The translations under genes and the position numbers were made by a program. The notes below the pieces were generated by a model. That model was not told the DNA's origin and did no database searches. It saw only the letters and a program-made list of their open reading frames with translations. Positions 1 to 64,000 of a stretch of 64,000 bases of DNA are shown here, piece after piece. The stretch covers positions 1,152,001 through 1,216,000 of the forward strand of contig OY759746.1 in assembly GCA_963662795.1 (NCBI GenBank), given 5' to 3'. This stretch comes from Spirochaetia bacterium (GTDB lineage: Bacteria > Spirochaetota > Spirochaetia > CADAEX01). How positions within the stretch are numbered: the first letter of the stretch is position 1; each line of letters opens with the position of its first letter.

Positions 1-117
1 ATTGAATTTATAATATTTTTTAAAATTAACAAGAATTTCAGCTATTGCATCTTCCTTGTTCCGGGCCGGACTATTGATAATAATATAGTCAGGCCTGAGC
101 AAACTGGATAGTTTCAT
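1..117 (-). CDS. 5' part of a PTS IIA (Ntr/Fru/Mtl-type) domain protein, runs off the window edge
   Basis: Not in the ORF track. Manual translation from ATG 117 gives MKLSSLLRPDYIIINSPARNKEDAIAEILVNFKKYYKFN, which resembles the typical PTS_EIIA_2 N-terminus. GGGAG RBS just upstream. Confidence 0.65.
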   Translation of the reverse strand, partial: MKLSSLLRPDYIIINSPARNKEDAIAEILVNFKKYYKFN

Positions 118-162
118 TTAAAACTCCCTGATTAAGTAATAAATTAATATATACTTTTCTCT

Positions 163-206
163 AAAAACAAAAAAGGCAGGTACGAAGAAATTTTCGTATC
201 TGCCTT
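163..206 (-). terminator. Intrinsic terminator, probable riboswitch expression platform
   Basis: Minus strand AAGGCAGATACGAA-AATTTC-TTCGTACCTGCCTT (one mismatch) followed by TTTTGTTTTT. Confidence 0.8.
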
Positions 207-230
207 GATTTTGGATCACTCTGGAGATCC

Positions 231-283
231 TTAAAGTCTTCTAACCCGCCGGTAAATTCCGTTCGCCGGAAAGACAATCATCC
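231..283 (-). ncRNA. Putative Na+ riboswitch aptamer (DUF1646 / Na+-I-like)
   Basis: Minus strand GGATGATTGTCTTTCCGG...CCGGCGGGTTAGAAGACTTTAA. P1 GTCTT/AAGAC and P2 CCGG/CCGG with a GGGTTA bulge. Precedes a terminator and sits in a Na+ ATPase context. Family match is from memory, not a covariance search. Confidence 0.55.
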
Positions 284-312
284 ATTAACATATCGCAGTT
301 TGTTCCTTTTTA

Positions 313-741
313 TCAAAGAATTCCCATGAGAAAAACCATTATAAAAAGGGCTACTGATTCAACAAGACCAAGAATGATAAGGTAATTGCTGAATCCTTTT
401 CCGGTGCTTGTAAGCGCATCTGCTCCTGCCGCTCCAGCTGCGCCCTGAAACCATGCAGACATACCAATTCCAAAACCGCCGAATAATCCTGCGCCGAGAA
501 TAAGGCCGGGATCCGCAGAAGAAGAAGCTGCGAGAAGCTGATTCATCAAAATCATGCCGTAGATTGTCTGTGTAAACGGAGCACCGACAAAAGCAAGAAG
601 AATGAAAGGCGCCGGTTTGTTTTGCGCATAACATCTTTTCCATGCGCCTATTGTTGACATACCTGCTATACCAATACCTATTGCTGATCCGGCTGCTGCC
701 AGAGCAAATGCTGCTGCTATTCCCATCTGTCCCATATTCAT
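313..741 (-). CDS. atpK: V/A-type ATP synthase subunit K (c-ring), Na+-binding type
   Basis: Four-helix proteolipid with PFTQTIY, SAWFQG and LGLVES motifs. Start moved to ATG 741 behind an AGGAG RBS. Confidence 0.92.
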   Translation of the reverse strand: MNMGQMGIAAAFALAAAGSAIGIGIAGMSTIGAWKRCYAQNKPAPFILLAFVGAPFTQTIYGMILMNQLLAASSSADPGLILGAGLFGGFGIGMSAWFQGAAGAAGADALTSTGKGFSNYLIILGLVESVALFIMVFLMGIL

Positions 742-857
742 ATGAAAACTCCTTTTACTTAAGCTGTCACTGTTAAACAAGTTACAGCTAAAACATAATA
801 TTTATTTTTAATATATAGATTTAACCTGTCTGCATCATATAAGTGATTCAGGCAGGA

Positions 858-2660
858 TTAAAACTCATTTTTTTTGAATGGATTATAGGCATGACCGCTC
901 CACTCCATTCCGACTTTTCCTCCGAACTCAAGCATATTGAGTCTTACACCGTGCACAATTACAGATAAAAGCGACATGGCCATATTGAATGTATGTGCAA
1001 GAAATAAAACAATAGCCGCCAGGATCATCCCCACTATTCCCTCAAAGCCCGAAGCCATCTGGTTAAAACTCTGAGCAACAGCTACAGTTGCAAGCCCTAC
1101 TGCAAAAAGCCTGATGTATGAAACAAGATCTGCAAACATATTGACACTGTTAAGAAACTTCATCGGAGACCATGCAAGTCCCAGGAAAATTCCTTTCAAT
1201 ATATTTTTTCCGCTCTGCTCGGAAAAAACAAGAACAACTCCGAATCCCGCGAGAAACAGTGGAAGAGCAACCGGATTGAGTTCCACGCCAAGAACGAAAA
1301 ACCTTGCTACAAAATACATGGCATAAAGAATCAGCAGCCATCCAATTTCAGCTATTGCTGCAAGGGAAGGCATTTTCCTGATAAAGCTGATTAAAATGCC
1401 AAGTGTAAGATGAGCCATTCCAATAAGAAAACTCAGCTGTTTTATCATGGCCGTTGTATCGCCGTATCCGAAACTGGCAATTTCCGGAATTATCATTGCT
1501 TTAAGTACCGGCAGCTCCGCAAGAGTTTTAGCACCGAACCATGTCCCGGTTACAACACCCCAGACAATGGTCGCGCCGCTTAATACAGCCAGAAGAAAAA
1601 ACACCTGTGAGGGAGCTTTTTTCATCTTTATTCTCATAAGCAGCGTCATTCCGAGAAAAATTATTCCATACCCTGCATCGCCGACAATCATTGCTACAAA
1701 TACTGTAAAAAAGGTAAGAAAAAACATGCTTATATCAAGCTCCCTGTATCCGGGAGTTGTATCAAGAAATTTAAAAAGCGGCTGAATCAGGCTTACCCAT
1801 TTGGGGTTTCTGACCAGTGTAGGCGGATCTTCGCTTTCTTCCGGATCACGGATCAACAGCGCCCAGTGCATTTCTGCTGCCGCGCTTGTAAGCTTTTCCA
1901 CCCTGTCGGCTGGAACAAAACCGGATATATATGCAAATCTTTCTTCCACATTCATATCCGCGTTAATGGATTCGAATTCCAGTATTGTGTCGAGCTCTTT
2001 AAGTCCTTCTGTAAGGAGTATTTTTTTCTCTGCAAGCTTTTCAAGCTCTTTTTCAAGTTCTACTTTCTCTGTATCTTTTTTTTCTATTTCGATTTTAAGC
2101 GTTTCAATTCCGCCCTGCGGAAGAAAGAATTCTTCCGCCGCCACTTCAGGAAGGCTTTCATCAGGCAATGAAACAGCTGCAATAAATGTTTTATTTTTTA
2201 TTCTGTTTATTGTTATGTATTTAAGATCAGCCGGCAGATTTGCAAACTGTTCTTTTGTGAGCTCAAATAATTTAACAACAATTCCTTCGCCTTCAAGCTC
2301 TTTTACATCGGAAGGGTTAAAATCTCCCCATGGAGCAAGACTCAGGATATCCTTGCGGGCCCTTTCCTTCTCATCTTCAATTGCCCGTACCCTTTCCTGT
2401 ATCCCGCTTATCCTTTCTGCAAGTTTTTCAGCTTCATCAAGGTTTGTGTATTCAGCGTTATCAGCGGGTTTTTTCAGCTGAGGAAGGGCAAGTATGCTTC
2501 TGTCAAAGAGTGAGCGTTTTTCAGCAAGTGAATTGACTGTCTCATTTGATTTATATTCTCTCTCTATATGGGCAACACCAAGTTCTCTTAGTTTGGTGAG
2601 CGCCTTTTCCCGCATTGAGTCAAGAACAACAAGGTAAACTTTCTTCATTTTTACTATCAT
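858..2660 (-). CDS. atpI: V/A-type ATP synthase subunit I
   Basis: MIVKMKKV start, GDAGYG, SYIRLFAVGLA and HGVRLNMLEF motifs. Confidence 0.95.
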   Translation of the reverse strand: MIVKMKKVYLVVLDSMREKALTKLRELGVAHIEREYKSNETVNSLAEKRSLFDRSILALPQLKKPADNAEYTNLDEAEKLAERISGIQERVRAIEDEKERARKDILSLAPWGDFNPSDVKELEGEGIVVKLFELTKEQFANLPADLKYITINRIKNKTFIAAVSLPDESLPEVAAEEFFLPQGGIETLKIEIEKKDTEKVELEKELEKLAEKKILLTEGLKELDTILEFESINADMNVEERFAYISGFVPADRVEKLTSAAAEMHWALLIRDPEESEDPPTLVRNPKWVSLIQPLFKFLDTTPGYRELDISMFFLTFFTVFVAMIVGDAGYGIIFLGMTLLMRIKMKKAPSQVFFLLAVLSGATIVWGVVTGTWFGAKTLAELPVLKAMIIPEIASFGYGDTTAMIKQLSFLIGMAHLTLGILISFIRKMPSLAAIAEIGWLLILYAMYFVARFFVLGVELNPVALPLFLAGFGVVLVFSEQSGKNILKGIFLGLAWSPMKFLNSVNMFADLVSYIRLFAVGLATVAVAQSFNQMASGFEGIVGMILAAIVLFLAHTFNMAMSLLSVIVHGVRLNMLEFGGKVGMEWSGHAYNPFKKNEF

Positions 2661-2662
2661 AG

Positions 2663-3259
2663 CTATGACACCTTTACCAGTTTGTTTTTAGCTATCTTTC
2701 CGCAGACAACTGCCGCAGTCTGCTGATCGCCGAGATATATCTGGATCATCCTGATGTTCTCTTTTGCCTCGGGTATTTTTACCTTTTCAAAAAGATTTAC
2801 TCTCTGGGTCGTAACCCTCAGCTCAGCGCCTAGAAGCTCAATCTGTTTCTCGAGAATTTTCATTTCTTCATCATAAGCAAGCAGTTTTGACACTTTTTCA
2901 ACAGCTGCGTCGATCCAGAGCGGTTTTTCAAATAAATTATATTCAGCCAGTTCAAACTGAATCCCCTTGAATATCTGAATATCCACTCCGGCGATATTGC
3001 TGTCCTCAATTTCAAGAGATTTTATCTTTACAAGCTCCTCAAAACCGACTTTCTCACCAAAAACATCAACCCATGAAAAGATTTCATCCCTGAATCTGTC
3101 CCGTTCCTCTTTTTTATTTTTCAGGGCAGTTTCTACCTGCCTGATTACAAGCTGAAGCTGCTGTTTTTTAAGCATAAGTGTGGGAAGATATCTGGTAAAT
3201 CTTTTTAACCCGTCTTTCTGATTTTTCAGTTCATTTTTGGTCAGCTTGATTTTTGCCAT
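2663..3259 (-). CDS. atpD: V/A-type ATP synthase subunit D
   Basis: TTQRVNLFEKVKIP motif and operon position. Confidence 0.95.
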   Translation of the reverse strand: MAKIKLTKNELKNQKDGLKRFTRYLPTLMLKKQQLQLVIRQVETALKNKKEERDRFRDEIFSWVDVFGEKVGFEELVKIKSLEIEDSNIAGVDIQIFKGIQFELAEYNLFEKPLWIDAAVEKVSKLLAYDEEMKILEKQIELLGAELRVTTQRVNLFEKVKIPEAKENIRMIQIYLGDQQTAAVVCGKIAKNKLVKVS

Positions 3260-3261
3260 CT

Positions 3262-4566
3262 TTATTTTTCTTCCTTCCCGGGCCAGAACTTTTTAAGAAG
3301 CTCTGTTCTCATTCCGGTCTCTTCAGGCATAAAACATTCAGCAAAAATTTCCCATCCCTTATCAAGCGCTTTCTCAAGCGGAATATTTACAGACAGGGCC
3401 ATAAGCTCTTTTTCAAAAATCTCTCCGTATTTAAGCAGTTTGGTGTCCCAGTCAGACATCCTGAACCCCATGGATTTCTTTTCCATTGATTCCTTGTAGG
3501 CGGCATAAAGCTTGATCATACCGTCCATAAGAGCCCGGTGATCTTCCCTTGTATCCTTGTTAACCTGCTGTTTCAGTCTTGAAAGTGACCCGAAAGGCTC
3601 GATTCTTCCGTTTTTCAGATAGAACTGTCCTTCTGTTATATATCCTGTATTGTCAGGAACAGGGTGAGTTACATCATCCCCAGGCATTGTCGTAACAGCC
3701 AGGATAGTAATTGAACCTGCCCCTTCAAAGTCGACCGCCTTCTCATACCGGGAAGCAAGCTGGCTGTAAAGGTCTCCGGGGTAACCCCTGTTTGACGGAA
3801 CCTGTTCCATTGTAATGGCTATTTCTTTCATGGCATCCGCAAAGTTGGTCATATCGGTCAGAAGAACAAGGACCTTTTTACCCTGCAGGGCAAACTGCTC
3901 TGCGACAGCAAGGGAAACGTCCGGAACCAGAAGACATTCAACTATAGGGTCGGAAGCTGTATGAACAAAGAATATAGTTCTGCTGAGCGCTCCCCCTTCT
4001 TCAAGTGTATCCTTGAAGAAAAGGTAGTCATCGTATTTAAGCCCCATACCTCCGAGGATAATCATGTCGACCTCGGCCTGCATTGCGATTCTCGCGAGCA
4101 GCTCATTATACGGTTCACCTGATGATGAGAAAATCGGAAGTTTCTGGGACTCGACGAGCGAGTTGAAAACATCGATCATGGGAATACCGGTTCTTACCAT
4201 ATTACGGGGAATTATTCTCTTTGCCGGGTTAACTGAAGGACCAGCAATTTCAATCATGTTTTCCGTCAGGGCCGGCCCGTTATCTCTCGGCTGCCCGCCG
4301 CCGTTGAAGATTCTTCCCAGAAGGTTATCTGAAAAGGAAATTCTCATGGGATGCCCCAAAAACCGGACTTCATCACCGGTAGAGATCCCTCTTCCTCCTG
4401 CGAAGACCTGCAGGGCAACCTTGTCATCCTTCAGTTTGATGACCTGTGCAAGCGACCTTCCGTGAGCTGAAGATACTTCAGCAAGATCTTCGTATTTTAT
4501 CCCGTCCGCAGAAACTGTTATTACGTTTCCTGCGATTGATTCTATTTTACTGTAAACCTTACGCAT
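3262..4566 (-). CDS. atpB: V/A-type ATP synthase subunit B
   Basis: [16 protein letters not shown] and [15 protein letters not shown] motifs. Confidence 0.97.
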
Positions 4567-4578
4567 TCTTTCCGCCCC

Positions 4579-6363
4579 TTACCTTGTAGTTTCCAGCATC
4601 TGTGCTGCAGTTTCATCAACATCTTTCTGTTTTGATGAAAGCAGGTCAAGAAGCTCTTTTTCTTTTGCTGTAAATTCATCCGTATCCCAGCTTGAACCGT
4701 TGTAATCAAGGAAAAGCTGTCTTAGCCGGTTAAAATACTGCCTTGCATCATCCTTGGCCTGAAAGTCAAAAATTGCCGCAAGTATCCTGAATATTACATC
4801 AAAAATATGCCTCTGCCTTTCAACAGAAACAGAATTGTCAACAGGATCAAATGAGTTCTGCTGAAGATATACTGAATCGAGAAAATCACTTTTAAGGTAT
4901 ACAATGTAATCGTCAAGACTTGTTCCCTCTTCACCGACTACCTTCATCATCTGCGCTACATCATTGCCTTTATAAAGTATTCTTCGGGCATATTCAGTTT
5001 TTTCGAATTCAACAGACCCTTTATATTTACTCCAGCTTTCAAGCGGGTGTATAGCCGGATATTTTCTGGCATCAGACCTTTCCCTTGAAAGTCCGTGAAA
5101 AGCTCCGACAACCTTAAGTGTTGCCTGTGTAACAGGTTCTTCGAAGTTTCCTCCGGCGGGGCTTACTGTTCCGCCTATTGTTACAGACCCTGTGGTGCCG
5201 TCTTTAAGACGTACAAGGCAGGCTCTTTCATAAAAAGAAGCTATTACAGATTCAAGATATGCAGGAAATGCTTCTTCACCCGGTATTTCTTCAAGGCGTC
5301 CGGACATTTCCCTCATTGCCTGTGCCCATCTTGATGTTGAATCCGCAAGAAGAAGAACATCAAGTCCCATCTGCCTGTAATATTCTGCCAGGGTCGCCGC
5401 GGTATAAACTGAAGCTTCCCTTGCCGCAACAGGCATTGAACTTGTGTTACATATAATTATTGTTCTTTCCATAAGTGACTTGCCGGTACGCGGGTCGGTA
5501 AGTTCGGGAAACTCTTTTAATGTTTCAACAACCTCTCCGGCCCTCTCGCCGCAGGCTGCGATAATTACAATATCCACTTCCGCGTTACGGCTTGTTATCT
5601 GCTGCAGAACTGTCTTGCCGGCGCCGAAGGGACCGGGAATACAGTATGTTCCCCCTTTCGCCACCGGGATAAAGGTGTCAATCAGCCTTACCTTTGTTAC
5701 CATCGGGTCAACAGGCTTAAGCCGTTCTGCATAGGCATCTATGGCTCTTTTTACAGGCCACTGAAATCTCATGGTAAGGGGATAAACAGTTCCCTTTGAA
5801 TCTTCAATTTCCGCGATCTTTCCTGAAACAGGGTAAGATCCTGCGGAGACAACAGATTTTACCTTATAGGTATCCAGCAGGTTAAAAGGAACCATTATCC
5901 GGTGGGTAAATATGCCTTCGGGAACTGTTCCGATTGAATCGCCTCTGGTAACTGTATCTCCGGGTTTTACAACAGGTGTAAAATCCCATTCTTTTGCCGG
6001 CAGAGGATCAAGATAGACGCCTCTGTCGAGAAAAAAACCGCACTGCTCTGCAAGCTGCGGAAGAGGATTCTGAAGACCGTCATATATCTGGCCCAGAAGA
6101 CCCGGCCCCAGAGTTACTGCAAGAAGGTTCCTTGTAAGCTCTACAACATCGCCTATTCCGATGCCTCTGGTCATTTCAAAAACCTGCAGATCCGCCCTGT
6201 TTCCATTGATCCTGATAACCTCTGATTTAAGGTTTTTTTCTCCCTGGGGCGTGTTAAGCTTAACATAACCCACCTCATTCATCAGAACTTCACCGTCAAA
6301 TTCGATTGTTACCATGTTGCCGTTTACACCGACAACCTTACCTGTACTAATTATATCCTTCAT
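4579..6363 (-). CDS. atpA: V/A-type ATP synthase subunit A
   Basis: Walker A GPFGAGKT, CGERAGE and STSRWAQAMRE motifs. No intein seen. Confidence 0.97.
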   Translation of the reverse strand: MKDIISTGKVVGVNGNMVTIEFDGEVLMNEVGYVKLNTPQGEKNLKSEVIRINGNRADLQVFEMTRGIGIGDVVELTRNLLAVTLGPGLLGQIYDGLQNPLPQLAEQCGFFLDRGVYLDPLPAKEWDFTPVVKPGDTVTRGDSIGTVPEGIFTHRIMVPFNLLDTYKVKSVVSAGSYPVSGKIAEIEDSKGTVYPLTMRFQWPVKRAIDAYAERLKPVDPMVTKVRLIDTFIPVAKGGTYCIPGPFGAGKTVLQQITSRNAEVDIVIIAACGERAGEVVETLKEFPELTDPRTGKSLMERTIIICNTSSMPVAAREASVYTAATLAEYYRQMGLDVLLLADSTSRWAQAMREMSGRLEEIPGEEAFPAYLESVIASFYERACLVRLKDGTTGSVTIGGTVSPAGGNFEEPVTQATLKVVGAFHGLSRERSDARKYPAIHPLESWSKYKGSVEFEKTEYARRILYKGNDVAQMMKVVGEEGTSLDDYIVYLKSDFLDSVYLQQNSFDPVDNSVSVERQRHIFDVIFRILAAIFDFQAKDDARQYFNRLRQLFLDYNGSSWDTDEFTAKEKELLDLLSSKQKDVDETAAQMLETTR

Positions 6364-6459
6364 AAATACCTCTACAACAAATTGTCCTTCGTCTTCCAGT
6401 TTTCATTAAAATTACAAAACAAAAAAACGCTGAATTTAGCGTTTTTAAGGATATTTCAA

Positions 6460-7017
6460 TTATTGGCTGTTATTTTGTGAACCTGCATTTTCAGTTATAT
6501 TTCTATAAAGTTCCTCAAAACCGAATTTCCCTTTTTCCCTGTTTATCTGTGCTTTCCTGTACAGAATCTGCAGCTGCAGAAAATAAATAATAAGCCTGCC
6601 CAGGTCAAAATAGTGACCAGCTTCAAGCATATCAAGATATTCCCATCTTGCCCTGTCAAGAACAGCTTCGCCGTCAAGAGGGGATGCGCAGCTGAATGCT
6701 TCGCGCGCAGTTTCAAGCACTCCGGTTTCAACAGTTCCGGCAGAAATATATTTCTCACCGTCCTGTCCTTTTTTTCCTGCCCTCATTTTGACAAGTTCAT
6801 TTCTAAGGCTTCTTTCCCAGCTGTTCCATTTATCCAGAACCTGATTCGCAGAAACCCCTTCTGACGGTACAATTCTGGCGTTTTTTAATATCTGAAAATC
6901 CTTTCCTGTAATTGTTGATTCGCAGCAGTCGAAAAATTCCTCTTCAGACATGAATTTTTCTGAATCCCAGGAAAGCATGGGCAGGGATGAAACTGTGTAA
7001 TAATACTGATTTGCCAA
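6460..7017 (-). CDS. DUF2764-family protein (V-ATPase subunit C-like)
   Basis: YYYTVSSLP N-terminus, WERSLRNEL motif, located between subunits E and A. Confidence 0.8.
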   Translation of the reverse strand: MANQYYYTVSSLPMLSWDSEKFMSEEEFFDCCESTITGKDFQILKNARIVPSEGVSANQVLDKWNSWERSLRNELVKMRAGKKGQDGEKYISAGTVETGVLETAREAFSCASPLDGEAVLDRARWEYLDMLEAGHYFDLGRLIIYFLQLQILYRKAQINREKGKFGFEELYRNITENAGSQNNSQ

Positions 7018-7020
7018 GGC

Positions 7021-7641
7021 TTATGCCCCCGCCTTTCCCTTGACCCCTTCATTCAGCAATGATGAAATTCTGGGGTTCAAATACTCTGAAAGTACTTCTG
7101 ATATTCCTTCAGCTGAAAAATTGTGGTACGCGGAACCGTCTTTCACTGAAACAAGAAAACCTGCATCAAGGTTTTTGGAAGCTTTTACTTCAAATCCTTT
7201 TTTTATCTGGTCTGCAAGTTTTGTTCTGAGAACATTTTCAACATTCCTGTAATCTTTTTCCGAAAGAAGCACCTGAAGGTTATCAGTGCCGTTTTTCCAT
7301 GAACCGATAAGCTTGACAATTGTTTCAGCAAGGACTTTTTCATCCATTGCAGCAGTAACTTCTTTTTTAATAATAATATTAAAAAGATCTGTTATTTTTG
7401 TCTGAAGATTTAAAACAAGGTCTCTTCCTGCCTGTTTTAAAGCTTCCCGGCCTGACTGTTCGGATTTTACTGCCTCTTCTTTTGCTCCGGCAATTATCCT
7501 GGATGCTTCTTTTTTGGCTTTTGCAACAATTTCTTCAGCTTTTGCTTCAGCATCTTTTACAATGCCGGCCGCTTTGACTTCGGCATCTTTTACGCCGTCA
7601 ATTTTGATTTTTTCAATTAGTTCCTTAAGTTGGACTTCCAT
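7021..7641 (-). CDS. atpE: V/A-type ATP synthase subunit E
   Basis: MEVQLKELIEKIKIDGV start, charged coiled coil, C-terminal YLNP; first gene of the operon. Confidence 0.9.
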   Translation of the reverse strand: MEVQLKELIEKIKIDGVKDAEVKAAGIVKDAEAKAEEIVAKAKKEASRIIAGAKEEAVKSEQSGREALKQAGRDLVLNLQTKITDLFNIIIKKEVTAAMDEKVLAETIVKLIGSWKNGTDNLQVLLSEKDYRNVENVLRTKLADQIKKGFEVKASKNLDAGFLVSVKDGSAYHNFSAEGISEVLSEYLNPRISSLLNEGVKGKAGA

Positions 7642-7825
7642 AACATTCCTCGCACAGAGTGGTTATTTACTGCTTTATTCTTATTGAGAGGCCATAAAAT
7701 GTCAAGTAAAGATATAATTATTTAGTAATCAAATTTAATTATTAGCAAAAAAAACAAAATATATTACAAAAACATCTTTTGTTCATATTATTTTAACAAT
7801 ATACGTTATTTTAAATAAACCCTTT

Positions 7826-8785
7826 TTAAAGCACATATGCCATCCCTCCAAGGTAAAAAACAATGGAAAATAACGGCAGGACTGATATTTTCCAGACCTT
7901 TGCAAGCTTACTCTGCGACAGTGAAAGCAGCAGCAGAGAGAGGAGAATAAGCTGCATCAATGAAAAAACAACAAGGCTGCTGTCATTATTGAAGACAGAC
8001 ATTCTGCTTCTTGAGAATATTTCAGCAACAGCAAGGACAAACATGTTGAAAATATTGCTACCGAGGATATTGCCGATCCCCATTTCGCTGCTTCCAATTA
8101 TTATTGATGAAACTGTAACTGCAAGCTCAGGCAGTGAAGTAGACCAGGCCAGGAACAGGGCCCCTGAAGCTGTGGCTCCGAAGCTGGTCACCCTGCTGAT
8201 TTTATCAACTACAACTGAAAGGTAATAACTTGAGCCGACAAGTACTGTCAGAAGAAATATAAGTCCGGCATAGAAACCCGGCGAAAGCTTTTCCTTTTCT
8301 TTCTTTTCAGTATTTGCCTTACTTGTTTTGTGAAGTTCAAAAATGCTTAGAAAAAAAACTGCAACAATCAGATAACTGTAAATCGAAAGTCCGAAAACAG
8401 AAGGCTTTCCGGAGAAAAGTACCGCAGCCGTGAAAATTGATGTGGAAGAAAAACAGAAAGAAACAGAAACAAGGCTTTCATCGTCAAGATGGTTCCCTTT
8501 CTTCCTTAGGGATACGGTAAATAAAAGCGATGCAAAAAGTATAAACAGATTAGCGTTATTGCTTCCTATTATATTTCCTGATCCGAGAAGCGGATTGTCA
8601 AGCAGAACAGTTGAAGAGAGGGTTGATACAAGTTCCGGAATTGATGTCGCAAAACCCAGCAGTATGAATCCGATCAGCCCTTTCCCGATATTCAGCGCTT
8701 CCGCGAGCGTGTCTGCCCTGTCAGAAAGGAGGTATCCGAAAACAATTACAAGTAACGACACAATTGAAAATTCCACCCAGACCAT
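7826..8785 (-). CDS. Sodium:calcium (CaCA) antiporter family protein
   Basis: Two alpha repeats, ATSIPE...GNIIGSN and STSLPE...GNILGSNIFN. Confidence 0.9.
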   Translation of the reverse strand: MVWVEFSIVSLLVIVFGYLLSDRADTLAEALNIGKGLIGFILLGFATSIPELVSTLSSTVLLDNPLLGSGNIIGSNNANLFILFASLLFTVSLRKKGNHLDDESLVSVSFCFSSTSIFTAAVLFSGKPSVFGLSIYSYLIVAVFFLSIFELHKTSKANTEKKEKEKLSPGFYAGLIFLLTVLVGSSYYLSVVVDKISRVTSFGATASGALFLAWSTSLPELAVTVSSIIIGSSEMGIGNILGSNIFNMFVLAVAEIFSRSRMSVFNNDSSLVVFSLMQLILLSLLLLSLSQSKLAKVWKISVLPLFSIVFYLGGMAYVL

Positions 8786-8921
8786 TTTAACCCTGCCTTT
8801 TAAATCATTTTAATGTGAACTGTCTGACTCCGGAAAAACACTGAAGACATGATAGAGCCTTCAAAAATCCCTGCTCTGAAGCCGGAGTCAGACAGAAGGA
8901 CGCTTTCCGCAATGCCCTTTT

Positions 8922-9806
8922 TTAAAAACTCCTGCTCCTTCGTGTATATATGAAAATTTTTTCAAATACAAGAGAACAGGAAAAAGTAAGTATAAAATAC
9001 AGTAAAGTAATGACAATCCATATTTCGAATGTAAGATATGTTGAGGCCATTATTTCAAGACCCTGAAAAGTAAGCTCCTGGACCGATATTACAGATACTA
9101 TTGCAGAATCCTTTATGGTAGAAATAAACTGACCCGCAAGGGGCGGGAGAATGTATCTGATTGCCTGCGGCAGAACAATATACCTGAGTATCGCTGTTCT
9201 TTTCATGCCAAGCGCTTTTCCGGCTTCCCACTGTCCTTTGCCTACGGAGCTGATGCCCGCCCTGACAATTTCTGTAATGTATGCCCCTTCATAAATACCC
9301 ATTGCTATTACTGCGGAAATAAACACAGGGAACCGGGACGGATTTGTAAAAAGGAATGAAAGGATATTTTTAACGCTGTCCGGAGAATTGTATACAAGGC
9401 GGTCAATACCTGTTAACTCTATGATAAAGCTTCCCAAAAAATAGTAGAAGATAAAAACCAGAACAATGGGCGGTATATTTCTGATCAGCTGGATATAAAA
9501 TATCCCCGCAAGCCTTGAAGCAAGGCCTCCTCCGCTTCTGATTATTCCCATAAATATGCCTATTACCAGGGCAGTTATGGTCGACCAGATACCAAGTTTT
9601 ATGGTTATCAGGAAACCCCTTATTATCAGGCCGGGAACAGCCTTACCTGTTGCGTCATCTACCCTGATTATATACTGGCATATTAAATCCCATCTCCACC
9701 TGTAGTTAAGGCCGATTTTTATTCTGTAAAAAATAAATACTGTCAGCAGTAGAATTACTGCTGACAGTACAAAATCAAGTATAGTAAGGCGGGGCTTGCT
9801 TTCCAA
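8922..9806 (-). CDS. Polar amino acid ABC transporter permease
   Basis: IRNIPPIV, GAYITEIVRAG and GQWEAG (EAA loop) motifs. Confidence 0.92.
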   Translation of the reverse strand: MESKPRLTILDFVLSAVILLLTVFIFYRIKIGLNYRWRWDLICQYIIRVDDATGKAVPGLIIRGFLITIKLGIWSTITALVIGIFMGIIRSGGGLASRLAGIFYIQLIRNIPPIVLVFIFYYFLGSFIIELTGIDRLVYNSPDSVKNILSFLFTNPSRFPVFISAVIAMGIYEGAYITEIVRAGISSVGKGQWEAGKALGMKRTAILRYIVLPQAIRYILPPLAGQFISTIKDSAIVSVISVQELTFQGLEIMASTYLTFEIWIVITLLYFILTFSCSLVFEKIFIYTRRSRSF

Positions 9807-9824
9807 TCGTATATTCCTGCAGAA

Positions 9825-10646
9825 TTATTCTATCTGCGAAGCCCATTCCCTGGTGTTGAACCAGTAATACTTTCTCTCTTTAAGCCAGCCTTCAGATTCA
9901 ACAACCGTTATCCAGTTGTTAAAAAAGTTAAGTGTGTCAACATCCCCTTTTCTAAGCGCAAAACCAATCGGCTCCCTTGTAAAATTCTCTTCAAATGGCA
10001 TATACAGGCTGTCGGGGTTTTTTAAAGCCTGGTATGCAGGGAGCGGGGAAGAAGCTACTACAGCATGAGCCTTCTTGTTTAAAAGCTCCTGGACAGCCTG
10101 TGATTCATCATCAAACAGCTTGAGTTCAGCCATGGGGAGCAGTTTTTTTACAGCATCTGCGGCAGTAGTGCCGATTCTTGCGGCAATGACAAAATCCTTC
10201 CTGTTGAAATCTTCCAGTGTCTTAAGGCCTCCGGCAATGCTTTTATTTGCGACTATGGACATACCTGTATAATCATAGGGAATGGAAAAGTTAACCTTCA
10301 GATTCCTTTCCGGCCTTATTCCCATGCCGCCGATAATTACATCAAACTTTCCGGTAAGAAGCGCCGGGATTATCCCTGACCATTTGGTGGGAACAAACTC
10401 AACCTTGACCTTCATATCTTCAGCGAGGCGCCTCGCCACATCAATTTCAAATCCGATAAGCTCACCGGTTTTATCCTGCATAGCCCATGGCATAAAAGTC
10501 GACATACCTACCCTGAGGACTCCTCTCTTTTGAATTTCATCGATAAGACTGCTGTTCGTCCCTGATGCTGCCTTTTCGCTGTTACCGCATGAAAACAAAA
10601 GTATGGCAAAAACAGCAATAACCATGAAAATACTTGTTTTTCTCAT
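9825..10646 (-). CDS. Polar amino acid ABC transporter substrate-binding lipoprotein
   Basis: Lipobox LFSC, GFEIDVA and IIPALLTGKFD (SBP family 3). Confidence 0.92.
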   Translation of the reverse strand: MRKTSIFMVIAVFAILLFSCGNSEKAASGTNSSLIDEIQKRGVLRVGMSTFMPWAMQDKTGELIGFEIDVARRLAEDMKVKVEFVPTKWSGIIPALLTGKFDVIIGGMGIRPERNLKVNFSIPYDYTGMSIVANKSIAGGLKTLEDFNRKDFVIAARIGTTAADAVKKLLPMAELKLFDDESQAVQELLNKKAHAVVASSPLPAYQALKNPDSLYMPFEENFTREPIGFALRKGDVDTLNFFNNWITVVESEGWLKERKYYWFNTREWASQIE

Positions 10647-10746
10647 TTTTCCTCCAGACTTTTTTCATTTGAATTGTTCATAACAAACAAATACTGTGTA
10701 AATTCTTGTTTAAGTATACTATCAAATGAATATATATAAAAATTTT

Positions 10747-11571
10747 TCACTGATTTTTCTTGCCGATTACATATTTCTTTTCAACAATTGAAACTATCCA
10801 GCTTAAAAGTCCTGTAACGGCAAGATAGATAAGAGCCACGGAAAACCATATCTCAAATGATAAAAATGTATCTGCAACAATTTCCTGCCCCCTCATGGTC
10901 AGATCGTATATGGCAATTGTGCTTACAAGTGAAGAATCCTTGACCAGTGAAACCGACTGGCTGACAAGCATGGGAAGCATATGCCTTATAGCCTGGGGAA
11001 AGATAATTTTTGTATAAATTGCTCCCTGTCCCATTCCAAGACTCAAAGCCGCTTCCCACTGCCCTCTGGGAACAGACATGATCCCTGCTCTTATTATTTC
11101 CGAAGTATATGCGCCTTCAAACAGGCTCAGGGCAACCACTGCCGAGGTAAAGGCAGAAATGGTGAATATCGGCGATATTACAAAATATATAAAAAAAAGC
11201 TGGATAAGAAGCGGGGTATTTCTGACTGATTCAAGATACACTCTTGCAACAACTCTTGCGAGAACTGAATCCGAAAGGCGGAAAAGAGCGGTGACAAGGC
11301 CGGCAGTAAATGCAAAAAAAAGACTTACTGCCGATATTTCCAGAGTTACAGCAAGTCCTTTAAGCAAAGCCCCGGGAATTATTTTTCCTTCAGTAAAGCT
11401 GAAAATATACTTTGGAACCCGGTACCACTGCCAGTTATAATCGAGACTATTGGTCCCTGATATAATAAGCAGAAGGGTAAAAACAGCAAAAGAAAGAAAT
11501 TTAACAAGATCCTTTTTTCTGTGATCAAGGGCTGAATATTTTTTAAAATAATTTACCGGTTTTAATTGCAT
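10747..11571 (-). CDS. Polar amino acid ABC transporter permease
   Basis: RNTPLLIQLF, GAYTSEIIRAG and GQWEAA motifs. Start placed at ATG 11571 (track ORF extends to 11619). Confidence 0.9.
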   Translation of the reverse strand: MQLKPVNYFKKYSALDHRKKDLVKFLSFAVFTLLLIISGTNSLDYNWQWYRVPKYIFSFTEGKIIPGALLKGLAVTLEISAVSLFFAFTAGLVTALFRLSDSVLARVVARVYLESVRNTPLLIQLFFIYFVISPIFTISAFTSAVVALSLFEGAYTSEIIRAGIMSVPRGQWEAALSLGMGQGAIYTKIIFPQAIRHMLPMLVSQSVSLVKDSSLVSTIAIYDLTMRGQEIVADTFLSFEIWFSVALIYLAVTGLLSWIVSIVEKKYVIGKKNQ

Positions 11572-11612
11572 ATAAATATTAACTCTCAATATAGTAATAA
11601 TTTTAATCTCAC

Positions 11613-11642
11613 TTGACAATATAAGTATTTTTAATATATCCT
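11613..11642 (+). promoter_or_regulatory. Sigma70-type promoter for rex-serC-serA
   Basis: TTGACA (11613-11618), 18-nt spacer, TATCCT (11637-11642). Confidence 0.55.
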
Positions 11643-11666
11643 ATCTGTGAATTATTTCACAGATAG
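11641..11666. promoter_or_regulatory. Rex operator
   Basis: Perfect palindrome CTATCTGTGAA-TTAT-TTCACAGATAG containing the Rex core TGTGAA-N4-TTCACA, 19 nt upstream of rex. Confidence 0.8.
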
Positions 11667-11685
11667 TACAGATAATCAGGACTAA

Positions 11686-12399
11686 ATGGGAAAAAACATA
11701 CCTGTTCCAGCAATTGAAAGGCTGTCAAAAATCTATACTGTAGTCTCAGGTCTCAAAAAATCCAGTAAAAAAAGAATTTCATCTGCAGAACTTGAATCCT
11801 TAACAGGAATTCAGGCCCACAGCATCAGAAAGGACCTCAGTCTGCTTTCTCCTGTAAAAAGCGGCAAAGAGGGATACAGCAGAGACAGCCTTGAAGAACT
11901 TATCAGCGCTACATTCGGGTTTAACAGAAAAAGAAAGATATGTGTAGCAGGCCTTGATATGCTTGGCATGGCAATCCTGAACAATCCGGATTCAGCATTA
12001 TCAGGATTTGAAATTGCAGCAGGATTTGACAACAGTATAAACAGAATGGAAATGATCACTACAAAAGTTCCTCTTTATCATTTTTATGAAATTGAGGAAA
12101 CAGTGAGGCGGCTTGAAATAGAGTTTGCGATACTTGCGGTAGATGCTGAAGGTGCGCAGAAAACAGCGGACAGGCTTACCGCAGGAGGAATCAGGGGAAT
12201 ACTTAATTTTTCTCCTGTCATTCTTGAGCCTAGACTTAATCTGCTTGTAAGAAATATATATCTGCTTGAAGAACTCAGGCTCTTATCTGCGCTGCTTGCG
12301 CAGGATTTTACCCCGCTTGCGCAGGATTTTATCCGCCCACACGGGGGGCAGGCAGAGGCACCGTCACTTGATACGGGGAATTCAGAACAATATAAATAA
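11686..12399 (+). CDS. rex: Redox-sensing transcriptional repressor Rex
   Basis: IPVPAIERL, ISSAEL and IRKDLS winged-helix motifs; GIRGILNFSP in the Rossmann domain. Confidence 0.88.
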   Translation: MGKNIPVPAIERLSKIYTVVSGLKKSSKKRISSAELESLTGIQAHSIRKDLSLLSPVKSGKEGYSRDSLEELISATFGFNRKRKICVAGLDMLGMAILNNPDSALSGFEIAAGFDNSINRMEMITTKVPLYHFYEIEETVRRLEIEFAILAVDAEGAQKTADRLTAGGIRGILNFSPVILEPRLNLLVRNIYLLEELRLLSALLAQDFTPLAQDFIRPHGGQAEAPSLDTGNSEQYK

Positions 12400-12426
12400 A
12401 TTTTTCTGTTTAAGGAGAGTAAGAAC

Positions 12427-13500
12427 ATGGAAAGAGTATTTAATTTCGCAGCCGGTCCGTCGATGCTGCCGATGGAAGCGCTGAAAAAAGCACAGTCCGA
12501 ACTGCTCAATTACAAGGGCACAGGGATGTCGGTGATGGAAATGAGTCACAGGTCAGCCGCATTCGAGGCAATCATCAATGAAGCTGAAAGCCTGATCAGG
12601 GAACTTATGGGAATACCTGAGAATTACACGGTAATGTTCCTGCAGGGAGGTGCATCCACGCAGTTTGCAATGGTTCCACTGAATCTGTACAGGAAAAAAA
12701 AGGCTGATTACATTATTACAGGGACCTGGGCAGACAAGGCAGCTTCCGAAGCTTCAAAATACGGTGAAGCCAGAAGAGTCGCATCCTCAAAGGATAAAAA
12801 CTACTCATATATCCCAAAAAATGTAAAATTCAATCCTGATTCTGATTATGTCCATATAACACTGAATAACACTATCTACGGGACGAGGTACACCAAACTC
12901 CCGGATACGGGAAACATTCCTCTTGTCGTTGACAATTCTTCCAATATTCTTTCTGAAAAGCTCGATGTGTCAAAGATCGGCCTTATCTACGCGGGTGCCC
13001 AGAAAAACCTTGCCCCGGCTGGAATTACACTTGTTATCGCGAGAAACGATTTAATCGGGGAAAGTCTTGATATCACTCCCACAATGCTACAATACAAAAC
13101 ACACGCGGAAAGCAAGTCGCTTTACAATACACCTCCCTGCTATACAATTTATATGCTCAAACTGGTGCTTGAATGGGTAAAACAGGAGGGAGGAATAAAC
13201 AGTATTGAGGCAAGAAATATTGAAAAATCATCCTTACTTTACAATTTTCTTGACAACTCAAGTCTTTTCAAGGGAACAGTAGTCAAGGAAGACAGATCGC
13301 TTATGAATGTTCCCTTTATCCTGCCGAATGATGATCTTAATAAAAAATTCATAGAAGAAGCAAAAAAGCTCGGATTTGTTGAGCTGAAGGGGCACAGGTC
13401 TGTCGGAGGCATGAGGGCAAGCATCTATAACGCGATGCCGCTTGAGGGTGTAAAAAAACTTGTTGAATTCATGAAAAAATTTGAAAAGGAAAACGGTTAA
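12427..13500 (+). CDS. serC: Phosphoserine aminotransferase
   Basis: FNFAAGPS, EMSHRS, YAGAQKN (PLP lysine) and GHRSVGGMRAS motifs. Confidence 0.97.
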   Translation: MERVFNFAAGPSMLPMEALKKAQSELLNYKGTGMSVMEMSHRSAAFEAIINEAESLIRELMGIPENYTVMFLQGGASTQFAMVPLNLYRKKKADYIITGTWADKAASEASKYGEARRVASSKDKNYSYIPKNVKFNPDSDYVHITLNNTIYGTRYTKLPDTGNIPLVVDNSSNILSEKLDVSKIGLIYAGAQKNLAPAGITLVIARNDLIGESLDITPTMLQYKTHAESKSLYNTPPCYTIYMLKLVLEWVKQEGGINSIEARNIEKSSLLYNFLDNSSLFKGTVVKEDRSLMNVPFILPNDDLNKKFIEEAKKLGFVELKGHRSVGGMRASIYNAMPLEGVKKLVEFMKKFEKENG

Positions 13501-13506
13501 CAATTA

Positions 13507-14679
13507 ATGCTTAAAATTCAGACATTAAATAAAATTTCTGCAGCAGGGCTTGATCTTCTGCCTCGCGGGGAATATGAGACAGCTTCGGAAATGACAAATC
13601 CCGATGCGATAATACTCAGAAGTTTTAAAATGCACGACATGGAGATTCCTGCATCTGTCCTTGCAATCGCAAGGGCAGGAGCAGGCGTAAATAATATTCC
13701 TGTTGACCAATGCACTGAAAGGGGCATTGTTGTATTCAACACGCCCGGCGCGAACGCAAACAGCGTAAAGGAAATAGTACTCGCATCACTTATAATTGCA
13801 TCAAGAAACATTACAGACGCAATAATCTGGGCTAAATCGTTTGCAGACAGCAGTGAAGAAGTTGCAAAACAGATCGAAAAAGGGAAATCGCTGTTCAGCG
13901 GAAAAGAAATACGGGGTAAAAAACTCGGCGTTATCGGATTAGGCGCTATAGGCGTAATGGTTGCAAATGACGCAGTATCGCTTGGGATGAGTGTAACAGG
14001 GTTTGACCCGTTTATTTCAATTGAATCAGCATGGGGCCTTTCAAGCAGCGTAAAAAAAGGAATCAGCCTTGACAGCGTAATTGCGGATTCAGACTTCCTT
14101 ACTCTGCATATGCCGCTTAATGACAGCACTAAAGGGCTTCTCGGAAGGGAAAAATTCAAGATCATGAAAAAAGGGATTAAAATACTTAACTTTGCGCGGG
14201 GCGGTCTTGTAAACAATGCAGATCTCAGGGAAGCGCTCCTTGACGGCAGGGTTTCAGGTTATATAACCGATTTTCCTGATGAGGATTTACTGAAAACTGA
14301 AAAAGTAACATGCATACCGCACCTTGGAGCATCAACAGAAGAAGCTGAGGATAATTGCGCGGTAATGGCAGTAAAACAGCTTAAGGATTTTCTGGAAACA
14401 GGGAATATAAAGAATTCTGTCAATTTTCCTGACTGCAAAATGGAATTCAGCGGTGCAACAAGGCTTTTGATAACCAACAAAAATATCCCCAACATCATCG
14501 CTCAGGTCTCAACAACACTTGCCGCGGGCGGTATAAATATTTCCGAATATTTCAATAAACATAAAGACGGTTATGCGTATAATATTGTTGATACTGACTC
14601 AGAAGTTCAGGATGAACTGATTGAAAATCTTAAGACAATTGACGGGATTATTTCAGTCAGAAAAATCAATATACATTGA
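13507..14679 (+). CDS. serA: D-3-phosphoglycerate dehydrogenase with ACT domain
   Basis: ARAGAGVNN, GLGAIG, NFARG and PHLGAST motifs; directly downstream of serC. Confidence 0.93.
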   Translation: MLKIQTLNKISAAGLDLLPRGEYETASEMTNPDAIILRSFKMHDMEIPASVLAIARAGAGVNNIPVDQCTERGIVVFNTPGANANSVKEIVLASLIIASRNITDAIIWAKSFADSSEEVAKQIEKGKSLFSGKEIRGKKLGVIGLGAIGVMVANDAVSLGMSVTGFDPFISIESAWGLSSSVKKGISLDSVIADSDFLTLHMPLNDSTKGLLGREKFKIMKKGIKILNFARGGLVNNADLREALLDGRVSGYITDFPDEDLLKTEKVTCIPHLGASTEEAEDNCAVMAVKQLKDFLETGNIKNSVNFPDCKMEFSGATRLLITNKNIPNIIAQVSTTLAAGGINISEYFNKHKDGYAYNIVDTDSEVQDELIENLKTIDGIISVRKINIH

Positions 14680-14718
14680 TTCTGATATGTTCTTATCCCT
14701 GATTTCAATGTCAAATAC

Positions 14719-14751
14719 AAAGGCAGCCGGGTTCGGTTGCCTTTTATTTTT
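14719..14751 (+). terminator. Intrinsic terminator after serA
   Basis: AAAGGCAGCCG-GGTT-CGGTTGCCTTT followed by TATTTTT. Confidence 0.8.
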
Positions 14752-14854
14752 CAGTATGCTAATTTTCAATATAATGACTTCATTATATTAAACTCCATAT
14801 TTTAATATACGCTATATGGATGAGGCAATTTCAAAAAACGGAGGATTTTTATTA

Positions 14855-15901
14855 ATGAACAACAGATCAATTGCAAAAGGGGTACTGCCGATTATGCTGC
14901 TTTCCATCACTTTATTCAGCATGTCTGCCGAAAGCGGATTTGCCGAATCTTACCAGAACCAGCCCGACGGGCTTTATGCTGAACTTGACACAACAAGAGG
15001 GAAAATCTTACTCTCCCTTGAATTTGAAAAAACACCCATGACAGTCGCAAACTTCACAGGCCTTGCTGAAGGCAAAATAGACGGCGGTAAAGGGAAAAAT
15101 AAACCTTTCTATGACGGGCTTAAATTCCACAGGGTAATTGACAATTTTATGATCCAGGGAGGATGTCCCCTCGGAACCGGCACCGGTAACCCCGGCTATT
15201 CATTTCCTGATGAATTTGACAAAACCTTAAGGCACTCAGGCCCCGGAATACTGTCAATGGCAAACAGCGGCCCCGGAACAAACGGGAGCCAGTTTTTCAT
15301 AACCCACACAGCAACCCCGTGGCTTGATGACAAACATACAGTATTCGGAAGAGTTGTAGACGGTCAGAAAACAGTGGATGCAATAAAACAGGGCGATAAA
15401 ATAAACTCGGTAAAAATACTAAGAAAAGGTAAAAAAGCTGAAGCTTTTAAAAATGATCAGCAGGCTTTTTCTGAACTTGTAAAAAACAACAGGGAAAACC
15501 AGAACAGAAAAGCGGTTCAGCAGCTTGAAAATGACAAAGCGCTTGTAGCAAAAAAATGGCCTTCTGCCAAAAAAACAGCAAGCGGTCTTATGTATATTGT
15601 AGAAAGGGAAGGGACCGGGAGCACATCACCGGTTATGGGCAGCCCTGTTGTTACCCATTACAGGGGAACGCTTCTTGACGGAAAGGTTTTTGACAGCTCA
15701 TACGACAGGGGCCAGCCTCTGCAGTTTTCTGTAGGGCAGGTTATACAGGGCTGGAATGAAGCGCTCATGAGCATGAAAAAAGGGGAAAAAAGGACCCTTA
15801 TTATTCCGCCCGACCTTGCATACGGAAGCGCCGGAGCAGGAGGGGTTATACCTCCCAACGCCTGGCTTGTTTTTGAAGTGGAACTTATTGATTTCAAGTA
15901 A
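14855..15901 (+). CDS. Exported dual cyclophilin-FKBP peptidyl-prolyl isomerase
   Basis: Signal peptide, cyclophilin motifs [13 protein letters not shown] and [18 protein letters not shown], then FKBP motifs FDSSYDRG and VIQGWNE. GGAGG RBS before ATG 14855. Confidence 0.92.
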
Positions 15902-15913
15902 ATCATTTACAGA

Positions 15914-17329
15914 ATGAAAAAAGAAAAATCGAGATTTATATGCGATAACTGCGGGCATGTGGAATTCAAATGGGCGGGAAGATGTCCCGCATGCCTCGCA
16001 TGGAACAGTTTTACGGAAAATTCCGCACCCGCATCAGGGACAAAGAAGACACGAAGCAGCAGTAAACTGAAAAACCCTGTATCGCTTGCCGATATAGGCG
16101 TTTCTGCCGGCAGCATGATGCGGGAAGACAGCGGAATGGATGAAATCAACAGGGTTTTAGGCGGCGGCATCACTGCCGGCAGCGTTGTCCTTATAGGAGG
16201 CGAGCCGGGAATTGGAAAATCAACAATAATGATGCAGCTTGCAAGCGTCCTTTCCGCGAAAAAAAAGGTCCTTTACATATCAGGCGAAGAATCCCAGGCC
16301 CAGATCAAACTCCGGGCGGATAGACTGATGATCAGCGCAAATCCTGATCTTGCTTTTTTCTTTGCTACAGATCTCGACTCGGTAACCGGGGCAATCAGCA
16401 AATTCAATCCTTCATCAATAATTATCGACTCTGTGCAGACCCTGTTCTCTCCTGAGGCGGGTTCTGTACCCGGGACAGTCAGCCAGCTGAAATACTGCTG
16501 CCAGGAACTGATTGATATTGTAAAATCGGGTGAAAATTCACTTTTTCTCATCGCCCACGTGACCAAGGAAGGGATAATTGCCGGACCCAAAACAATCGAA
16601 CACATGGTGGATACTGTCCTTTATTTTGAGCATTCTGAAAATGACATGAGGATATTGCGTGCAGTCAAAAACAGGTTCGGCTCTGTCGATGAACTCGGGC
16701 TTTTCAGGATGGGAGGGGCAGGGCTTAAGCAGATAACATCACCTGAAAACGCTTTTATGTCTTCCAGGGAAGGGGAAAATCCCCCCGGCATCTGCATAGC
16801 GGCAGTTCATGAGGGATCAAGGGTTTTCCTTGTTGAAATCCAGTCTCTTACAGTCCCCGCGAAAGGGGGAATATCAAGAGTTTTCTCAGACCGTATAGAC
16901 AGCTCGCGGATATCAAGAATCGCGGCAGTGCTTGAAAAACACACAGGACTCAGGTTCTCTGATCAGGATATCTATGTAAATGTGGCAGGGGGGATGAGAA
17001 TTAAGGAAGTTGGAGTCGACCTTGCCGCAGCACTTGCCCTGTATTCAGCGAGAACAGGGATACCGCTTCCGTCAAAAACTGCCGCGGCAGGAGAGTTAAG
17101 CCTTACAGGTGAAATACGGCCGGTTCCGTTCACTAAGAAAAGGATTAAAGCGGCAGTCACCTGTGGAATAAGTAATTTTTACAGTACGGCTGCAAACGGT
17201 GCGCACTGTAAATCTCCAGACAGGTCAGAAACTGTCCCGCGCAGCTTTAAGGAAGCAGACAATATAAATCAGATAATAAAATCCGTATTCAGCAAAAAGC
17301 ATCCGCCCTCCCCGGCCAAACCCCTTTAG
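15914..17329 (+). CDS. radA: DNA repair protein RadA/Sms
   Basis: C4 zinc finger, GEPGIGKST, KNRFG and Lon-like C-terminus. Confidence 0.96.
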   Translation: MKKEKSRFICDNCGHVEFKWAGRCPACLAWNSFTENSAPASGTKKTRSSSKLKNPVSLADIGVSAGSMMREDSGMDEINRVLGGGITAGSVVLIGGEPGIGKSTIMMQLASVLSAKKKVLYISGEESQAQIKLRADRLMISANPDLAFFFATDLDSVTGAISKFNPSSIIIDSVQTLFSPEAGSVPGTVSQLKYCCQELIDIVKSGENSLFLIAHVTKEGIIAGPKTIEHMVDTVLYFEHSENDMRILRAVKNRFGSVDELGLFRMGGAGLKQITSPENAFMSSREGENPPGICIAAVHEGSRVFLVEIQSLTVPAKGGISRVFSDRIDSSRISRIAAVLEKHTGLRFSDQDIYVNVAGGMRIKEVGVDLAAALALYSARTGIPLPSKTAAAGELSLTGEIRPVPFTKKRIKAAVTCGISNFYSTAANGAHCKSPDRSETVPRSFKEADNINQIIKSVFSKKHPPSPAKPL

Positions 17330-17388
17330 GGAAGAAGCGATGTCCTGACGGGGCAGCGCAGCAAGTGTCCCGATGGTGCACAGTAAGT

Positions 17389-18576
17389 TCAGGGCAAAAG
17401 AGACGTCAGGTACGGCAAAGCTATAAATGTCCCTATTGAGCTTCCGACACTTGAGAAGAAAAAAACAATCAGTATATGAGTAACACGGTTGCGCATAAAA
17501 CCCCTGACAGAAGCAATATCATCATGAAGCGTTTCCAGGTCAATGACTCTGGGCTTTCTCAGAATTGCTTCAAGGAGCCCTGTAAACATTCCAACTCCTA
17601 TGGTTGGGTTCATGGAAGTTATGGGAGCTGCTATAAAAGCAAGCAGGATTGTCAGGGGATGAGCCACTGCGAGGAGCGCACCAAGAGCAGAGAGTGTTCC
17701 GTTGATAATTATCCAGCTGAAAAGCATTGAAAAACTCTTGTCAAGACCGGAGCGGGTAAACCCGGTCAGAAGAAGAGCAAGAACAGCCGCAGGTATAATC
17801 CACGGGAGTATTTTTGAAATAATTCCCGGCGGGGGGATAACAGTTATTTTATCTATTTCAGCATCTGTACCGCTGTCAATCTTTTCAATCCAGCTGAGTA
17901 TACCGGGAACATGGCCTGCGCCGACAACCGCAACTATTTTTCTCCCTGAAGCAAAGTAGATGCTTGAAGCAAGATATCTGTCCCTCTCATCAATAAGAAC
18001 TTCCTTAATAGCCGGAAGATAGTCTGCAAGTTCATTCATCATTCCGTCAAGTTCGCTTTTCTTTTTCATATTTTCAACATCATCGCTTGAAATCTTCTCT
18101 TTTGTAAAAACAGCCCCCAAAAGGGATGCCAGCAATTTGTTCTTGCCCCAGAACCCGGATTTTGACCATGCCCTTTTAAGAGTAATCTGAATATCCCTGT
18201 CTGCGAATGTAAAAGGGATCCCCTCTGAGGCTGCCGTTTCAACAGCTTTTTTCATCTCCTCGCCGGGTTTTATATCAAGAGACTGGCCGATTTTCCTTTG
18301 AAAAGAGGCAAGCGCAAGATTGGCAAGAAGAAGAAAGCCCTGCCCGCTCTTAATAATCCTGAATATATCAAGTTTTTCCCAGCTGTTGCCTGCTTTAAGC
18401 GAATTATAACGGGATGCGTCAATTTCAACACATACGTTATCAGGTTTTTCATCAACAATGATTTTTGAAACTTCATCTGCGCTTTCCCTTGATACATGCG
18501 CTGTTCCGATAAGAATTATCTCATTTTTTGCTGTGCTGATTTTTGTAACAGTATCACTGTTTTCAGTAATGACCAA
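17389..18576 (-). CDS. TraB/GumN (pheromone shutdown) family membrane protein
   Basis: IGTAHVS, LIDERD and VVGAGH motifs with C-terminal TM helices. Confidence 0.9.
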   Translation of the reverse strand: MVITENSDTVTKISTAKNEIILIGTAHVSRESADEVSKIIVDEKPDNVCVEIDASRYNSLKAGNSWEKLDIFRIIKSGQGFLLLANLALASFQRKIGQSLDIKPGEEMKKAVETAASEGIPFTFADRDIQITLKRAWSKSGFWGKNKLLASLLGAVFTKEKISSDDVENMKKKSELDGMMNELADYLPAIKEVLIDERDRYLASSIYFASGRKIVAVVGAGHVPGILSWIEKIDSGTDAEIDKITVIPPPGIISKILPWIIPAAVLALLLTGFTRSGLDKSFSMLFSWIIINGTLSALGALLAVAHPLTILLAFIAAPITSMNPTIGVGMFTGLLEAILRKPRVIDLETLHDDIASVRGFMRNRVTHILIVFFFSSVGSSIGTFIALPYLTSLLP

Positions 18577-18649
18577 ATTGTACTCCTTAAATTTTAAAGG
18601 GACACCGATCCCGCCGCTTTGATCCGCCGGGTCGGTCTGTCAGATACCT

Positions 18650-19996
18650 TTATCCCTTATCAGAAAGCTTCCAGGATGAAACCCTGTATTCAAGCGTTTC
18701 AGGAAATCCCGAATCTATAATCTCAGTATAATATTTTTCACTTATTGAATTATTTCCGAACGTATCGTAATAAATGGCCAGATAGAACATTCCCTTCATC
18801 CTGTCAAAGCTCTTTTTCTCTTCGGCGAGCTTTTGAACGGCAATTGTCTCGTAATATTTATCGATATAAAATCTGGCAATATGGTAGAGAAGGTTCTCCC
18901 TTGGGATGGTATTGATATTGTCTGCTATCAGTTTGCCTGCCTGATCTTTTTTACCTGAACTGAGCAGGGCAGCAGCGGACAGCAGCATATATTCCGGATT
19001 TTTTCCCAGATTATAGGCCTTAAGAAAATATTCGGAAGATTCGCCCCATTCTCCTTTTCTGTAAAGCTGCAGCGCGTAAGGGATGTAACCCTTTACATAA
19101 TCCGGTCTTATTGAAAGCGCTTTTTTATAATCGCTCAGCGCAAGATCATCACGGCCGGCCATTTCATAAGCTTCCGCCCTCTGCGCATAGGCAATAAAAA
19201 GTGAATTATCCATTTCAAGCGCTTTAGTAAAATCTTCAGCTGAGGATTTATACTTTCCGCTGTAAAGCCTTATTCTACCCCTGTCAAGATAATTCCATAT
19301 ATAGTCAGGATCAATTCTGACTGCTTCATCAAGATCCTTTTCCGCACCTTCATAATCTTCTTTCACAGCCTTGATCCAGGACCTGTCCATATAGGCAAAC
19401 TGATTGTCCCGGTTGTTGTCTATAACATTGCTGTAGTGTTTTAACGCTTCATCGTTTCTTTTCTGTGCGAGAAGAACCCTTGCGAGGCCCAGTTCCGCCT
19501 CTTCGATATATTCGCCTTTCGACAATGCCCTGCTGTAACAGGCTTCAGCCTCCCTGTATTTTTTTTCCGAAGCATGGATTCTGCCGAGAGAAACGTTTGC
19601 ATCTATATTATCCGGCTTAAGAAGCAGTATCTTTTCAAGAATTTTTTTTTCAGAGGGGCTATCTCCTCTTAAATTATAAACAAGAGAAAGATAATAAAGC
19701 GCTTTTGTATTTGAATTATCTTTCTCAATCTCTTCATTCAAAATAACTTCAGCGTCATCTATCCTGTTGTTATTCAGCAGCAGGATAGAATATAGAAGCG
19801 GATCATCGACTTTTTTCTGTTCATAAATTTCCATAGCCCTGTCCATGCTTCCGGTTTTTACTTCTTCAGTCATGGCGTCAATTATCTTTTCTTCTTTATC
19901 AGCTTTCATTTTCCCGCCTGTCGCGCATCCGGTTAAAAAGAGAACTGCTGCCAGTACAAAAATCAGGATTGATGATTTATCAAGAGGTTTTTCCAT
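18650..19996 (-). CDS. TPR-repeat lipoprotein
   Basis: Lipobox LTGC and multiple TPR-like repeats. Confidence 0.85.
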   Translation of the reverse strand: MEKPLDKSSILIFVLAAVLFLTGCATGGKMKADKEEKIIDAMTEEVKTGSMDRAMEIYEQKKVDDPLLYSILLLNNNRIDDAEVILNEEIEKDNSNTKALYYLSLVYNLRGDSPSEKKILEKILLLKPDNIDANVSLGRIHASEKKYREAEACYSRALSKGEYIEEAELGLARVLLAQKRNDEALKHYSNVIDNNRDNQFAYMDRSWIKAVKEDYEGAEKDLDEAVRIDPDYIWNYLDRGRIRLYSGKYKSSAEDFTKALEMDNSLFIAYAQRAEAYEMAGRDDLALSDYKKALSIRPDYVKGYIPYALQLYRKGEWGESSEYFLKAYNLGKNPEYMLLSAAALLSSGKKDQAGKLIADNINTIPRENLLYHIARFYIDKYYETIAVQKLAEEKKSFDRMKGMFYLAIYYDTFGNNSISEKYYTEIIDSGFPETLEYRVSSWKLSDKG

Positions 19997-20086
19997 AAGA
20001 CTCCCTGTATTATTTCGTTAATATACATCGCAAAGGTGATTTTACTCAAGGTTGCTTTTTTAACCCTGTATTGATAGAATATGCGC

Positions 20087-21925
20087 ATGACATCCAGGCT
20101 GAACAAAAAATATTACATTATACCATTTCTGTATATATCCCTGATTATATTTCTTTTTTATCTACAGTTTGCTACCAGCAAACAATTCAGTGAAAACTAT
20201 TTATCGATTAATATTTCAGGATCTGCCCGTTCAGGCAGCAGGGATCTGGAAAAGAATGTTTCCCGGCTTGAAACTGTAATGCACGGCATAAAACTGATTT
20301 TTTCCGATTCCTCACCTCTTACAGTAACTGAATATGACGGAACAGTTCTCGAGCCTTCCATATCCGGGTATAGAAAAAACCCGGAAAGCATAGATATTCT
20401 ATTTTCAGGAAACTTCCGGATCACCATTTCTGCCGCAGATGAAAGAGGCATAAATTATATCATTAATGCAATCATGCCTTCCGGGAAAAAAGTCAAAAAT
20501 ATATCATTATCCTTTGAAGTTGAAAAAAATGAAGATTTAATAAAGAGCTCAAATTTTCCTGTTTTCGGATATAACAGCGAAGATAATCTCTATTTTTTTA
20601 CAGCAGAAGGGGAAGGTTCTGCAATTGACCGTAAAAAAGGGAGAATAAGCCTTGCCCCCGGAGAGAAAGGCAGGTTCAGCGCTGTAATTTCCGAAGCAGC
20701 GGACAGCATTAATGACCCGAGGGAATTCTGGCTTTCAAAAAATACAGATCTTGAAATAAGCAGTGATGAGATAAACACTGAAAAAAAATATGTCGACCTT
20801 GCCTGGAAAAACCTGCGTACCGGCAGGCTGGATACAGAATCAGGGATGTGGATTGATAAAAACAATCAGCCTGTTTACAGCAGGGAGATTATCTCATTCC
20901 TTGGAAGTGAAGCATTCAAAAGAAAGGAGTACAATGTCAATCAATGGATATTCCGCATTACAGGCACAAAAAATGCTGATTCCCAGTTCATTGAAAATGC
21001 CCTTATAAACGGAGCTACACAGACGGCTTACAGACTTATGCAAAGCCGCGATCTGGCGCTTATAAACGATATTACCCTGAAAATACGGAACAACGATAAA
21101 ACAGTGTTCCGTATTAAAAACCTTGTACAGCTGATTACAGACAGGGGGCCGTATTCCCTGATCCAGGAACTTTTTTTAGCCGCGGAAAAACTTGATATCG
21201 ACAGTCTTGATATGGAAACCGCGGCCGGAGCAGCCTCCGCCTATCTTGATTTTGCTATTTATAATATCGAAAGAGAATTATCTATTGAAAAACTCAACAT
21301 GATAATAAATCAGAAACTGCTGGATAAGGCAGTCCTGGTGGACAACAAGCTTTATCTGATTAAAGAAGGAGATAAATCTGATCTCCTTTTTACAGTAAAA
21401 ACCGCAGAGCTGTTTAAAAAAGCGGGAGAGGTCGCGGAAAGATCGGTATTAAAGCAAATAGGCGGCAAGCTGATTTCTGCTGTATTATCACTTGCCGGCA
21501 ATGACGGGTTTGTTCCTGAAACTTTATACATAGGCAATAACGGAATAACCGGCATGGAAGGGTTTATTGAACCCGAATATATTTATCCTGCCCTGGAAAG
21601 CGCCGAATATCTCCCCCGGATCAACAGTCTTAAAAACCAGACAGCTCCCGGCACATGGATAGCATCCTGCTCGAAAATTGAGGGATTCAACAGCAATAGT
21701 GAAAGCATATCAATTGAGACGGGCTTCCCGGCAGATGAAACAGAGAACATGATAATACAGGGGATACAATCGGTCTCAGGGGTCAAGCTGTACGGTGTTA
21801 ACTGGAACACAGCTGCCGACTTTGAAAAATATTATGCGGGATGGGTTTACAGCAGTGAAACTCAGACCCTTTTCCTGCGGCTCAGGCACAGACAGGAGAA
21901 AGAGACAGTTATTATTGATTTCTGA
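20087..21925 (+). CDS. Hypothetical membrane-anchored protein
   Basis: Long ORF with an N-terminal TM helix and no recognised domain. Start ATG 20087 inferred from promoter spacing (track gives 20081). Confidence 0.75.
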   Translation: MTSRLNKKYYIIPFLYISLIIFLFYLQFATSKQFSENYLSINISGSARSGSRDLEKNVSRLETVMHGIKLIFSDSSPLTVTEYDGTVLEPSISGYRKNPESIDILFSGNFRITISAADERGINYIINAIMPSGKKVKNISLSFEVEKNEDLIKSSNFPVFGYNSEDNLYFFTAEGEGSAIDRKKGRISLAPGEKGRFSAVISEAADSINDPREFWLSKNTDLEISSDEINTEKKYVDLAWKNLRTGRLDTESGMWIDKNNQPVYSREIISFLGSEAFKRKEYNVNQWIFRITGTKNADSQFIENALINGATQTAYRLMQSRDLALINDITLKIRNNDKTVFRIKNLVQLITDRGPYSLIQELFLAAEKLDIDSLDMETAAGAASAYLDFAIYNIERELSIEKLNMIINQKLLDKAVLVDNKLYLIKEGDKSDLLFTVKTAELFKKAGEVAERSVLKQIGGKLISAVLSLAGNDGFVPETLYIGNNGITGMEGFIEPEYIYPALESAEYLPRINSLKNQTAPGTWIASCSKIEGFNSNSESISIETGFPADETENMIIQGIQSVSGVKLYGVNWNTAADFEKYYAGWVYSSETQTLFLRLRHRQEKETVIIDF

Positions 21926-21945
21926 TAAAGCCTTTCTGACAGGAT

Positions 21946-22001
21946 AAAAAAAAGCTGCATCTTTCCGGCTCTTTCATGGTCAAAACCGTTCTGATGCAGC
22001 T
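21946..22001 (-). terminator. Terminator-like hairpin after tkt
   Basis: AGCTGCATC...GATGCAGCT stem with a long loop, followed by a T tract on the minus strand. Confidence 0.6.
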
Positions 22002-22013
22002 CCTGAAAAATTC

Positions 22014-23987
22014 CTATTTATTGATTATTGCAGCAAGATTCTCAGGAGTAAACCCGAATTTCTTGGCGACATCCTTATAGTTTCCTGATTCTCCGAAAAC
22101 ATCTATTGCAAGAACATCTTCCCTGGATGCAACATATCCCATCCAGCCTGTTGACACTCCGCATTCCGCAGCCACTACACGGCAGCCGGCAGGAATAAGT
22201 TTGTCACGAAAGGCCTTTCCCTGTGCCTCAAAAAGCTCTCTTGAAGGAACAGAGACGACTCTCACCTTTTTCGTCGTGTGGGCAAGAGCATCAAGCGCCA
22301 GATTTACCTCAGACCCTGTAGCGAGAACAACAACATCAGGTTTCCCGGCGCAGTCTTTAACAAGGTATGCCCCTTTTCTCATGCTCTTTTTCCAGTCCGG
22401 ATCTGCTTTTTCGTAGGTACGGAGGTTCTGCCTTGTAAAAGCCATGGCTGTCGGGCCGTCTGTCCTTTCCATTGCCATCTGCCAGCCGACTACAGTTTCC
22501 TGGGGATCGCCGGGCCTTAAAACCCTTAAGTTCGGAATAACCCTGAGTGATTCTATCTGTTCCACAGCCTGATGTGTCGGGCCGTCTTCTCCGACATATA
22601 TGGAATCATGTGTAAAAATAAATATTGTCGGTATCTTCATTATTGAGGCAAGCCTTAATGACGGCCTCATGTAATCGGCAAAAACGAGGAAAGTCGCGCA
22701 GTAGCTTCTTAGTCCTCCGTGGAGAATAATCCCGTTTGCAATTCCTCCCATCGCATGTTCCCTTACGCCGAAGTGAAGTGACCTTCCCGCCCGGTTTTCT
22801 CCTGAAAAATCGCCGTTATCAGGAACAACTGTATTATTGGATGGAGCAAGGTCAGCAGATCCGCCTACAAGGTTTGGAACAGCGGCACACATGCTTACCA
22901 GGGTATTTCCGCTTGCAACCCTTGTCGCGACACTTTCATCAATTTTATACTGAGGCAGGGCATTGTCATCAACAGATACTGCCCCCCCGGCCATAAATTT
23001 GTCCCAAAGCAGCGCGAGGGCGCTGTTTTCCTTTCTCCAGGCAGCGTATTCGTCATTCCATTTATCATAATTCTTTTTAAGCTCTGTTTTTTTTGCTTTG
23101 AAATAGTCATAGGCTTCAGGGAAAACATAAAAGTCGGAATTTTCAGGAATTCCAAGGTTCTTTCTTGTTAATTTGATCTCTTCTTCTCCAAGCGGCGCAC
23201 CGTGAACCTTGTGGGTTCCTGCCATATTTGGAGACCCTTTCCCTATAACAGATTTAAGTACGATGATTGAGGGTTTTTTCTTCTCTGCCTTTGCCTCTGC
23301 AACAAGAGAGAGGATACCGTCAAGATCATAGGCATCACCCTTAAGGACCTGCCAGCCGTAAGCTTTGTACCTGTCGCCGACATTCTCCGTGAATGCGATG
23401 TTTGTTTTTCCTTCGATAGTAATTCCATTGTCATCATAAAAAACAATAAGCTTCCCGAGACCCAAATGGCCCGCAAGTGAGGCAGCTTCGGAGGTTATCC
23501 CTTCCATCATGCAGCCGTCGCCGGAAAGCGCATAAGTGTAATGGTCAATAAGTTTTCTCTTTTCAGTATTAAACTTTGCAGCAAGCATCTCTTCAGCAAT
23601 TGCCATACCGACCGCATTTGAAAACCCGGCGCCGAGAGGCCCTGTTGTAGTCTCAACTCCGTCTGTCCAGCCGTATTCCGGATGGCCGGGAGTCTTTGTC
23701 CCGAGCTGTCTGAAGCCTTTAAGATCTTCAATTGTCAGTCCGAACCCCGCGACATGAAGCAGGGCGTAAAGAAAAGCTGATCCATGTCCGGCCGACAGGA
23801 CAAACCTGTCCCTGTTTATCCACTTCGGATTTTCCGGATTATAATTCATTATTTCGCCATAGAGCAGCGCACCAAGTTCAGCACAACCCATAGGAAGTCC
23901 GGGATGCCCGGATTTTGCCTTCTGGACCTGATCAACAGATAAAGCCCTTACTGAATTTGCTACAGCTGTGACAGCCTGTTTATTCAT
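22014..23987 (-). CDS. tkt: Transketolase
   Basis: SGHPG, RDRFVLSAGH, GDGCMMEG and THDSIYVGEDGPTHQ motifs. Confidence 0.98.
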   Translation of the reverse strand: MNKQAVTAVANSVRALSVDQVQKAKSGHPGLPMGCAELGALLYGEIMNYNPENPKWINRDRFVLSAGHGSAFLYALLHVAGFGLTIEDLKGFRQLGTKTPGHPEYGWTDGVETTTGPLGAGFSNAVGMAIAEEMLAAKFNTEKRKLIDHYTYALSGDGCMMEGITSEAASLAGHLGLGKLIVFYDDNGITIEGKTNIAFTENVGDRYKAYGWQVLKGDAYDLDGILSLVAEAKAEKKKPSIIVLKSVIGKGSPNMAGTHKVHGAPLGEEEIKLTRKNLGIPENSDFYVFPEAYDYFKAKKTELKKNYDKWNDEYAAWRKENSALALLWDKFMAGGAVSVDDNALPQYKIDESVATRVASGNTLVSMCAAVPNLVGGSADLAPSNNTVVPDNGDFSGENRAGRSLHFGVREHAMGGIANGIILHGGLRSYCATFLVFADYMRPSLRLASIMKIPTIFIFTHDSIYVGEDGPTHQAVEQIESLRVIPNLRVLRPGDPQETVVGWQMAMERTDGPTAMAFTRQNLRTYEKADPDWKKSMRKGAYLVKDCAGKPDVVVLATGSEVNLALDALAHTTKKVRVVSVPSRELFEAQGKAFRDKLIPAGCRVVAAECGVSTGWMGYVASREDVLAIDVFGESGNYKDVAKKFGFTPENLAAIINK

Positions 23988-24150
23988 ATGTTCCCCCTAT
24001 ACAGATTTCTACATATCTACCTAAGTATTATTATTCTAATACAATTGATTTTTTTTTTAAAGAGACTAACCGCGTCAGTATAAAACATTTTTTAATCAAA
24101 CCCTGAAAAACAGTGATATAAGAAACAAAATATTGTAGTATTTAAAATGC

Positions 24151-24822
24151 ATGGAAATATTTTATGACAAGATAATGAAAGCAATGCCTGCCAGCCCGAT
24201 CCTTATCGCAAGAGAAATGAGCTCAAGATCTGCTGTCTTTGTCCCGTTCGTGGAAATTGATGACAGGGAATATGTATTGTTTGAAAAAAGGGCAAAAGGG
24301 ATAAGGCAGCAGGGCGAGATATGTTTTCCGGGGGGGATGGCAGACAAAAAACTGGACAGAACAACTGAAGAAACTGCAGTGAGGGAAACAGCGGAAGAAC
24401 TCGGGATTAACAGGGATAAAATTCAAGAGGGGAAACATCTGGGGTACCTGGTTTCGAGCGCAGGGCTTGCTATTGACGTTTATATGGGAAGGCTTTTAAT
24501 AAAAAGTTTTTCAGAACTTACCCCCAGTACCAGCGAGGTTGAAAACATTCACCCTGTGCCGTTCAGTTTTTTCATCAGCTCAAAACCGGACAGGTACATG
24601 CTTGAAACAGAGGTCAAGCCAATGCTTTATAATGAAAAAGGGAACAGGGAAATTCTGTTTCCCGCAAAGGAACTGGGCCTTCCCGAGATATATCATGCTC
24701 CCTGGAAAGGGAGGGAAGCCTCTGTCTATGTTTACAGATATGAAGATATAACAATATGGGGAATTACTGCCGCCATAATATATGAAATATCAGCAATCAT
24801 TATTAACGGAGGAACACTTTGA
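24151..24822 (+). CDS. Nudix hydrolase, CoA pyrophosphatase type
   Basis: GEICFPGG...AVRETAEELG Nudix box and IWGITA motif. Confidence 0.88.
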   Translation: MEIFYDKIMKAMPASPILIAREMSSRSAVFVPFVEIDDREYVLFEKRAKGIRQQGEICFPGGMADKKLDRTTEETAVRETAEELGINRDKIQEGKHLGYLVSSAGLAIDVYMGRLLIKSFSELTPSTSEVENIHPVPFSFFISSKPDRYMLETEVKPMLYNEKGNREILFPAKELGLPEIYHAPWKGREASVYVYRYEDITIWGITAAIIYEISAIIINGGTL

Positions 24823-25259
24823 AAGAAAAAGTTATTATAGGGTGTGATCATGGCGCATTTGAATTAAAGGAACAGATAAAAAAATTTCTTGCCGAATCCG
24901 GTTACGACGTATCTGATGCCGGTGTCTACAATGAGGAAAGGGCAGATTATCCCGATATTGCAGAAAGGGCCTGCGGCGAATTTCTGAAAGGCGGTTACGC
25001 TTTCGGGATATTGTGCTGTGGTACCGGTATAGGCATATCAATTGCCGCAAATAAAATAAACGGAATCAGATGTGCGCTCCTGCATGATCTTTACACTGCA
25101 GAAATGAGCAAAGCACATAACAACGCCAATTTTATTGCTTTTGGAGGAAGGGTAAGATACACTGATCCGGTCGAAAGCATGATAACGAAATTTATAAAAA
25201 CTGAATATGAAGGGGGCCGCCACGAAGAGAGGCTGCAGAAAATACGCTCTCTTGAATAG
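24819..25259 (+). CDS. rpiB: Ribose-5-phosphate isomerase B
   Basis: GCDHGA, CGTGIG, HNNAN and GGRH motifs. Confidence 0.93.
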   Translation: MKEKVIIGCDHGAFELKEQIKKFLAESGYDVSDAGVYNEERADYPDIAERACGEFLKGGYAFGILCCGTGIGISIAANKINGIRCALLHDLYTAEMSKAHNNANFIAFGGRVRYTDPVESMITKFIKTEYEGGRHEERLQKIRSLE

Positions 25260-25282
25260 CGCCTTTAACCGGAGACAGATAA

Positions 25283-26044
25283 TTGCTCTCATTAATCAAT
25301 ATAACCAAAAAATTCCCCGGACAGACAAAACCTGCAGCTGAAAATATAACATTTGAAGTAAAACAGGGTGAAGTTGCAGCCCTTCTGGGAGAAAACGGAG
25401 CAGGCAAAACAACAACCCTGAGGGTTATCTCAACAATGCTTAAGCCGGACCGCGGGACATGCACTGTTATGGGGCATGATTCTGTAAACACCCCGGGCAG
25501 GGTGAGAGAAGCCATCGGCATGCTCCTCGGCGGGGAAACAGGTCTTTATGACAGGCTTACAGCAAGGGAAAATATTCTATATTTTGCAGACCTGCATGGA
25601 ATGGCGTGCAATGTGCAGAAAAAAAACATTAAAGCGCTTGCAGGAATTCTCGGGATGGAAGATTATCTTGATAAAAGGTGCGGCACTTTCTCAAGGGGAA
25701 TGAAACAGAAAACTGCATTTGCCAGGGCCCTTATACACAATCCCCCTGTCATCCTTCTTGATGAACCTACAACAGGCCTTGATGTATCATCATCAAAGAC
25801 TGTAAGGGATTTTATAATCCGCTGCAGGGATGAGGGGAGGACAGTACTTTTCTCAAGCCACAATATTGATGAGGTAAAAAAACTCGCAGACAGGATAATT
25901 ATAATCCATGGCGGAATTGTCCGGGAAAACAGCACCCGGGAAGAACTTATAAGAAAATACGGTGATGATCTTGAATCAGTTTTTATAAGTATCACAAGCG
26001 CACATAATGGGGAAAAGCACATAGCCGGGGAAAGGAATGGGTAA
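25283..26044 (+). CDS. ABC exporter ATP-binding protein (NatA-like)
   Basis: GENGAGKTT, FSRGMKQK and LLDEPTTGLD motifs. Confidence 0.88.
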   Translation: MLSLINITKKFPGQTKPAAENITFEVKQGEVAALLGENGAGKTTTLRVISTMLKPDRGTCTVMGHDSVNTPGRVREAIGMLLGGETGLYDRLTARENILYFADLHGMACNVQKKNIKALAGILGMEDYLDKRCGTFSRGMKQKTAFARALIHNPPVILLDEPTTGLDVSSSKTVRDFIIRCRDEGRTVLFSSHNIDEVKKLADRIIIIHGGIVRENSTREELIRKYGDDLESVFISITSAHNGEKHIAGERNG

Positions 26045-27212
26045 TATTTCCGTACTGAAGGTTGTCTCAAAAGAACTCAAAGACATAAGCCGCGATAAAA
26101 GATCTCTGTTTATCTCACTTGTTTTCCCCATGCTGCTTTTCCCGCTTATATTCGGGGCTTTTGAGAGCTCGCTTCTTTCCCCGGACACCGACAGGGATGA
26201 AAAAATAAAAATCGGAATAAATAAAACTGGAAATAACCGGGCTGCGGAGATTATCAGCCTTCATGAAAATATTACTCTGCTTCAAAGCCATGATCCTGTT
26301 GAAATGCTTAAACAAAGGAAAGTACTCGCAGCAGTAACAGTTAATGGAAATTCAGAAGAGGAAATAACAATAACAGCCGATAATTCACGCAGGGAATCCA
26401 TTTCCGCGGCATCGGTAATCGGGGGTCTTTTTGCAGCACAATCAGGGGCTGAAGAGACGGGAAAAGGAAATGTTTTAAGAAACAGAGTTGATGCAGGTAA
26501 AGGAGAACCTCTGTTTTCAGTAAGCAGCAGAACCCTTTATCCGCCTGAAACCGGCAGCAGCATGCTTACCCTCTCAATAATCCTCCCCCTCCTTCTGATG
26601 ACATTCACTTCAGTAAGCACAACGGCGGTTGCCGCTGACCTCGGCGCAGGTGAAAAGGAAAGGCAGACACTTGAGCCTCTCCTTGCAAATCCGGCATCGC
26701 GGATACAGATACTCGCAGGCAAGTTCCTTGCCGTTACAATAATGGGGATTGCCGGGGTTTTATCCTTCACGGCAGGAATTGTCATATCATACTGCATAAA
26801 TCCCGATTTTCTCGGGACAGGCCCTCTTGTATTTACAGTTAAAGGGGCCCCGCTTGCCGTTCTCTGCATCCAGACCCTCTTTCTGTCAATGATATTCGGT
26901 TCTGCCGAGCTTGCCCTCAGCATATTCGCAAGGTCTGTAAAAGAGGCACAGCTCATGTTCATACCTCTCTTGATGGTAAGCATGGCGTGCGGCTACAGCG
27001 TTACAATGATCACACCTGAAAGCAGCGCGGCTGAAGTACTCCGCCACATACCGCTTGTAAACATCGGCCTCCTTATAAAGGAGCTCTCCCTCGGCGCAGC
27101 CTCAGCGGCAGGCATAATAATAACCTTAGCGTGGAGTGTTGTGTACATGGCTCTCTTTCTTGCCGCATCCCTTGCTTTCTTCTCAAGCGAAAAGGTAATA
27201 CTCAGAAGCTGA
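26037..27212 (+). CDS. ABC-2 exporter permease (NatB-like)
   Basis: KELKDISRDKR and AGEKERQTLEPLL motifs. Confidence 0.85.
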   Translation: MGNISVLKVVSKELKDISRDKRSLFISLVFPMLLFPLIFGAFESSLLSPDTDRDEKIKIGINKTGNNRAAEIISLHENITLLQSHDPVEMLKQRKVLAAVTVNGNSEEEITITADNSRRESISAASVIGGLFAAQSGAEETGKGNVLRNRVDAGKGEPLFSVSSRTLYPPETGSSMLTLSIILPLLLMTFTSVSTTAVAADLGAGEKERQTLEPLLANPASRIQILAGKFLAVTIMGIAGVLSFTAGIVISYCINPDFLGTGPLVFTVKGAPLAVLCIQTLFLSMIFGSAELALSIFARSVKEAQLMFIPLLMVSMACGYSVTMITPESSAAEVLRHIPLVNIGLLIKELSLGAASAAGIIITLAWSVVYMALFLAASLAFFSSEKVILRS

Positions 27213-27224
27213 AATACAAAATAT

Positions 27225-27252
27225 TTGACATATTTGTAAAATCCTGTATTAT
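27225..27252 (+). promoter_or_regulatory. Sigma70-type promoter for a small ORF
   Basis: TTGACA (27225-27230), 16-nt spacer, TATTAT (27247-27252). Confidence 0.55.
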
Positions 27253-27288
27253 TCAATAAAAGGACGGCCAAACTTCAGGGAGGATCCG

Positions 27289-27345
27289 ATGCTGTATATT
27301 TTACTTTGCGTTATAGCAGTAATCATAATTATCAGAATTATCTAA
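27289..27345 (+). CDS. Putative 18-aa hydrophobic small protein MLYILLCVIAVIIIIRII
   Basis: GGAGG RBS 5 nt before ATG, upstream promoter, fills the intergenic gap; below the ORF-track size cut-off. Confidence 0.55.
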   Translation: MLYILLCVIAVIIIIRII

Positions 27346-27355
27346 ACATAGCATT

Positions 27356-28324
27356 TCACGGTTTTACACTGCCGAATATTCTGTTTATGATCTTTCTCCA
27401 GAAAGACTCTTCAGAAATAAATCTGTAGGCAATTTCAGAAAATTCAGGACACATCAGATACCCGTAAACCTTATGGGGGTTATTCTTCCCCTTGAAGTGG
27501 TAGTTGTTCTGGACAATATAATCGACAGGCTTTACCCCGTGCAGCGAAGGGGCGAACTCCTTTTCAAGACAGTAGACAAGGGCAATTTTATCGTCAAGGT
27601 CAGACAGGTTGTCCCACCTTTCCCTGATTGATTCAGGCGTTACAGGGCGGCTTTTGCTGTTTATCGCCCTTCCCTGATCTTTCAGTATTTTTTTAATAAC
27701 AACCGGAAGCCCAAGCGGAGAGCCTATTGTAACAAACCGGTCAATACTCTCCCTGTTTCCCATATCCATCAGGGTATCATAGGCAATTATCGAACCCATT
27801 GAATGGGCGACAAGCATTATTTTATATTTTCTGTATTTTCTGAGCTTCTCTACAAGACGTTTTTTAAATTCCTCTTTTGCATCAGCATCCGGATTAATCC
27901 GGCTTTTTCCGCTGTAATATGTATCAAGGTCGGCAAACATCCTTTTAATTGCAATGTCAGCAATCCTGTCTATGCCGGCAATAACATCGCCTTTGATAAA
28001 TAGCAGTTCAAGACCTGATTCTATCGTACGGCTCATTGTCTTTTTAAGACGATCACGGACACTTATCCTTTCACGGGGGCCTTCTTCAGAGCCGGGCTGA
28101 TAGGGAAAAGTAAGATATCGGGGATCATTTTCATCCCCCTCATCAGGGTCCTGCGGCGATTCATAATTAAGGTCAGCCCAGTATACAAGATCAAATCTGA
28201 ATTTCATGCGCTTATAAGCGTTTTTTTCAAACCCTTCCTGTATTGCTTCCTTCCACCATTTTGAGAGCATCTCCCCGGGCGGTTTATTTTTCAGCCCATG
28301 TATTCCGATTATAATTCTCTTCAT
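27356..28324 (-). CDS. Alpha/beta-hydrolase-fold protein
   Basis: IHGL, nucleophile elbow AHSMGS, TIGSPLG, candidate Asp (DLDD) and His (NPHK). Confidence 0.75.
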   Translation of the reverse strand: MKRIIIGIHGLKNKPPGEMLSKWWKEAIQEGFEKNAYKRMKFRFDLVYWADLNYESPQDPDEGDENDPRYLTFPYQPGSEEGPRERISVRDRLKKTMSRTIESGLELLFIKGDVIAGIDRIADIAIKRMFADLDTYYSGKSRINPDADAKEEFKKRLVEKLRKYRKYKIMLVAHSMGSIIAYDTLMDMGNRESIDRFVTIGSPLGLPVVIKKILKDQGRAINSKSRPVTPESIRERWDNLSDLDDKIALVYCLEKEFAPSLHGVKPVDYIVQNNYHFKGKNNPHKVYGYLMCPEFSEIAYRFISEESFWRKIINRIFGSVKP

Positions 28325-28407
28325 GTTCTTATGTACTCTCTTGTTAAATACTGAACTTTAAATAATAAACAGGGATAACATTATTGTTTACCAAAAATTA
28401 ATATAAT

Positions 28408-28437
28408 AAAAGGGCTGCCAGGATTTTTGACAGCCCC
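28408..28437 (-). terminator. Terminator after gdhA
   Basis: GGGCTG...CAGCCC stem followed by TTTTATT on the minus strand. Confidence 0.6.
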
Positions 28438-28479
28438 TCTCTCTTAAATAAGTTTCTTAATTCAGGAAATAATTAAATA

Positions 28480-29814
28480 TCAATATCCCAGATCAAGCAT
28501 TGCGTCTGCGACTTTCTTGAAACCTGCGATATTGGCGCCTTTTACATAGTTTATATAGCCTGAATCTTTTCCTTCCTGTACACATGCGGAGTGTATATTG
28601 ATCATGATTGTTTTGAGTTTTGCATCAACTTCTTCCGCTGACCAGGAATATTTCATTGCGTTCTGGCTCATTTCAAGACCTGATGTCGCAACCCCTCCGG
28701 CGTTGGCGGCTTTTCCGGGAGCAAACGGAATTTTTTTATTTATAAACTCTGTAACAGCATCTGCAGTGCATCCCATGTTTGATGTTTCAACTACATATTT
28801 AACGCCGTTAGCTATAAGAGCCTTTGCATCGGCAAGAGTAAGCTCATTCTGGAAAGCGCATGGAAAAGCCATATCTACTTTTAATTCCCATGGTTTTTTT
28901 CCGGGGAAGAATTTAGCGCCGAATTTTTCTGCATATGGAGCTACAATATCCTTGTTGGACGCCCTAAGCTGAAGCATATAATCCCATTTTTCTTTTGTTG
29001 ATATCCCTTTTTCATCATATACATATCCGTCAGGTCCTGATATCGCAACTACCTTTGCACCAAGCTCAGTTCCCTTTATACATGCTCCCCATGCTACGTT
29101 GCCGAAGCCTGATACTGCGATTGTCTTTCCCTTCATCGTATCCTTGTTTGCCTTAACCATTTCATCTGCAAAGTACATTGTTCCATACCCTGTCGCTTCA
29201 GGTCTTACAAGCGAGCCTCCCCAGTTAATACCTTTTCCTGTAAGAACTCCTGTGTTTTCAACCCTGAGTCTCTTGTACTGGCCGTACATAAACCCGATTT
29301 CCCTTCCGCCTACACCGATATCCCCTGCCGGAACGTCTGTTTCAGGCCCGATGTATTTCTGAAGTTCTGTCATGAATGAGCGGCAGAATCTTAAAATTTC
29401 AGCATCAGATTTTCCCTTGGTATTAAAGTCTGAACCGCCTTTCCCTCCGCCCATGGGCAGTGTTGTAAGGCTGTTTTTAAACATCTGCTCAAAACCGAGG
29501 AATTTAAGGGTTCCGAGTGTTACACTTGGGTGAAACCTGAGTCCTCCCTTATAGGGACCGATGGCATTATTAAACTGAACTCTGTATCCCCTGTTAACCT
29601 GTACTTCACCATTGTCATCTTCCCATTCAACCTTGAAAGAAAAGACCCTGTCCGGCTCTGTAATCCTTTCAAGGATCTTTGCCTTGAGGTAAGCCGGGTT
29701 GTCATTGACAACATCGATTATTGATTCAATTACCTCTTTTGCAGCCTGGATAAATTCCGGTTGGGCTGGATTTTTTCTTTCGAGTTCCGCCATAAATTCA
29801 TCAAGATTATACAT
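28480..29814 (-). CDS. gdhA: Glutamate dehydrogenase (NAD(P)-dependent, hexameric)
   Basis: GPYKGGLRFHP, GGGKGG, DVPAGD, GFGNV and KAANAGGV motifs. Confidence 0.96.
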   Translation of the reverse strand: MYNLDEFMAELERKNPAQPEFIQAAKEVIESIIDVVNDNPAYLKAKILERITEPDRVFSFKVEWEDDNGEVQVNRGYRVQFNNAIGPYKGGLRFHPSVTLGTLKFLGFEQMFKNSLTTLPMGGGKGGSDFNTKGKSDAEILRFCRSFMTELQKYIGPETDVPAGDIGVGGREIGFMYGQYKRLRVENTGVLTGKGINWGGSLVRPEATGYGTMYFADEMVKANKDTMKGKTIAVSGFGNVAWGACIKGTELGAKVVAISGPDGYVYDEKGISTKEKWDYMLQLRASNKDIVAPYAEKFGAKFFPGKKPWELKVDMAFPCAFQNELTLADAKALIANGVKYVVETSNMGCTADAVTEFINKKIPFAPGKAANAGGVATSGLEMSQNAMKYSWSAEEVDAKLKTIMINIHSACVQEGKDSGYINYVKGANIAGFKKVADAMLDLGY

Positions 29815-29984
29815 TCTAACAGCTCCTTAATTCTGTTTTTGCGATTTAAGTTATTCTTATCACGCAATCTATTACTATATTTAATCCCATTGACAAAACT
29901 GGTCAAGACCTGTCTACCCAACTATGCAGGTTATGAATGATTATTGTTGATATAATTGTTTACTATGTATTATTCTTAATAACG

Positions 29985-32975
29985 ATGAAAAATAATTTTA
30001 CTCTTGTTAATCAGTTCAAGGAAGTCCCGTTTGAAAAAATGATGGGAAAACGGATAAGCGAAATACTTCTCATTTGCAGCCAGTATGATAAATTCATGCT
30101 TGATGAAGACGGCAGAATTGACGATCAGCTGTTTCAGGAATATGTTTCACTCAATTTACGGTATCCGCCCCGCTTTACGCAGGTTTCTACAGAGGAAAAG
30201 GCATTTAAAGAGCTGAATTCAAAAAATTACGATCTTGCAATCACAATGCTGAATTTCAAGGGAACCCGTGTGTTTAATCTCGCGGATAAAATCAAGGATT
30301 TATATCCTGATATCCCGGTTGTAGTATTAAGCCCGTTTTCAAAGAACATATTTCTTCAGATAGAATCCCTTCAAATCATAAAGGCGGACTATGTTTTCTC
30401 ATGGCTCGGGAACGCGAGGCTCCTTCTTGCAATAGTTAAATTGATTGAAGACAAGATGAATGCCGAACATGATGTCGAGACCGGCGGAGTGCAGGTAATT
30501 ATTCTGGTGGAGGATTCAATAAGATATTATTCAAGCTACCTTCCCAATATTTACAGGCTCCTTTTCAAACAGGCGAGGAGAATAATGGAAGAGGGGCTTA
30601 ACGAATATGAACAGAATATGAGAATGAGGGGCCGGCCGAAAATACTCCTTGCAACAACGCTTGATGAGGCTAAAGAACTTTATGAAAAATACAAAAACAA
30701 CGTACTTGGAATTATTTCTGATATAGGATACAAGATCACCCGCCAGAGGGGGGAAAAAGAAGACTCCATGGCAGGACTAAAGCTCTGTAAAATCATAAGG
30801 GAAGACAATGAAGAGGTACCGATCCTTCTCCAGTCCGCCCAGCTTGACCTTAAATCAGAGGCGGAAAAGTACAATGCCTCGTTTATCTATAAGCATTCTG
30901 AGACGCTTCTCAAGGAATTAAGGGACTATATACGGGAAAGCTACGGATTCGGTGATTTTATCTTCAAGGGAATCGACGGAGTTCCTTTTGAAAAAGCAGG
31001 AAACCTGAAGGAATTACAGGAAAAACTGGCAGTCGTTCCAAGCGATGTTGTTTCACATCATATAAAGCAGAACCATTTTTCAAAATGGCTCAGGGCCAGG
31101 GCGCTTTTCTGCCTTGCTGATATTTTCAAGCCTATCCAGATTGCTGATTTCAACAATTCCCTCCCCGCCACAAAAAAACACCTTATTGAAATAATAAGAC
31201 TTTACAGGGAGTATACCGGCAAAGGATCGATAGCAAGTTTTGACAATAAAAGATTTGACGAATTTACCTATTTCTCAAGAATAGGAGACGGATCACTCGG
31301 AGGCAAGGGAAGAGGACTTGCGTTTATAGACTCCATCATAAAAAAGCAGGGTCTTACTTTCAAATTCAAGGAGATACACATCAGAATCCCTAGAACCGTT
31401 GTCATATCAACTTCGGTTTTTGAGGATTTCATGGAACTTAACAATCTCTATGACACAGCTTTTTCCGGAACTGACGACTCTTCCATACTGCACAGCTTCC
31501 TTCACGCAGATCTGCCCGTTTATGTAAAAGAAAACATAAAGGCACTGCTTGAGATAATAACGGTGCCCCTGGCCGTGCGCTCATCAAGCCTTCTTGAAGA
31601 CTCTCTTTACCAGCCTTTCGCCGGCGTCTATGCGACATATATGCTTCCCAATAAAAACAAAGACCTTACAATAAGATGTCTTCAGCTTGAGCAGGCTGTG
31701 AAGAGTGTGTATGCATCAACCTACTTTAAAAAAAGCAAACTCTATATTTCTGCCACAAAAAATGTAATTGATGAAGAAAAAATGGCTGTTATTATTCAGG
31801 AGCTTGCGGGAAAAGAGCACAACAGCAATTTTTACCCCGATTTTTCAGGTGTAGCACGCTCCTATAACTATTATCCGATCGCCAATGAAAAAACAGAGGA
31901 AGGAATTGCCGAAATTGCGCTCGGCCTCGGGAAAACAGTAGTTGACGGAGGGTCAGGATTAAGGTTCAGCCCTTCCCATCCGAAAAAAATCCTGCAGTTT
32001 TCCTCTGTTGAATCTACAATGTCCTCTACCCAGAAATTATTCTATGCACTGGATCTTGATCCCTACAGTTTTACACCCACCATCAGGCAGGAAGAAAACA
32101 TGCCGCTGCTTGATATCAGCGAAGCTGAGAGTATTCCGGGATTCAGGTATATGGCTTCAACCTATGACATGCAGAATAACACCATAAAAGACACAATAAC
32201 AATTGATGGTCAGAGACTGATAACTTTCGCCGGAATACTTAAATACGACATGTTTCCCCTTGCGGAAATACTGAAAAAACTGCTTAAACTGGGCCATGAT
32301 TCAATGAAATGCCCGATTGAAATTGAATTTGCCGTAAATTTAAACTCAACTCCTGAGGAACCCCATGTTTTCAGTTTTCTGCAGATAAGGCCTATTGTTG
32401 AGGGAGAAGAGGAAATCGATCTTAGAATCAGTAATTATGGTAATGAGCAGCTTATTGTGCATTCAATGAAAGCGCTTGGAAACGGAAAATTTGACAGCAT
32501 ATTTGACCTTATCTATATCAAACCCGAGAGTTTTGATCCGGCCTATACCGGCGCCATAGCTGAAGAACTCGACAGGATAAACAGTGATTTTGTAAAAAAA
32601 GAGCTTAATTACATACTGATGGTTCCAGGCAGGCTTGGTTCCAGCGACCCGTGGCTGGGTATTCCTGTAAACTGGGCGCAGATAAGCAACGCAAAACTGA
32701 TTATTGAATCCGGGCTTAAAAATTTTCAGGTGGAACCAAGCCAGGGGACACATTTTTTTCAGAATATCACGTCCCTCGGCATAGCCTACTTTACCATAAA
32801 TACTGTCCATAATGACGGATACGCTGATTTCAAGTATCTTGAGACCCTGCCTGCGGTTTTTGAAGACAATTTTATAAGGCATATTGTTTTTAAGGAACCT
32901 GTTACAGTAATTGTTGACGGGAAAAAACGGGAAGGGATAATTCTGAAGCCGGGCAGCAATATACAGGGAAGATAA
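29985..32975 (+). CDS. Receiver-domain + PEP-synthase/PPDK N-terminal (ATP-grasp) domain protein
   Basis: Receiver-like segments (ILVEDS...IISDIG), LGGKGRGL, LAVRSSSLLED...FAGVYAT and IEFA...FLQIRP. No C-terminal PEP/pyruvate barrel. Start probably ATG 29985 (track 29937). Confidence 0.85.
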   Translation: MKNNFTLVNQFKEVPFEKMMGKRISEILLICSQYDKFMLDEDGRIDDQLFQEYVSLNLRYPPRFTQVSTEEKAFKELNSKNYDLAITMLNFKGTRVFNLADKIKDLYPDIPVVVLSPFSKNIFLQIESLQIIKADYVFSWLGNARLLLAIVKLIEDKMNAEHDVETGGVQVIILVEDSIRYYSSYLPNIYRLLFKQARRIMEEGLNEYEQNMRMRGRPKILLATTLDEAKELYEKYKNNVLGIISDIGYKITRQRGEKEDSMAGLKLCKIIREDNEEVPILLQSAQLDLKSEAEKYNASFIYKHSETLLKELRDYIRESYGFGDFIFKGIDGVPFEKAGNLKELQEKLAVVPSDVVSHHIKQNHFSKWLRARALFCLADIFKPIQIADFNNSLPATKKHLIEIIRLYREYTGKGSIASFDNKRFDEFTYFSRIGDGSLGGKGRGLAFIDSIIKKQGLTFKFKEIHIRIPRTVVISTSVFEDFMELNNLYDTAFSGTDDSSILHSFLHADLPVYVKENIKALLEIITVPLAVRSSSLLEDSLYQPFAGVYATYMLPNKNKDLTIRCLQLEQAVKSVYASTYFKKSKLYISATKNVIDEEKMAVIIQELAGKEHNSNFYPDFSGVARSYNYYPIANEKTEEGIAEIALGLGKTVVDGGSGLRFSPSHPKKILQFSSVESTMSSTQKLFYALDLDPYSFTPTIRQEENMPLLDISEAESIPGFRYMASTYDMQNNTIKDTITIDGQRLITFAGILKYDMFPLAEILKKLLKLGHDSMKCPIEIEFAVNLNSTPEEPHVFSFLQIRPIVEGEEEIDLRISNYGNEQLIVHSMKALGNGKFDSIFDLIYIKPESFDPAYTGAIAEELDRINSDFVKKELNYILMVPGRLGSSDPWLGIPVNWAQISNAKLIIESGLKNFQVEPSQGTHFFQNITSLGIAYFTINTVHNDGYADFKYLETLPAVFEDNFIRHIVFKEPVTVIVDGKKREGIILKPGSNIQGR

Positions 32976-33029
32976 TACATAATCCTCATTGAGATTGACT
33001 CAAATATTCCATATATGTATCATCTTTGC

Positions 33030-35456
33030 ATGAGCAAATACCCTTTTAAACAAATAGAAAAAAAATGGCAGAAATACTGGGAAGACAACAAAACTTTCCG
33101 CGTTACTGAAGATGAATCCGTACCGGCAGAGAAAAGAAAATATGTGCTGGATATGTTCCCCTACCCGTCCGGGGCAGGGCTGCACGTAGGTCACCCGGAA
33201 GGGTATACCGCGACCGACATATACTGCAGATACCTGCGGATGAACGGATATGCAGTCCTCCATCCCATGGGTTTTGATTCCTTCGGTCTGCCTGCCGAAA
33301 ACTACGCAATCAAAACAGGAACCCATCCGAGGATTTCAACAGAAAAAAATATAAAGCTTTTCACAAAGCAGATTAAATCTTTCGGGTTCTGTTATGACTG
33401 GGACAGAGAAATCTCAACACATACAGAGGAATATTATAAATGGACACAGTGGATATTCCTTAAGCTTTATGAACAGGGCCTTGCTTACGAAGCGGAAATG
33501 CCCATCAACTTCTGCCCTTCATGCAGGACTGGAATTGCCAACGAAGAGGTCAAGGAAGGTAAATGCGAAAGGTGCGGCACACAGGTATCACGCAAGAGCG
33601 TAAGACAGTGGATGCTGAGGATTACGAAATACGCTGAAAGACTGCTGGCAGACCTTGATACGCTTGACTGGAGTGAAGCCATTAAAGCAATGCAGAGGAA
33701 CTGGATCGGCAGAAGCGAAGGCGCCAATGTTATTTTTTCGCTTGAAAACTCAAGCGAAAGCCTGGAAGTATATACAACACGGCCGGATACCCTTTTCGGC
33801 GCGACTTATATGGTCCTCTCTCCTGAGCACCCCCTTGTCAAAAAAATAACAACAGACGGACAGAGGAAAGAGGTTGAGGAATATGTCAGACAGGCAAGCT
33901 TTAAAAGCGATCTTGAGCGGACAGACCTCGCGAAGGATAAAACCGGGGCTTTTACGGGAAGCTATGCCGTAAATCCCGTTAATAACGAGAAAATACCGGT
34001 ATGGATATCCGATTATGTACTTTTGACCTACGGCACAGGGGCCATCATGGCCGTTCCTGCGCATGACGAAAGAGACTTTGAATTCGCGGTTAAATTCAAC
34101 CTCCCCATAAAACAGGTAGTATCAAAAGACGGATCCCTTTATGAACTTAAAGAAGCCTATATTGACAAGGAAGACGGGGTATCTGTCAATTCAGGAAGAT
34201 TTACAGGAATGAAAACGCCTGATGCGATCAGGGAAATAATAAAATGGCTTAATGAAATGGGTAAAGGGGAAAAGACAGTCAACTATAAGCTAAGGGACTG
34301 GATTTTCTCGCGCCAGAGGTTCTGGGGAGAGCCCATACCGGTTATTCACTGTCCCGAATGCGGAATAGTGCCCCTGCCCGAGGATCAACTCCCTCTTACC
34401 TTGCCCGAAGTTGAAACCTATGTAACGACAGGGACAGGGGAATCCCCCCTTGCCGCAATAACTGACTGGGTAAATACTACCTGTCATATATGCGGCGGAA
34501 AGGCGAAAAGGGAGACAAACACAATGCCCCAGTGGGCAGGATCGTGCTGGTATTACCTCAGGTTCATAGACCCGCACAATGATAAAGTGTTTGTATCACC
34601 TGAAAAGGAAAAGTACTGGGCTCCTGTTGATCTTTACGTGGGCGGAGCCGAACACGCTGTTCTTCACCTTCTTTACGCGCGGTTCTGGCACAAGGTGCTT
34701 TATGATATCGGAGCGGTAAGCACAATTGAACCGTTTCAGAGGCTTGTAAATCAGGGGATGATTCTCGGTGAAGGGGGGGTTAAAATGTCAAAATCCCTCG
34801 GCAATGTAATAAATCCTGATGATGTAATTCAAAGCTACGGCGCGGATTCCATGAGACTCTATGAAATGTTTATGGGCCCTCTCAGCGTATCAAAGCCGTG
34901 GGCAACAACAGGTATTTCAGGAGTTTACAGATTCCTCGACAGGATATGGAGATTATCTGAGGAAAAAGAGTTTACAGAAACACCTGCGCCGGAAGAACTT
35001 GACCGGCTTCTTCACAAGACTATAAAAAAAGTAACAACTGATACAGCCAACCTTGAATTCAACACAGCGATTGCGCAGATGATGATCTTCATGAATGACC
35101 TCATCAAGGCGGATAAGGTAAACAGGACAATGTGGATGACTTTCATTAAACTGCTCTCTCCTTACGCCCCGCATATAGCCGAAGAATTATGGGAAAAAGC
35201 AGGAGGAGAACCCTCCCTTGCAAACCAGATGTGGCCGAAGTGGGAAGAAGCAAAAACAGTTGAAGATGAAGTTACAGTTGTACTTCAGATAGGCAGCAAA
35301 AACAGAAGCACAATAATTGTTCCCAAAGGGTGTTCACGTGAAAAACTTGAGAAACTGGCCAGGGAAAATGAAAGGATAGCGGAACTGCTGGATGGAAAAA
35401 CAGTTGTTAAATCCATCGTTGTTCCTGATAAGCTTGTAAACTTTGTTGTAAAATAA
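33030..35456 (+). CDS. leuS: Leucine--tRNA ligase
   Basis: MFPYPSG, HVGH and KMSKS motifs. Start ATG 33030. Confidence 0.98.
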
Positions 35457-35457
35457 T

Positions 35458-36636
35458 ATGGATAAAATTCGGGAAACCTATTTAAGCCGGCAGAAAAAAA
35501 CTTCGGATTATCTTCTTGAGGAAGGTATTTCTGCCGCAGTATTAAAGGATTTTGAAGGAAGCAGGAACTCGTCGATAAGATATCTGACAGGGCATCCCCA
35601 GGATGCCCTTCTTTTTATTTTTTCTGACGGCAGAACAATACTGCTGCCCTGGGACATACTTCTCGCGGAAAAAAACGCTTATTGCGGCGAAATTATCCCT
35701 TATACAGACTATAACCGTAATTTCATAAAAGCCGCTGCCGCAGTTACTTCTGAAAAACTGTCAGACAGATTTCTGCCCCGGGAAAGCGGAAATACAGAAG
35801 GGCTGCTTAAACTGGAATTTTCGTCAGCTTCCACCTGGCTTGAAATTCTCTCGCTTAAAGATGAGATTTCCGGTTTTGAAATAATCTGCAGGGAAAACGG
35901 GATTGATTTTTTTCTTGATTCCTGCAGGATGATCAAGGACAGTATTGAAATTGATATATACAGGGAAGCTTCAGCAGTAACAGATAAAATTATTGATGAG
36001 CTTGAACGTTATATCAGAAAAAATATTTCAGCCCGCGGTAATACAATCAAGGAAACAGATATTGCTTTTACCATTGAAAAACTTGCAAGAGATATGGGAT
36101 GCGAAGGAACGGGATTTGAGACTCTTGCCGCTGCTGCTGAAAGAAGCTGGGCAATCCACCCCTGGCCGACCTTTTCATCCGGGCCTGTTCATGCAAAAGG
36201 CCTTACAATTATAGATTTCGGAATCAGGTATAAAGGCTATACAACAGATGTAACAATGACTGTCGCGGGAAAAAACCTGACAGAAAAACAGAAAGAAATG
36301 ATCAGCCTTGTTGAAAAAGCCTCATATCTTGCAGAAAAATCACTTAAGCCGGGAATAAGCGTTTCTTCCCCTGCCGATGCTGTTGACTTACTTCTAAATA
36401 AGGCCGGCTATGCAATGCCCCATTCCCTCGGTCACGGCATAGGTCTTGATGTCCATGAAGCTCCCATTCTAAAAGCCCCCTCAGACAACCCAGTTATGCT
36501 TAAGGAGGGAATGGTCATTACTCTGGAACCAGGTCTTTATGACAGGGATGAGGGCGGAGTAAGGCTTGAAAATGATTTTCTGATAACTAAAGAGGGGTGT
36601 GAAAAGCTTACCAGCTCCCGGATTGTATTTCTGTAG
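35458..36636 (+). CDS. Xaa-Pro peptidase (M24B)
   Basis: IDFG...YTTD, HSLGHGIGLDVHE, EPGLY and GVRLEND motifs. Confidence 0.93.
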   Translation: MDKIRETYLSRQKKTSDYLLEEGISAAVLKDFEGSRNSSIRYLTGHPQDALLFIFSDGRTILLPWDILLAEKNAYCGEIIPYTDYNRNFIKAAAAVTSEKLSDRFLPRESGNTEGLLKLEFSSASTWLEILSLKDEISGFEIICRENGIDFFLDSCRMIKDSIEIDIYREASAVTDKIIDELERYIRKNISARGNTIKETDIAFTIEKLARDMGCEGTGFETLAAAAERSWAIHPWPTFSSGPVHAKGLTIIDFGIRYKGYTTDVTMTVAGKNLTEKQKEMISLVEKASYLAEKSLKPGISVSSPADAVDLLLNKAGYAMPHSLGHGIGLDVHEAPILKAPSDNPVMLKEGMVITLEPGLYDRDEGGVRLENDFLITKEGCEKLTSSRIVFL

Positions 36637-37399
36637 TCCCGGAAAACCAGGCCTGCCAGCCGCTCCTGTCCATGAAAATTTCAATATACCTGTTATTTTG
36701 ATAATCCTTATCTTCTGCACCGCAGATTGCTGAAACCAGTAAAATATTTCTTTCAGGCAGGGAAGATACATCAAGAATCCCGTCCAGCTGAGTAAATATC
36801 CGCCGGTCAAGCATGTTGGAAAGTACCCAAAGGGTTTCTGAATATTCACAGGGAAGAGACAGGCAGATATTGTGTATTTCCCGTTTTTTTACAAAATTTG
36901 AATTAAAGATACCAAAGGATAATGCATATGTAATCTCCTCTTCAGAGAACATCCATGGATTACCGCAGGATGTCTCTATCAGAATTTTTTCAAACCTGCC
37001 GATGTTGAAGTTTTCAAGACTGATCCCGGCAGTTATCAGATTGCTGATTACTTCAGCCGCAAATCCGTCTTCCCATCCTATATAAAGTTTTCCGTCTGCC
37101 TTATAGTCCTCAGGGTAAACCCCGCCGGCAGGATAGAGGGCAGTGCCTGATGCGGTATAGGCCGGAGCTGAAACAGGAAGAACCGGTAAATCTGAAGAAA
37201 TTATGACAATCTCTCCAGGACTGTAAAACACTGGTTCCTCTTCAGATGTTAAGCCGGGATAATCAAGCCGGAAACGGATATTCTGCCCGCTTCCGCATAA
37301 GCGGGCCGGGAGATCAGGTAAAACTATCTCAAGTTCATATTTACAGGAATCTGAGCATCCTGCAGCAAATATCAGCAGAATCATACAAACAACAGCCAT
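36608..37399 (-). CDS. Hypothetical lipoprotein
   Basis: Lipobox AAGC; no recognised domain. Confidence 0.65.
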   Translation of the reverse strand: MAVVCMILLIFAAGCSDSCKYELEIVLPDLPARLCGSGQNIRFRLDYPGLTSEEEPVFYSPGEIVIISSDLPVLPVSAPAYTASGTALYPAGGVYPEDYKADGKLYIGWEDGFAAEVISNLITAGISLENFNIGRFEKILIETSCGNPWMFSEEEITYALSFGIFNSNFVKKREIHNICLSLPCEYSETLWVLSNMLDRRIFTQLDGILDVSSLPERNILLVSAICGAEDKDYQNNRYIEIFMDRSGWQAWFSGTTEIQSGSW

Positions 37400-37493
37400 A
37401 CCATGATGTACATGCTATCCGGTCATAATGATTCAAAACAGCTGTTATCCATACCGTATACTGATTCTGCAGGTGATAATTCAGTGTGATTTT

Positions 37494-38075
37494 TCAGTGT
37501 ATTGTTTTAAGATCGGATTTATATATCTCCCTGATTTTCAGAAAGACCTTAGCATACTCTTCTGTCCTGTAATCAGCATAAGTCCAGGGAAGGGCTTCAA
37601 ACCTGCCGCCCCGGAAAATAAGTGTAATTTCTTCATAGATACCGTCTCTTACAGGAACCCTGTGAACATTGTCCTTGGTAGTAGCAAGTATAAGCCTGCT
37701 TGAACACAGGAGCCCCGGATCAAAGTTGACCCTGCGGTGTTCCTCTCCATCCTGTTCCTCATCAGATTTTACACGGACTGAGTAAAGTTTTTCCAGATAA
37801 TTTGTATGTATTTTTATATCTGCAAGCTTAGATGGATCCACCAGGCTTTTGAAAGAAACAAATACTCTCCGAATATTATCCCCCATTTCACTGTTATAAT
37901 AATCTGTATAATTAAAATCCATTAAAGGGCTTACATAATCAATCTCCCCGATTTCATCGGAAAGTGTTTTGATTATTTCATCCTGACGGCTGCTCAAAGT
38001 AGTGAGAATTCCAATTATTAATTTATGTTTCTGAAAGCATTTTATTTCACCCAGGAAATTACAATCTCCTTGCAA
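37494..38075 (-). CDS. DUF4416-family protein
   Basis: YTDYYNSEMG, RRVNFDPG, LATTKD and PWTYADY motifs. Start uncertain (TTG 38075 or CTG 38054). Confidence 0.8.
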   Translation of the reverse strand: MQGDCNFLGEIKCFQKHKLIIGILTTLSSRQDEIIKTLSDEIGEIDYVSPLMDFNYTDYYNSEMGDNIRRVFVSFKSLVDPSKLADIKIHTNYLEKLYSVRVKSDEEQDGEEHRRVNFDPGLLCSSRLILATTKDNVHRVPVRDGIYEEITLIFRGGRFEALPWTYADYRTEEYAKVFLKIREIYKSDLKTIH

Positions 38076-38107
38076 ATCTAACCTATTTCAACCATAATAA
38101 TACTATT

Positions 38108-39541
38108 ATGAAGAAAATCAAGGAATTTCAGGAAGAACTTACGGCAGCCCTTGAACAGCAAAAAGAATATCTTGAGACTGAAATACTCCCTAAATCCCGA
38201 GGCTTATTTAAAACATATCATTCTGCCTTTAACGCGGTTTTTATGCTTCTGCTTAAAAAAGCCCTTATAAAGGATGATCCATACAAGCATGAATATAAAA
38301 TATCAGAGATAACAGTTCCCCCGAATACGCAGATTATTGAAACGGAAAAAGCCTCTCAGCTGGGAATCAGGCTCTCTTTTTACCTAACACAGCTTGATTA
38401 TATAAACAGCTATTATTCATACACAACCCAGTTTATGACACTAAAAAGAATAAAACTTATAACAGACCTGTTGAATTATATAGACTGGGATATGATAGCA
38501 GAAACATCAGCAAGCCCTGCGAACCGCATGCTTGCCGGATTATTAATAAAAATACGGCAGGGAACAGACCAGATAGCAGTTTCTGTCATCAACACATCCA
38601 TAAACCAGCTAAGTTCCATAAGAAAAATACTAATTGAAAATCTTCAGCTTGTTAAAAAGCTTCACAATGAGACATATAAACTAATGGTGAGGGAAAAGAT
38701 TCTGCTTCAGAGCAGCATCCTTAAATATGGTCTTGAAAATTCAGCGGAAGACACCCTTTCTTCAATAAAAAAGAAATTCACAGAGGTACTGCCGGGAGAA
38801 ATATTCAGACAGGACCTTATAAATGAGCTGATAGCAGAAGAATTTTCTGCTGAATCAGAAGAACTTAAGGAAGAGCTGCTGACGGCCCTGACTCCGGAAG
38901 CTCCGGAGAAAAAAAAAGAAGATCCCATAAAAATAAAAAAACCTCTTCTCAACATGCTTGTAAACGCCGCCCTCACAATCTGCACTTCCTATGCTCAGAT
39001 CAGATCAGCACTGGAAAAAATTGAAAACAATTTTAAAGTGCTTGAAGAGCCCAGAGGCTCCGCCTTTATAAAATGGCTGTACAAAGTACTTAAGGCTGAT
39101 AAAAAAAGAACAAGGATTTTTGAAATTGAATTTATTGATGATCTTGCAGGGCTTAAAAAAACAGAGAAAATTGATCTTCCTGTCTTTGTAAAAAAATATT
39201 TGGCTCTCCTTGCAGGCTTAAGCAGTGCGAAATTGAAATCAGAATTCTCGGTTCTTGAATCAACTGAAAAAAAAGAGGATTATCTTCTTGTATTTATCGG
39301 GGAACAGAGTACAGCATTAAAATCATTTATCCTTCAGGGACAGGGAATTGACCGCTATATAAAAAAAAGGGCAAAAGATGAAAAAATATCTTCCGCCCAT
39401 CTGAAGGGGATACTGCTGGAAATAAATGCAATCAAAAACTGCATAATCAAGGCACAGCAGCTTTCCCAGGAATATATCTCGGATAAGGAAGAATACAATC
39501 AGTTTAAATCACTTGGTATTGCTGAAAAATCAGTGGATTAA
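38108..39541 (+). CDS. Hypothetical helical protein
   Basis: 477-aa ORF with coding-like composition; no recognised domain. Confidence 0.7.
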   Translation: MKKIKEFQEELTAALEQQKEYLETEILPKSRGLFKTYHSAFNAVFMLLLKKALIKDDPYKHEYKISEITVPPNTQIIETEKASQLGIRLSFYLTQLDYINSYYSYTTQFMTLKRIKLITDLLNYIDWDMIAETSASPANRMLAGLLIKIRQGTDQIAVSVINTSINQLSSIRKILIENLQLVKKLHNETYKLMVREKILLQSSILKYGLENSAEDTLSSIKKKFTEVLPGEIFRQDLINELIAEEFSAESEELKEELLTALTPEAPEKKKEDPIKIKKPLLNMLVNAALTICTSYAQIRSALEKIENNFKVLEEPRGSAFIKWLYKVLKADKKRTRIFEIEFIDDLAGLKKTEKIDLPVFVKKYLALLAGLSSAKLKSEFSVLESTEKKEDYLLVFIGEQSTALKSFILQGQGIDRYIKKRAKDEKISSAHLKGILLEINAIKNCIIKAQQLSQEYISDKEEYNQFKSLGIAEKSVD

Positions 39542-40228
39542 ATAGGCTATCTCGTTTTTCTCAAGACTGCTCTCAAGTCTTCCCTTAAACTCTCTTTCTA
39601 TTTTGTTCTGATATTCAAGTATTCCTGAAATATAATCAAGCGTTTTCCGCGGCGTTCCGTTCCTCTCAACCTTTGTTCTTCCTGCATTATACATTGCAAG
39701 AGCTACTATTTCGTTTCCGCCTGTATCAAGACACCATTTCAGATGTTTTATGCCATTTACAATATTTATTTCAGGTTTAAAAAAGTCTTTTTCACTTAAT
39801 TCCGGGAACGCAAGAGAATTCAATTGAAAAAGGCCCCTGTCTACAGAATTTTTATTATAGTTTATTGCCCTGTTGATAAATCTGCTCTCATTCCATACAA
39901 GAGAAAAAACAAAACTGTATGGCAGGTCATATTTGTCAGCATATTGAAGAATCAGTCTGGAATAGTCTTCTGACCCTGATATCCCGGTGTAGAAATCATT
40001 AATATACTTTCTTGTATACACATTACTGTACATCTGTTTTTCAATAACAGATACATCAAAATCAAGCGAAAGCCCTGGTATATAAAGCAGACGGTTTTCA
40101 TCTGCAGAGGTATTATCCGTTATTCCATTGACTGAAACTGTTTCCCCGCGCCCTTTTTTCCCCGGGTCTATCATGCTGAACGACAATAAAAGCGGAGCAG
40201 CGAGTAAAATCAGTATTACCCTTTTAAT
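39530..40228 (-). CDS. Lytic transglycosylase (SLT domain), secreted
   Basis: VWNES (catalytic Glu), GLFQL and ALAMYNAG motifs. Extended to an in-frame ATT at 40228 behind GGAGGA, which restores a signal peptide. Confidence 0.85.
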   Translation of the reverse strand: MKRVILILLAAPLLLSFSMIDPGKKGRGETVSVNGITDNTSADENRLLYIPGLSLDFDVSVIEKQMYSNVYTRKYINDFYTGISGSEDYSRLILQYADKYDLPYSFVFSLVWNESRFINRAINYNKNSVDRGLFQLNSLAFPELSEKDFFKPEINIVNGIKHLKWCLDTGGNEIVALAMYNAGRTKVERNGTPRKTLDYISGILEYQNKIEREFKGRLESSLEKNEIAYLIH

Positions 40229-40375
40229 AATATTTCCTCCAAAAATTTGAAATTTCCAGTCTGAAATAATACATAAATGACTGGAGTAGTCAAGTTTCAG
40301 GCAGCTTAAGATCGAAAAAAATGAATATTTTTATGGTAAATCATGATTTATGTGCTATAATTTGGGGTTTTGCAC

Positions 40376-41371
40376 ATGTTTTACAGAAAAGAACTTACCG
40401 CAGGCAAAAAATTAAGCTTTATCGGACTCGGCTGCTGGCGGTTCGGAGAACAGGAAAATTCCCGTCCATCAAACAACCCGGGAAGGAATTACTGGAACGG
40501 GCAGAAGCGGACCGATTCACTTAAAATTATTGATTTTGCTTTAAACTCAGGAATAACTCATTTCGATACTGCTCAAGGCTACGGCCTGGGTCTGTCCGAA
40601 CAGTTTACAGGACACAGACTCAGGCGGCACCGCGAAAAGGTTATTATTGCTACAAAAATTATACCTTCCTCCAATAACAGCTCTGATATTTTAAGAAAAA
40701 TTGAACTAAGCTTAAAAAGGCTCAATACTTCCTATGCTGACATCCTGTACCTTCACTGGCCTGACAGAAAATATGAAATTGAGTTTGCAGCAGAGGCGCT
40801 TGAAAAAGCAAGAAGCGCAGGATTGATCAGATATACCGGGGTAAGTAATTTTTCAGTTGAAAAGATGGAACAGTTTTCCGGTGCAGGACATATTGATTTC
40901 TGTCAGACAGGCTACAGTCTGCTCTGGACACACAGGGAAAAGGATGTTGTCCCGTATTGCATTTCAAAAAAAATAAATATTATTGGATACAGCTTTTATT
41001 CCCAGGGGCTTTTGCTCAAAGATAATATAACAGCAGATACTGGAATATTGAACTCCGGACGGAAAAATCTTGTATTTTTGAAAAAAGAGAATATTGATAC
41101 AACTTTGGAAGTGATAAGGCAGCTTGATGCTGTTTCAGAGGCAACAGGCTTCACAAAACCGTATCTGCTTACCGGCTGGGGATCATCCAAACCATGGCTT
41201 GCAGGCATTCTGACAGGAGCTTCTTCAAAAAAACAACTCCGCGAAACAGCAGCATCAGTAAATGAATCACTAAGCTCTGATATAATTCAAAAACTTGACA
41301 ATATTGCGCTTATTGGACTGAATATCACGGATACCGACAATATTTTTTCTCATAATCAGGGCATTTATTGA
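40376..41371 (+). CDS. Aldo/keto reductase
   Basis: GLGCW, FDTAQGYG, IATK, LYLHWPD and GVSNF motifs. Confidence 0.9.
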   Translation: MFYRKELTAGKKLSFIGLGCWRFGEQENSRPSNNPGRNYWNGQKRTDSLKIIDFALNSGITHFDTAQGYGLGLSEQFTGHRLRRHREKVIIATKIIPSSNNSSDILRKIELSLKRLNTSYADILYLHWPDRKYEIEFAAEALEKARSAGLIRYTGVSNFSVEKMEQFSGAGHIDFCQTGYSLLWTHREKDVVPYCISKKINIIGYSFYSQGLLLKDNITADTGILNSGRKNLVFLKKENIDTTLEVIRQLDAVSEATGFTKPYLLTGWGSSKPWLAGILTGASSKKQLRETAASVNESLSSDIIQKLDNIALIGLNITDTDNIFSHNQGIY

Positions 41372-41434
41372 AAATAATCAACTTATATGCTAATATATGG
41401 TTTATATTTTCTACTTTTTCACAGGGGGTATTAT

Positions 41435-44086
41435 ATGAGAGGCTTTTCGAGGAAAGCTGTTTTAAGCCTTATTAGTTTAGGACTACTACTTCTCCCCATC
41501 AATTCCTGCGGAAGGAAAGAAACTGCAGATGTTAAATCAACTTTGCCTAAAGAAGAAATTGCAATAGTACAGGTTAACGAAGTCATTAAGGATGTACAGG
41601 TTCTGACACCTGTTGCACAGCCGGAATATAAAGAAGGAATAATTACATTTTTTTCCGGAGATGTGTCTATCTTTGATGAAGGCAGCTGGTATGAAGCGGA
41701 AATCGGGGATTTTGTTACTGAAAAGAATTCGATCAAGGTTGAGTCTGATTCATATTGTGAAGTTCAGTTTGGAGAAACAGCAGTAATAAAACTGCAGGAA
41801 AACTCGGAAATCAACCTTGCGGTAATTGATCTGAAACCAGGTGAGGCAAATGTAAATCTCGACATGAAGCTGGGAAATGTTCTCTGCAAAGTACAGAAAC
41901 TTGCATCTGAAGAATCCTTCAAGGTTAAAACACAGACAGCAGTCTGCGGTGTAAGAGGCACAGAATTCTCTGTTACATCAGAAGCAGGAAAAGAAGCAGT
42001 TCTCGCTGTGAAAGAAGGGGCTGTAACAGTTCTTCCGAAATCGGTTGATGTAGAACAGCTAAAGGAAAAAGTCGCGGATAAAGGCGATGAAGTCTTAAGG
42101 GCTATTGAAAAAATTGAACAGGAAGCTCCCGTAGTACAGGCAAACGAGGAAGTTGCAATAAGCGAAAAGCTTGTAGCTGATACAGAAAAGAGTGTCGCCA
42201 GGGTAGAAACAATAGTTAACGAGATATCAAAGGAACAGACAGTTGCGGCAAAAGAAGAATCAATCAAAAAACTTGAATCTGCAATTGAGGAACAGCAGAA
42301 GGCTGTGGTAAAAACTGTTGAACCGCCTAAAGTAATGTCAGAAAAAAGCACTGAAAATCTTAAGCAGATAAATGACATGAAGCTTATCGCGCTTATCCCG
42401 GCTGCTCCTGCTGAGGCAGGAGGTAAACCTGAAACCCCGAAAACTCCGGTTATAAAATTATACAAGGTTGCGCTTGAAACAATAACAGACGGCGCATTTA
42501 TAGAAGCAAATGGAAGGCTGGTCGGAAAAAACAGTTTCTCGGGAATCTATCCGGAAGGAGAGGTAATCAGGTTTAATATTACCAGATCCGGTTATGAACC
42601 ATATGATCTTGAATTCAAGGTAACTGAAGCTACAGCAAAACTTTACAAAATAGAACTTAAAAAGAATCCTGAACCGGTACTTCCTCCCAGAAAGATCTCA
42701 ATTAAAACAGTTCCGTCAGACGCGGAGATTATTATAGACGGCAAAACCGCCGGAAAAGGCACCTATGAAGCGAACTGGGAAATCGGGCAGAGTGTTTCTT
42801 TTACTGTTGCAAAAACAGGCTATGCATCAAAAACTACAGACATCAAAATCGATGAAAAAACACCGCAGCTGCTGGAAATCATACTGTCCCAGACTGTAAA
42901 AAATATAAGTTTCACAGCTAATCCGCCGGACAGTGCTATCAGTATAAACAATAAAACAGCAGGTAAGGGTAAGGCAGCAATAGACTTTACCATAGGTGAT
43001 AAAGCAGTAATAACTGTTTCAAGAAACGGATATGAAAGCAAAACACTGCAGCTTGATATTACACCTGAAGCTTTGGATTCCTATAGTGTTACCCTTGAAA
43101 AGAAACCTGTCGAGGCACTGCATTCTCCATTCAGCAGCCCGGTTATCGGCAGGACAGCATATTCGGGCGGCAGAATATTCGCAGCGGACTCAGGCGGAAA
43201 TCTTTACTCATCTGCTCTTATGGGCGGAAATGAATGGAAAAAAGCAACAGCCAACAGTCCCAATGCAAATTCAGCTCCGGTTCCGGCAGGCAACTACCTG
43301 TTTTTTACAGGTGCAAAGGAAATGCTTGTCCTTGAAGCAGCAACCGGAAAGACATACAGTCAGATGCAGCTGGACCCGAATTCTGCCCATATGTTCGGAA
43401 GAAACATTGTCCCTTACAGGGACAGATTTATATATCCACGAAACGACTCCCTTCTTATAAGCACTTTCCAGAAAGGCTCTTCTGATGAGATAATTAAACT
43501 TCCGGCTGAATCCGGAATGACTCCAACAATCTGGAAAGATAAAATTGTAATTGCAGATATCGACGGTACAGTTAATGTAATTGACCCCTCCTCCAAATCT
43601 GTTATAACGAAAATCAAAACATCGGCCGTACAGACAATAGCACTTGATACTGTAATATTCGGAGACACAGGATTTTTTGCAAACAGAAAAGGCAGCGTTG
43701 CCTCTGTTGATTTGAAAAACGGCAAGTTAAACTGGGAATATCAGATCAGTGACACAAAAGTAAATATATTTTCTGACCTTTGTTACGGCGGCGGAAATCT
43801 TTTTATCTATTCAGGAAGCAAAATATTTGCTCTTGACATGCTTAAAGGAACAGAAGTATTCGCTCCGATCAGTGCATCGGCAGCTCCCGGCACTTCAGAC
43901 GGCAGGCTTTATTATGGAACAGCAGGAGGGAATCTGATTGAAGCAAACGCCGAGACAGGAAGAATCCTGAATACGGTAAATTTAAGATATGGGAATATTA
44001 CGACACAGCCGGTATTTGCAGAAAACAGGATTATAGCAGGAACATCTACAGGTAAAATTATTGTATTAAATCCTGCAGGATTCTAA
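41435..44086 (+). CDS. Lipoprotein with FecR, PEGA repeats and C-terminal PQQ-type beta-propeller
   Basis: Lipobox-like INSC, FecR motif VKTQTAVCGVRGTEF, three PEGA-like units (e.g. TVPSDAEIIIDG...GY) and propeller repeats. Confidence 0.8.
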   Translation: MRGFSRKAVLSLISLGLLLLPINSCGRKETADVKSTLPKEEIAIVQVNEVIKDVQVLTPVAQPEYKEGIITFFSGDVSIFDEGSWYEAEIGDFVTEKNSIKVESDSYCEVQFGETAVIKLQENSEINLAVIDLKPGEANVNLDMKLGNVLCKVQKLASEESFKVKTQTAVCGVRGTEFSVTSEAGKEAVLAVKEGAVTVLPKSVDVEQLKEKVADKGDEVLRAIEKIEQEAPVVQANEEVAISEKLVADTEKSVARVETIVNEISKEQTVAAKEESIKKLESAIEEQQKAVVKTVEPPKVMSEKSTENLKQINDMKLIALIPAAPAEAGGKPETPKTPVIKLYKVALETITDGAFIEANGRLVGKNSFSGIYPEGEVIRFNITRSGYEPYDLEFKVTEATAKLYKIELKKNPEPVLPPRKISIKTVPSDAEIIIDGKTAGKGTYEANWEIGQSVSFTVAKTGYASKTTDIKIDEKTPQLLEIILSQTVKNISFTANPPDSAISINNKTAGKGKAAIDFTIGDKAVITVSRNGYESKTLQLDITPEALDSYSVTLEKKPVEALHSPFSSPVIGRTAYSGGRIFAADSGGNLYSSALMGGNEWKKATANSPNANSAPVPAGNYLFFTGAKEMLVLEAATGKTYSQMQLDPNSAHMFGRNIVPYRDRFIYPRNDSLLISTFQKGSSDEIIKLPAESGMTPTIWKDKIVIADIDGTVNVIDPSSKSVITKIKTSAVQTIALDTVIFGDTGFFANRKGSVASVDLKNGKLNWEYQISDTKVNIFSDLCYGGGNLFIYSGSKIFALDMLKGTEVFAPISASAAPGTSDGRLYYGTAGGNLIEANAETGRILNTVNLRYGNITTQPVFAENRIIAGTSTGKIIVLNPAGF

Positions 44087-44112
44087 CCTTTTTATATCGA
44101 TTTTTATTTAAC

Positions 44113-44145
44113 GGCTGCCCCTCCTCATGAGGGGCGGCTTTTTTT
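44113..44145 (+). terminator. Intrinsic terminator
   Basis: GGCTGCCCCTC-CTCAT-GAGGGGCGGCT followed by T6. Confidence 0.85.
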
Positions 44146-44224
44146 CAGCCTGATGGTCAAGGCAAAGACATTTAGCACAATTTCGCTCCTTGAATTTGTT
44201 TTTTTTATATTTAATAATCCTTAT

Positions 44225-45868
44225 ATGCAGATGAAAAAAATTGTTTATTTATTTATTTCCCTACTCCTTTTTTTGACTGACTCCATCTCTGCGGGAGAAG
44301 CTAAATTTCCGGATAAACTGGTTATGAGCTTTCCTCCGTCCCTGATTGAATATAACCCCCTTTATACCTACTCATCCACAGAAGCACAGTTATACACTGC
44401 GATTTATGAAGGCCTTGTGTCCTATGATCCCTATACACTCAAACCTGTACCTGCAGTAGCTGAAAAATGGGAGATAAGCAGCGATAAAAAAGAATTTATT
44501 TTCACAATCAGGAAAGATGCCTATTACTGGGACGGAACAAATATTACAGCGGAAGATTTTCGAAAAAGCTGGCTAAAAATGCTCTCACCGGGAGAAAATG
44601 CGGAATATGCATTTCTGCTGGATGTTATAAAAGGGGCAGAAAAGTACAGAAAAGGAATAAAAACAGCGGCAGCACCGGACAATGTTAATGCCGATGACGT
44701 GGCCGCAGGTAAAAATACGGTATCTCCGGAAGCTGAAGTCGGGATAATTGTCCTTTCCAAATACAAACTTAAAGTAATTCTCAATACTCCGGCAGAGCAT
44801 TTTCTTAAGATATTGTGTCATCACAGTTTCGTCCCTGTACATCCGGCATTCCTCGATAAAAGAGACTGGTCAGACTTTTCATCTGCTCCGGGAAACGGCC
44901 CGTATTACATACTTAAGAAATCTCCTGAATCTATCCTGATGGTTAAAAATCAGCTTTACTGGGATGAAAAGAATGTTGAAATTCCCGCAATTGAAATATT
45001 ATTTATCGATGACCCTGATACAACGGCGAAAATGTTCAACAATAAAGAGATCCAGTGGGCGACAGGGAATTTTACAAGCGACTCTGTTGCGGATAAAAGA
45101 AATATTATATTCAACCCTTCATTCGCAACAAACTATTATTTCTTCAACTGCAGAATAAAACCATGGGATAACCCGGCAGTCCGCAGGGCATTACTCCTTT
45201 CAGCACCCCTTGAAGGAATAAGAAATAAAAACTTTATTTTCTTTCCCGCAGCTACTCTGGTTCCGCCTATCCCGGATTACCCTGAAGCGGCAGCATTTGA
45301 GAAACAGGACAGGGATAAGGCAGCAAAGCTCTTTAACGAAACAGGAGAAGAGTTACCCGAAGAGATAATAATCAAAATTCCTGAATCATTTGAAAGCAGG
45401 AGAACCGCATCACTGATGAAGGAATCCTGGGAAGAGTTTTTGAACATCCCGGTCAAAATTGAAGTTGTCAATTACCAGAATTATTACCAGGAACTTAAAA
45501 AAAATGATTACACCCTTGGGACTGTTTCCTGGATAGGGGATTTCCCCGATCCCTTGACTTTCCTGCAGATGTGGACAAGCGGAAGCAATCTCAATGATGC
45601 CGGTTTTTCAGATCCCTTATTTGACGATGATATTACAGCATCATTATCGTTATCCGGTAAAAAAAGATATGAATTCCTCTCAAGGGCTGAAAAGAAGCTT
45701 CTTGAATCCGGAGTGATATTGCCGGTCAGCTACTCCCCTTCCATCAATCTTGTCAGCACAGACGAACTGGCAGGCTGGTATCCAAATCCTATTGATATCC
45801 ATCCTGTGAAACATCTTAAATTCAGAAAAGCACAGGTACATCCGGGGCTGGTAAAAGCTGATAAATAA
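44225..45868 (+). CDS. Oligopeptide ABC transporter substrate-binding protein (OppA-like), orphan
   Basis: IYEGLV, PAVAEKWEIS, GNGPY and WIGDFPDP motifs (SBP family 5). Start inferred (track 44153). Confidence 0.88.
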   Translation: MQMKKIVYLFISLLLFLTDSISAGEAKFPDKLVMSFPPSLIEYNPLYTYSSTEAQLYTAIYEGLVSYDPYTLKPVPAVAEKWEISSDKKEFIFTIRKDAYYWDGTNITAEDFRKSWLKMLSPGENAEYAFLLDVIKGAEKYRKGIKTAAAPDNVNADDVAAGKNTVSPEAEVGIIVLSKYKLKVILNTPAEHFLKILCHHSFVPVHPAFLDKRDWSDFSSAPGNGPYYILKKSPESILMVKNQLYWDEKNVEIPAIEILFIDDPDTTAKMFNNKEIQWATGNFTSDSVADKRNIIFNPSFATNYYFFNCRIKPWDNPAVRRALLLSAPLEGIRNKNFIFFPAATLVPPIPDYPEAAAFEKQDRDKAAKLFNETGEELPEEIIIKIPESFESRRTASLMKESWEEFLNIPVKIEVVNYQNYYQELKKNDYTLGTVSWIGDFPDPLTFLQMWTSGSNLNDAGFSDPLFDDDITASLSLSGKKRYEFLSRAEKKLLESGVILPVSYSPSINLVSTDELAGWYPNPIDIHPVKHLKFRKAQVHPGLVKADK

Positions 45869-45902
45869 CAGGATCACAGGTTCTCTTTCCCTTTCCTTAC
45901 CT

Positions 45903-45931
45903 TTGACTATTAAGTGATTTTTTAGTATAAT
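45903..45931 (+). promoter_or_regulatory. Near-consensus sigma70 promoter of carD
   Basis: TTGACT-17 nt-TATAAT, ending 7 nt before the ATG. Confidence 0.75.
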
Positions 45932-45938
45932 ACAGGCT

Positions 45939-46448
45939 ATGTGCGTAACATCGGAAGATAATACAGATTTCAAAACCAACCAGCACATTGTATATCCAAT
46001 ACAAGGTGTTGGTCTGATAAGGTCCATAGAAAAGAAATCCTTTAAAAACAAAGAGATCCTTTACTACATAATTTACTTTGAAGTATCAGATATGACCGTT
46101 ATGGTGCCTGTTGATAAAGCGGCCCAGATCGGGATAAGAAAGATAGTAGACAGGGATGAATCAGAGGATGCTTTAAAAATAATATCGGAGAAGGATGAGC
46201 CTCTTACAACTGACTGGAAACTCCGCTATCAGATTAATCTTGATCTGCTGAAAAAAGGGACAATCGGTGATATTGCCAAGGTTGTAAGATCACTTTACCA
46301 CAGAAGCAAGCAGAAAGAACTTCCCATACTGGAACGAAAATTATTTGATAACGCAATAAAACTATTGATTGATGAAATAGCATATTCTCTTGAGAAATCA
46401 AAAAGTGAAAGTGAACAGCTTATTTTCAGTAAACTTGAGATTGAATAA
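45939..46448 (+). CDS. carD: CarD-family transcription factor
   Basis: IVYPIQGVG, MVPV...GIRK, conserved Trp in DWKLRY, and the carD-ispD-ispF gene order. Confidence 0.9.
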   Translation: MCVTSEDNTDFKTNQHIVYPIQGVGLIRSIEKKSFKNKEILYYIIYFEVSDMTVMVPVDKAAQIGIRKIVDRDESEDALKIISEKDEPLTTDWKLRYQINLDLLKKGTIGDIAKVVRSLYHRSKQKELPILERKLFDNAIKLLIDEIAYSLEKSKSESEQLIFSKLEIE

Positions 46449-46454
46449 TTTTAA

Positions 46455-46609
46455 GGGCACCTCTAAAAACTCTATTTTTTCCGCTAACGAAAAAAATAAT
46501 TCTTCACTCCAGCGGCCTTTAGCTGCCCTGTCTGCTCCGGATTTTATAAAATCCGGGATAAAGGGCCAGTCGAACCGAACCCTGCGTATGCGCAGGGACA
46601 GAGGTCCCC
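46455..46609. mobile_element. MITE-like non-autonomous element
   Basis: Terminal inverted repeats GGGCACCTCT / AGAGGTCCCC (1 mismatch), TTAA on both flanks, internal palindromes, no coding capacity. Confidence 0.6.
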
Positions 46610-46613
46610 TTAA

Positions 46614-47807
46614 ATGAAAAAATCCATATTTGCCCTGATAACTGCTGCCGGAAAAAGCAGCAGGATGGGCGGGATAAAAAAAGAGCTTATCAAAATTGGT
46701 GAAAGACCATTATTATACCATACAGTTCTCCATTTCCTTGAAAACTGCCGGATCAGCAGAATTTTCATAATCTGCAGCAGCGGTATGGAAACAGAATTCA
46801 AAAAAGCATTAAAAGATTTGCCGGCTTTCCTTGATAAACCTGAAATCATATATGTAACTGGCGGAGATTCGAGGCAGGCCTCTGTATTTGCAGGATTAAA
46901 AGCAATGAGCAGCCTGAAACCTGATATTGTTCTGATACACGACGCGGCGCGTCCGTTTGTATCAGAAAAAATAATAAACAGTGTTATTGACGGTACAATT
47001 GAGTATGGGTCCTGCGCTCCTGTAATTCCTCTCATAGATACTGTTAAGGCAATTGACAGCAATGTTATCACTGCACATCCGGCCAGATCAGACTTTAAAG
47101 CCATACAGACGCCTCAGGGATTTATATTTACTGCCATACTTGAAGCACACAAAAAAGCATCAGAGCACAGCTGCACATATACAGACGATACAGAAATTTA
47201 CTCGCTTGACCACGGCATGGTATATACTGTAGACGGTGAAAAAGAGAATATCAAGATTACATACCCTGATGATATAAAGAACAGTAATTGTGAAAAAAAT
47301 CACAGGAGAGGTTTCATGGATCAGATAAGAATCGGGCATGGGTATGATATACACAGACTTGCGTTTGATAATTCTCTTGTAATCGGAGGGGTAAAAATTG
47401 AATATGAAAAAGGGACAATAGCCCATTCAGACGGCGATGTCCTATATCATTCCATAATTGATTCGCTTCTCGGAGCAGCCGGGGCAGGAGACATAGGAAC
47501 TCATTTCCCCCCATCAGATCCTCAATATAAAAATATCGACAGTTCAATTCTGCTGGGGAAAGTATATAAAATCATCAGGGAAAGGGGCTATGAGGTTGTC
47601 AACATTGACTCAACCATTATCCTTGAAAAACCTAAACTTGGTAAATATATAAATTCAATCAGAGAAAATATTTCCGTGCTGCTCATGACAGATATTGATG
47701 CAATTTCTGTCAAGGCAAAGACAAAAGAAGAATGCGATGCAACCGGAAAATCAGAAGCAATAGAAGCCTTCACAGCGGTGCTTCTGAAAAAAAAGACTGC
47801 CCTTTAA
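46614..47807 (+). CDS. ispDF: Bifunctional IspD/IspF
   Basis: AAGKSSRM, HDAARPF, QTPQGF and KITYP (IspD); GHGYDIH, HSDGD and GDIGTHFP (IspF). Confidence 0.94.
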   Translation: MKKSIFALITAAGKSSRMGGIKKELIKIGERPLLYHTVLHFLENCRISRIFIICSSGMETEFKKALKDLPAFLDKPEIIYVTGGDSRQASVFAGLKAMSSLKPDIVLIHDAARPFVSEKIINSVIDGTIEYGSCAPVIPLIDTVKAIDSNVITAHPARSDFKAIQTPQGFIFTAILEAHKKASEHSCTYTDDTEIYSLDHGMVYTVDGEKENIKITYPDDIKNSNCEKNHRRGFMDQIRIGHGYDIHRLAFDNSLVIGGVKIEYEKGTIAHSDGDVLYHSIIDSLLGAAGAGDIGTHFPPSDPQYKNIDSSILLGKVYKIIRERGYEVVNIDSTIILEKPKLGKYINSIRENISVLLMTDIDAISVKAKTKEECDATGKSEAIEAFTAVLLKKKTAL

Positions 47808-47844
47808 AAAGAACAGCCTTCCTTAATAAAATAAAAATATCCTA

Positions 47845-48558
47845 TTATAATAATTCAGATTCCATAATCAGAAGTGTCTTGGGGTCAAGAAAAAGATGTC
47901 TTTCCGGGGTGATGATTTCATCACGGTCCTTGACAACATCCATTCTTATGTTTTTTTCATCATATTTCAATGTGATCAGGACATCAATTACATCTAAAAG
48001 ATCTGCAAGTTCATAGGGAATTCCATTTTCATCAAATGTAAGATCATTCTTTTTAAGCGATGCGCTTACCCATACTTCAATATTTAATTTTTTTGCAAAT
48101 TCCTTGACTTTTTTCAAGCCGTCAAAGCTCATCTGTTCAATCTCAAAACCATCCACAATTACCGCATCCGCCTTGAAATTACCGCCGACAATCATTGCTT
48201 CAAGGCTTTTAAGTATCTGTGTAATATCAATCTCTTTTTGGTTGAAATTCATTATTACCCTGTTGCGGATAATTTCATCATGAATTGAAAGAGCATTTTC
48301 AAGATTTCTCTTCTTGGAAATTTCGTTAAAAATATCTTCATACCAGCTTATAATATGATCTGTTCTTTTGGAAAATGAAACATGGATTACGTTTCTTTCG
48401 CGGAAGAGTTTATCTGTTGCTATATGCACAAGACACGCAGTTTTCCCCACCCCTTTTTTGGAAGCAACAAAAGCAATATTGCCTTTGCCAAGCCCGCCAT
48501 TGATAGACTTCTCAAGTATTCTCAATGGACTTCTCTGTATAAGTTCCGACTTAACCAT
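47845..48558 (-). CDS. RecA/KaiC/DnaB-like P-loop ATPase of unknown function
   Basis: Walker A ASKKGVGKT and Walker B VIVDG. Confidence 0.7.
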   Translation of the reverse strand: MVKSELIQRSPLRILEKSINGGLGKGNIAFVASKKGVGKTACLVHIATDKLFRERNVIHVSFSKRTDHIISWYEDIFNEISKKRNLENALSIHDEIIRNRVIMNFNQKEIDITQILKSLEAMIVGGNFKADAVIVDGFEIEQMSFDGLKKVKEFAKKLNIEVWVSASLKKNDLTFDENGIPYELADLLDVIDVLITLKYDEKNIRMDVVKDRDEIITPERHLFLDPKTLLIMESELL

Positions 48559-48610
48559 TAAAGCTCTCCTCAGTTTTAATAATACTACATTAACAATTAG
48601 CTGACTATCT

Positions 48611-50683
48611 TTATTTCTTTTCCTGATACTTCTTGATCAGTTCTTCAGCTATATTTTTCGGGACTCTGCCGTATTTCAAAAATTCCATTGTAAACTCGGC
48701 CTTACCCTGGGTAAGAGACCTGAGTGTTGTTGAGTATCCGAACATTTCTGACAGGGGAACTTCCGCTTCTACCTGTGAATTATTTCCGTCTTCAACAGAA
48801 CTGACAATTACACCCCTTCTCTGGTTCAGGCTTCCGAAGACATTTCCCTGAAATTCACTGGGTCCCTCAACTGTTACCTTCATAACAGGTTCAAGTATTT
48901 CAGGAGCAGCTTTAGGGTAAGCCTGCCTGAAAGCGCCTATTGCGGCGGATTGGAAAGCCATATCAGATGAGTCAACGGAATGGGACTGCCCGTCGTTGAT
49001 TGTTACCTTTACTCCGACAATAGGGAAACCAAGAAGCGTCCCTTTTTTTACAGCTGCCTTAAAACCCTTGTCACAGGCAGGAATGTATTCTGTTGGAATC
49101 TTTCCTCCCTTTATTTCATTGACAAACTCGTAAATACCTTCTGTCAGCGGTTCTACCCAGCCTACAATCTTTCCGTACTGTCCGGAACCTCCGCTCTGTT
49201 TCTTGTGGGTATAATCAAAATCCGCCCTCTTTGAAATTGTTTCCCTGTAGGCTACCTGGGGCATACCTGTCTTTACTTCAGCTTTATATTCCCTCTTCAT
49301 TCTCTCTACATAGACATCAAGGTGAAGTTCTCCCATTCCCTGGATTATTGTCTGATTTGATTCATCATCAACATAAGACCTGAAAGTAGGATCTTCCTTG
49401 GAAAATCTGTTAAGAGCTTTGGACATATTGTCTGCAGATTTTTTATCAACTGCTTCAATTGATAATGAAATAACAGGTTCCGGTACATACATGGAAGTCA
49501 GCGAGTAATTAAACCCTGGCCTTGTAAATGTATCACCCGACGCGCAATCTATCCCGAAAAGGGCAACTATATCTCCGCAGTCTGCTTCAGTAATATCTTC
49601 CATATTGTTGGAATGCATCCTGATAAGTCTTCCTACCTTGAATTTTTTCCTTGTCCTTGTATTATAAAGCTCATCCCCCTTTTTGATTGAGCCCTGGTAT
49701 ATTCTTATATATGTAAGCTGGCCATACTGCCCGTCTTCAAGCTTGAAAGCAAGAAGAACCGGAGTCGCAGATGGATCTGACTTAAGCGGGACCTCTTTTT
49801 CATTATCATCAAGATCAAGTACAAAATTGTTTACATCTTCAGGTGCAGGCAGATACTGAAGGACAGCATCAAGCAGTGTCTGAACACCCTTGTTTTTATA
49901 TGCCGAACCCATAAAGACAGGAACAATTTCCCTTGAGATAACACCTTTACGCATTGCATTTTTCAGCATTTTTTCAGGGATTTCTTTCCCATCAAGGTAA
50001 AGCTCCGCAAGTTCATCTGAAAACATGGATAAAGCATCCAGAAGTTCTTCCCTCTTTTTATCCGCTTCTGCCTTAAGCTCAGCAGGAATATCCCTTTCTA
50101 CGACATCAAGCCCGTCGTTTCCCTCAAAATAGACCGCCTTCATTTTCACAAGATCTACGACACCAATATGCTTATCTTCAAGACCGATAGGAATTTGTGC
50201 CAGAACCGCGTTAAGGCCCAGTTTTTCAACAAGCTGTTCCTTTACCTTGTAAGGATTTGCGCCTGTTCTGTCGCATTTATTGATAAATGCCAGCCGCGGT
50301 ACATTGTATCTTTTAAGCTGCCTGTCAACAGTAATAGACTGAGACTGCACACCGCCGACTGAACAGAGAACCAGAACCGCGCCGTCAAGCACCCGCAGTG
50401 CCCTTTCTACTTCGACAGTAAAGTCAACATGGCCCGGAGTATCAATCAGATTGATTGGAGTTCCTTTCCAGTCTACGCTTGTTGCGGCGGATGCTATTGT
50501 AATTCCTCTTTCCTTTTCAAGTTCCATGGAATCCATGGTTGCTCCGACACCGTCTTTGCCCCTGACTTCATGGATGGCATGTATTTTATTACAGTAAAAA
50601 AGTATTCTCTCAGAAAGAGTTGTTTTCCCTGAATCAATATGCGCACTTATACCGATGTTTCTTAGTTTTTTTTCCAAACTCAT
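48611..50683 (-). CDS. fusA: Elongation factor G
   Basis: [23 protein letters not shown] and GMGELHL motifs; not in an rpsL-rpsG-tuf operon. Confidence 0.97.
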
Positions 50684-50890
50684 TTATAAATACCTCTTGT
50701 CTCCAAATAAAAAATATATCTCGCACCGTTAATACGGATTTTTTTCCATCAAAACCCAATTTATCACGTGTAGTAATAATAATCACCTGTCAGGAATGAT
50801 AATAAAGGCCTGCTTAAGATTTTCAGTTAGAGATATTATATTTATTTTCCTGAAAATTCAATACCGCAGGGCTTTATGGATAAATATTTT

Positions 50891-51766
50891 CTAATAAGAG
50901 CTGAAATATGTATTTATAATAAGGGCGACTTTGCCCTTTGTAATTTTCATCCCTTTACTGCGGGCTTCTTCATATACTTCATCAACTGTAGCAGAAGAAC
51001 GTCTGGTTTTTATTTCAATTATTGAATCTATATCATTCTGAGGTATGGGCTCTTTACTACCATAAATACCTTTTCGCGTAACCGCGATATATGCATATCT
51101 GAGAGCATCAAAATCGGAAAGCAGTTTTTTGTGTTCAGCAGACAGGGACTCGAGATCTTTCCTGAGTCTGTCAATTTCTCCATCCTGCCCTGCATCTTTA
51201 ACATTGATGTCCGAAATCTGTTTTATAATGAATTCAGGATCATGGGCAGCAATATACCTGACAGGGTCAGCAACAGCTTCATCAACAGCTTTCAACAAAA
51301 GGTCAGGTCCGTAATACTGTCCTCTTATTCTGATAAAATAATTATCTTTTACTACCCTGAAATCATACATAGTATAATCAGTGTGTATAAAGGTAATTCC
51401 CGCCGGAAGATATGGTGTCAGCTCAGAATCGTTATAGGTGAGAGAACCGGGAATAACATTTATCTCAATACCGTCTTTTTTAAAGATCAGCTTTACTGAT
51501 TTGGCCGTCAATGTACTCCAGTTAAAGATTTCATCTGCGAATATTTTCAGAGTTCTTCTTTCACTGTCGCCAGGTGTGCCTTCCAGAATTATTGAGACAT
51601 CAGCGTCTCCGCCCTGATAATTAACCCTGTATATATTAAATGAGCCTTCTTTTCCGGTCTGGCTGAATGTTATATTATTAAAATCAGGCGCCCTGTCTTG
51701 CGCAAATACAGATATAGTACCCAATATTAAAAACGCCAATGCCATTATCTTTATTTTTTTCAGCAT
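50891..51766 (-). CDS. Hypothetical exported protein
   Basis: Signal peptide MLKKIKIMALAFLILGTISVFA behind an AGGAG RBS (track start 51808). Confidence 0.7.
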   Translation of the reverse strand: MLKKIKIMALAFLILGTISVFAQDRAPDFNNITFSQTGKEGSFNIYRVNYQGGDADVSIILEGTPGDSERRTLKIFADEIFNWSTLTAKSVKLIFKKDGIEINVIPGSLTYNDSELTPYLPAGITFIHTDYTMYDFRVVKDNYFIRIRGQYYGPDLLLKAVDEAVADPVRYIAAHDPEFIIKQISDINVKDAGQDGEIDRLRKDLESLSAEHKKLLSDFDALRYAYIAVTRKGIYGSKEPIPQNDIDSIIEIKTRRSSATVDEVYEEARSKGMKITKGKVALIINTYFSSY

Positions 51767-51813
51767 ACTATTAACTCCTGTTAACTCCCCGGCCGCTGAT
51801 TCTTTCAATTTAA

Positions 51814-53184
51814 TTACCTGATTATTACCAGTATTCTGTCAAAAGGCCGTATCTGCTTTTTCTCAGCTCCCTGCTGCGGCGAACCAGTTTCCCGCGCAAA
51901 AAGCTTGTCATCTGTATAATAAAACTCAATCTCACCAATAGGTTCATTATCATTTCTAAAAACATAGGCTTTATCGCCGGTTTTTATTTCAAGTATCTTA
52001 TTCATGAATACTACTATTTCATCGTTGCTTACAGGATCAACAACATAGCCGCTGACTCCGCTGGCCTGAATATAGTAATCAAAAGCATTGCTGAAATTTT
52101 CAATATGCCTGTTTTTTTCATCAATTTTCTGCGCGCTTTTATTCCACACGGATTCATAACCATTTCTGATAAAAAGTTCTTTTTCATTTAACCTTTTTAC
52201 GGCATCTGCTACTGAATTCTGATATGGAACCTTTGCCAGCTGGTCAAGGAGAATATTAATCTTTTCGGATTCCTGTCTTATGCTGTCGATTTCACCGGCA
52301 GAAGCTGCATTGTCCTTTTCCAGAATTGAGACTGAAGTCTGCTCAGCAAAAGCAGGAACGATTTTATCTTTTTTATCTGATAAAATCTTTTTAATACTTT
52401 CCGATTTAAAAACAGGATCAAGCTTATTTTTCAGGACACTTGCCAGCCTCGCGCTGTCTCTTTTCAATGAAGCATTCTCCGCCTCGAAATTGGCAGTTAT
52501 TGACCTGATCCTTTCTTCATATGAGTTAACCAGCTCCTGCTGCTGCAACTCCGCCATCCTGCGCTGGTTGTTAAGAATTTCATCCTGTTTTCTTGCTTTA
52601 TCCAGCACAGCGGCATCATAGGATGCCATTGATTTTTCTATTTCCTTTATTTCCTCTTCTTTAGCCGCGATTTTTTCCCCATATTCCGTTTTTATAATGG
52701 CAGAATCGCTGTTTCGCTTTTTATAGATCGCAGCTATCCTTAATTTCTTCATATTATCGCTTTCACCGCTTGCCATCACTATGGAAATATCCCTTTCAGC
52801 CTTGCTGTTCAGATTGTCTATTTCCTCATTCATGTTAAGCTTCAGATTTTCCTGATCCGCTCTTGTTTTTCTTAGATTCTGCTCAAACTTTTTAGCTACA
52901 TCCAGAATATCCTTGAGATTTACGTCCTCAAAATCCTTGATCTGGACCGGGACAACCTTGCCGGATTCCTGTATATATCTTGTTACTGCGTAAGCTGTCC
53001 CGACAACTGCAATCAGAAAAACAAGGAGTGTAATCATTACAACATAATTTCTGTTCTTTTTTGATGCTGCAAATTCCACTTCGAGATCGTAAAGTTCCTG
53101 AGAGCCTACTTCAAGATTCCTCCAGTCAAGAAATGCGCTTTTGCTCTTGCTGACTAAGTCTTTTACTTTTCCATCATTGTCCAT
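51814..53184 (-). CDS. Hypothetical single-TM coiled-coil protein
   Basis: One TM helix near the N-terminus, long heptad-rich region, short beta-rich C-terminus; overlaps the cyclase stop. Confidence 0.75.
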   Translation of the reverse strand: MDNDGKVKDLVSKSKSAFLDWRNLEVGSQELYDLEVEFAASKKNRNYVVMITLLVFLIAVVGTAYAVTRYIQESGKVVPVQIKDFEDVNLKDILDVAKKFEQNLRKTRADQENLKLNMNEEIDNLNSKAERDISIVMASGESDNMKKLRIAAIYKKRNSDSAIIKTEYGEKIAAKEEEIKEIEKSMASYDAAVLDKARKQDEILNNQRRMAELQQQELVNSYEERIRSITANFEAENASLKRDSARLASVLKNKLDPVFKSESIKKILSDKKDKIVPAFAEQTSVSILEKDNAASAGEIDSIRQESEKINILLDQLAKVPYQNSVADAVKRLNEKELFIRNGYESVWNKSAQKIDEKNRHIENFSNAFDYYIQASGVSGYVVDPVSNDEIVVFMNKILEIKTGDKAYVFRNDNEPIGEIEFYYTDDKLFARETGSPQQGAEKKQIRPFDRILVIIR

Positions 53185-54863
53185 ATACCATTCCAGTTTT
53201 CAGGCGGTTTTGCTCCTGATATCCTGCTTATAAAAACTTCCGCAGCAGGGATTCCGCATTTTGCGAAGTATTTCTCCGCAGCTTTCCAATCGCCTTTATA
53301 ATAATCTTTAAGGGCAGTGTCAAACATCTCCAGTCTTCCTTCAAGGTCAGAATCAAGTACATCAAGGGGAACAGGCCAGAAAACCTTTTTCCCTTCTTTC
53401 TTGCCCTTGACTTTAACAGTATCAAGCTCCTGGAAGAAATAATCAGCATTATTCCTTATTGCATCATTTTTAATATATTCAGAACATATTACAGGTACCT
53501 TGTAGATCCTTGTAAGCCCTTCAAGGCGTGAAGAAGAGTTGACATTATCACCGATAACCGTATTTGTCATTCTTTCATTTGATCCGATGTTGCCGTAAAA
53601 GACATCTCCGCCGTCGATGCCGACTCCTACTTCGATGAGGACGGCCCTATAGACCATCTCTTCGGCAGCAGAAAGAGCTCCGTATTTTTTGACAATTTCC
53701 TCTTTCTTGTCAATCATCTTTTTTCTGAGAGAAGCTGCTACTTCCTGTATTCCGTATCCTGAAGCAAGAGCCTGAACAGATTTGTTTTCTACGGAATCAT
53801 CAAATGTGCCGAAGACGGCCAGCAGCGCATCTCCGATTATGGAACCGACAATACCTTCCTTCCTGTGGACTCTTTTGATCGCTTCCTGATAGTGCATGTT
53901 TATGAGGCTGATTATATCTGTACCGAGGATTTCGGTCATATTTGTAAACTGCTTTATATCTGAAAACAGTATTGTCAGCTCTTTGGATGCCCCTTCAAGC
54001 TTTATTCTCTGTTCCTTGTAGGCTTTTCTCGCAACATCTGCAGTTACAAATTTCTTGAAGATGTTCATAAGGTTATCTATATTGCTGGAAAGCGAGTTGA
54101 ATGACATACCCAAAAGCGTTATATCATCATTGGGAGCATCTTTGAGATCGATAATCCCTATTCTCTGGTCTGTTCTCATTGCCATAATCTGGTCTGTCAT
54201 CAGTTTAACAAAGCGGAGCAGGCTGTTGACGAGAAATACCCCCAGAAAACCGCATATAATTGTTATGGCGATTATAATTACTGCTACCCGGTTAAAAACC
54301 ACTCTTGTAGGATAATAAAATTCGTTAACCTCTTCTGCCCTCACAAGAAAGGTATTCCATTTCTGATTGAATTTAAATACACCGAAATATTCAAGATTCC
54401 CAAGATAAAAATTAATGGCCCCTTCTTTTGTCCCGGCGGCAGATGCTTCCACGATAAGATTGTTAAGCGTGGGCCTTTCTGTCTCTTCTACGTTTATGGT
54501 AGGGGAAACTGAAAAAAACAGGCTGCTGTCTGTATTTATACCGATAAATACAGATTTTTCTCCGCGCAGTTCCTTTATGGCCCTTTCACGGATATTCTTT
54601 ACAGACTCTTCCTTATCTTCATTAAAAGAAAATATTTCATATTGATTATTACAGAAAATATGAAGATCCTTGAGATCCCTTACAAGAAGCTGGTTTAAAA
54701 GTTTTATCTGCACTCCCCTGTTAAGAACCAGATTGATATAGTTTGTCGTAAAATTGGAAAGCAGAAGCAAAACTGTGAAAAGTCCTGTAATCTTGAGTGT
54801 AATAGGTACAACCCTTGTACCTCTGATTTTATGTCCTATAAAATTATTAATATTTTTCTTCAC
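53163..54863 (-). CDS. Membrane-bound class III nucleotidyl cyclase (2 TM, periplasmic sensor, HAMP-like linker)
   Basis: LFSDIKQFT, IGDALLAVFG, GNIGS, TVIGDNVNSSSRLEG and VKGK motifs. Confidence 0.9.
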   Translation of the reverse strand: MKKNINNFIGHKIRGTRVVPITLKITGLFTVLLLLSNFTTNYINLVLNRGVQIKLLNQLLVRDLKDLHIFCNNQYEIFSFNEDKEESVKNIRERAIKELRGEKSVFIGINTDSSLFFSVSPTINVEETERPTLNNLIVEASAAGTKEGAINFYLGNLEYFGVFKFNQKWNTFLVRAEEVNEFYYPTRVVFNRVAVIIIAITIICGFLGVFLVNSLLRFVKLMTDQIMAMRTDQRIGIIDLKDAPNDDITLLGMSFNSLSSNIDNLMNIFKKFVTADVARKAYKEQRIKLEGASKELTILFSDIKQFTNMTEILGTDIISLINMHYQEAIKRVHRKEGIVGSIIGDALLAVFGTFDDSVENKSVQALASGYGIQEVAASLRKKMIDKKEEIVKKYGALSAAEEMVYRAVLIEVGVGIDGGDVFYGNIGSNERMTNTVIGDNVNSSSRLEGLTRIYKVPVICSEYIKNDAIRNNADYFFQELDTVKVKGKKEGKKVFWPVPLDVLDSDLEGRLEMFDTALKDYYKGDWKAAEKYFAKCGIPAAEVFISRISGAKPPENWNGIWTMMEK

Positions 54864-55028
54864 CTTTTTATTCTTTTCTTCTTTAATATTTAAAACTAGT
54901 TTAAGATAACATTTATCATATTAAAGCACAAATTTTAGAAAATCAAGATAATTATTCTCAGTTGAATTAAATGTTTGTTTTTGCTAACATAGGATAATCA
55001 TCACTAATGTTAAAGCCTGGAGTATTAT

Positions 55029-55631
55029 ATGTATGTAGTCTGTCTTGATCTTGAAGGTGTTCTTGTTCCTGAAATCTGGATAAATGTAGCAAAAAAAACC
55101 GGAATTGACGAACTCAAGCTCACTACAAGGGATATTTCTGATTACAATGCCCTGATGAAACGAAGAATTGCGATCCTGGATGAGAACAATCTTAAGCTTA
55201 AAGATATACAGGATGTAATTGCGACAATGGATCCTCTTGACGGGGCAGAGGAATTCCTTGAAAAACTCAGGGAGCTGACACAGGTTATAATTCTTTCAGA
55301 TACATTTACACAATTCGCTAAACCGCTTATGAAAAAACTCGGATGGCCTGTTATTTTCTGCAATGAACTTGTAATTGACAATTCAGACAGAATCTCTGAT
55401 TTCGCCTTAAGGCAGCAGGACGGGAAAAAACATGCTGTTAAGGGATTTCATTCAATGGGCTTCAAGGTTGTTGCTTCAGGTGATTCATATAACGATCTTT
55501 CAATGATAAGGGAAGCAGACAGCGGGGCCCTTTTCTGCCCTCCGGAAAAAATCGTAAAAGACAATCCTGATCTTCCGGTTGCAATGACACACAGAGAGCT
55601 GCTGGAAATAATAAAAAACCTTGTAAAATAA
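55029..55631 (+). CDS. thrH: Phosphoserine phosphatase / homoserine phosphotransferase
   Basis: CLDLEGVLVPEIW, ILSDTF and GDSYND HAD motifs. Confidence 0.93.
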   Translation: MYVVCLDLEGVLVPEIWINVAKKTGIDELKLTTRDISDYNALMKRRIAILDENNLKLKDIQDVIATMDPLDGAEEFLEKLRELTQVIILSDTFTQFAKPLMKKLGWPVIFCNELVIDNSDRISDFALRQQDGKKHAVKGFHSMGFKVVASGDSYNDLSMIREADSGALFCPPEKIVKDNPDLPVAMTHRELLEIIKNLVK

Positions 55632-55645
55632 AAAAGCAGGCCTTC

Positions 55646-58105
55646 TTAGCCGGTTAATCTTTTAATCTCATCTTTCAGCAGAGGGAAAAGCTGTGCTACC
55701 CTTTTAAGATTTTCCATTGATTTTTCAGCATTGTTTTCCTTTGCACTCTTTTCCAGTTCACCTGCCGCATCCCCGAATTTTCTGATAGCAAGATTCCATG
55801 AGCCCCCCTTGATTGAGTGGGCTTCACGGCATAGCGATTCAAAGTCCTTTTTTTCAAGAAGTACCCTCATATCCGGCAGCTGCTTCTCAACCCTGACGCT
55901 GAACTCGGAGAGCGTTTCAAGCAGTATTTCCTTTTCACCCATAAAAGTATCGAGAGCGTCGTTATAGTCAATCATTTCAGCGGCTTTATCCGGAAAAACC
56001 GGCGATACAGCGCTATCTACGGTATTTTTTCCCGTACCGGTCCCTGTCTCAGCAGGCTTTGTTTTAACTGCGCTGATAATCGAATTCCCATTTCCGTTTT
56101 TTTCAGACGCAGGTTCCAGCTCCTCAAGGTCTGCTACTTCATCACCGACTATCAGCCACTTGCTGAAAAGCGGAACCAGGTCGGTCTTTTTGAAAGGTTT
56201 GGAGAGAAAATCATCCATGCCTGCTTCAATACATTTCTCTTTTTCGCCGGCAATTGCATTTGCAGTAACAGCTATTATTGGAGTAGTCACCCCCATCTCC
56301 TTAATCCTTCTTGAGGCGTCAAAACCGTTCATTACCGGCATCTGTATATCCATCAGGATAAGATCGAATTTTTCTTTTTTTGCCAGCTCAACCGCTTCCA
56401 GTCCGTTATCAGCAACAGAAACATCAATATTGAAATTGTTTAGAATTGTTTTAAAAAGTTTCTGGTTGATATAATAATCCTCGGCAAGGAGGAATTTTTT
56501 TCTGCTGTTAAGAAGCAGCTCCTGAATTACACTGAGTTCCTGTTCGGTAGTACTGTCCTCCTCCTCCGCATCAATTACTATTCCAAGAGCCTTGAATACA
56601 GCGCTGTACAGATGCCTTTTTTTAACCGGTTTGTTGATATATCCGTCAAACCAGTTCAGGAGCTTCATTTTTGCCTCATCCCCACCCATTCCGATGGGAG
56701 TCATAAGGACCTTTTTAATATCTGAATATCGGCTTTCTGCTTTTATTTCACTTGCAAGCTGCCATCCGTCCATACCGGGCATTCTCTGATCAATCAGCAC
56801 CAGGTCTACATCAGCAGCACCGCTCTTTACCCTGTCAAGAAACGAAATGGCTTCATTGCCGTTATCAGCTTCATAAACCCTGATCCCAATCTCTTCAAGA
56901 TATTTCCTTACCTGCTTCCTGCTTGTTTCATTATCATCAACAAGCAGCAGCTCGATTTTCACAGGAAGTTTTAATGCGCGGGATATTTTCCCTTTTGACA
57001 ACGTAGAAACCCTGGTTCTGATAGTAAACCAGAAAAGGGAACCCTTCCCCTCAACACTGTCAAACCCAATTTCTCCGCCGAAAAGTTCCGCAAGTTTTTT
57101 GCTTATGGAAAGGCCGAGGCCCGTACCTCCGAATTTGCGGGTTATTGATGAATCGACCTGGGTAAACACGTTAAAAAGAAGATTTTTTCTGCTGTCAGGG
57201 ATACCTATACCGGTATCACTGACAGTGAACTTGATTTTCATCTCACCGCCTTCTGTTTTAACCATGCTGGCGCTTACAACAATCTCCCCGTTTTTGGTGA
57301 ATTTGATCGCATTGTTCAGTAGGTTCATAACAACCTGCCGGAGCCTTACAGGATCGCCCTCAATTATCTCAGGAACATCAGGTGAAATAGACAATACAAC
57401 TTCAAGCCCTTTTTTGTGTGCTTCCATTGCAATCAGGGTAACTGCGTCTTCAAGCGTTTCATAAAGATTGTATCCAATATTTTCAAGTTCAAGTTTTCCG
57501 GCTTCAATCTTGGAAAAATCAAGGATATCGTTGACAAGACTTAAAAGGACACCTGCAGAAAAAAGAATCTGATCGCCGTATTCCTTCTGCTCAACATCAA
57601 GCGGCGTATCAAGAATAAGTTCCGACATCCCCATGATTGTATGCAGCGGTGTTCTTATTTCATGGCTTACATTGGCAAGAAATTCCGATTTTGTTCTCGC
57701 TGCCTGTTCGGCAAGCCCTTTTGCTTCCTCAAGCTGCTTTTCTGCAGTTTTCAATTCTGATATGTCGTCTATCAGGCCGATATAAAGTTTTCTGTCCTGG
57801 TCATCTGCTGCTGAATTAATTCTTACAGTATAGGATTTTCCGTATTTTTCTTTATCGCTGTATTCATATCTGATGCTGTCTGTCCCTGTTTTTACGAATT
57901 CATTGAATTTGCCGGTAAACTCTTTAAAAAATTCATCACTCAGGACATCTGAAAGTTTTTTCCCTTCAATTGCTTCATTTTTTTCCCCGGTAAGTTTTTT
58001 AAAGGAAATATTTGCTTTTAAAATTTCAAGATTATCACCAAAAATAAAGACTGCGTAAGGAGAATTCTCGATAAAATCAATTAATACCTTTTCAAACTGG
58101 AGCAT
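55646..58105 (-). CDS. Soluble hybrid histidine kinase (PAS-HisKA-HATPase-REC-REC-Hpt)
   Basis: FLANVSHEIRTPL, NAIKFT, GGTGLGL, two receivers (LIDQRMP, LMDIQMP) and Hpt AHSIKG. Confidence 0.94.
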   Translation of the reverse strand: MLQFEKVLIDFIENSPYAVFIFGDNLEILKANISFKKLTGEKNEAIEGKKLSDVLSDEFFKEFTGKFNEFVKTGTDSIRYEYSDKEKYGKSYTVRINSAADDQDRKLYIGLIDDISELKTAEKQLEEAKGLAEQAARTKSEFLANVSHEIRTPLHTIMGMSELILDTPLDVEQKEYGDQILFSAGVLLSLVNDILDFSKIEAGKLELENIGYNLYETLEDAVTLIAMEAHKKGLEVVLSISPDVPEIIEGDPVRLRQVVMNLLNNAIKFTKNGEIVVSASMVKTEGGEMKIKFTVSDTGIGIPDSRKNLLFNVFTQVDSSITRKFGGTGLGLSISKKLAELFGGEIGFDSVEGKGSLFWFTIRTRVSTLSKGKISRALKLPVKIELLLVDDNETSRKQVRKYLEEIGIRVYEADNGNEAISFLDRVKSGAADVDLVLIDQRMPGMDGWQLASEIKAESRYSDIKKVLMTPIGMGGDEAKMKLLNWFDGYINKPVKKRHLYSAVFKALGIVIDAEEEDSTTEQELSVIQELLLNSRKKFLLAEDYYINQKLFKTILNNFNIDVSVADNGLEAVELAKKEKFDLILMDIQMPVMNGFDASRRIKEMGVTTPIIAVTANAIAGEKEKCIEAGMDDFLSKPFKKTDLVPLFSKWLIVGDEVADLEELEPASEKNGNGNSIISAVKTKPAETGTGTGKNTVDSAVSPVFPDKAAEMIDYNDALDTFMGEKEILLETLSEFSVRVEKQLPDMRVLLEKKDFESLCREAHSIKGGSWNLAIRKFGDAAGELEKSAKENNAEKSMENLKRVAQLFPLLKDEIKRLTG

Positions 58106-58123
58106 CCGTATTTCCCCGTTTTA

Positions 58124-59392
58124 TCAGAATCCCGGATTCAGGATTTCTGCTGTTTTTCTTTTTATCGCATCAGGTTTTAACGGTTTTGACATATAGCTTC
58201 TGACTCCGTATTTAACTGCTTTAAGAACTGTTTCCTTCTGGGACAGGGCGGAAAGGATGATTACCGGTGTATTGATTTTCTCCCTGTTCATATATTCGAG
58301 AACTCCGAATCCGTCAAGTTCAGGCATCATTACATCAAGAAATACAAGATCATACTCATTGCCGGGAAGGGCATCGACAAACTTTTTCCCGTTTTCATAC
58401 AGGTCGAGCTGCCATTCAAGTGATTTGAATACAGTTTTAACAAGCTGGCGTATCACAAAATCATCATCAACAATTGCAATTTTCACATTATTCCCGATTG
58501 TCTCAAGCTGCCTGAAGAGGTTTTCCGCTTCAAACCTCATTTCAATTTTACCTTCCTGAGCATTTCCGGAAAGTTTTGCCCCCAGCAGATTATCTTCAAC
58601 TACCTTGTCCTGGGCATATGTATCCCCTTTCTTCCCGATTAGTATATCAAGGGCATCGCCAAGATTGTTGGTTGTCTTTATTCCCCTGAATTCCGGAACA
58701 GATTTAACATAATCCTTAATTGCGCCGGAGTTTGTAAGAATCATTATCTGATCAGGCTTTTCAGCAGCACTTTTTACAGCAATATCAAGGAGATTGCGCA
58801 ATTTGAAAATATTTTTATCCTCAATTTCAATATTCGACATCATAAGGAGGATTTTAGGATGCGCTATGTTGTATATTTTTATCAGCTCGTTAAGCCGGAA
58901 CTGCAGGATGTCAATTTTTTCGGTATTCAGCCCGCGGGCAATTTCAATAAATATAATTTCATCGTTGTAGTTTGCTTCAATTAAACAGGGCGAATCATCG
59001 ACTTCCATCTCTATTTTAAATATCTCTGAAACACCTTTAAAAAGTGAATCAATCTTTACCGGTTTTGAGAGTATTTTTTTTACCCCGTATTTGGCAAGCT
59101 CCACTATTTTGCTTTTATCAATTCTGCTGGTAAGAAGAATTACCGGTATAGATGAGGTATTTGGATTTGTCTCTTTCTCGATAAGTATTTCCTGGGAACT
59201 TTTTCTTGTGAGCATGTAGTCCATAACGATAAGATCAGGAATTACCTTTCGGAGTTTAAGTGACCCGTCAAGCCCGTTTACCCCGTTGAAAACTTCGAAA
59301 TTCAAATCTGCAAATTTTTTTTCAAGATACTGGCGGAATTCCTCGTTTTCATCAATTATCAACACTTTTTTCATTAGTCTCTCCAGATTCAA
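58124..59392 (-). CDS. Response regulator with two receiver domains and no DNA-binding domain
   Basis: N-terminal REC (LIVMDY, SKPV) and C-terminal REC (VDDD, FLDVMMP, SKPL) around a central domain. Confidence 0.88.
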   Translation of the reverse strand: MNLERLMKKVLIIDENEEFRQYLEKKFADLNFEVFNGVNGLDGSLKLRKVIPDLIVMDYMLTRKSSQEILIEKETNPNTSSIPVILLTSRIDKSKIVELAKYGVKKILSKPVKIDSLFKGVSEIFKIEMEVDDSPCLIEANYNDEIIFIEIARGLNTEKIDILQFRLNELIKIYNIAHPKILLMMSNIEIEDKNIFKLRNLLDIAVKSAAEKPDQIMILTNSGAIKDYVKSVPEFRGIKTTNNLGDALDILIGKKGDTYAQDKVVEDNLLGAKLSGNAQEGKIEMRFEAENLFRQLETIGNNVKIAIVDDDFVIRQLVKTVFKSLEWQLDLYENGKKFVDALPGNEYDLVFLDVMMPELDGFGVLEYMNREKINTPVIILSALSQKETVLKAVKYGVRSYMSKPLKPDAIKRKTAEILNPGF

Positions 59393-61569
59393 TTTTTATT
59401 AAATACTGATTCCATTGTAAAAATATCAGTAAGAACTTCTCTGGTTACCGCATACAAAGGGGGAATCCCCTCAAATGCGTTCATACCGGTGGAAAGCTGG
59501 TTTTTAGGGCTGGCAGGAAGGTCCGAAACATAATAATAAAAATTCATCGGGATGTTATCTGCAATAAGGCCGTGCTGCCTTGCCTCAATTATCTGCCTTA
59601 AATAATAAACCCCTTCCATTTCAAGTCCTATACAGTCCCAGATGTGTCTGTAGAAAGAAAGCATCATGCTGTTCTGAAACAGGGTGCCGTCCACAGTCAG
59701 CATAGGTCCTCTGTATATTTTAGTTTCAGCAAGCCTGTTTTGTAAACGATTAATTGTTTTAAACGCCCTGTTTTCAACTGGAAGAAAAAGATCCTCCGAC
59801 TGCCCGATAAAAGCGTCAGGAAGAAGTATATCTCCCCTGTTTCCAAGCAGCGCGCCCGCCTTTCCCAGAATATTAATGCTGCCGAGGTTTTTCCCGAACT
59901 GCAGAAGAAGGTTTCTCATAATTTCAGAAGCCTGCTCACCGAAAGCATAATCAATATTAAGTATCAGCGACTTCGACCTTGCAGGGATTTCAGGAAGGCC
60001 CGGGTCAATATTCTTATTTACAAGCTTGCACAGGCTGAAAATCTGAACCCTGATTCCTGTTGATACGGTTCTGTCAAGCTTGATAATGCCATCCGAAATC
60101 TTGATGCTGCCGGGGTTTTTCTCATCTTCCTCATCCAGAAAATCCCTTGAAAGCGCATACAGCATATCATGCCGGTTGTGCCATTTCTTTTTTGCAACAG
60201 GGTGTCTGTTCTTTTCTCCCCATGCAATAATCTCTTCCATTCTGTCAAGCAGCGAGGAGTTAAGACAGTTTATAACCGAGTGTGTATTGCTGCTTATAAT
60301 ATGGACTTTTATATGCGAAGGAAGTTCATTGGCCTTGAATCCGGTGAGTTCCCGCACAGCGTCGCCTATCTGGGTGAGCCACATTTCAGAACGCCTTGTA
60401 TTATAAAGCTCGAGCTGTCTTTTTATGACAAGATGGAAAATACCGCTGTGCAGAGCCGCCTGATAAAGGTATTTAACAGTATCCTCAGGCCATGCAGTTT
60501 TAAGGCCTGCAATCTCACTGCCGGAGAACGGAAGCGTTTTCAGAAATTCTGAATCACTCTTTTCCTTATCTTTTGGAGAAAGCTGATTTTTTGATAAATG
60601 ATTTTTAATTGCGAGCAGAATCCTGTGCTCCGAAAGGCGTGTCTTTATTTTTTCCGCTTCAACTGTTAAAACGCACAGGCATGTAATAAGATCAAGAAGG
60701 TCTGTTATTCCCGGGCGGTAGAGCATCATTGTCTGGCCCGGCATCATCTTCCAGCACCTTCTCCGCCTTGCAAGGGCAGGAGAGGGATCAAAAAGCTTCC
60801 ATGGTTCAGGTATGTGTTCATAAAGCTCATCAATAAGTACATATATAAAGTTTTCAGTTACATTGCCGGGAAGCCGTTTTATGGCATAATCAAGCGCCAG
60901 GGTGTCAACAACCTCGCTGTTATTGATATCAGTATGCAGAGCCGGCTCCATCTCGCGGTAGAAAGGGATAAGGTCCCTGATTTCCATGCTGCCTTTGTTT
61001 ATGCCCTGGAGAACTTCGGATTTGAACCGTTCAAATGCGGCAAATATCCCCTGTTTATTTTTCAGGATTGTACTCATTGCTTTTGAAAAAGCTTTTGATG
61101 AGTGTATAAGCTTTCTGAAGTTCCGGCCTGTTATGGTGTAGCACTGAACATCAGAAAGAGCCCTGACAGTATATATTCTTTTTTGGTTAAAGATTGCCGA
61201 GCGTTCCCCGAAATAATGTCCCGAAGTAATTACATTTATCCTTACAGTCCCGGCGGCCCTGTAATCTATAGTTTCAACAGCCCCTTTTTTTATTAAAAAC
61301 ATGCTGTCTTCAGAATCGCCTTTGCTGTATATTGTCTCTCCCTTGCGGAAGGTATATTCCCTTAAATCCTTGATAAGTTTCTTTTTTTCAGAAGAAGAGA
61401 GGAAGCGGAACGGAATAACCCCTTCCAGCAGTTCAATCGCAGCATCACTTCCCTGCCTGCGGTCCGGTTTATCCTTTTTGCCGGCGGCTTTGCTGTTTAC
61501 CCTGTGGCTTGCGGCACCGGCACTGCCTGTATTTTTGCTGAAGGCAGTATCCTTTGATGTGCGACCCAT
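59389..61569 (-). CDS. cNMP-binding domain + DUF6909-like (nucleoside phosphorylase/nucleosidase-fold) protein
   Basis: cNMP cassette YFGERSAIFNQKRIYTVRA; C-terminal HIISSNTHS, DYAFGEQA, LGKAGAL..GD, GLEMEG and YVSDLP. Confidence 0.75.
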   Translation of the reverse strand: MGRTSKDTAFSKNTGSAGAASHRVNSKAAGKKDKPDRRQGSDAAIELLEGVIPFRFLSSSEKKKLIKDLREYTFRKGETIYSKGDSEDSMFLIKKGAVETIDYRAAGTVRINVITSGHYFGERSAIFNQKRIYTVRALSDVQCYTITGRNFRKLIHSSKAFSKAMSTILKNKQGIFAAFERFKSEVLQGINKGSMEIRDLIPFYREMEPALHTDINNSEVVDTLALDYAIKRLPGNVTENFIYVLIDELYEHIPEPWKLFDPSPALARRRRCWKMMPGQTMMLYRPGITDLLDLITCLCVLTVEAEKIKTRLSEHRILLAIKNHLSKNQLSPKDKEKSDSEFLKTLPFSGSEIAGLKTAWPEDTVKYLYQAALHSGIFHLVIKRQLELYNTRRSEMWLTQIGDAVRELTGFKANELPSHIKVHIISSNTHSVINCLNSSLLDRMEEIIAWGEKNRHPVAKKKWHNRHDMLYALSRDFLDEEDEKNPGSIKISDGIIKLDRTVSTGIRVQIFSLCKLVNKNIDPGLPEIPARSKSLILNIDYAFGEQASEIMRNLLLQFGKNLGSINILGKAGALLGNRGDILLPDAFIGQSEDLFLPVENRAFKTINRLQNRLAETKIYRGPMLTVDGTLFQNSMMLSFYRHIWDCIGLEMEGVYYLRQIIEARQHGLIADNIPMNFYYYVSDLPASPKNQLSTGMNAFEGIPPLYAVTREVLTDIFTMESVFNKN

Positions 61570-61629
61570 TTTTATCCCTCCTGTCTGGTGACCGGATTTT
61601 CCTTATGCCTGCGCGGGAAAACGGGAGTA

Positions 61630-62118
61630 CTAGAATTTATATCCGAATTTCCTGAGCATTTCCTTCCGCGCCTGTTTATCTCCGGAATTCTCAACTCCTG
61701 CAGGAGAAGATCCGTCGATAACCCCCATAATCCCTTTCCCCTGCCCTGTTTCCGCTGTAATTACCTGAAGAGGATTAGCGGTAGCCGCAAAAACAGAAGC
61801 TACTTCGTGGCAGTTCTTGATCTGGTTTAATATATTTATCGGAAAAGCATTTTTTATCAACAGCACAAACGTATGCCCCGCGCCGATTGCAAGTGCGTTA
61901 TCTGATGCGGCCTTAACAAGTTCTTCTGAATTACCTTCTGTTCTTATGAGGGCCGGGCCTGAAGCTTCACAGAAGGCAAGACCGTATTCAACGCCCGGAA
62001 CACTGCCGATAACAATCTCGGCAATATCTTCCGCGGTTTTTATAAAATGCGACTGCCCTAAAATCAGGTTAGCCCCTTCGGGAATTTTAACCTGAACCGC
62101 ATTTAATCCAACATTCAT
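61630..62118 (-). CDS. Adenosine-specific kinase family protein (DUF355)
   Basis: ILGQSHFIKT, GLAFCEASG, AGHTF, ATANP and GVIDG motifs. Confidence 0.88.
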   Translation of the reverse strand: MNVGLNAVQVKIPEGANLILGQSHFIKTAEDIAEIVIGSVPGVEYGLAFCEASGPALIRTEGNSEELVKAASDNALAIGAGHTFVLLIKNAFPINILNQIKNCHEVASVFAATANPLQVITAETGQGKGIMGVIDGSSPAGVENSGDKQARKEMLRKFGYKF

Positions 62119-62136
62119 AACAGTCCTCCTTCCGTT

Positions 62137-63843
62137 TTATTTCTGCCCGCTGAGCTTCATAACAAGATCAAGGTTGATTTCACAGGCTGCACACGGCATC
62201 TGAATACTCCAGTTTTCAAGCACCTGGGGTGATATTTCCCCCATTATGCCAATTTCCCTGTCGCCCAGAACAACCTTTGCACATCTTCCGCTTATAAACC
62301 TTGGATCGTCAGATTCTTTAAGGACATAATCGGCAGAGATATAAAACATTACTGCGGACAACTGTGAACTTACAAGATTAAAACCGGCATCCTTATCTGC
62401 AGAAAGAAATCCAAGCGAGTTTATAGTCGCGACACCGTAATTATCATCTTCATCCCTGACTCCTGTCTTGCCGGCCTCGAATATCCTGTGGGGATAAACA
62501 GCATTTCCAGACACTGCCTCGGAATTAAGAAGTGAAGGGAGAATTGAAGCCCTTAAGTATTCATAGCTTTCGCTCATCGGGTTTGCGATCCTGACAATTT
62601 CTGTCCCCTTTATGTTCATCTTCTCGATATAGTCTTTCCCGGATCCAAGATAGTTATAAACCATCTCCTGAAATCCGAGCCCGACCATTATATTTTTGAT
62701 TCTTCTTCCGAATAAGGTTTCAGGAGTAAGTTTTCCCATAGTAAAGTCATCCGGCATGACCGGTTCGAAGTTGGGAAGCCCCTTTCCTATCATTATATCC
62801 TCAATTACATCAACGGGGTGAAGAAAATCATTCCTGTAAACAGCGGGATATAATGTCAGCTTTGACCCGCTGACTTCTATCCTGCATCCGAGTTTTCTTC
62901 CAAATGCAGCGGCCTCCTCCGGAGTATATTTTTCACCGAGAAGTTTATTTACATAGGAAATATCTGCCGTTAACGGCTGCTGAAAATAAAACGGGGCTGT
63001 AACCTCTCTCCCAAGCGGAGTGTCATAAGGGTAGATCGTCTTTACCGGAAGTATCTCATATCCTGCGTCTGAAAGGTCGCAAGCCACTATCGCTGTCGCG
63101 ATCAACAGCGAAAATATATCAGTCCCCGTCATTTCGACAAAAAGCTCTTTGTCCCCTTCAAGTACAGCGCCGATATCGTTGCTGTTGATTACAGGAGGAA
63201 GACTTAGTGTTTTCCCATCATTATCAGTTATATAAGGATATCTGGGGAAATCAGCAATTATGCCCCCGTATTCCTGGCCCTTGGGATGTTCTTTAAGTAT
63301 TTCCCTGAGAGTGAGTTTTTTTTCAAATCCCAGCGGAACAAATCCTTCCTTATCAGGGTCGGCGGCAAAGTAGCGGACCGGAAATTTAAAAATATCGCTT
63401 CGGTAAACACCCATAGCGATGGCTTTTCTCTTTTGTCCGTAGTTCCAGCACAGCTTTTCCTGTGTCTGTATGATATCTTTAAGGGAAGCCTCATCAATAC
63501 CTTCTCCCTTAATTGCGAATCCGGCAATAAAAGGTCTTATATCCTTTAAAGCAGGGTCTACTGTTATTGATCTTCCGCCTGAATCCAGAATTTTTTCCGC
63601 TGTTGAGAAAAAGCTGTATTCATTTTTCCCGCCTCCGATATAGACACGGAGCTGCCGTGCAATTCCTGCTGTTGACCAGAGATCGGGCCGGTTTGTGTCG
63701 TTAAGCTCAATTTTAAGGATATCATCTTCCCTGCCGTCAAATTCAGCTTTTGCGGCTGAAAGCAGTTTTACAAAATCATCTCCTTCGACCCTTTTCCCGA
63801 TATATTTATAAAGTGCGTCTTCGTATACTTCAATTTTAGGCAT
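62137..63843 (-). CDS. pheT: Phenylalanine--tRNA ligase beta subunit (short, archaeal/eukaryotic type)
   Basis: NDTNRPDLWS, LSLPPVINS and RNDFLHPVDVIED motifs; 568 aa. Confidence 0.95.
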   Translation of the reverse strand: MPKIEVYEDALYKYIGKRVEGDDFVKLLSAAKAEFDGREDDILKIELNDTNRPDLWSTAGIARQLRVYIGGGKNEYSFFSTAEKILDSGGRSITVDPALKDIRPFIAGFAIKGEGIDEASLKDIIQTQEKLCWNYGQKRKAIAMGVYRSDIFKFPVRYFAADPDKEGFVPLGFEKKLTLREILKEHPKGQEYGGIIADFPRYPYITDNDGKTLSLPPVINSNDIGAVLEGDKELFVEMTGTDIFSLLIATAIVACDLSDAGYEILPVKTIYPYDTPLGREVTAPFYFQQPLTADISYVNKLLGEKYTPEEAAAFGRKLGCRIEVSGSKLTLYPAVYRNDFLHPVDVIEDIMIGKGLPNFEPVMPDDFTMGKLTPETLFGRRIKNIMVGLGFQEMVYNYLGSGKDYIEKMNIKGTEIVRIANPMSESYEYLRASILPSLLNSEAVSGNAVYPHRIFEAGKTGVRDEDDNYGVATINSLGFLSADKDAGFNLVSSQLSAVMFYISADYVLKESDDPRFISGRCAKVVLGDREIGIMGEISPQVLENWSIQMPCAACEINLDLVMKLSGQK

Positions 63844-63845
63844 TG

Positions 63846-64000
63846 TCAGCTACTCCTTCTTCTCAGCCTTAGGTGTTCAATATCACTTGTAAAAAGTTCC
63901 CTCAAATCATTAAGCCCGAGAGACATGAGGGCCATCCTGTCTATTCCAAGTCCCCAGGCCAGCACCGGGACATGTATTCCGAGCGGCTCGGTTACTTCCG
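63846..64000 (-). CDS. pheS: Phenylalanine--tRNA ligase alpha subunit, 3' end (partial)
   Basis: Manual translation [50 protein letters not shown] (motif 3); stop at 63846-63848. Confidence 0.92.

Follow-up and report, generated by a model that had tools for sequence, protein, structure and literature searches.

What do the genes that follow pheT in this spirochaete do, and do they act together? In the window (the whole 64,000-nucleotide stretch analysed), four co-directional minus-strand genes after pheT encode a PF04008 (Adenosine_kin/DUF355) protein, a 726-residue protein that joins a cyclic-nucleotide-binding (CNB) domain to DUF6909, a REC-x-REC response regulator and a PAS-HisKA-HATPase-REC-REC-Hpt histidine kinase. 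A sequence-only reading had proposed them as a candidate nucleotide-signalling operon; in such an integrated system PF04008 would sense adenosine or pass on a phosphoryl group from its histidine, the CNB-DUF6909 protein would make or consume the nucleoside, and the phosphorelay would transmit the signal.

Gene order and the PF04008 gene

The gene pheT (62137..63843, minus strand; Phe-tRNA synthetase beta chain, 568 aa, Pfam tRNA_synthFbeta, B5 and PhetRS_B1) is a context gene that served as synteny anchor for the genes downstream. The ORF list and Pfam confirm the tight packing of the four genes after it. As the ORFs were called, the spacing is 18 nt, 60 nt, a 4-nt overlap and 18 nt, and no terminator-like site was found in the minus-strand intergenic gaps of the locus. 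The overlap is doubtful. The TTGA at 59389-59392 is present, but it is an overlap only if the REC-REC gene begins with the TTG at 59392 (called ORF 58124-59392, 422 aa); the more likely start lies seven codons further on, at the ATG at 59374, because GGAGAG precedes it and because the alignment with the nearest relative begins at residue 7. The gap would then be 14 nt, and the packing is tight either way.

Is this order kept elsewhere? Among 28 other CNB-DUF6909 loci the full order recurs in a single one, that of the nearest relative (L045, 72% identity); a lack of such conservation in other genomes had been named beforehand as refuting the operon idea. What does recur is the surrounding chromosome: pheT lies upstream in 11 of the 28, and in 13 CNB-DUF6909 adjoins a ThrH-like HAD phosphatase gene (55029..55631, plus strand; NCBIfam ThrH, 300 bits vs a cut-off of 133), a synteny marker that is probably functionally unrelated to it. 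Across spirochaete families CNB-DUF6909 is syntenic with pheST, ThrH and EF-G.

The PF04008 gene (61630..62118, minus strand; 162 aa, Pfam E 5.8e-71) encodes a full-length member of the PAE2307/ST1511 family ('adenosine-specific kinase'), with a conserved His82 in GAGHT and PDB relatives ST1511 (E 1.6e-64) and PAE2307 (E 2.7e-52). The adenosine binding and phosphorylatable histidine attributed to it from sequence agree with the passages of PMC10248530 that report adenosine/AMP binding and phospho-His for PF04008 proteins. The activity of the family is itself unsettled; the same passages report ADPase activity for a Thermus homologue and no kinase or phosphatase activity for one from Thermotoga; the latter counts against an integrated operon. 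Such an operon would fit the co-direction, the packing, the lack of an intergenic terminator-like site, the reported ligand and phospho-His, and the identical order in L045. Against it, three genomes (G145, G245 and G323) have pheT and PF04008 side by side with none of DUF6909, the REC-REC protein and the kinase. In a sample of 401 genomes, 48 have PF04008 above cut-off and 18 have DUF6909, but only two have both, and in G110 the two genes are on different contigs. PF04008 adjoins CNB-DUF6909 in just one of the 28 other loci, and in 13 its position is occupied by an unrelated protein of ~320 aa. Nothing here ties the family specifically to DUF6909. PF04008 is probably a pheT-linked gene that is not specific to the CNB-DUF6909 system, and the integrated operon is improbable. 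The four-gene 'operon' is a composite rather than one dedicated system, and the neighbours of CNB-DUF6909 are only partly linked to it.

Domains of the CNB-DUF6909 protein

The core of the finding is the CNB-DUF6909 gene (59389..61569, minus strand), present in one copy in the genome. Pfam places cNMP_binding at residues 73-157 (E 3.2e-18) and DUF6909 at 197-717 (E 4.1e-111), and an AlphaFold2 model of the whole protein (pLDDT 89.4, pTM 0.87) has a CNB domain, an N-terminal DUF6909 half and a C-terminal half with the NP-I (nucleoside phosphorylase/nucleosidase) fold. All motifs quoted in the sequence-only reading were located: FGE 120-122, R131, GKAG 569-572, GD 579-580, EME 650-652, SD 682-683 and P685. 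DUF6909 has no assigned function in Pfam and is not mentioned in the literature searched.

The CNB domain (residues ~37-177; 61039..61461, minus strand; PF00027 E 3.2e-18) has, as claimed, an intact phosphate-binding cassette: G121 and E122 do not vary among 60 homologues, in which R131 is at least 90% conserved. In VIA comparisons it matches CNB-B of PKG II (Z 18.6, rmsd 2.5) and the PycTIR CNB (8jsk_B; Z 18.6, rmsd 6.2).

The N-terminal DUF6909 half (residues 190-393; 60391..61002, minus strand) is an alpha/beta plus helical domain. Folded on its own it reached pLDDT 93.5, and no solved-structure relative was detected (best VIA Z 3.7, best Foldseek E 0.16). This domain of ~190 aa is obligatory in the family, with P209, Y228, R232, L233, P234, R268, R270, D293, E304 and K307 invariant in 58 sequences across phyla.

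For the C-terminal part (residues ~394-720; 59410..60390, minus strand) a PNP/AMP-nucleosidase fold had been proposed from motif order, and here structure prediction bears the proposal out. The best VIA match is to MTAN (6aym_A, Z 20.0, rmsd 2.7, 206 of 229 residues aligned), followed by uridine phosphorylase (6k5g, Z 19.8), PNP (1odi, Z 19.4) and AMP nucleosidase (7uwq_A, Z 18.8; 1ybf_A, Z 16.1); Foldseek also finds MTAN (4x24_A, E 5.7e-9). As modelled, residues ~390-720 adopt the NP-I (PNP/MTAN/AMP-nucleosidase) fold, and this assignment holds. The sequence signal is weak but consistent, so that homology is argued from the predicted structure. The protein itself has no PF01048 match even at E<=1 and a DUF6909 profile found no NP-I chain among PDB sequences; 22 of 60 homologues, however, touch PF01048 at E<=1 (best E 1.9e-7), and hhalign against an alignment of seven spirochaete MTANs gave E 4.6e-4 at a probability of 33%. 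It pairs GKAG with the Ser-Ala-Gly ribose/base loop of MTAN, EMEG with VEMEG and, when extended, VSD with ISD; these residue-level equivalences come from that low-probability alignment and the aligned ranges.

The domain has the motifs HIISSNTHS 423-431, DYAFG-Q-A 540-547, GKAG 569-572, TV-GT--QN 625-633, EMEG 650-653 and YY-SD-P 679-685. Those paired with MTAN (GKAG, EMEG and VSD) are invariant or at least 90% conserved in sets of 13 and 58 sequences that span Spirochaetota, a second spirochaete class, Bacteroidota, Acidobacteriota and Myxococcota. Domain composition, fold and this conservation across phyla were computed directly. In MTAN and hexameric PNP the Ser-Asp motif supplies the catalytic acid for the purine base, while MTAN Glu12 activates water and PNP Arg24 binds phosphate. 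At the Glu12/Arg24 position no acidic or basic residue could be placed with confidence in DUF6909.

How close is the protein to known enzymes? MTAN (MtnN/Pfs) is both the best structural and the best profile match and has the same motif order (Gly-x-Ala-Gly loop, Glu-Met-Glu, Ser-Asp), but sequence identity is only ~15%, PF01048 does not match, the loop after the first strand is rich in Ser, Asn, Thr and His instead of acidic, there are long insertions between the first strands, and the obligatory N-terminal domain, of no known fold, and the CNB sensor are additional. A canonical MTAN and a PNP are already present in this genome. AMP nucleosidase (Amn) is likewise a two-part protein, with a regulatory N-terminal region before an NP-I catalytic domain, and is allosterically regulated by nucleotides. 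In the DUF6909 protein, unlike Amn, regulation would run through the CNB domain and the N-terminal half does not significantly resemble any chain (best Z 3.7); no Amn family matches the 726-aa protein in Pfam or NCBIfam.

The DUF6909 family is broad, with 1175 clusters in bacteria and protists. The domain occurs alone or with CNB (20 of 41 long forms scanned), REC plus CNB (P0160), GAF (P0151), or NADAR and DFP_C (P0212, P0208); only one REC-fusion cluster, of three members, was found. Could the NP-I-like domain be something other than a nucleoside/nucleotide N-ribosyl hydrolase or phosphorylase, for example a ligand-binding pseudo-enzyme, or an enzyme for another ribosyl substrate, with the whole protein acting as a signalling scaffold? 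The missing PF01048 and PDB sequence matches and the obligatory N-terminal domain of no known fold would suit this, the NADAR and DFP_C fusions suggest a substrate derived from nucleotides, whether NAD/ADP-ribose-like or other, and in Bacteroidota DUF6909 has a GH3-family adenylating enzyme on one side and cell-envelope sugar genes on the other. A non-catalytic sensor would also fit conserved ligand-binding residues. But across phyla the residues that correspond to the ribose-binding Glu-Met-Glu and the catalytic Ser-Asp of MTAN show little or no variation, as one would expect if the enzyme is active and its substrate ribosyl-purine-like, and we consider this alternative unlikely, though the most serious of those weighed here.

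A phosphorelay and a cyclase beside the gene

The hybrid kinase (55646..58105, minus strand; 819 aa) was assigned from Pfam (HATPase_c) and motif positions, with H148, D439, D586 and H763 as phosphorelay residues. The REC-REC protein (58124..59374, minus strand; two Pfam Response_reg domains) has acceptors Asp58 and Asp353 and no DNA-binding output, and its middle region of ~170 aa has no Pfam match. Judged by sequence, the two would form a multi-step phosphorelay. Is it coupled to the CNB-DUF6909 enzyme, as had been proposed? A two-component gene lies at most 7 kb downstream in eight of the 28 other loci. For the kinases beside CNB-DUF6909 in three distant lineages (L048, L051 and L059) the window kinase is the best match in this genome (229-252 bits vs 164-177 for the next), and from sequence comparison they are apparently its orthologues. 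This recurrent neighbourhood and the REC-CNB-DUF6909 fusion lend the link moderate support. Most phosphorelay neighbours, however, are convergent, on the opposite strand, and they sit in a block where pheT and ThrH are retained as well, so shared ancestry could explain their recurrence.

About 800 bp beyond the kinase, outside the stretch covered by the sequence-only reading and overlooked there, is a gene for a membrane-anchored class III nucleotidyl cyclase (53163..54863, minus strand; 566 aa, PF00211 E 1.6e-14). The genome is rich in cNMP signalling, with 10 PF00211 matches, this one included, and 19 to PF00027. Orthologues of the cyclase (50-52% identity) are placed equivalently in L047 and lie 7-9 kb away in L049; a cyclase in this neighbourhood recurs in two or three lineages, but the nearest relative, L045, lacks it. 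It may be a source of cNMP for the CNB-DUF6909 protein.

Defence systems and the proposed function

A sensor fused to an effector recalls Pycsar and CBASS, although the context had been read as housekeeping. That reading of the context stands: a scan of eight window proteins turned up no defence genes, and DUF6909 contexts generally are housekeeping and not defence islands. In an anti-phage system of Pycsar or Detocs type, infection would lead through cNMP from the cyclase, or through kinase sensing, to a CNB-NP-I effector whose destruction of ATP or some other nucleotide would bring about abortive infection. The CNB domain does resemble that of PycTIR, both in VIA and in PADLOC (PycTIR-type models, E 4.6e-7 to 3.1e-5), and the cyclase matches PycC models (E 1.5e-12), but these are matches to generic CNB and cyclase domains only. 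With the NP-I domain alone, PADLOC gives no match at E<=1, while the MTAN of this same genome does match a PN-superfamily effector model (5.7e-8).

Pycsar effectors (CNB with TIR or transmembrane parts, and a PycC cyclase) also carry an N-terminal CNB; here, in contrast, the effector domain is NP-I-like and the cyclase, of membrane-sensor type and belonging to a set of ten in the genome, is non-adjacent, with three genes between it and the effector, one of these on the other strand. Parts of bioRxiv 10.1101/2023.01.24.525353 describe PNP-fold effectors controlled by sensor domains and by two-component systems, which would suit a defence role: the ATP nucleosidases Cap17 (CBASS) and DtcC (Detocs) join a sensor domain to a PNP-fold effector, and the Detocs operon includes a histidine kinase and receiver proteins, which the REC-CNB-DUF6909 fusion recalls. 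Their sensors differ, in that the DUF6909 protein has a CNB and 'cyclic nucleotide' has 0 occurrences in the available portion of that text. Finally, the gene is vertically inherited, single-copy and embedded in syntenic housekeeping DNA, a distribution computed directly, and the family extends to protists. A defence role is highly improbable.

The 726-aa protein is probably a second-messenger-controlled enzyme that cleaves nucleosides or nucleotides. We infer its catalysis, substrate and direction of regulation. The reaction would be cleavage of the N-ribosidic bond in a nucleoside or nucleotide of adenine or another purine, switched on or off when cNMP binds to the CNB sensor. A phosphate might be held by the loop rich in Ser, Asn, Thr and His that follows the first strand (residues 426-431), by Lys570 and perhaps by the invariant Arg268 and Arg270; it could be the co-substrate of phosphorolysis or, as with AMP and ATP nucleosidases, a 5'-phosphate. 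A precedent is offered by ATP-cleaving enzymes of the PNP fold that are gated by sensors, reported in parts of 10.1101/2023.01.24.525353. On balance we lean, by a modest degree, towards CNB-DUF6909 as a cNMP-gated purine N-ribosyl-cleaving enzyme, with PF04008 outside the system. The enzyme is probably connected to the phosphorelay of PAS hybrid kinase and REC-REC protein, and its ligand may come from the nearby membrane cyclase.

A cyclic nucleotide-binding domain fused to a nucleosidase-type fold

The 726-aa protein encoded at 59389-61569 (minus strand; P0002) is built from three parts: a cyclic nucleotide-binding (CNB) domain, a domain that matches no solved fold, and a domain of the nucleoside phosphorylase/nucleosidase (NP-I) fold. 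In Pfam terms these are cNMP_binding (PF00027) at residues 73-157 (E 3.2e-18, 65.9 bits; cut-off 27.5) and DUF6909 (PF21850) at residues 197-717 (E 4.1e-111, 372.4 bits; cut-off 27), with positions 1-534 of the 535 in the DUF6909 model covered. An AlphaFold2 model made from an alignment of 60 homologues had a pLDDT of 89.4 and a pTM of 0.87, and was compared by VIA-align with 48,161 representative chains. Residues ~390-720 matched NP-I enzymes over most of each target chain: an MTA/SAH nucleosidase (MTAN; 6aym_A, Z 20.0, rmsd 2.7, 206 of 229 residues aligned), a uridine phosphorylase (6k5g_A, Z 19.8), a purine nucleoside phosphorylase (PNP; 1odi_A, Z 19.4) and an AMP nucleosidase (7uwq_A, Z 18.8). 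Foldseek concurs, with the MTAN 4x24_A at E 5.7e-9. The central structural inference of the sequence-only reading, a nucleosidase/phosphorylase fold in the C-terminal part, was thus correct, and the CNB-NP-I fusion is real.

At the sequence level the signal of this relationship is weak. P0002 itself has no match to PF01048 (PNP_UDP_1) at E<=1; this family is matched at that threshold by 22 of the 60 homologues (best 1.9e-7), and a distant DUF6909 member, P0233, passes the cut-off (26.1 bits against 25.1). Searching PDB sequences with the whole-protein alignment gave CNB proteins alone among the 60 matches listed, and a DUF6909-only profile found no NP-I chain and nothing meaningful (best E 0.13). 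When the DUF6909-only profile was aligned by hhalign with seven spirochaete MTANs the E value was 4.6e-4 (probability 33%); with the single MTAN of the same genome the probability was 1.1%, and with an alignment of trimeric-type PNPs it was 3.6%. The genome also encodes a canonical MTAN and a PNP.

The MTAN alignment places GKAG 569-572 on the Gly-x-Ala-Gly loop (probability 33%, with relaxed extension), pairs EMEG 650-653 with the VEMEG of spirochaete MTANs (E 4.6e-4, with a low-confidence extension) and, in a low-confidence extension, pairs VSD 681-683 with their ISD. In MTAN and hexameric PNP the counterparts of these motifs bind ribose and provide the catalytic acid. Across 13 sequences from two spirochaete classes, residues E650, M651, E652, S682 and D683 do not vary; in a set of 58 sequences extended to Bacteroidota, Acidobacteriota and Myxococcota the same NP-I motifs stay at least 90% conserved. 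The VIA ranges put the first strand of the fold at VHIIS 422-426, and the S-N-T-H-S loop after it is nearly invariant. Judging from the aligned ranges, this loop probably corresponds in position to the acidic loop of MTAN and the phosphate loop of PNP.

The N-terminal half of DUF6909 has no convincing relative among solved folds. Residues 190-393, modelled separately (pLDDT 93.5), gave a best VIA Z of 3.7 and a best Foldseek E of 0.16; the VIA match was to residues 182-306 of 7uwq_A, which lie within the catalytic part of AMP nucleosidase. STING entries in the Foldseek output for this half are meaningless (rmsd ~17). A Pfam scan of this half found no family besides DUF6909, and an ESM Atlas search returned DUF6909 clusters alone. 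Invariant positions in the 58 sequences are P209, Y228, R232, L233, P234, R268, R270, D293, E304 and K307. The CNB domain matches solved CNB domains over residues ~32-177 with VIA Z scores of 15-18.6 (PKG II CNB-B, Z 18.6, rmsd 2.5). Its phosphate-binding cassette is intact, as had been read from the sequence, with G121 and E122 invariant and R131 at least 90% conserved in the 60 homologues.

Gene order and conservation of the neighbours

Five minus-strand genes follow one another here: pheT (62137-63843, 568 aa), a PF04008 gene (Adenosine_kin, formerly DUF355; 61630-62118, 162 aa, Pfam E 5.8e-71), the CNB-DUF6909 gene, a REC-x-REC regulator with two Pfam receiver domains (58124-59392, 422 aa from a TTG start) and a hybrid histidine kinase (55646-58105, 819 aa) in which Pfam finds PAS, HisKA, HATPase_c, two receivers and Hpt. 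With the ORFs as called, the spacing of 18 nt, 60 nt, a 4-nt overlap and 18 nt is that of the sequence-only reading, and every motif it quoted was located in the proteins. Terminator-like sites were absent from the minus-strand intergenic gaps. The TTGA overlap exists as sequence, but the regulator more probably starts at an ATG at 59374, which has GGAGAG before it; the regulator of the nearest relative (locus L045) aligns from residue 7 of the one in the window. The start of P0002 may also lie downstream of its annotated ATG, because its homologues are 30-40 residues shorter at the N-terminus and the L045 protein aligns from residue 38. Within residues 1-36 (61462-61569, minus strand), the N-terminal 35 residues are of low complexity and have a pLDDT below 50 in the model.

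The four genes after pheT had been read as a nucleotide-signalling operon. The best 80 plus 12 of at least 591 DUF6909 loci were examined, and 28 other CNB-DUF6909 loci were surveyed (five from a 401-genome sample of the phylum and 23 from a genome scan). A PF04008 gene adjoins CNB-DUF6909 at one of the 28, the nearest relative L045 (72% identity). For comparison, pheT is a neighbour at 11 and ThrH at 13. Of the 401 genomes, 48 have PF04008 above its cut-off, 18 have DUF6909, and just two have both; in one of these two the genes are on separate contigs. In two genomes of the same family and one of another family, PF04008 is adjacent to pheT with no DUF6909, regulator or kinase gene. Because this adjacency occurs without DUF6909 and the two families rarely co-occur, PF04008 is a pheT-linked gene; it lies beside the enzyme because both occupy the slot downstream of pheST. 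The four-gene operon was therefore too broad a reading, and PF04008 should be dropped from it.

The PF04008 protein itself (P0001) is a full-length match (237.7 bits against a cut-off of 25), and its His82, within GAGHT, is presumably the phosphorylated histidine of PAE2307. PAE2307 is reported to bind adenosine/AMP and to carry a phospho-histidine; for a Thermus homologue the same source (PMC10248530) reports ADPase activity, and in the Thermotoga protein it reports that no activity could be detected.

At 13 of the 28 loci (L048:7965-8939 and 12 others in spirochaetes) an unrelated protein of ~320 aa, with no Pfam family, is encoded directly upstream of CNB-DUF6909. The genome under study has its homologue (40% identity) some 400 kb away, at C1:1618393-1619259, with PF04008 filling the slot instead. 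A partner conserved across phyla was considered and rejected: the ~320-aa spirochaete family shows no relation to a ~331-aa family found beside DUF6909 in Bacteroidota (hhalign probability 0.1%).

This genome has a single DUF6909 gene. Six of the 18 sampled DUF6909 genomes belong to the same class and have open frames of ~700 aa, with room for a CNB domain; the other 12, from one family of another class, have ~560-aa frames with no such room. Outside the phylum the family is widespread, with at least 591 relatives in species-representative genomes and, in an exhaustive profile search, 1175 clusters (50% identity) at E<=1e-3, 308 of them at E<=1e-30. The CNB-less form predominates in Bacteroidota; CNB-fused forms occur also in Myxococcota and Planctomycetota bins. 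When 41 long forms were scanned, 20 carried CNB, one (P0160, from a cluster of three members) REC+CNB, one (P0151) GAF, and two (P0212 and P0208) a C-terminal DFP domain. The two DFP architectures are NADAR+DUF6909+DFP_C, with NADAR N-terminal, and DUF6909+DFP_C, the latter from the ciliate Blepharisma stoltei. Eukaryotic members are from ciliates and other protists; EukProt entries are among them and include proteins as long as 1100-1700 aa. This is the pattern of an enzymatic output domain brought under the control of a range of sensors for small molecules and phosphorylation.

In Bacteroidota (L072, L120 and 34 other loci) a CNB-less DUF6909 of ~560 aa lies in a conserved co-directional block in the order M23 peptidase, GH3-family adenylating enzyme, DUF6909, ~331-aa protein and dTDP-rhamnose genes. 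The GH3-family enzyme is directly upstream of DUF6909 in 28 loci and the ~331-aa protein, which has no significant Pfam match, directly downstream in 31.

Candidate signalling partners

Is the phosphorelay a partner of the enzyme? Its residues are all present (H148, D439, D586 and H763 in the kinase; D58 and D353 in the regulator), and a two-component gene lies within 7 kb downstream at 8 of the 28 loci, mostly on the opposite strand. At three of the loci (L048, L051 and L059), where DUF6909 is 36-42% identical to that in the window, the window kinase is the best match in its own genome to the neighbouring kinase, with 229-252 bits against 164-177 for the next. The REC-Hpt proteins at L048 and L049 align best to its C-terminal REC-Hpt part, by a small margin. 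These kinase matches and the REC-CNB-DUF6909 fusion together lend moderate support to a putative functional link between phosphorelay and enzyme. Shared synteny alone could explain the recurrence of two-component genes and remains an alternative; the coupling proposed in the sequence-only reading is kept, with the phosphorelay as a probable partner.

Between the receivers of the regulator is a region of about 170 residues (residues ~130-300; 58490-59005, minus strand) for which Pfam gave nothing usable at E<=1; inspection by eye suggests a possible alpha/beta module of the STAS/anti-sigma-antagonist-like kind. The genome has a paralogous module at C1:3686711-3690287, in which a hybrid kinase and a REC-x-REC protein (30% and 23% identical to those of the window) accompany CheR- and CheB-like genes; the module resembles the kinase / CheB-CheR-PAS / REC layout found beside CNB-DUF6909 in L048, L051 and L059.

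A class III cyclase of 566 aa (53163-54863, minus strand; PF00211, E 1.6e-14) is a possible added partner of the enzyme. Its N-terminal region shows hydrophobic stretches by eye and gave nothing usable in Pfam at E<=1. Two of the 28 loci have an orthologue: that of L047 (52% identity) comes immediately after ThrH, and that of L049 (50% identity) is 7-9 kb away. One more locus has a weak, partial match. The pheT to EF-G stretch of L045 is colinear but lacks the cyclase and the two genes after it, and this trio is also absent from genome G145. The genome under study has 10 PF00211 matches and 19 CNB matches. The two genes that follow the cyclase co-directionally (51814-53184 and 50891-51808) have no Pfam match at E<=0.0001 and nothing usable at E<=1; the trio lies between ThrH (55029-55631, plus strand) and EF-G. 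A further gene, at 47845-48558 (minus strand, 237 aa), has weak KaiC-domain matches (NCBIfam E 3e-7, below cut-off) and is kept next to EF-G in L031, L032, L045 and G145.

Relation to immune effectors and proposed function

The closest enzymes to P0002 are MTAN and AMP nucleosidase, and no Amn-type family was matched in it by Pfam or NCBIfam. The closest logic is that of Cap17 and DtcC, described in a preprint (10.1101/2023.01.24.525353) as sensor-gated ATP nucleosidases of the PNP fold. In Detocs the response regulator joins its receiver to a PNP domain of the Cap17 clade, alongside a kinase and a receiver-only buffer; the NP-I-like domain of P0002 is fused to CNB, not REC, so the locus does not belong to Detocs. 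A REC-CNB-DUF6909 fusion, P0160, is known from outside the window. Pycsar resembles P0002 in logic, having CNB-gated effectors, but there cyclase and effector are adjacent, whereas here three genes, one on the other strand, separate them, and the locus is not a Pycsar system. Unlike the Pycsar defence context, the surrounding DNA (pheT, ThrH, EF-G) is syntenic and housekeeping. PADLOC matched only generic CNB and cyclase domains at the locus and had no model for the NP-I domain of P0002 at E<=1; the MTAN of the same genome, as a control, hit a PN-superfamily effector model at 5.7e-8. That the context is housekeeping rather than defence, as the sequence had suggested, is borne out by these neighbours and by the lack of an NP-I match in PADLOC.

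No mention of DUF6909 and no description of a CNB-NP-I fusion was found in the literature searched; the supplements of the Detocs preprint could list such fusions, and the titles and abstract openings of papers on Pycsar and nucleosidases mention none. This fusion, in an uncharacterised and widespread family, is a variation on a known type and offers a lead that can be tested directly.

We propose that the enzyme would cleave a purine N-ribosidic bond and that a cNMP bound by the CNB domain would gate this activity. A phosphate may be held by the Ser/Asn/Thr/His loop and K570, possibly with R268 and R270; in that case either phosphorolysis or a 5'-phosphorylated substrate, for example AMP or ATP, would be favoured. 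The phosphorelay would modulate the enzyme or respond to it. A bolder reading, which we consider rather unlikely, is that DUF6909 proteins are widespread, non-defence counterparts of Cap17/DtcC, that is, sensor-gated adenine-nucleotide nucleosidases that reset the adenylate pool. Were it so, the N-terminal domain, rich in invariant Arg, would serve as a novel lid that binds the phosphate tail, and in spirochaetes cNMP and phosphorelay input would switch on cleavage of AMP/ATP or of NAD/ADP-ribose-type substrates. The adenylate reset would then act as a physiological growth or dormancy switch, and the immune ATP nucleosidases Cap17 and DtcC might have evolved from DUF6909.

To our knowledge, the sensor-gated NP-I enzymes described so far (Cap17, DtcC) are immune effectors. 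The outputs of bacterial cNMP signalling are otherwise mostly CRP-type regulators, channels and a small number of enzymes. The distribution of the gene is vertical and its context housekeeping, and the locus suggests second-messenger control of purine ribosyl cleavage in ordinary physiology. If true, this would be a new output class for bacterial cNMP signalling, would link such signalling in spirochaetes to nucleotide-pool control, and would supply DUF6909 with an activity that can be tested.
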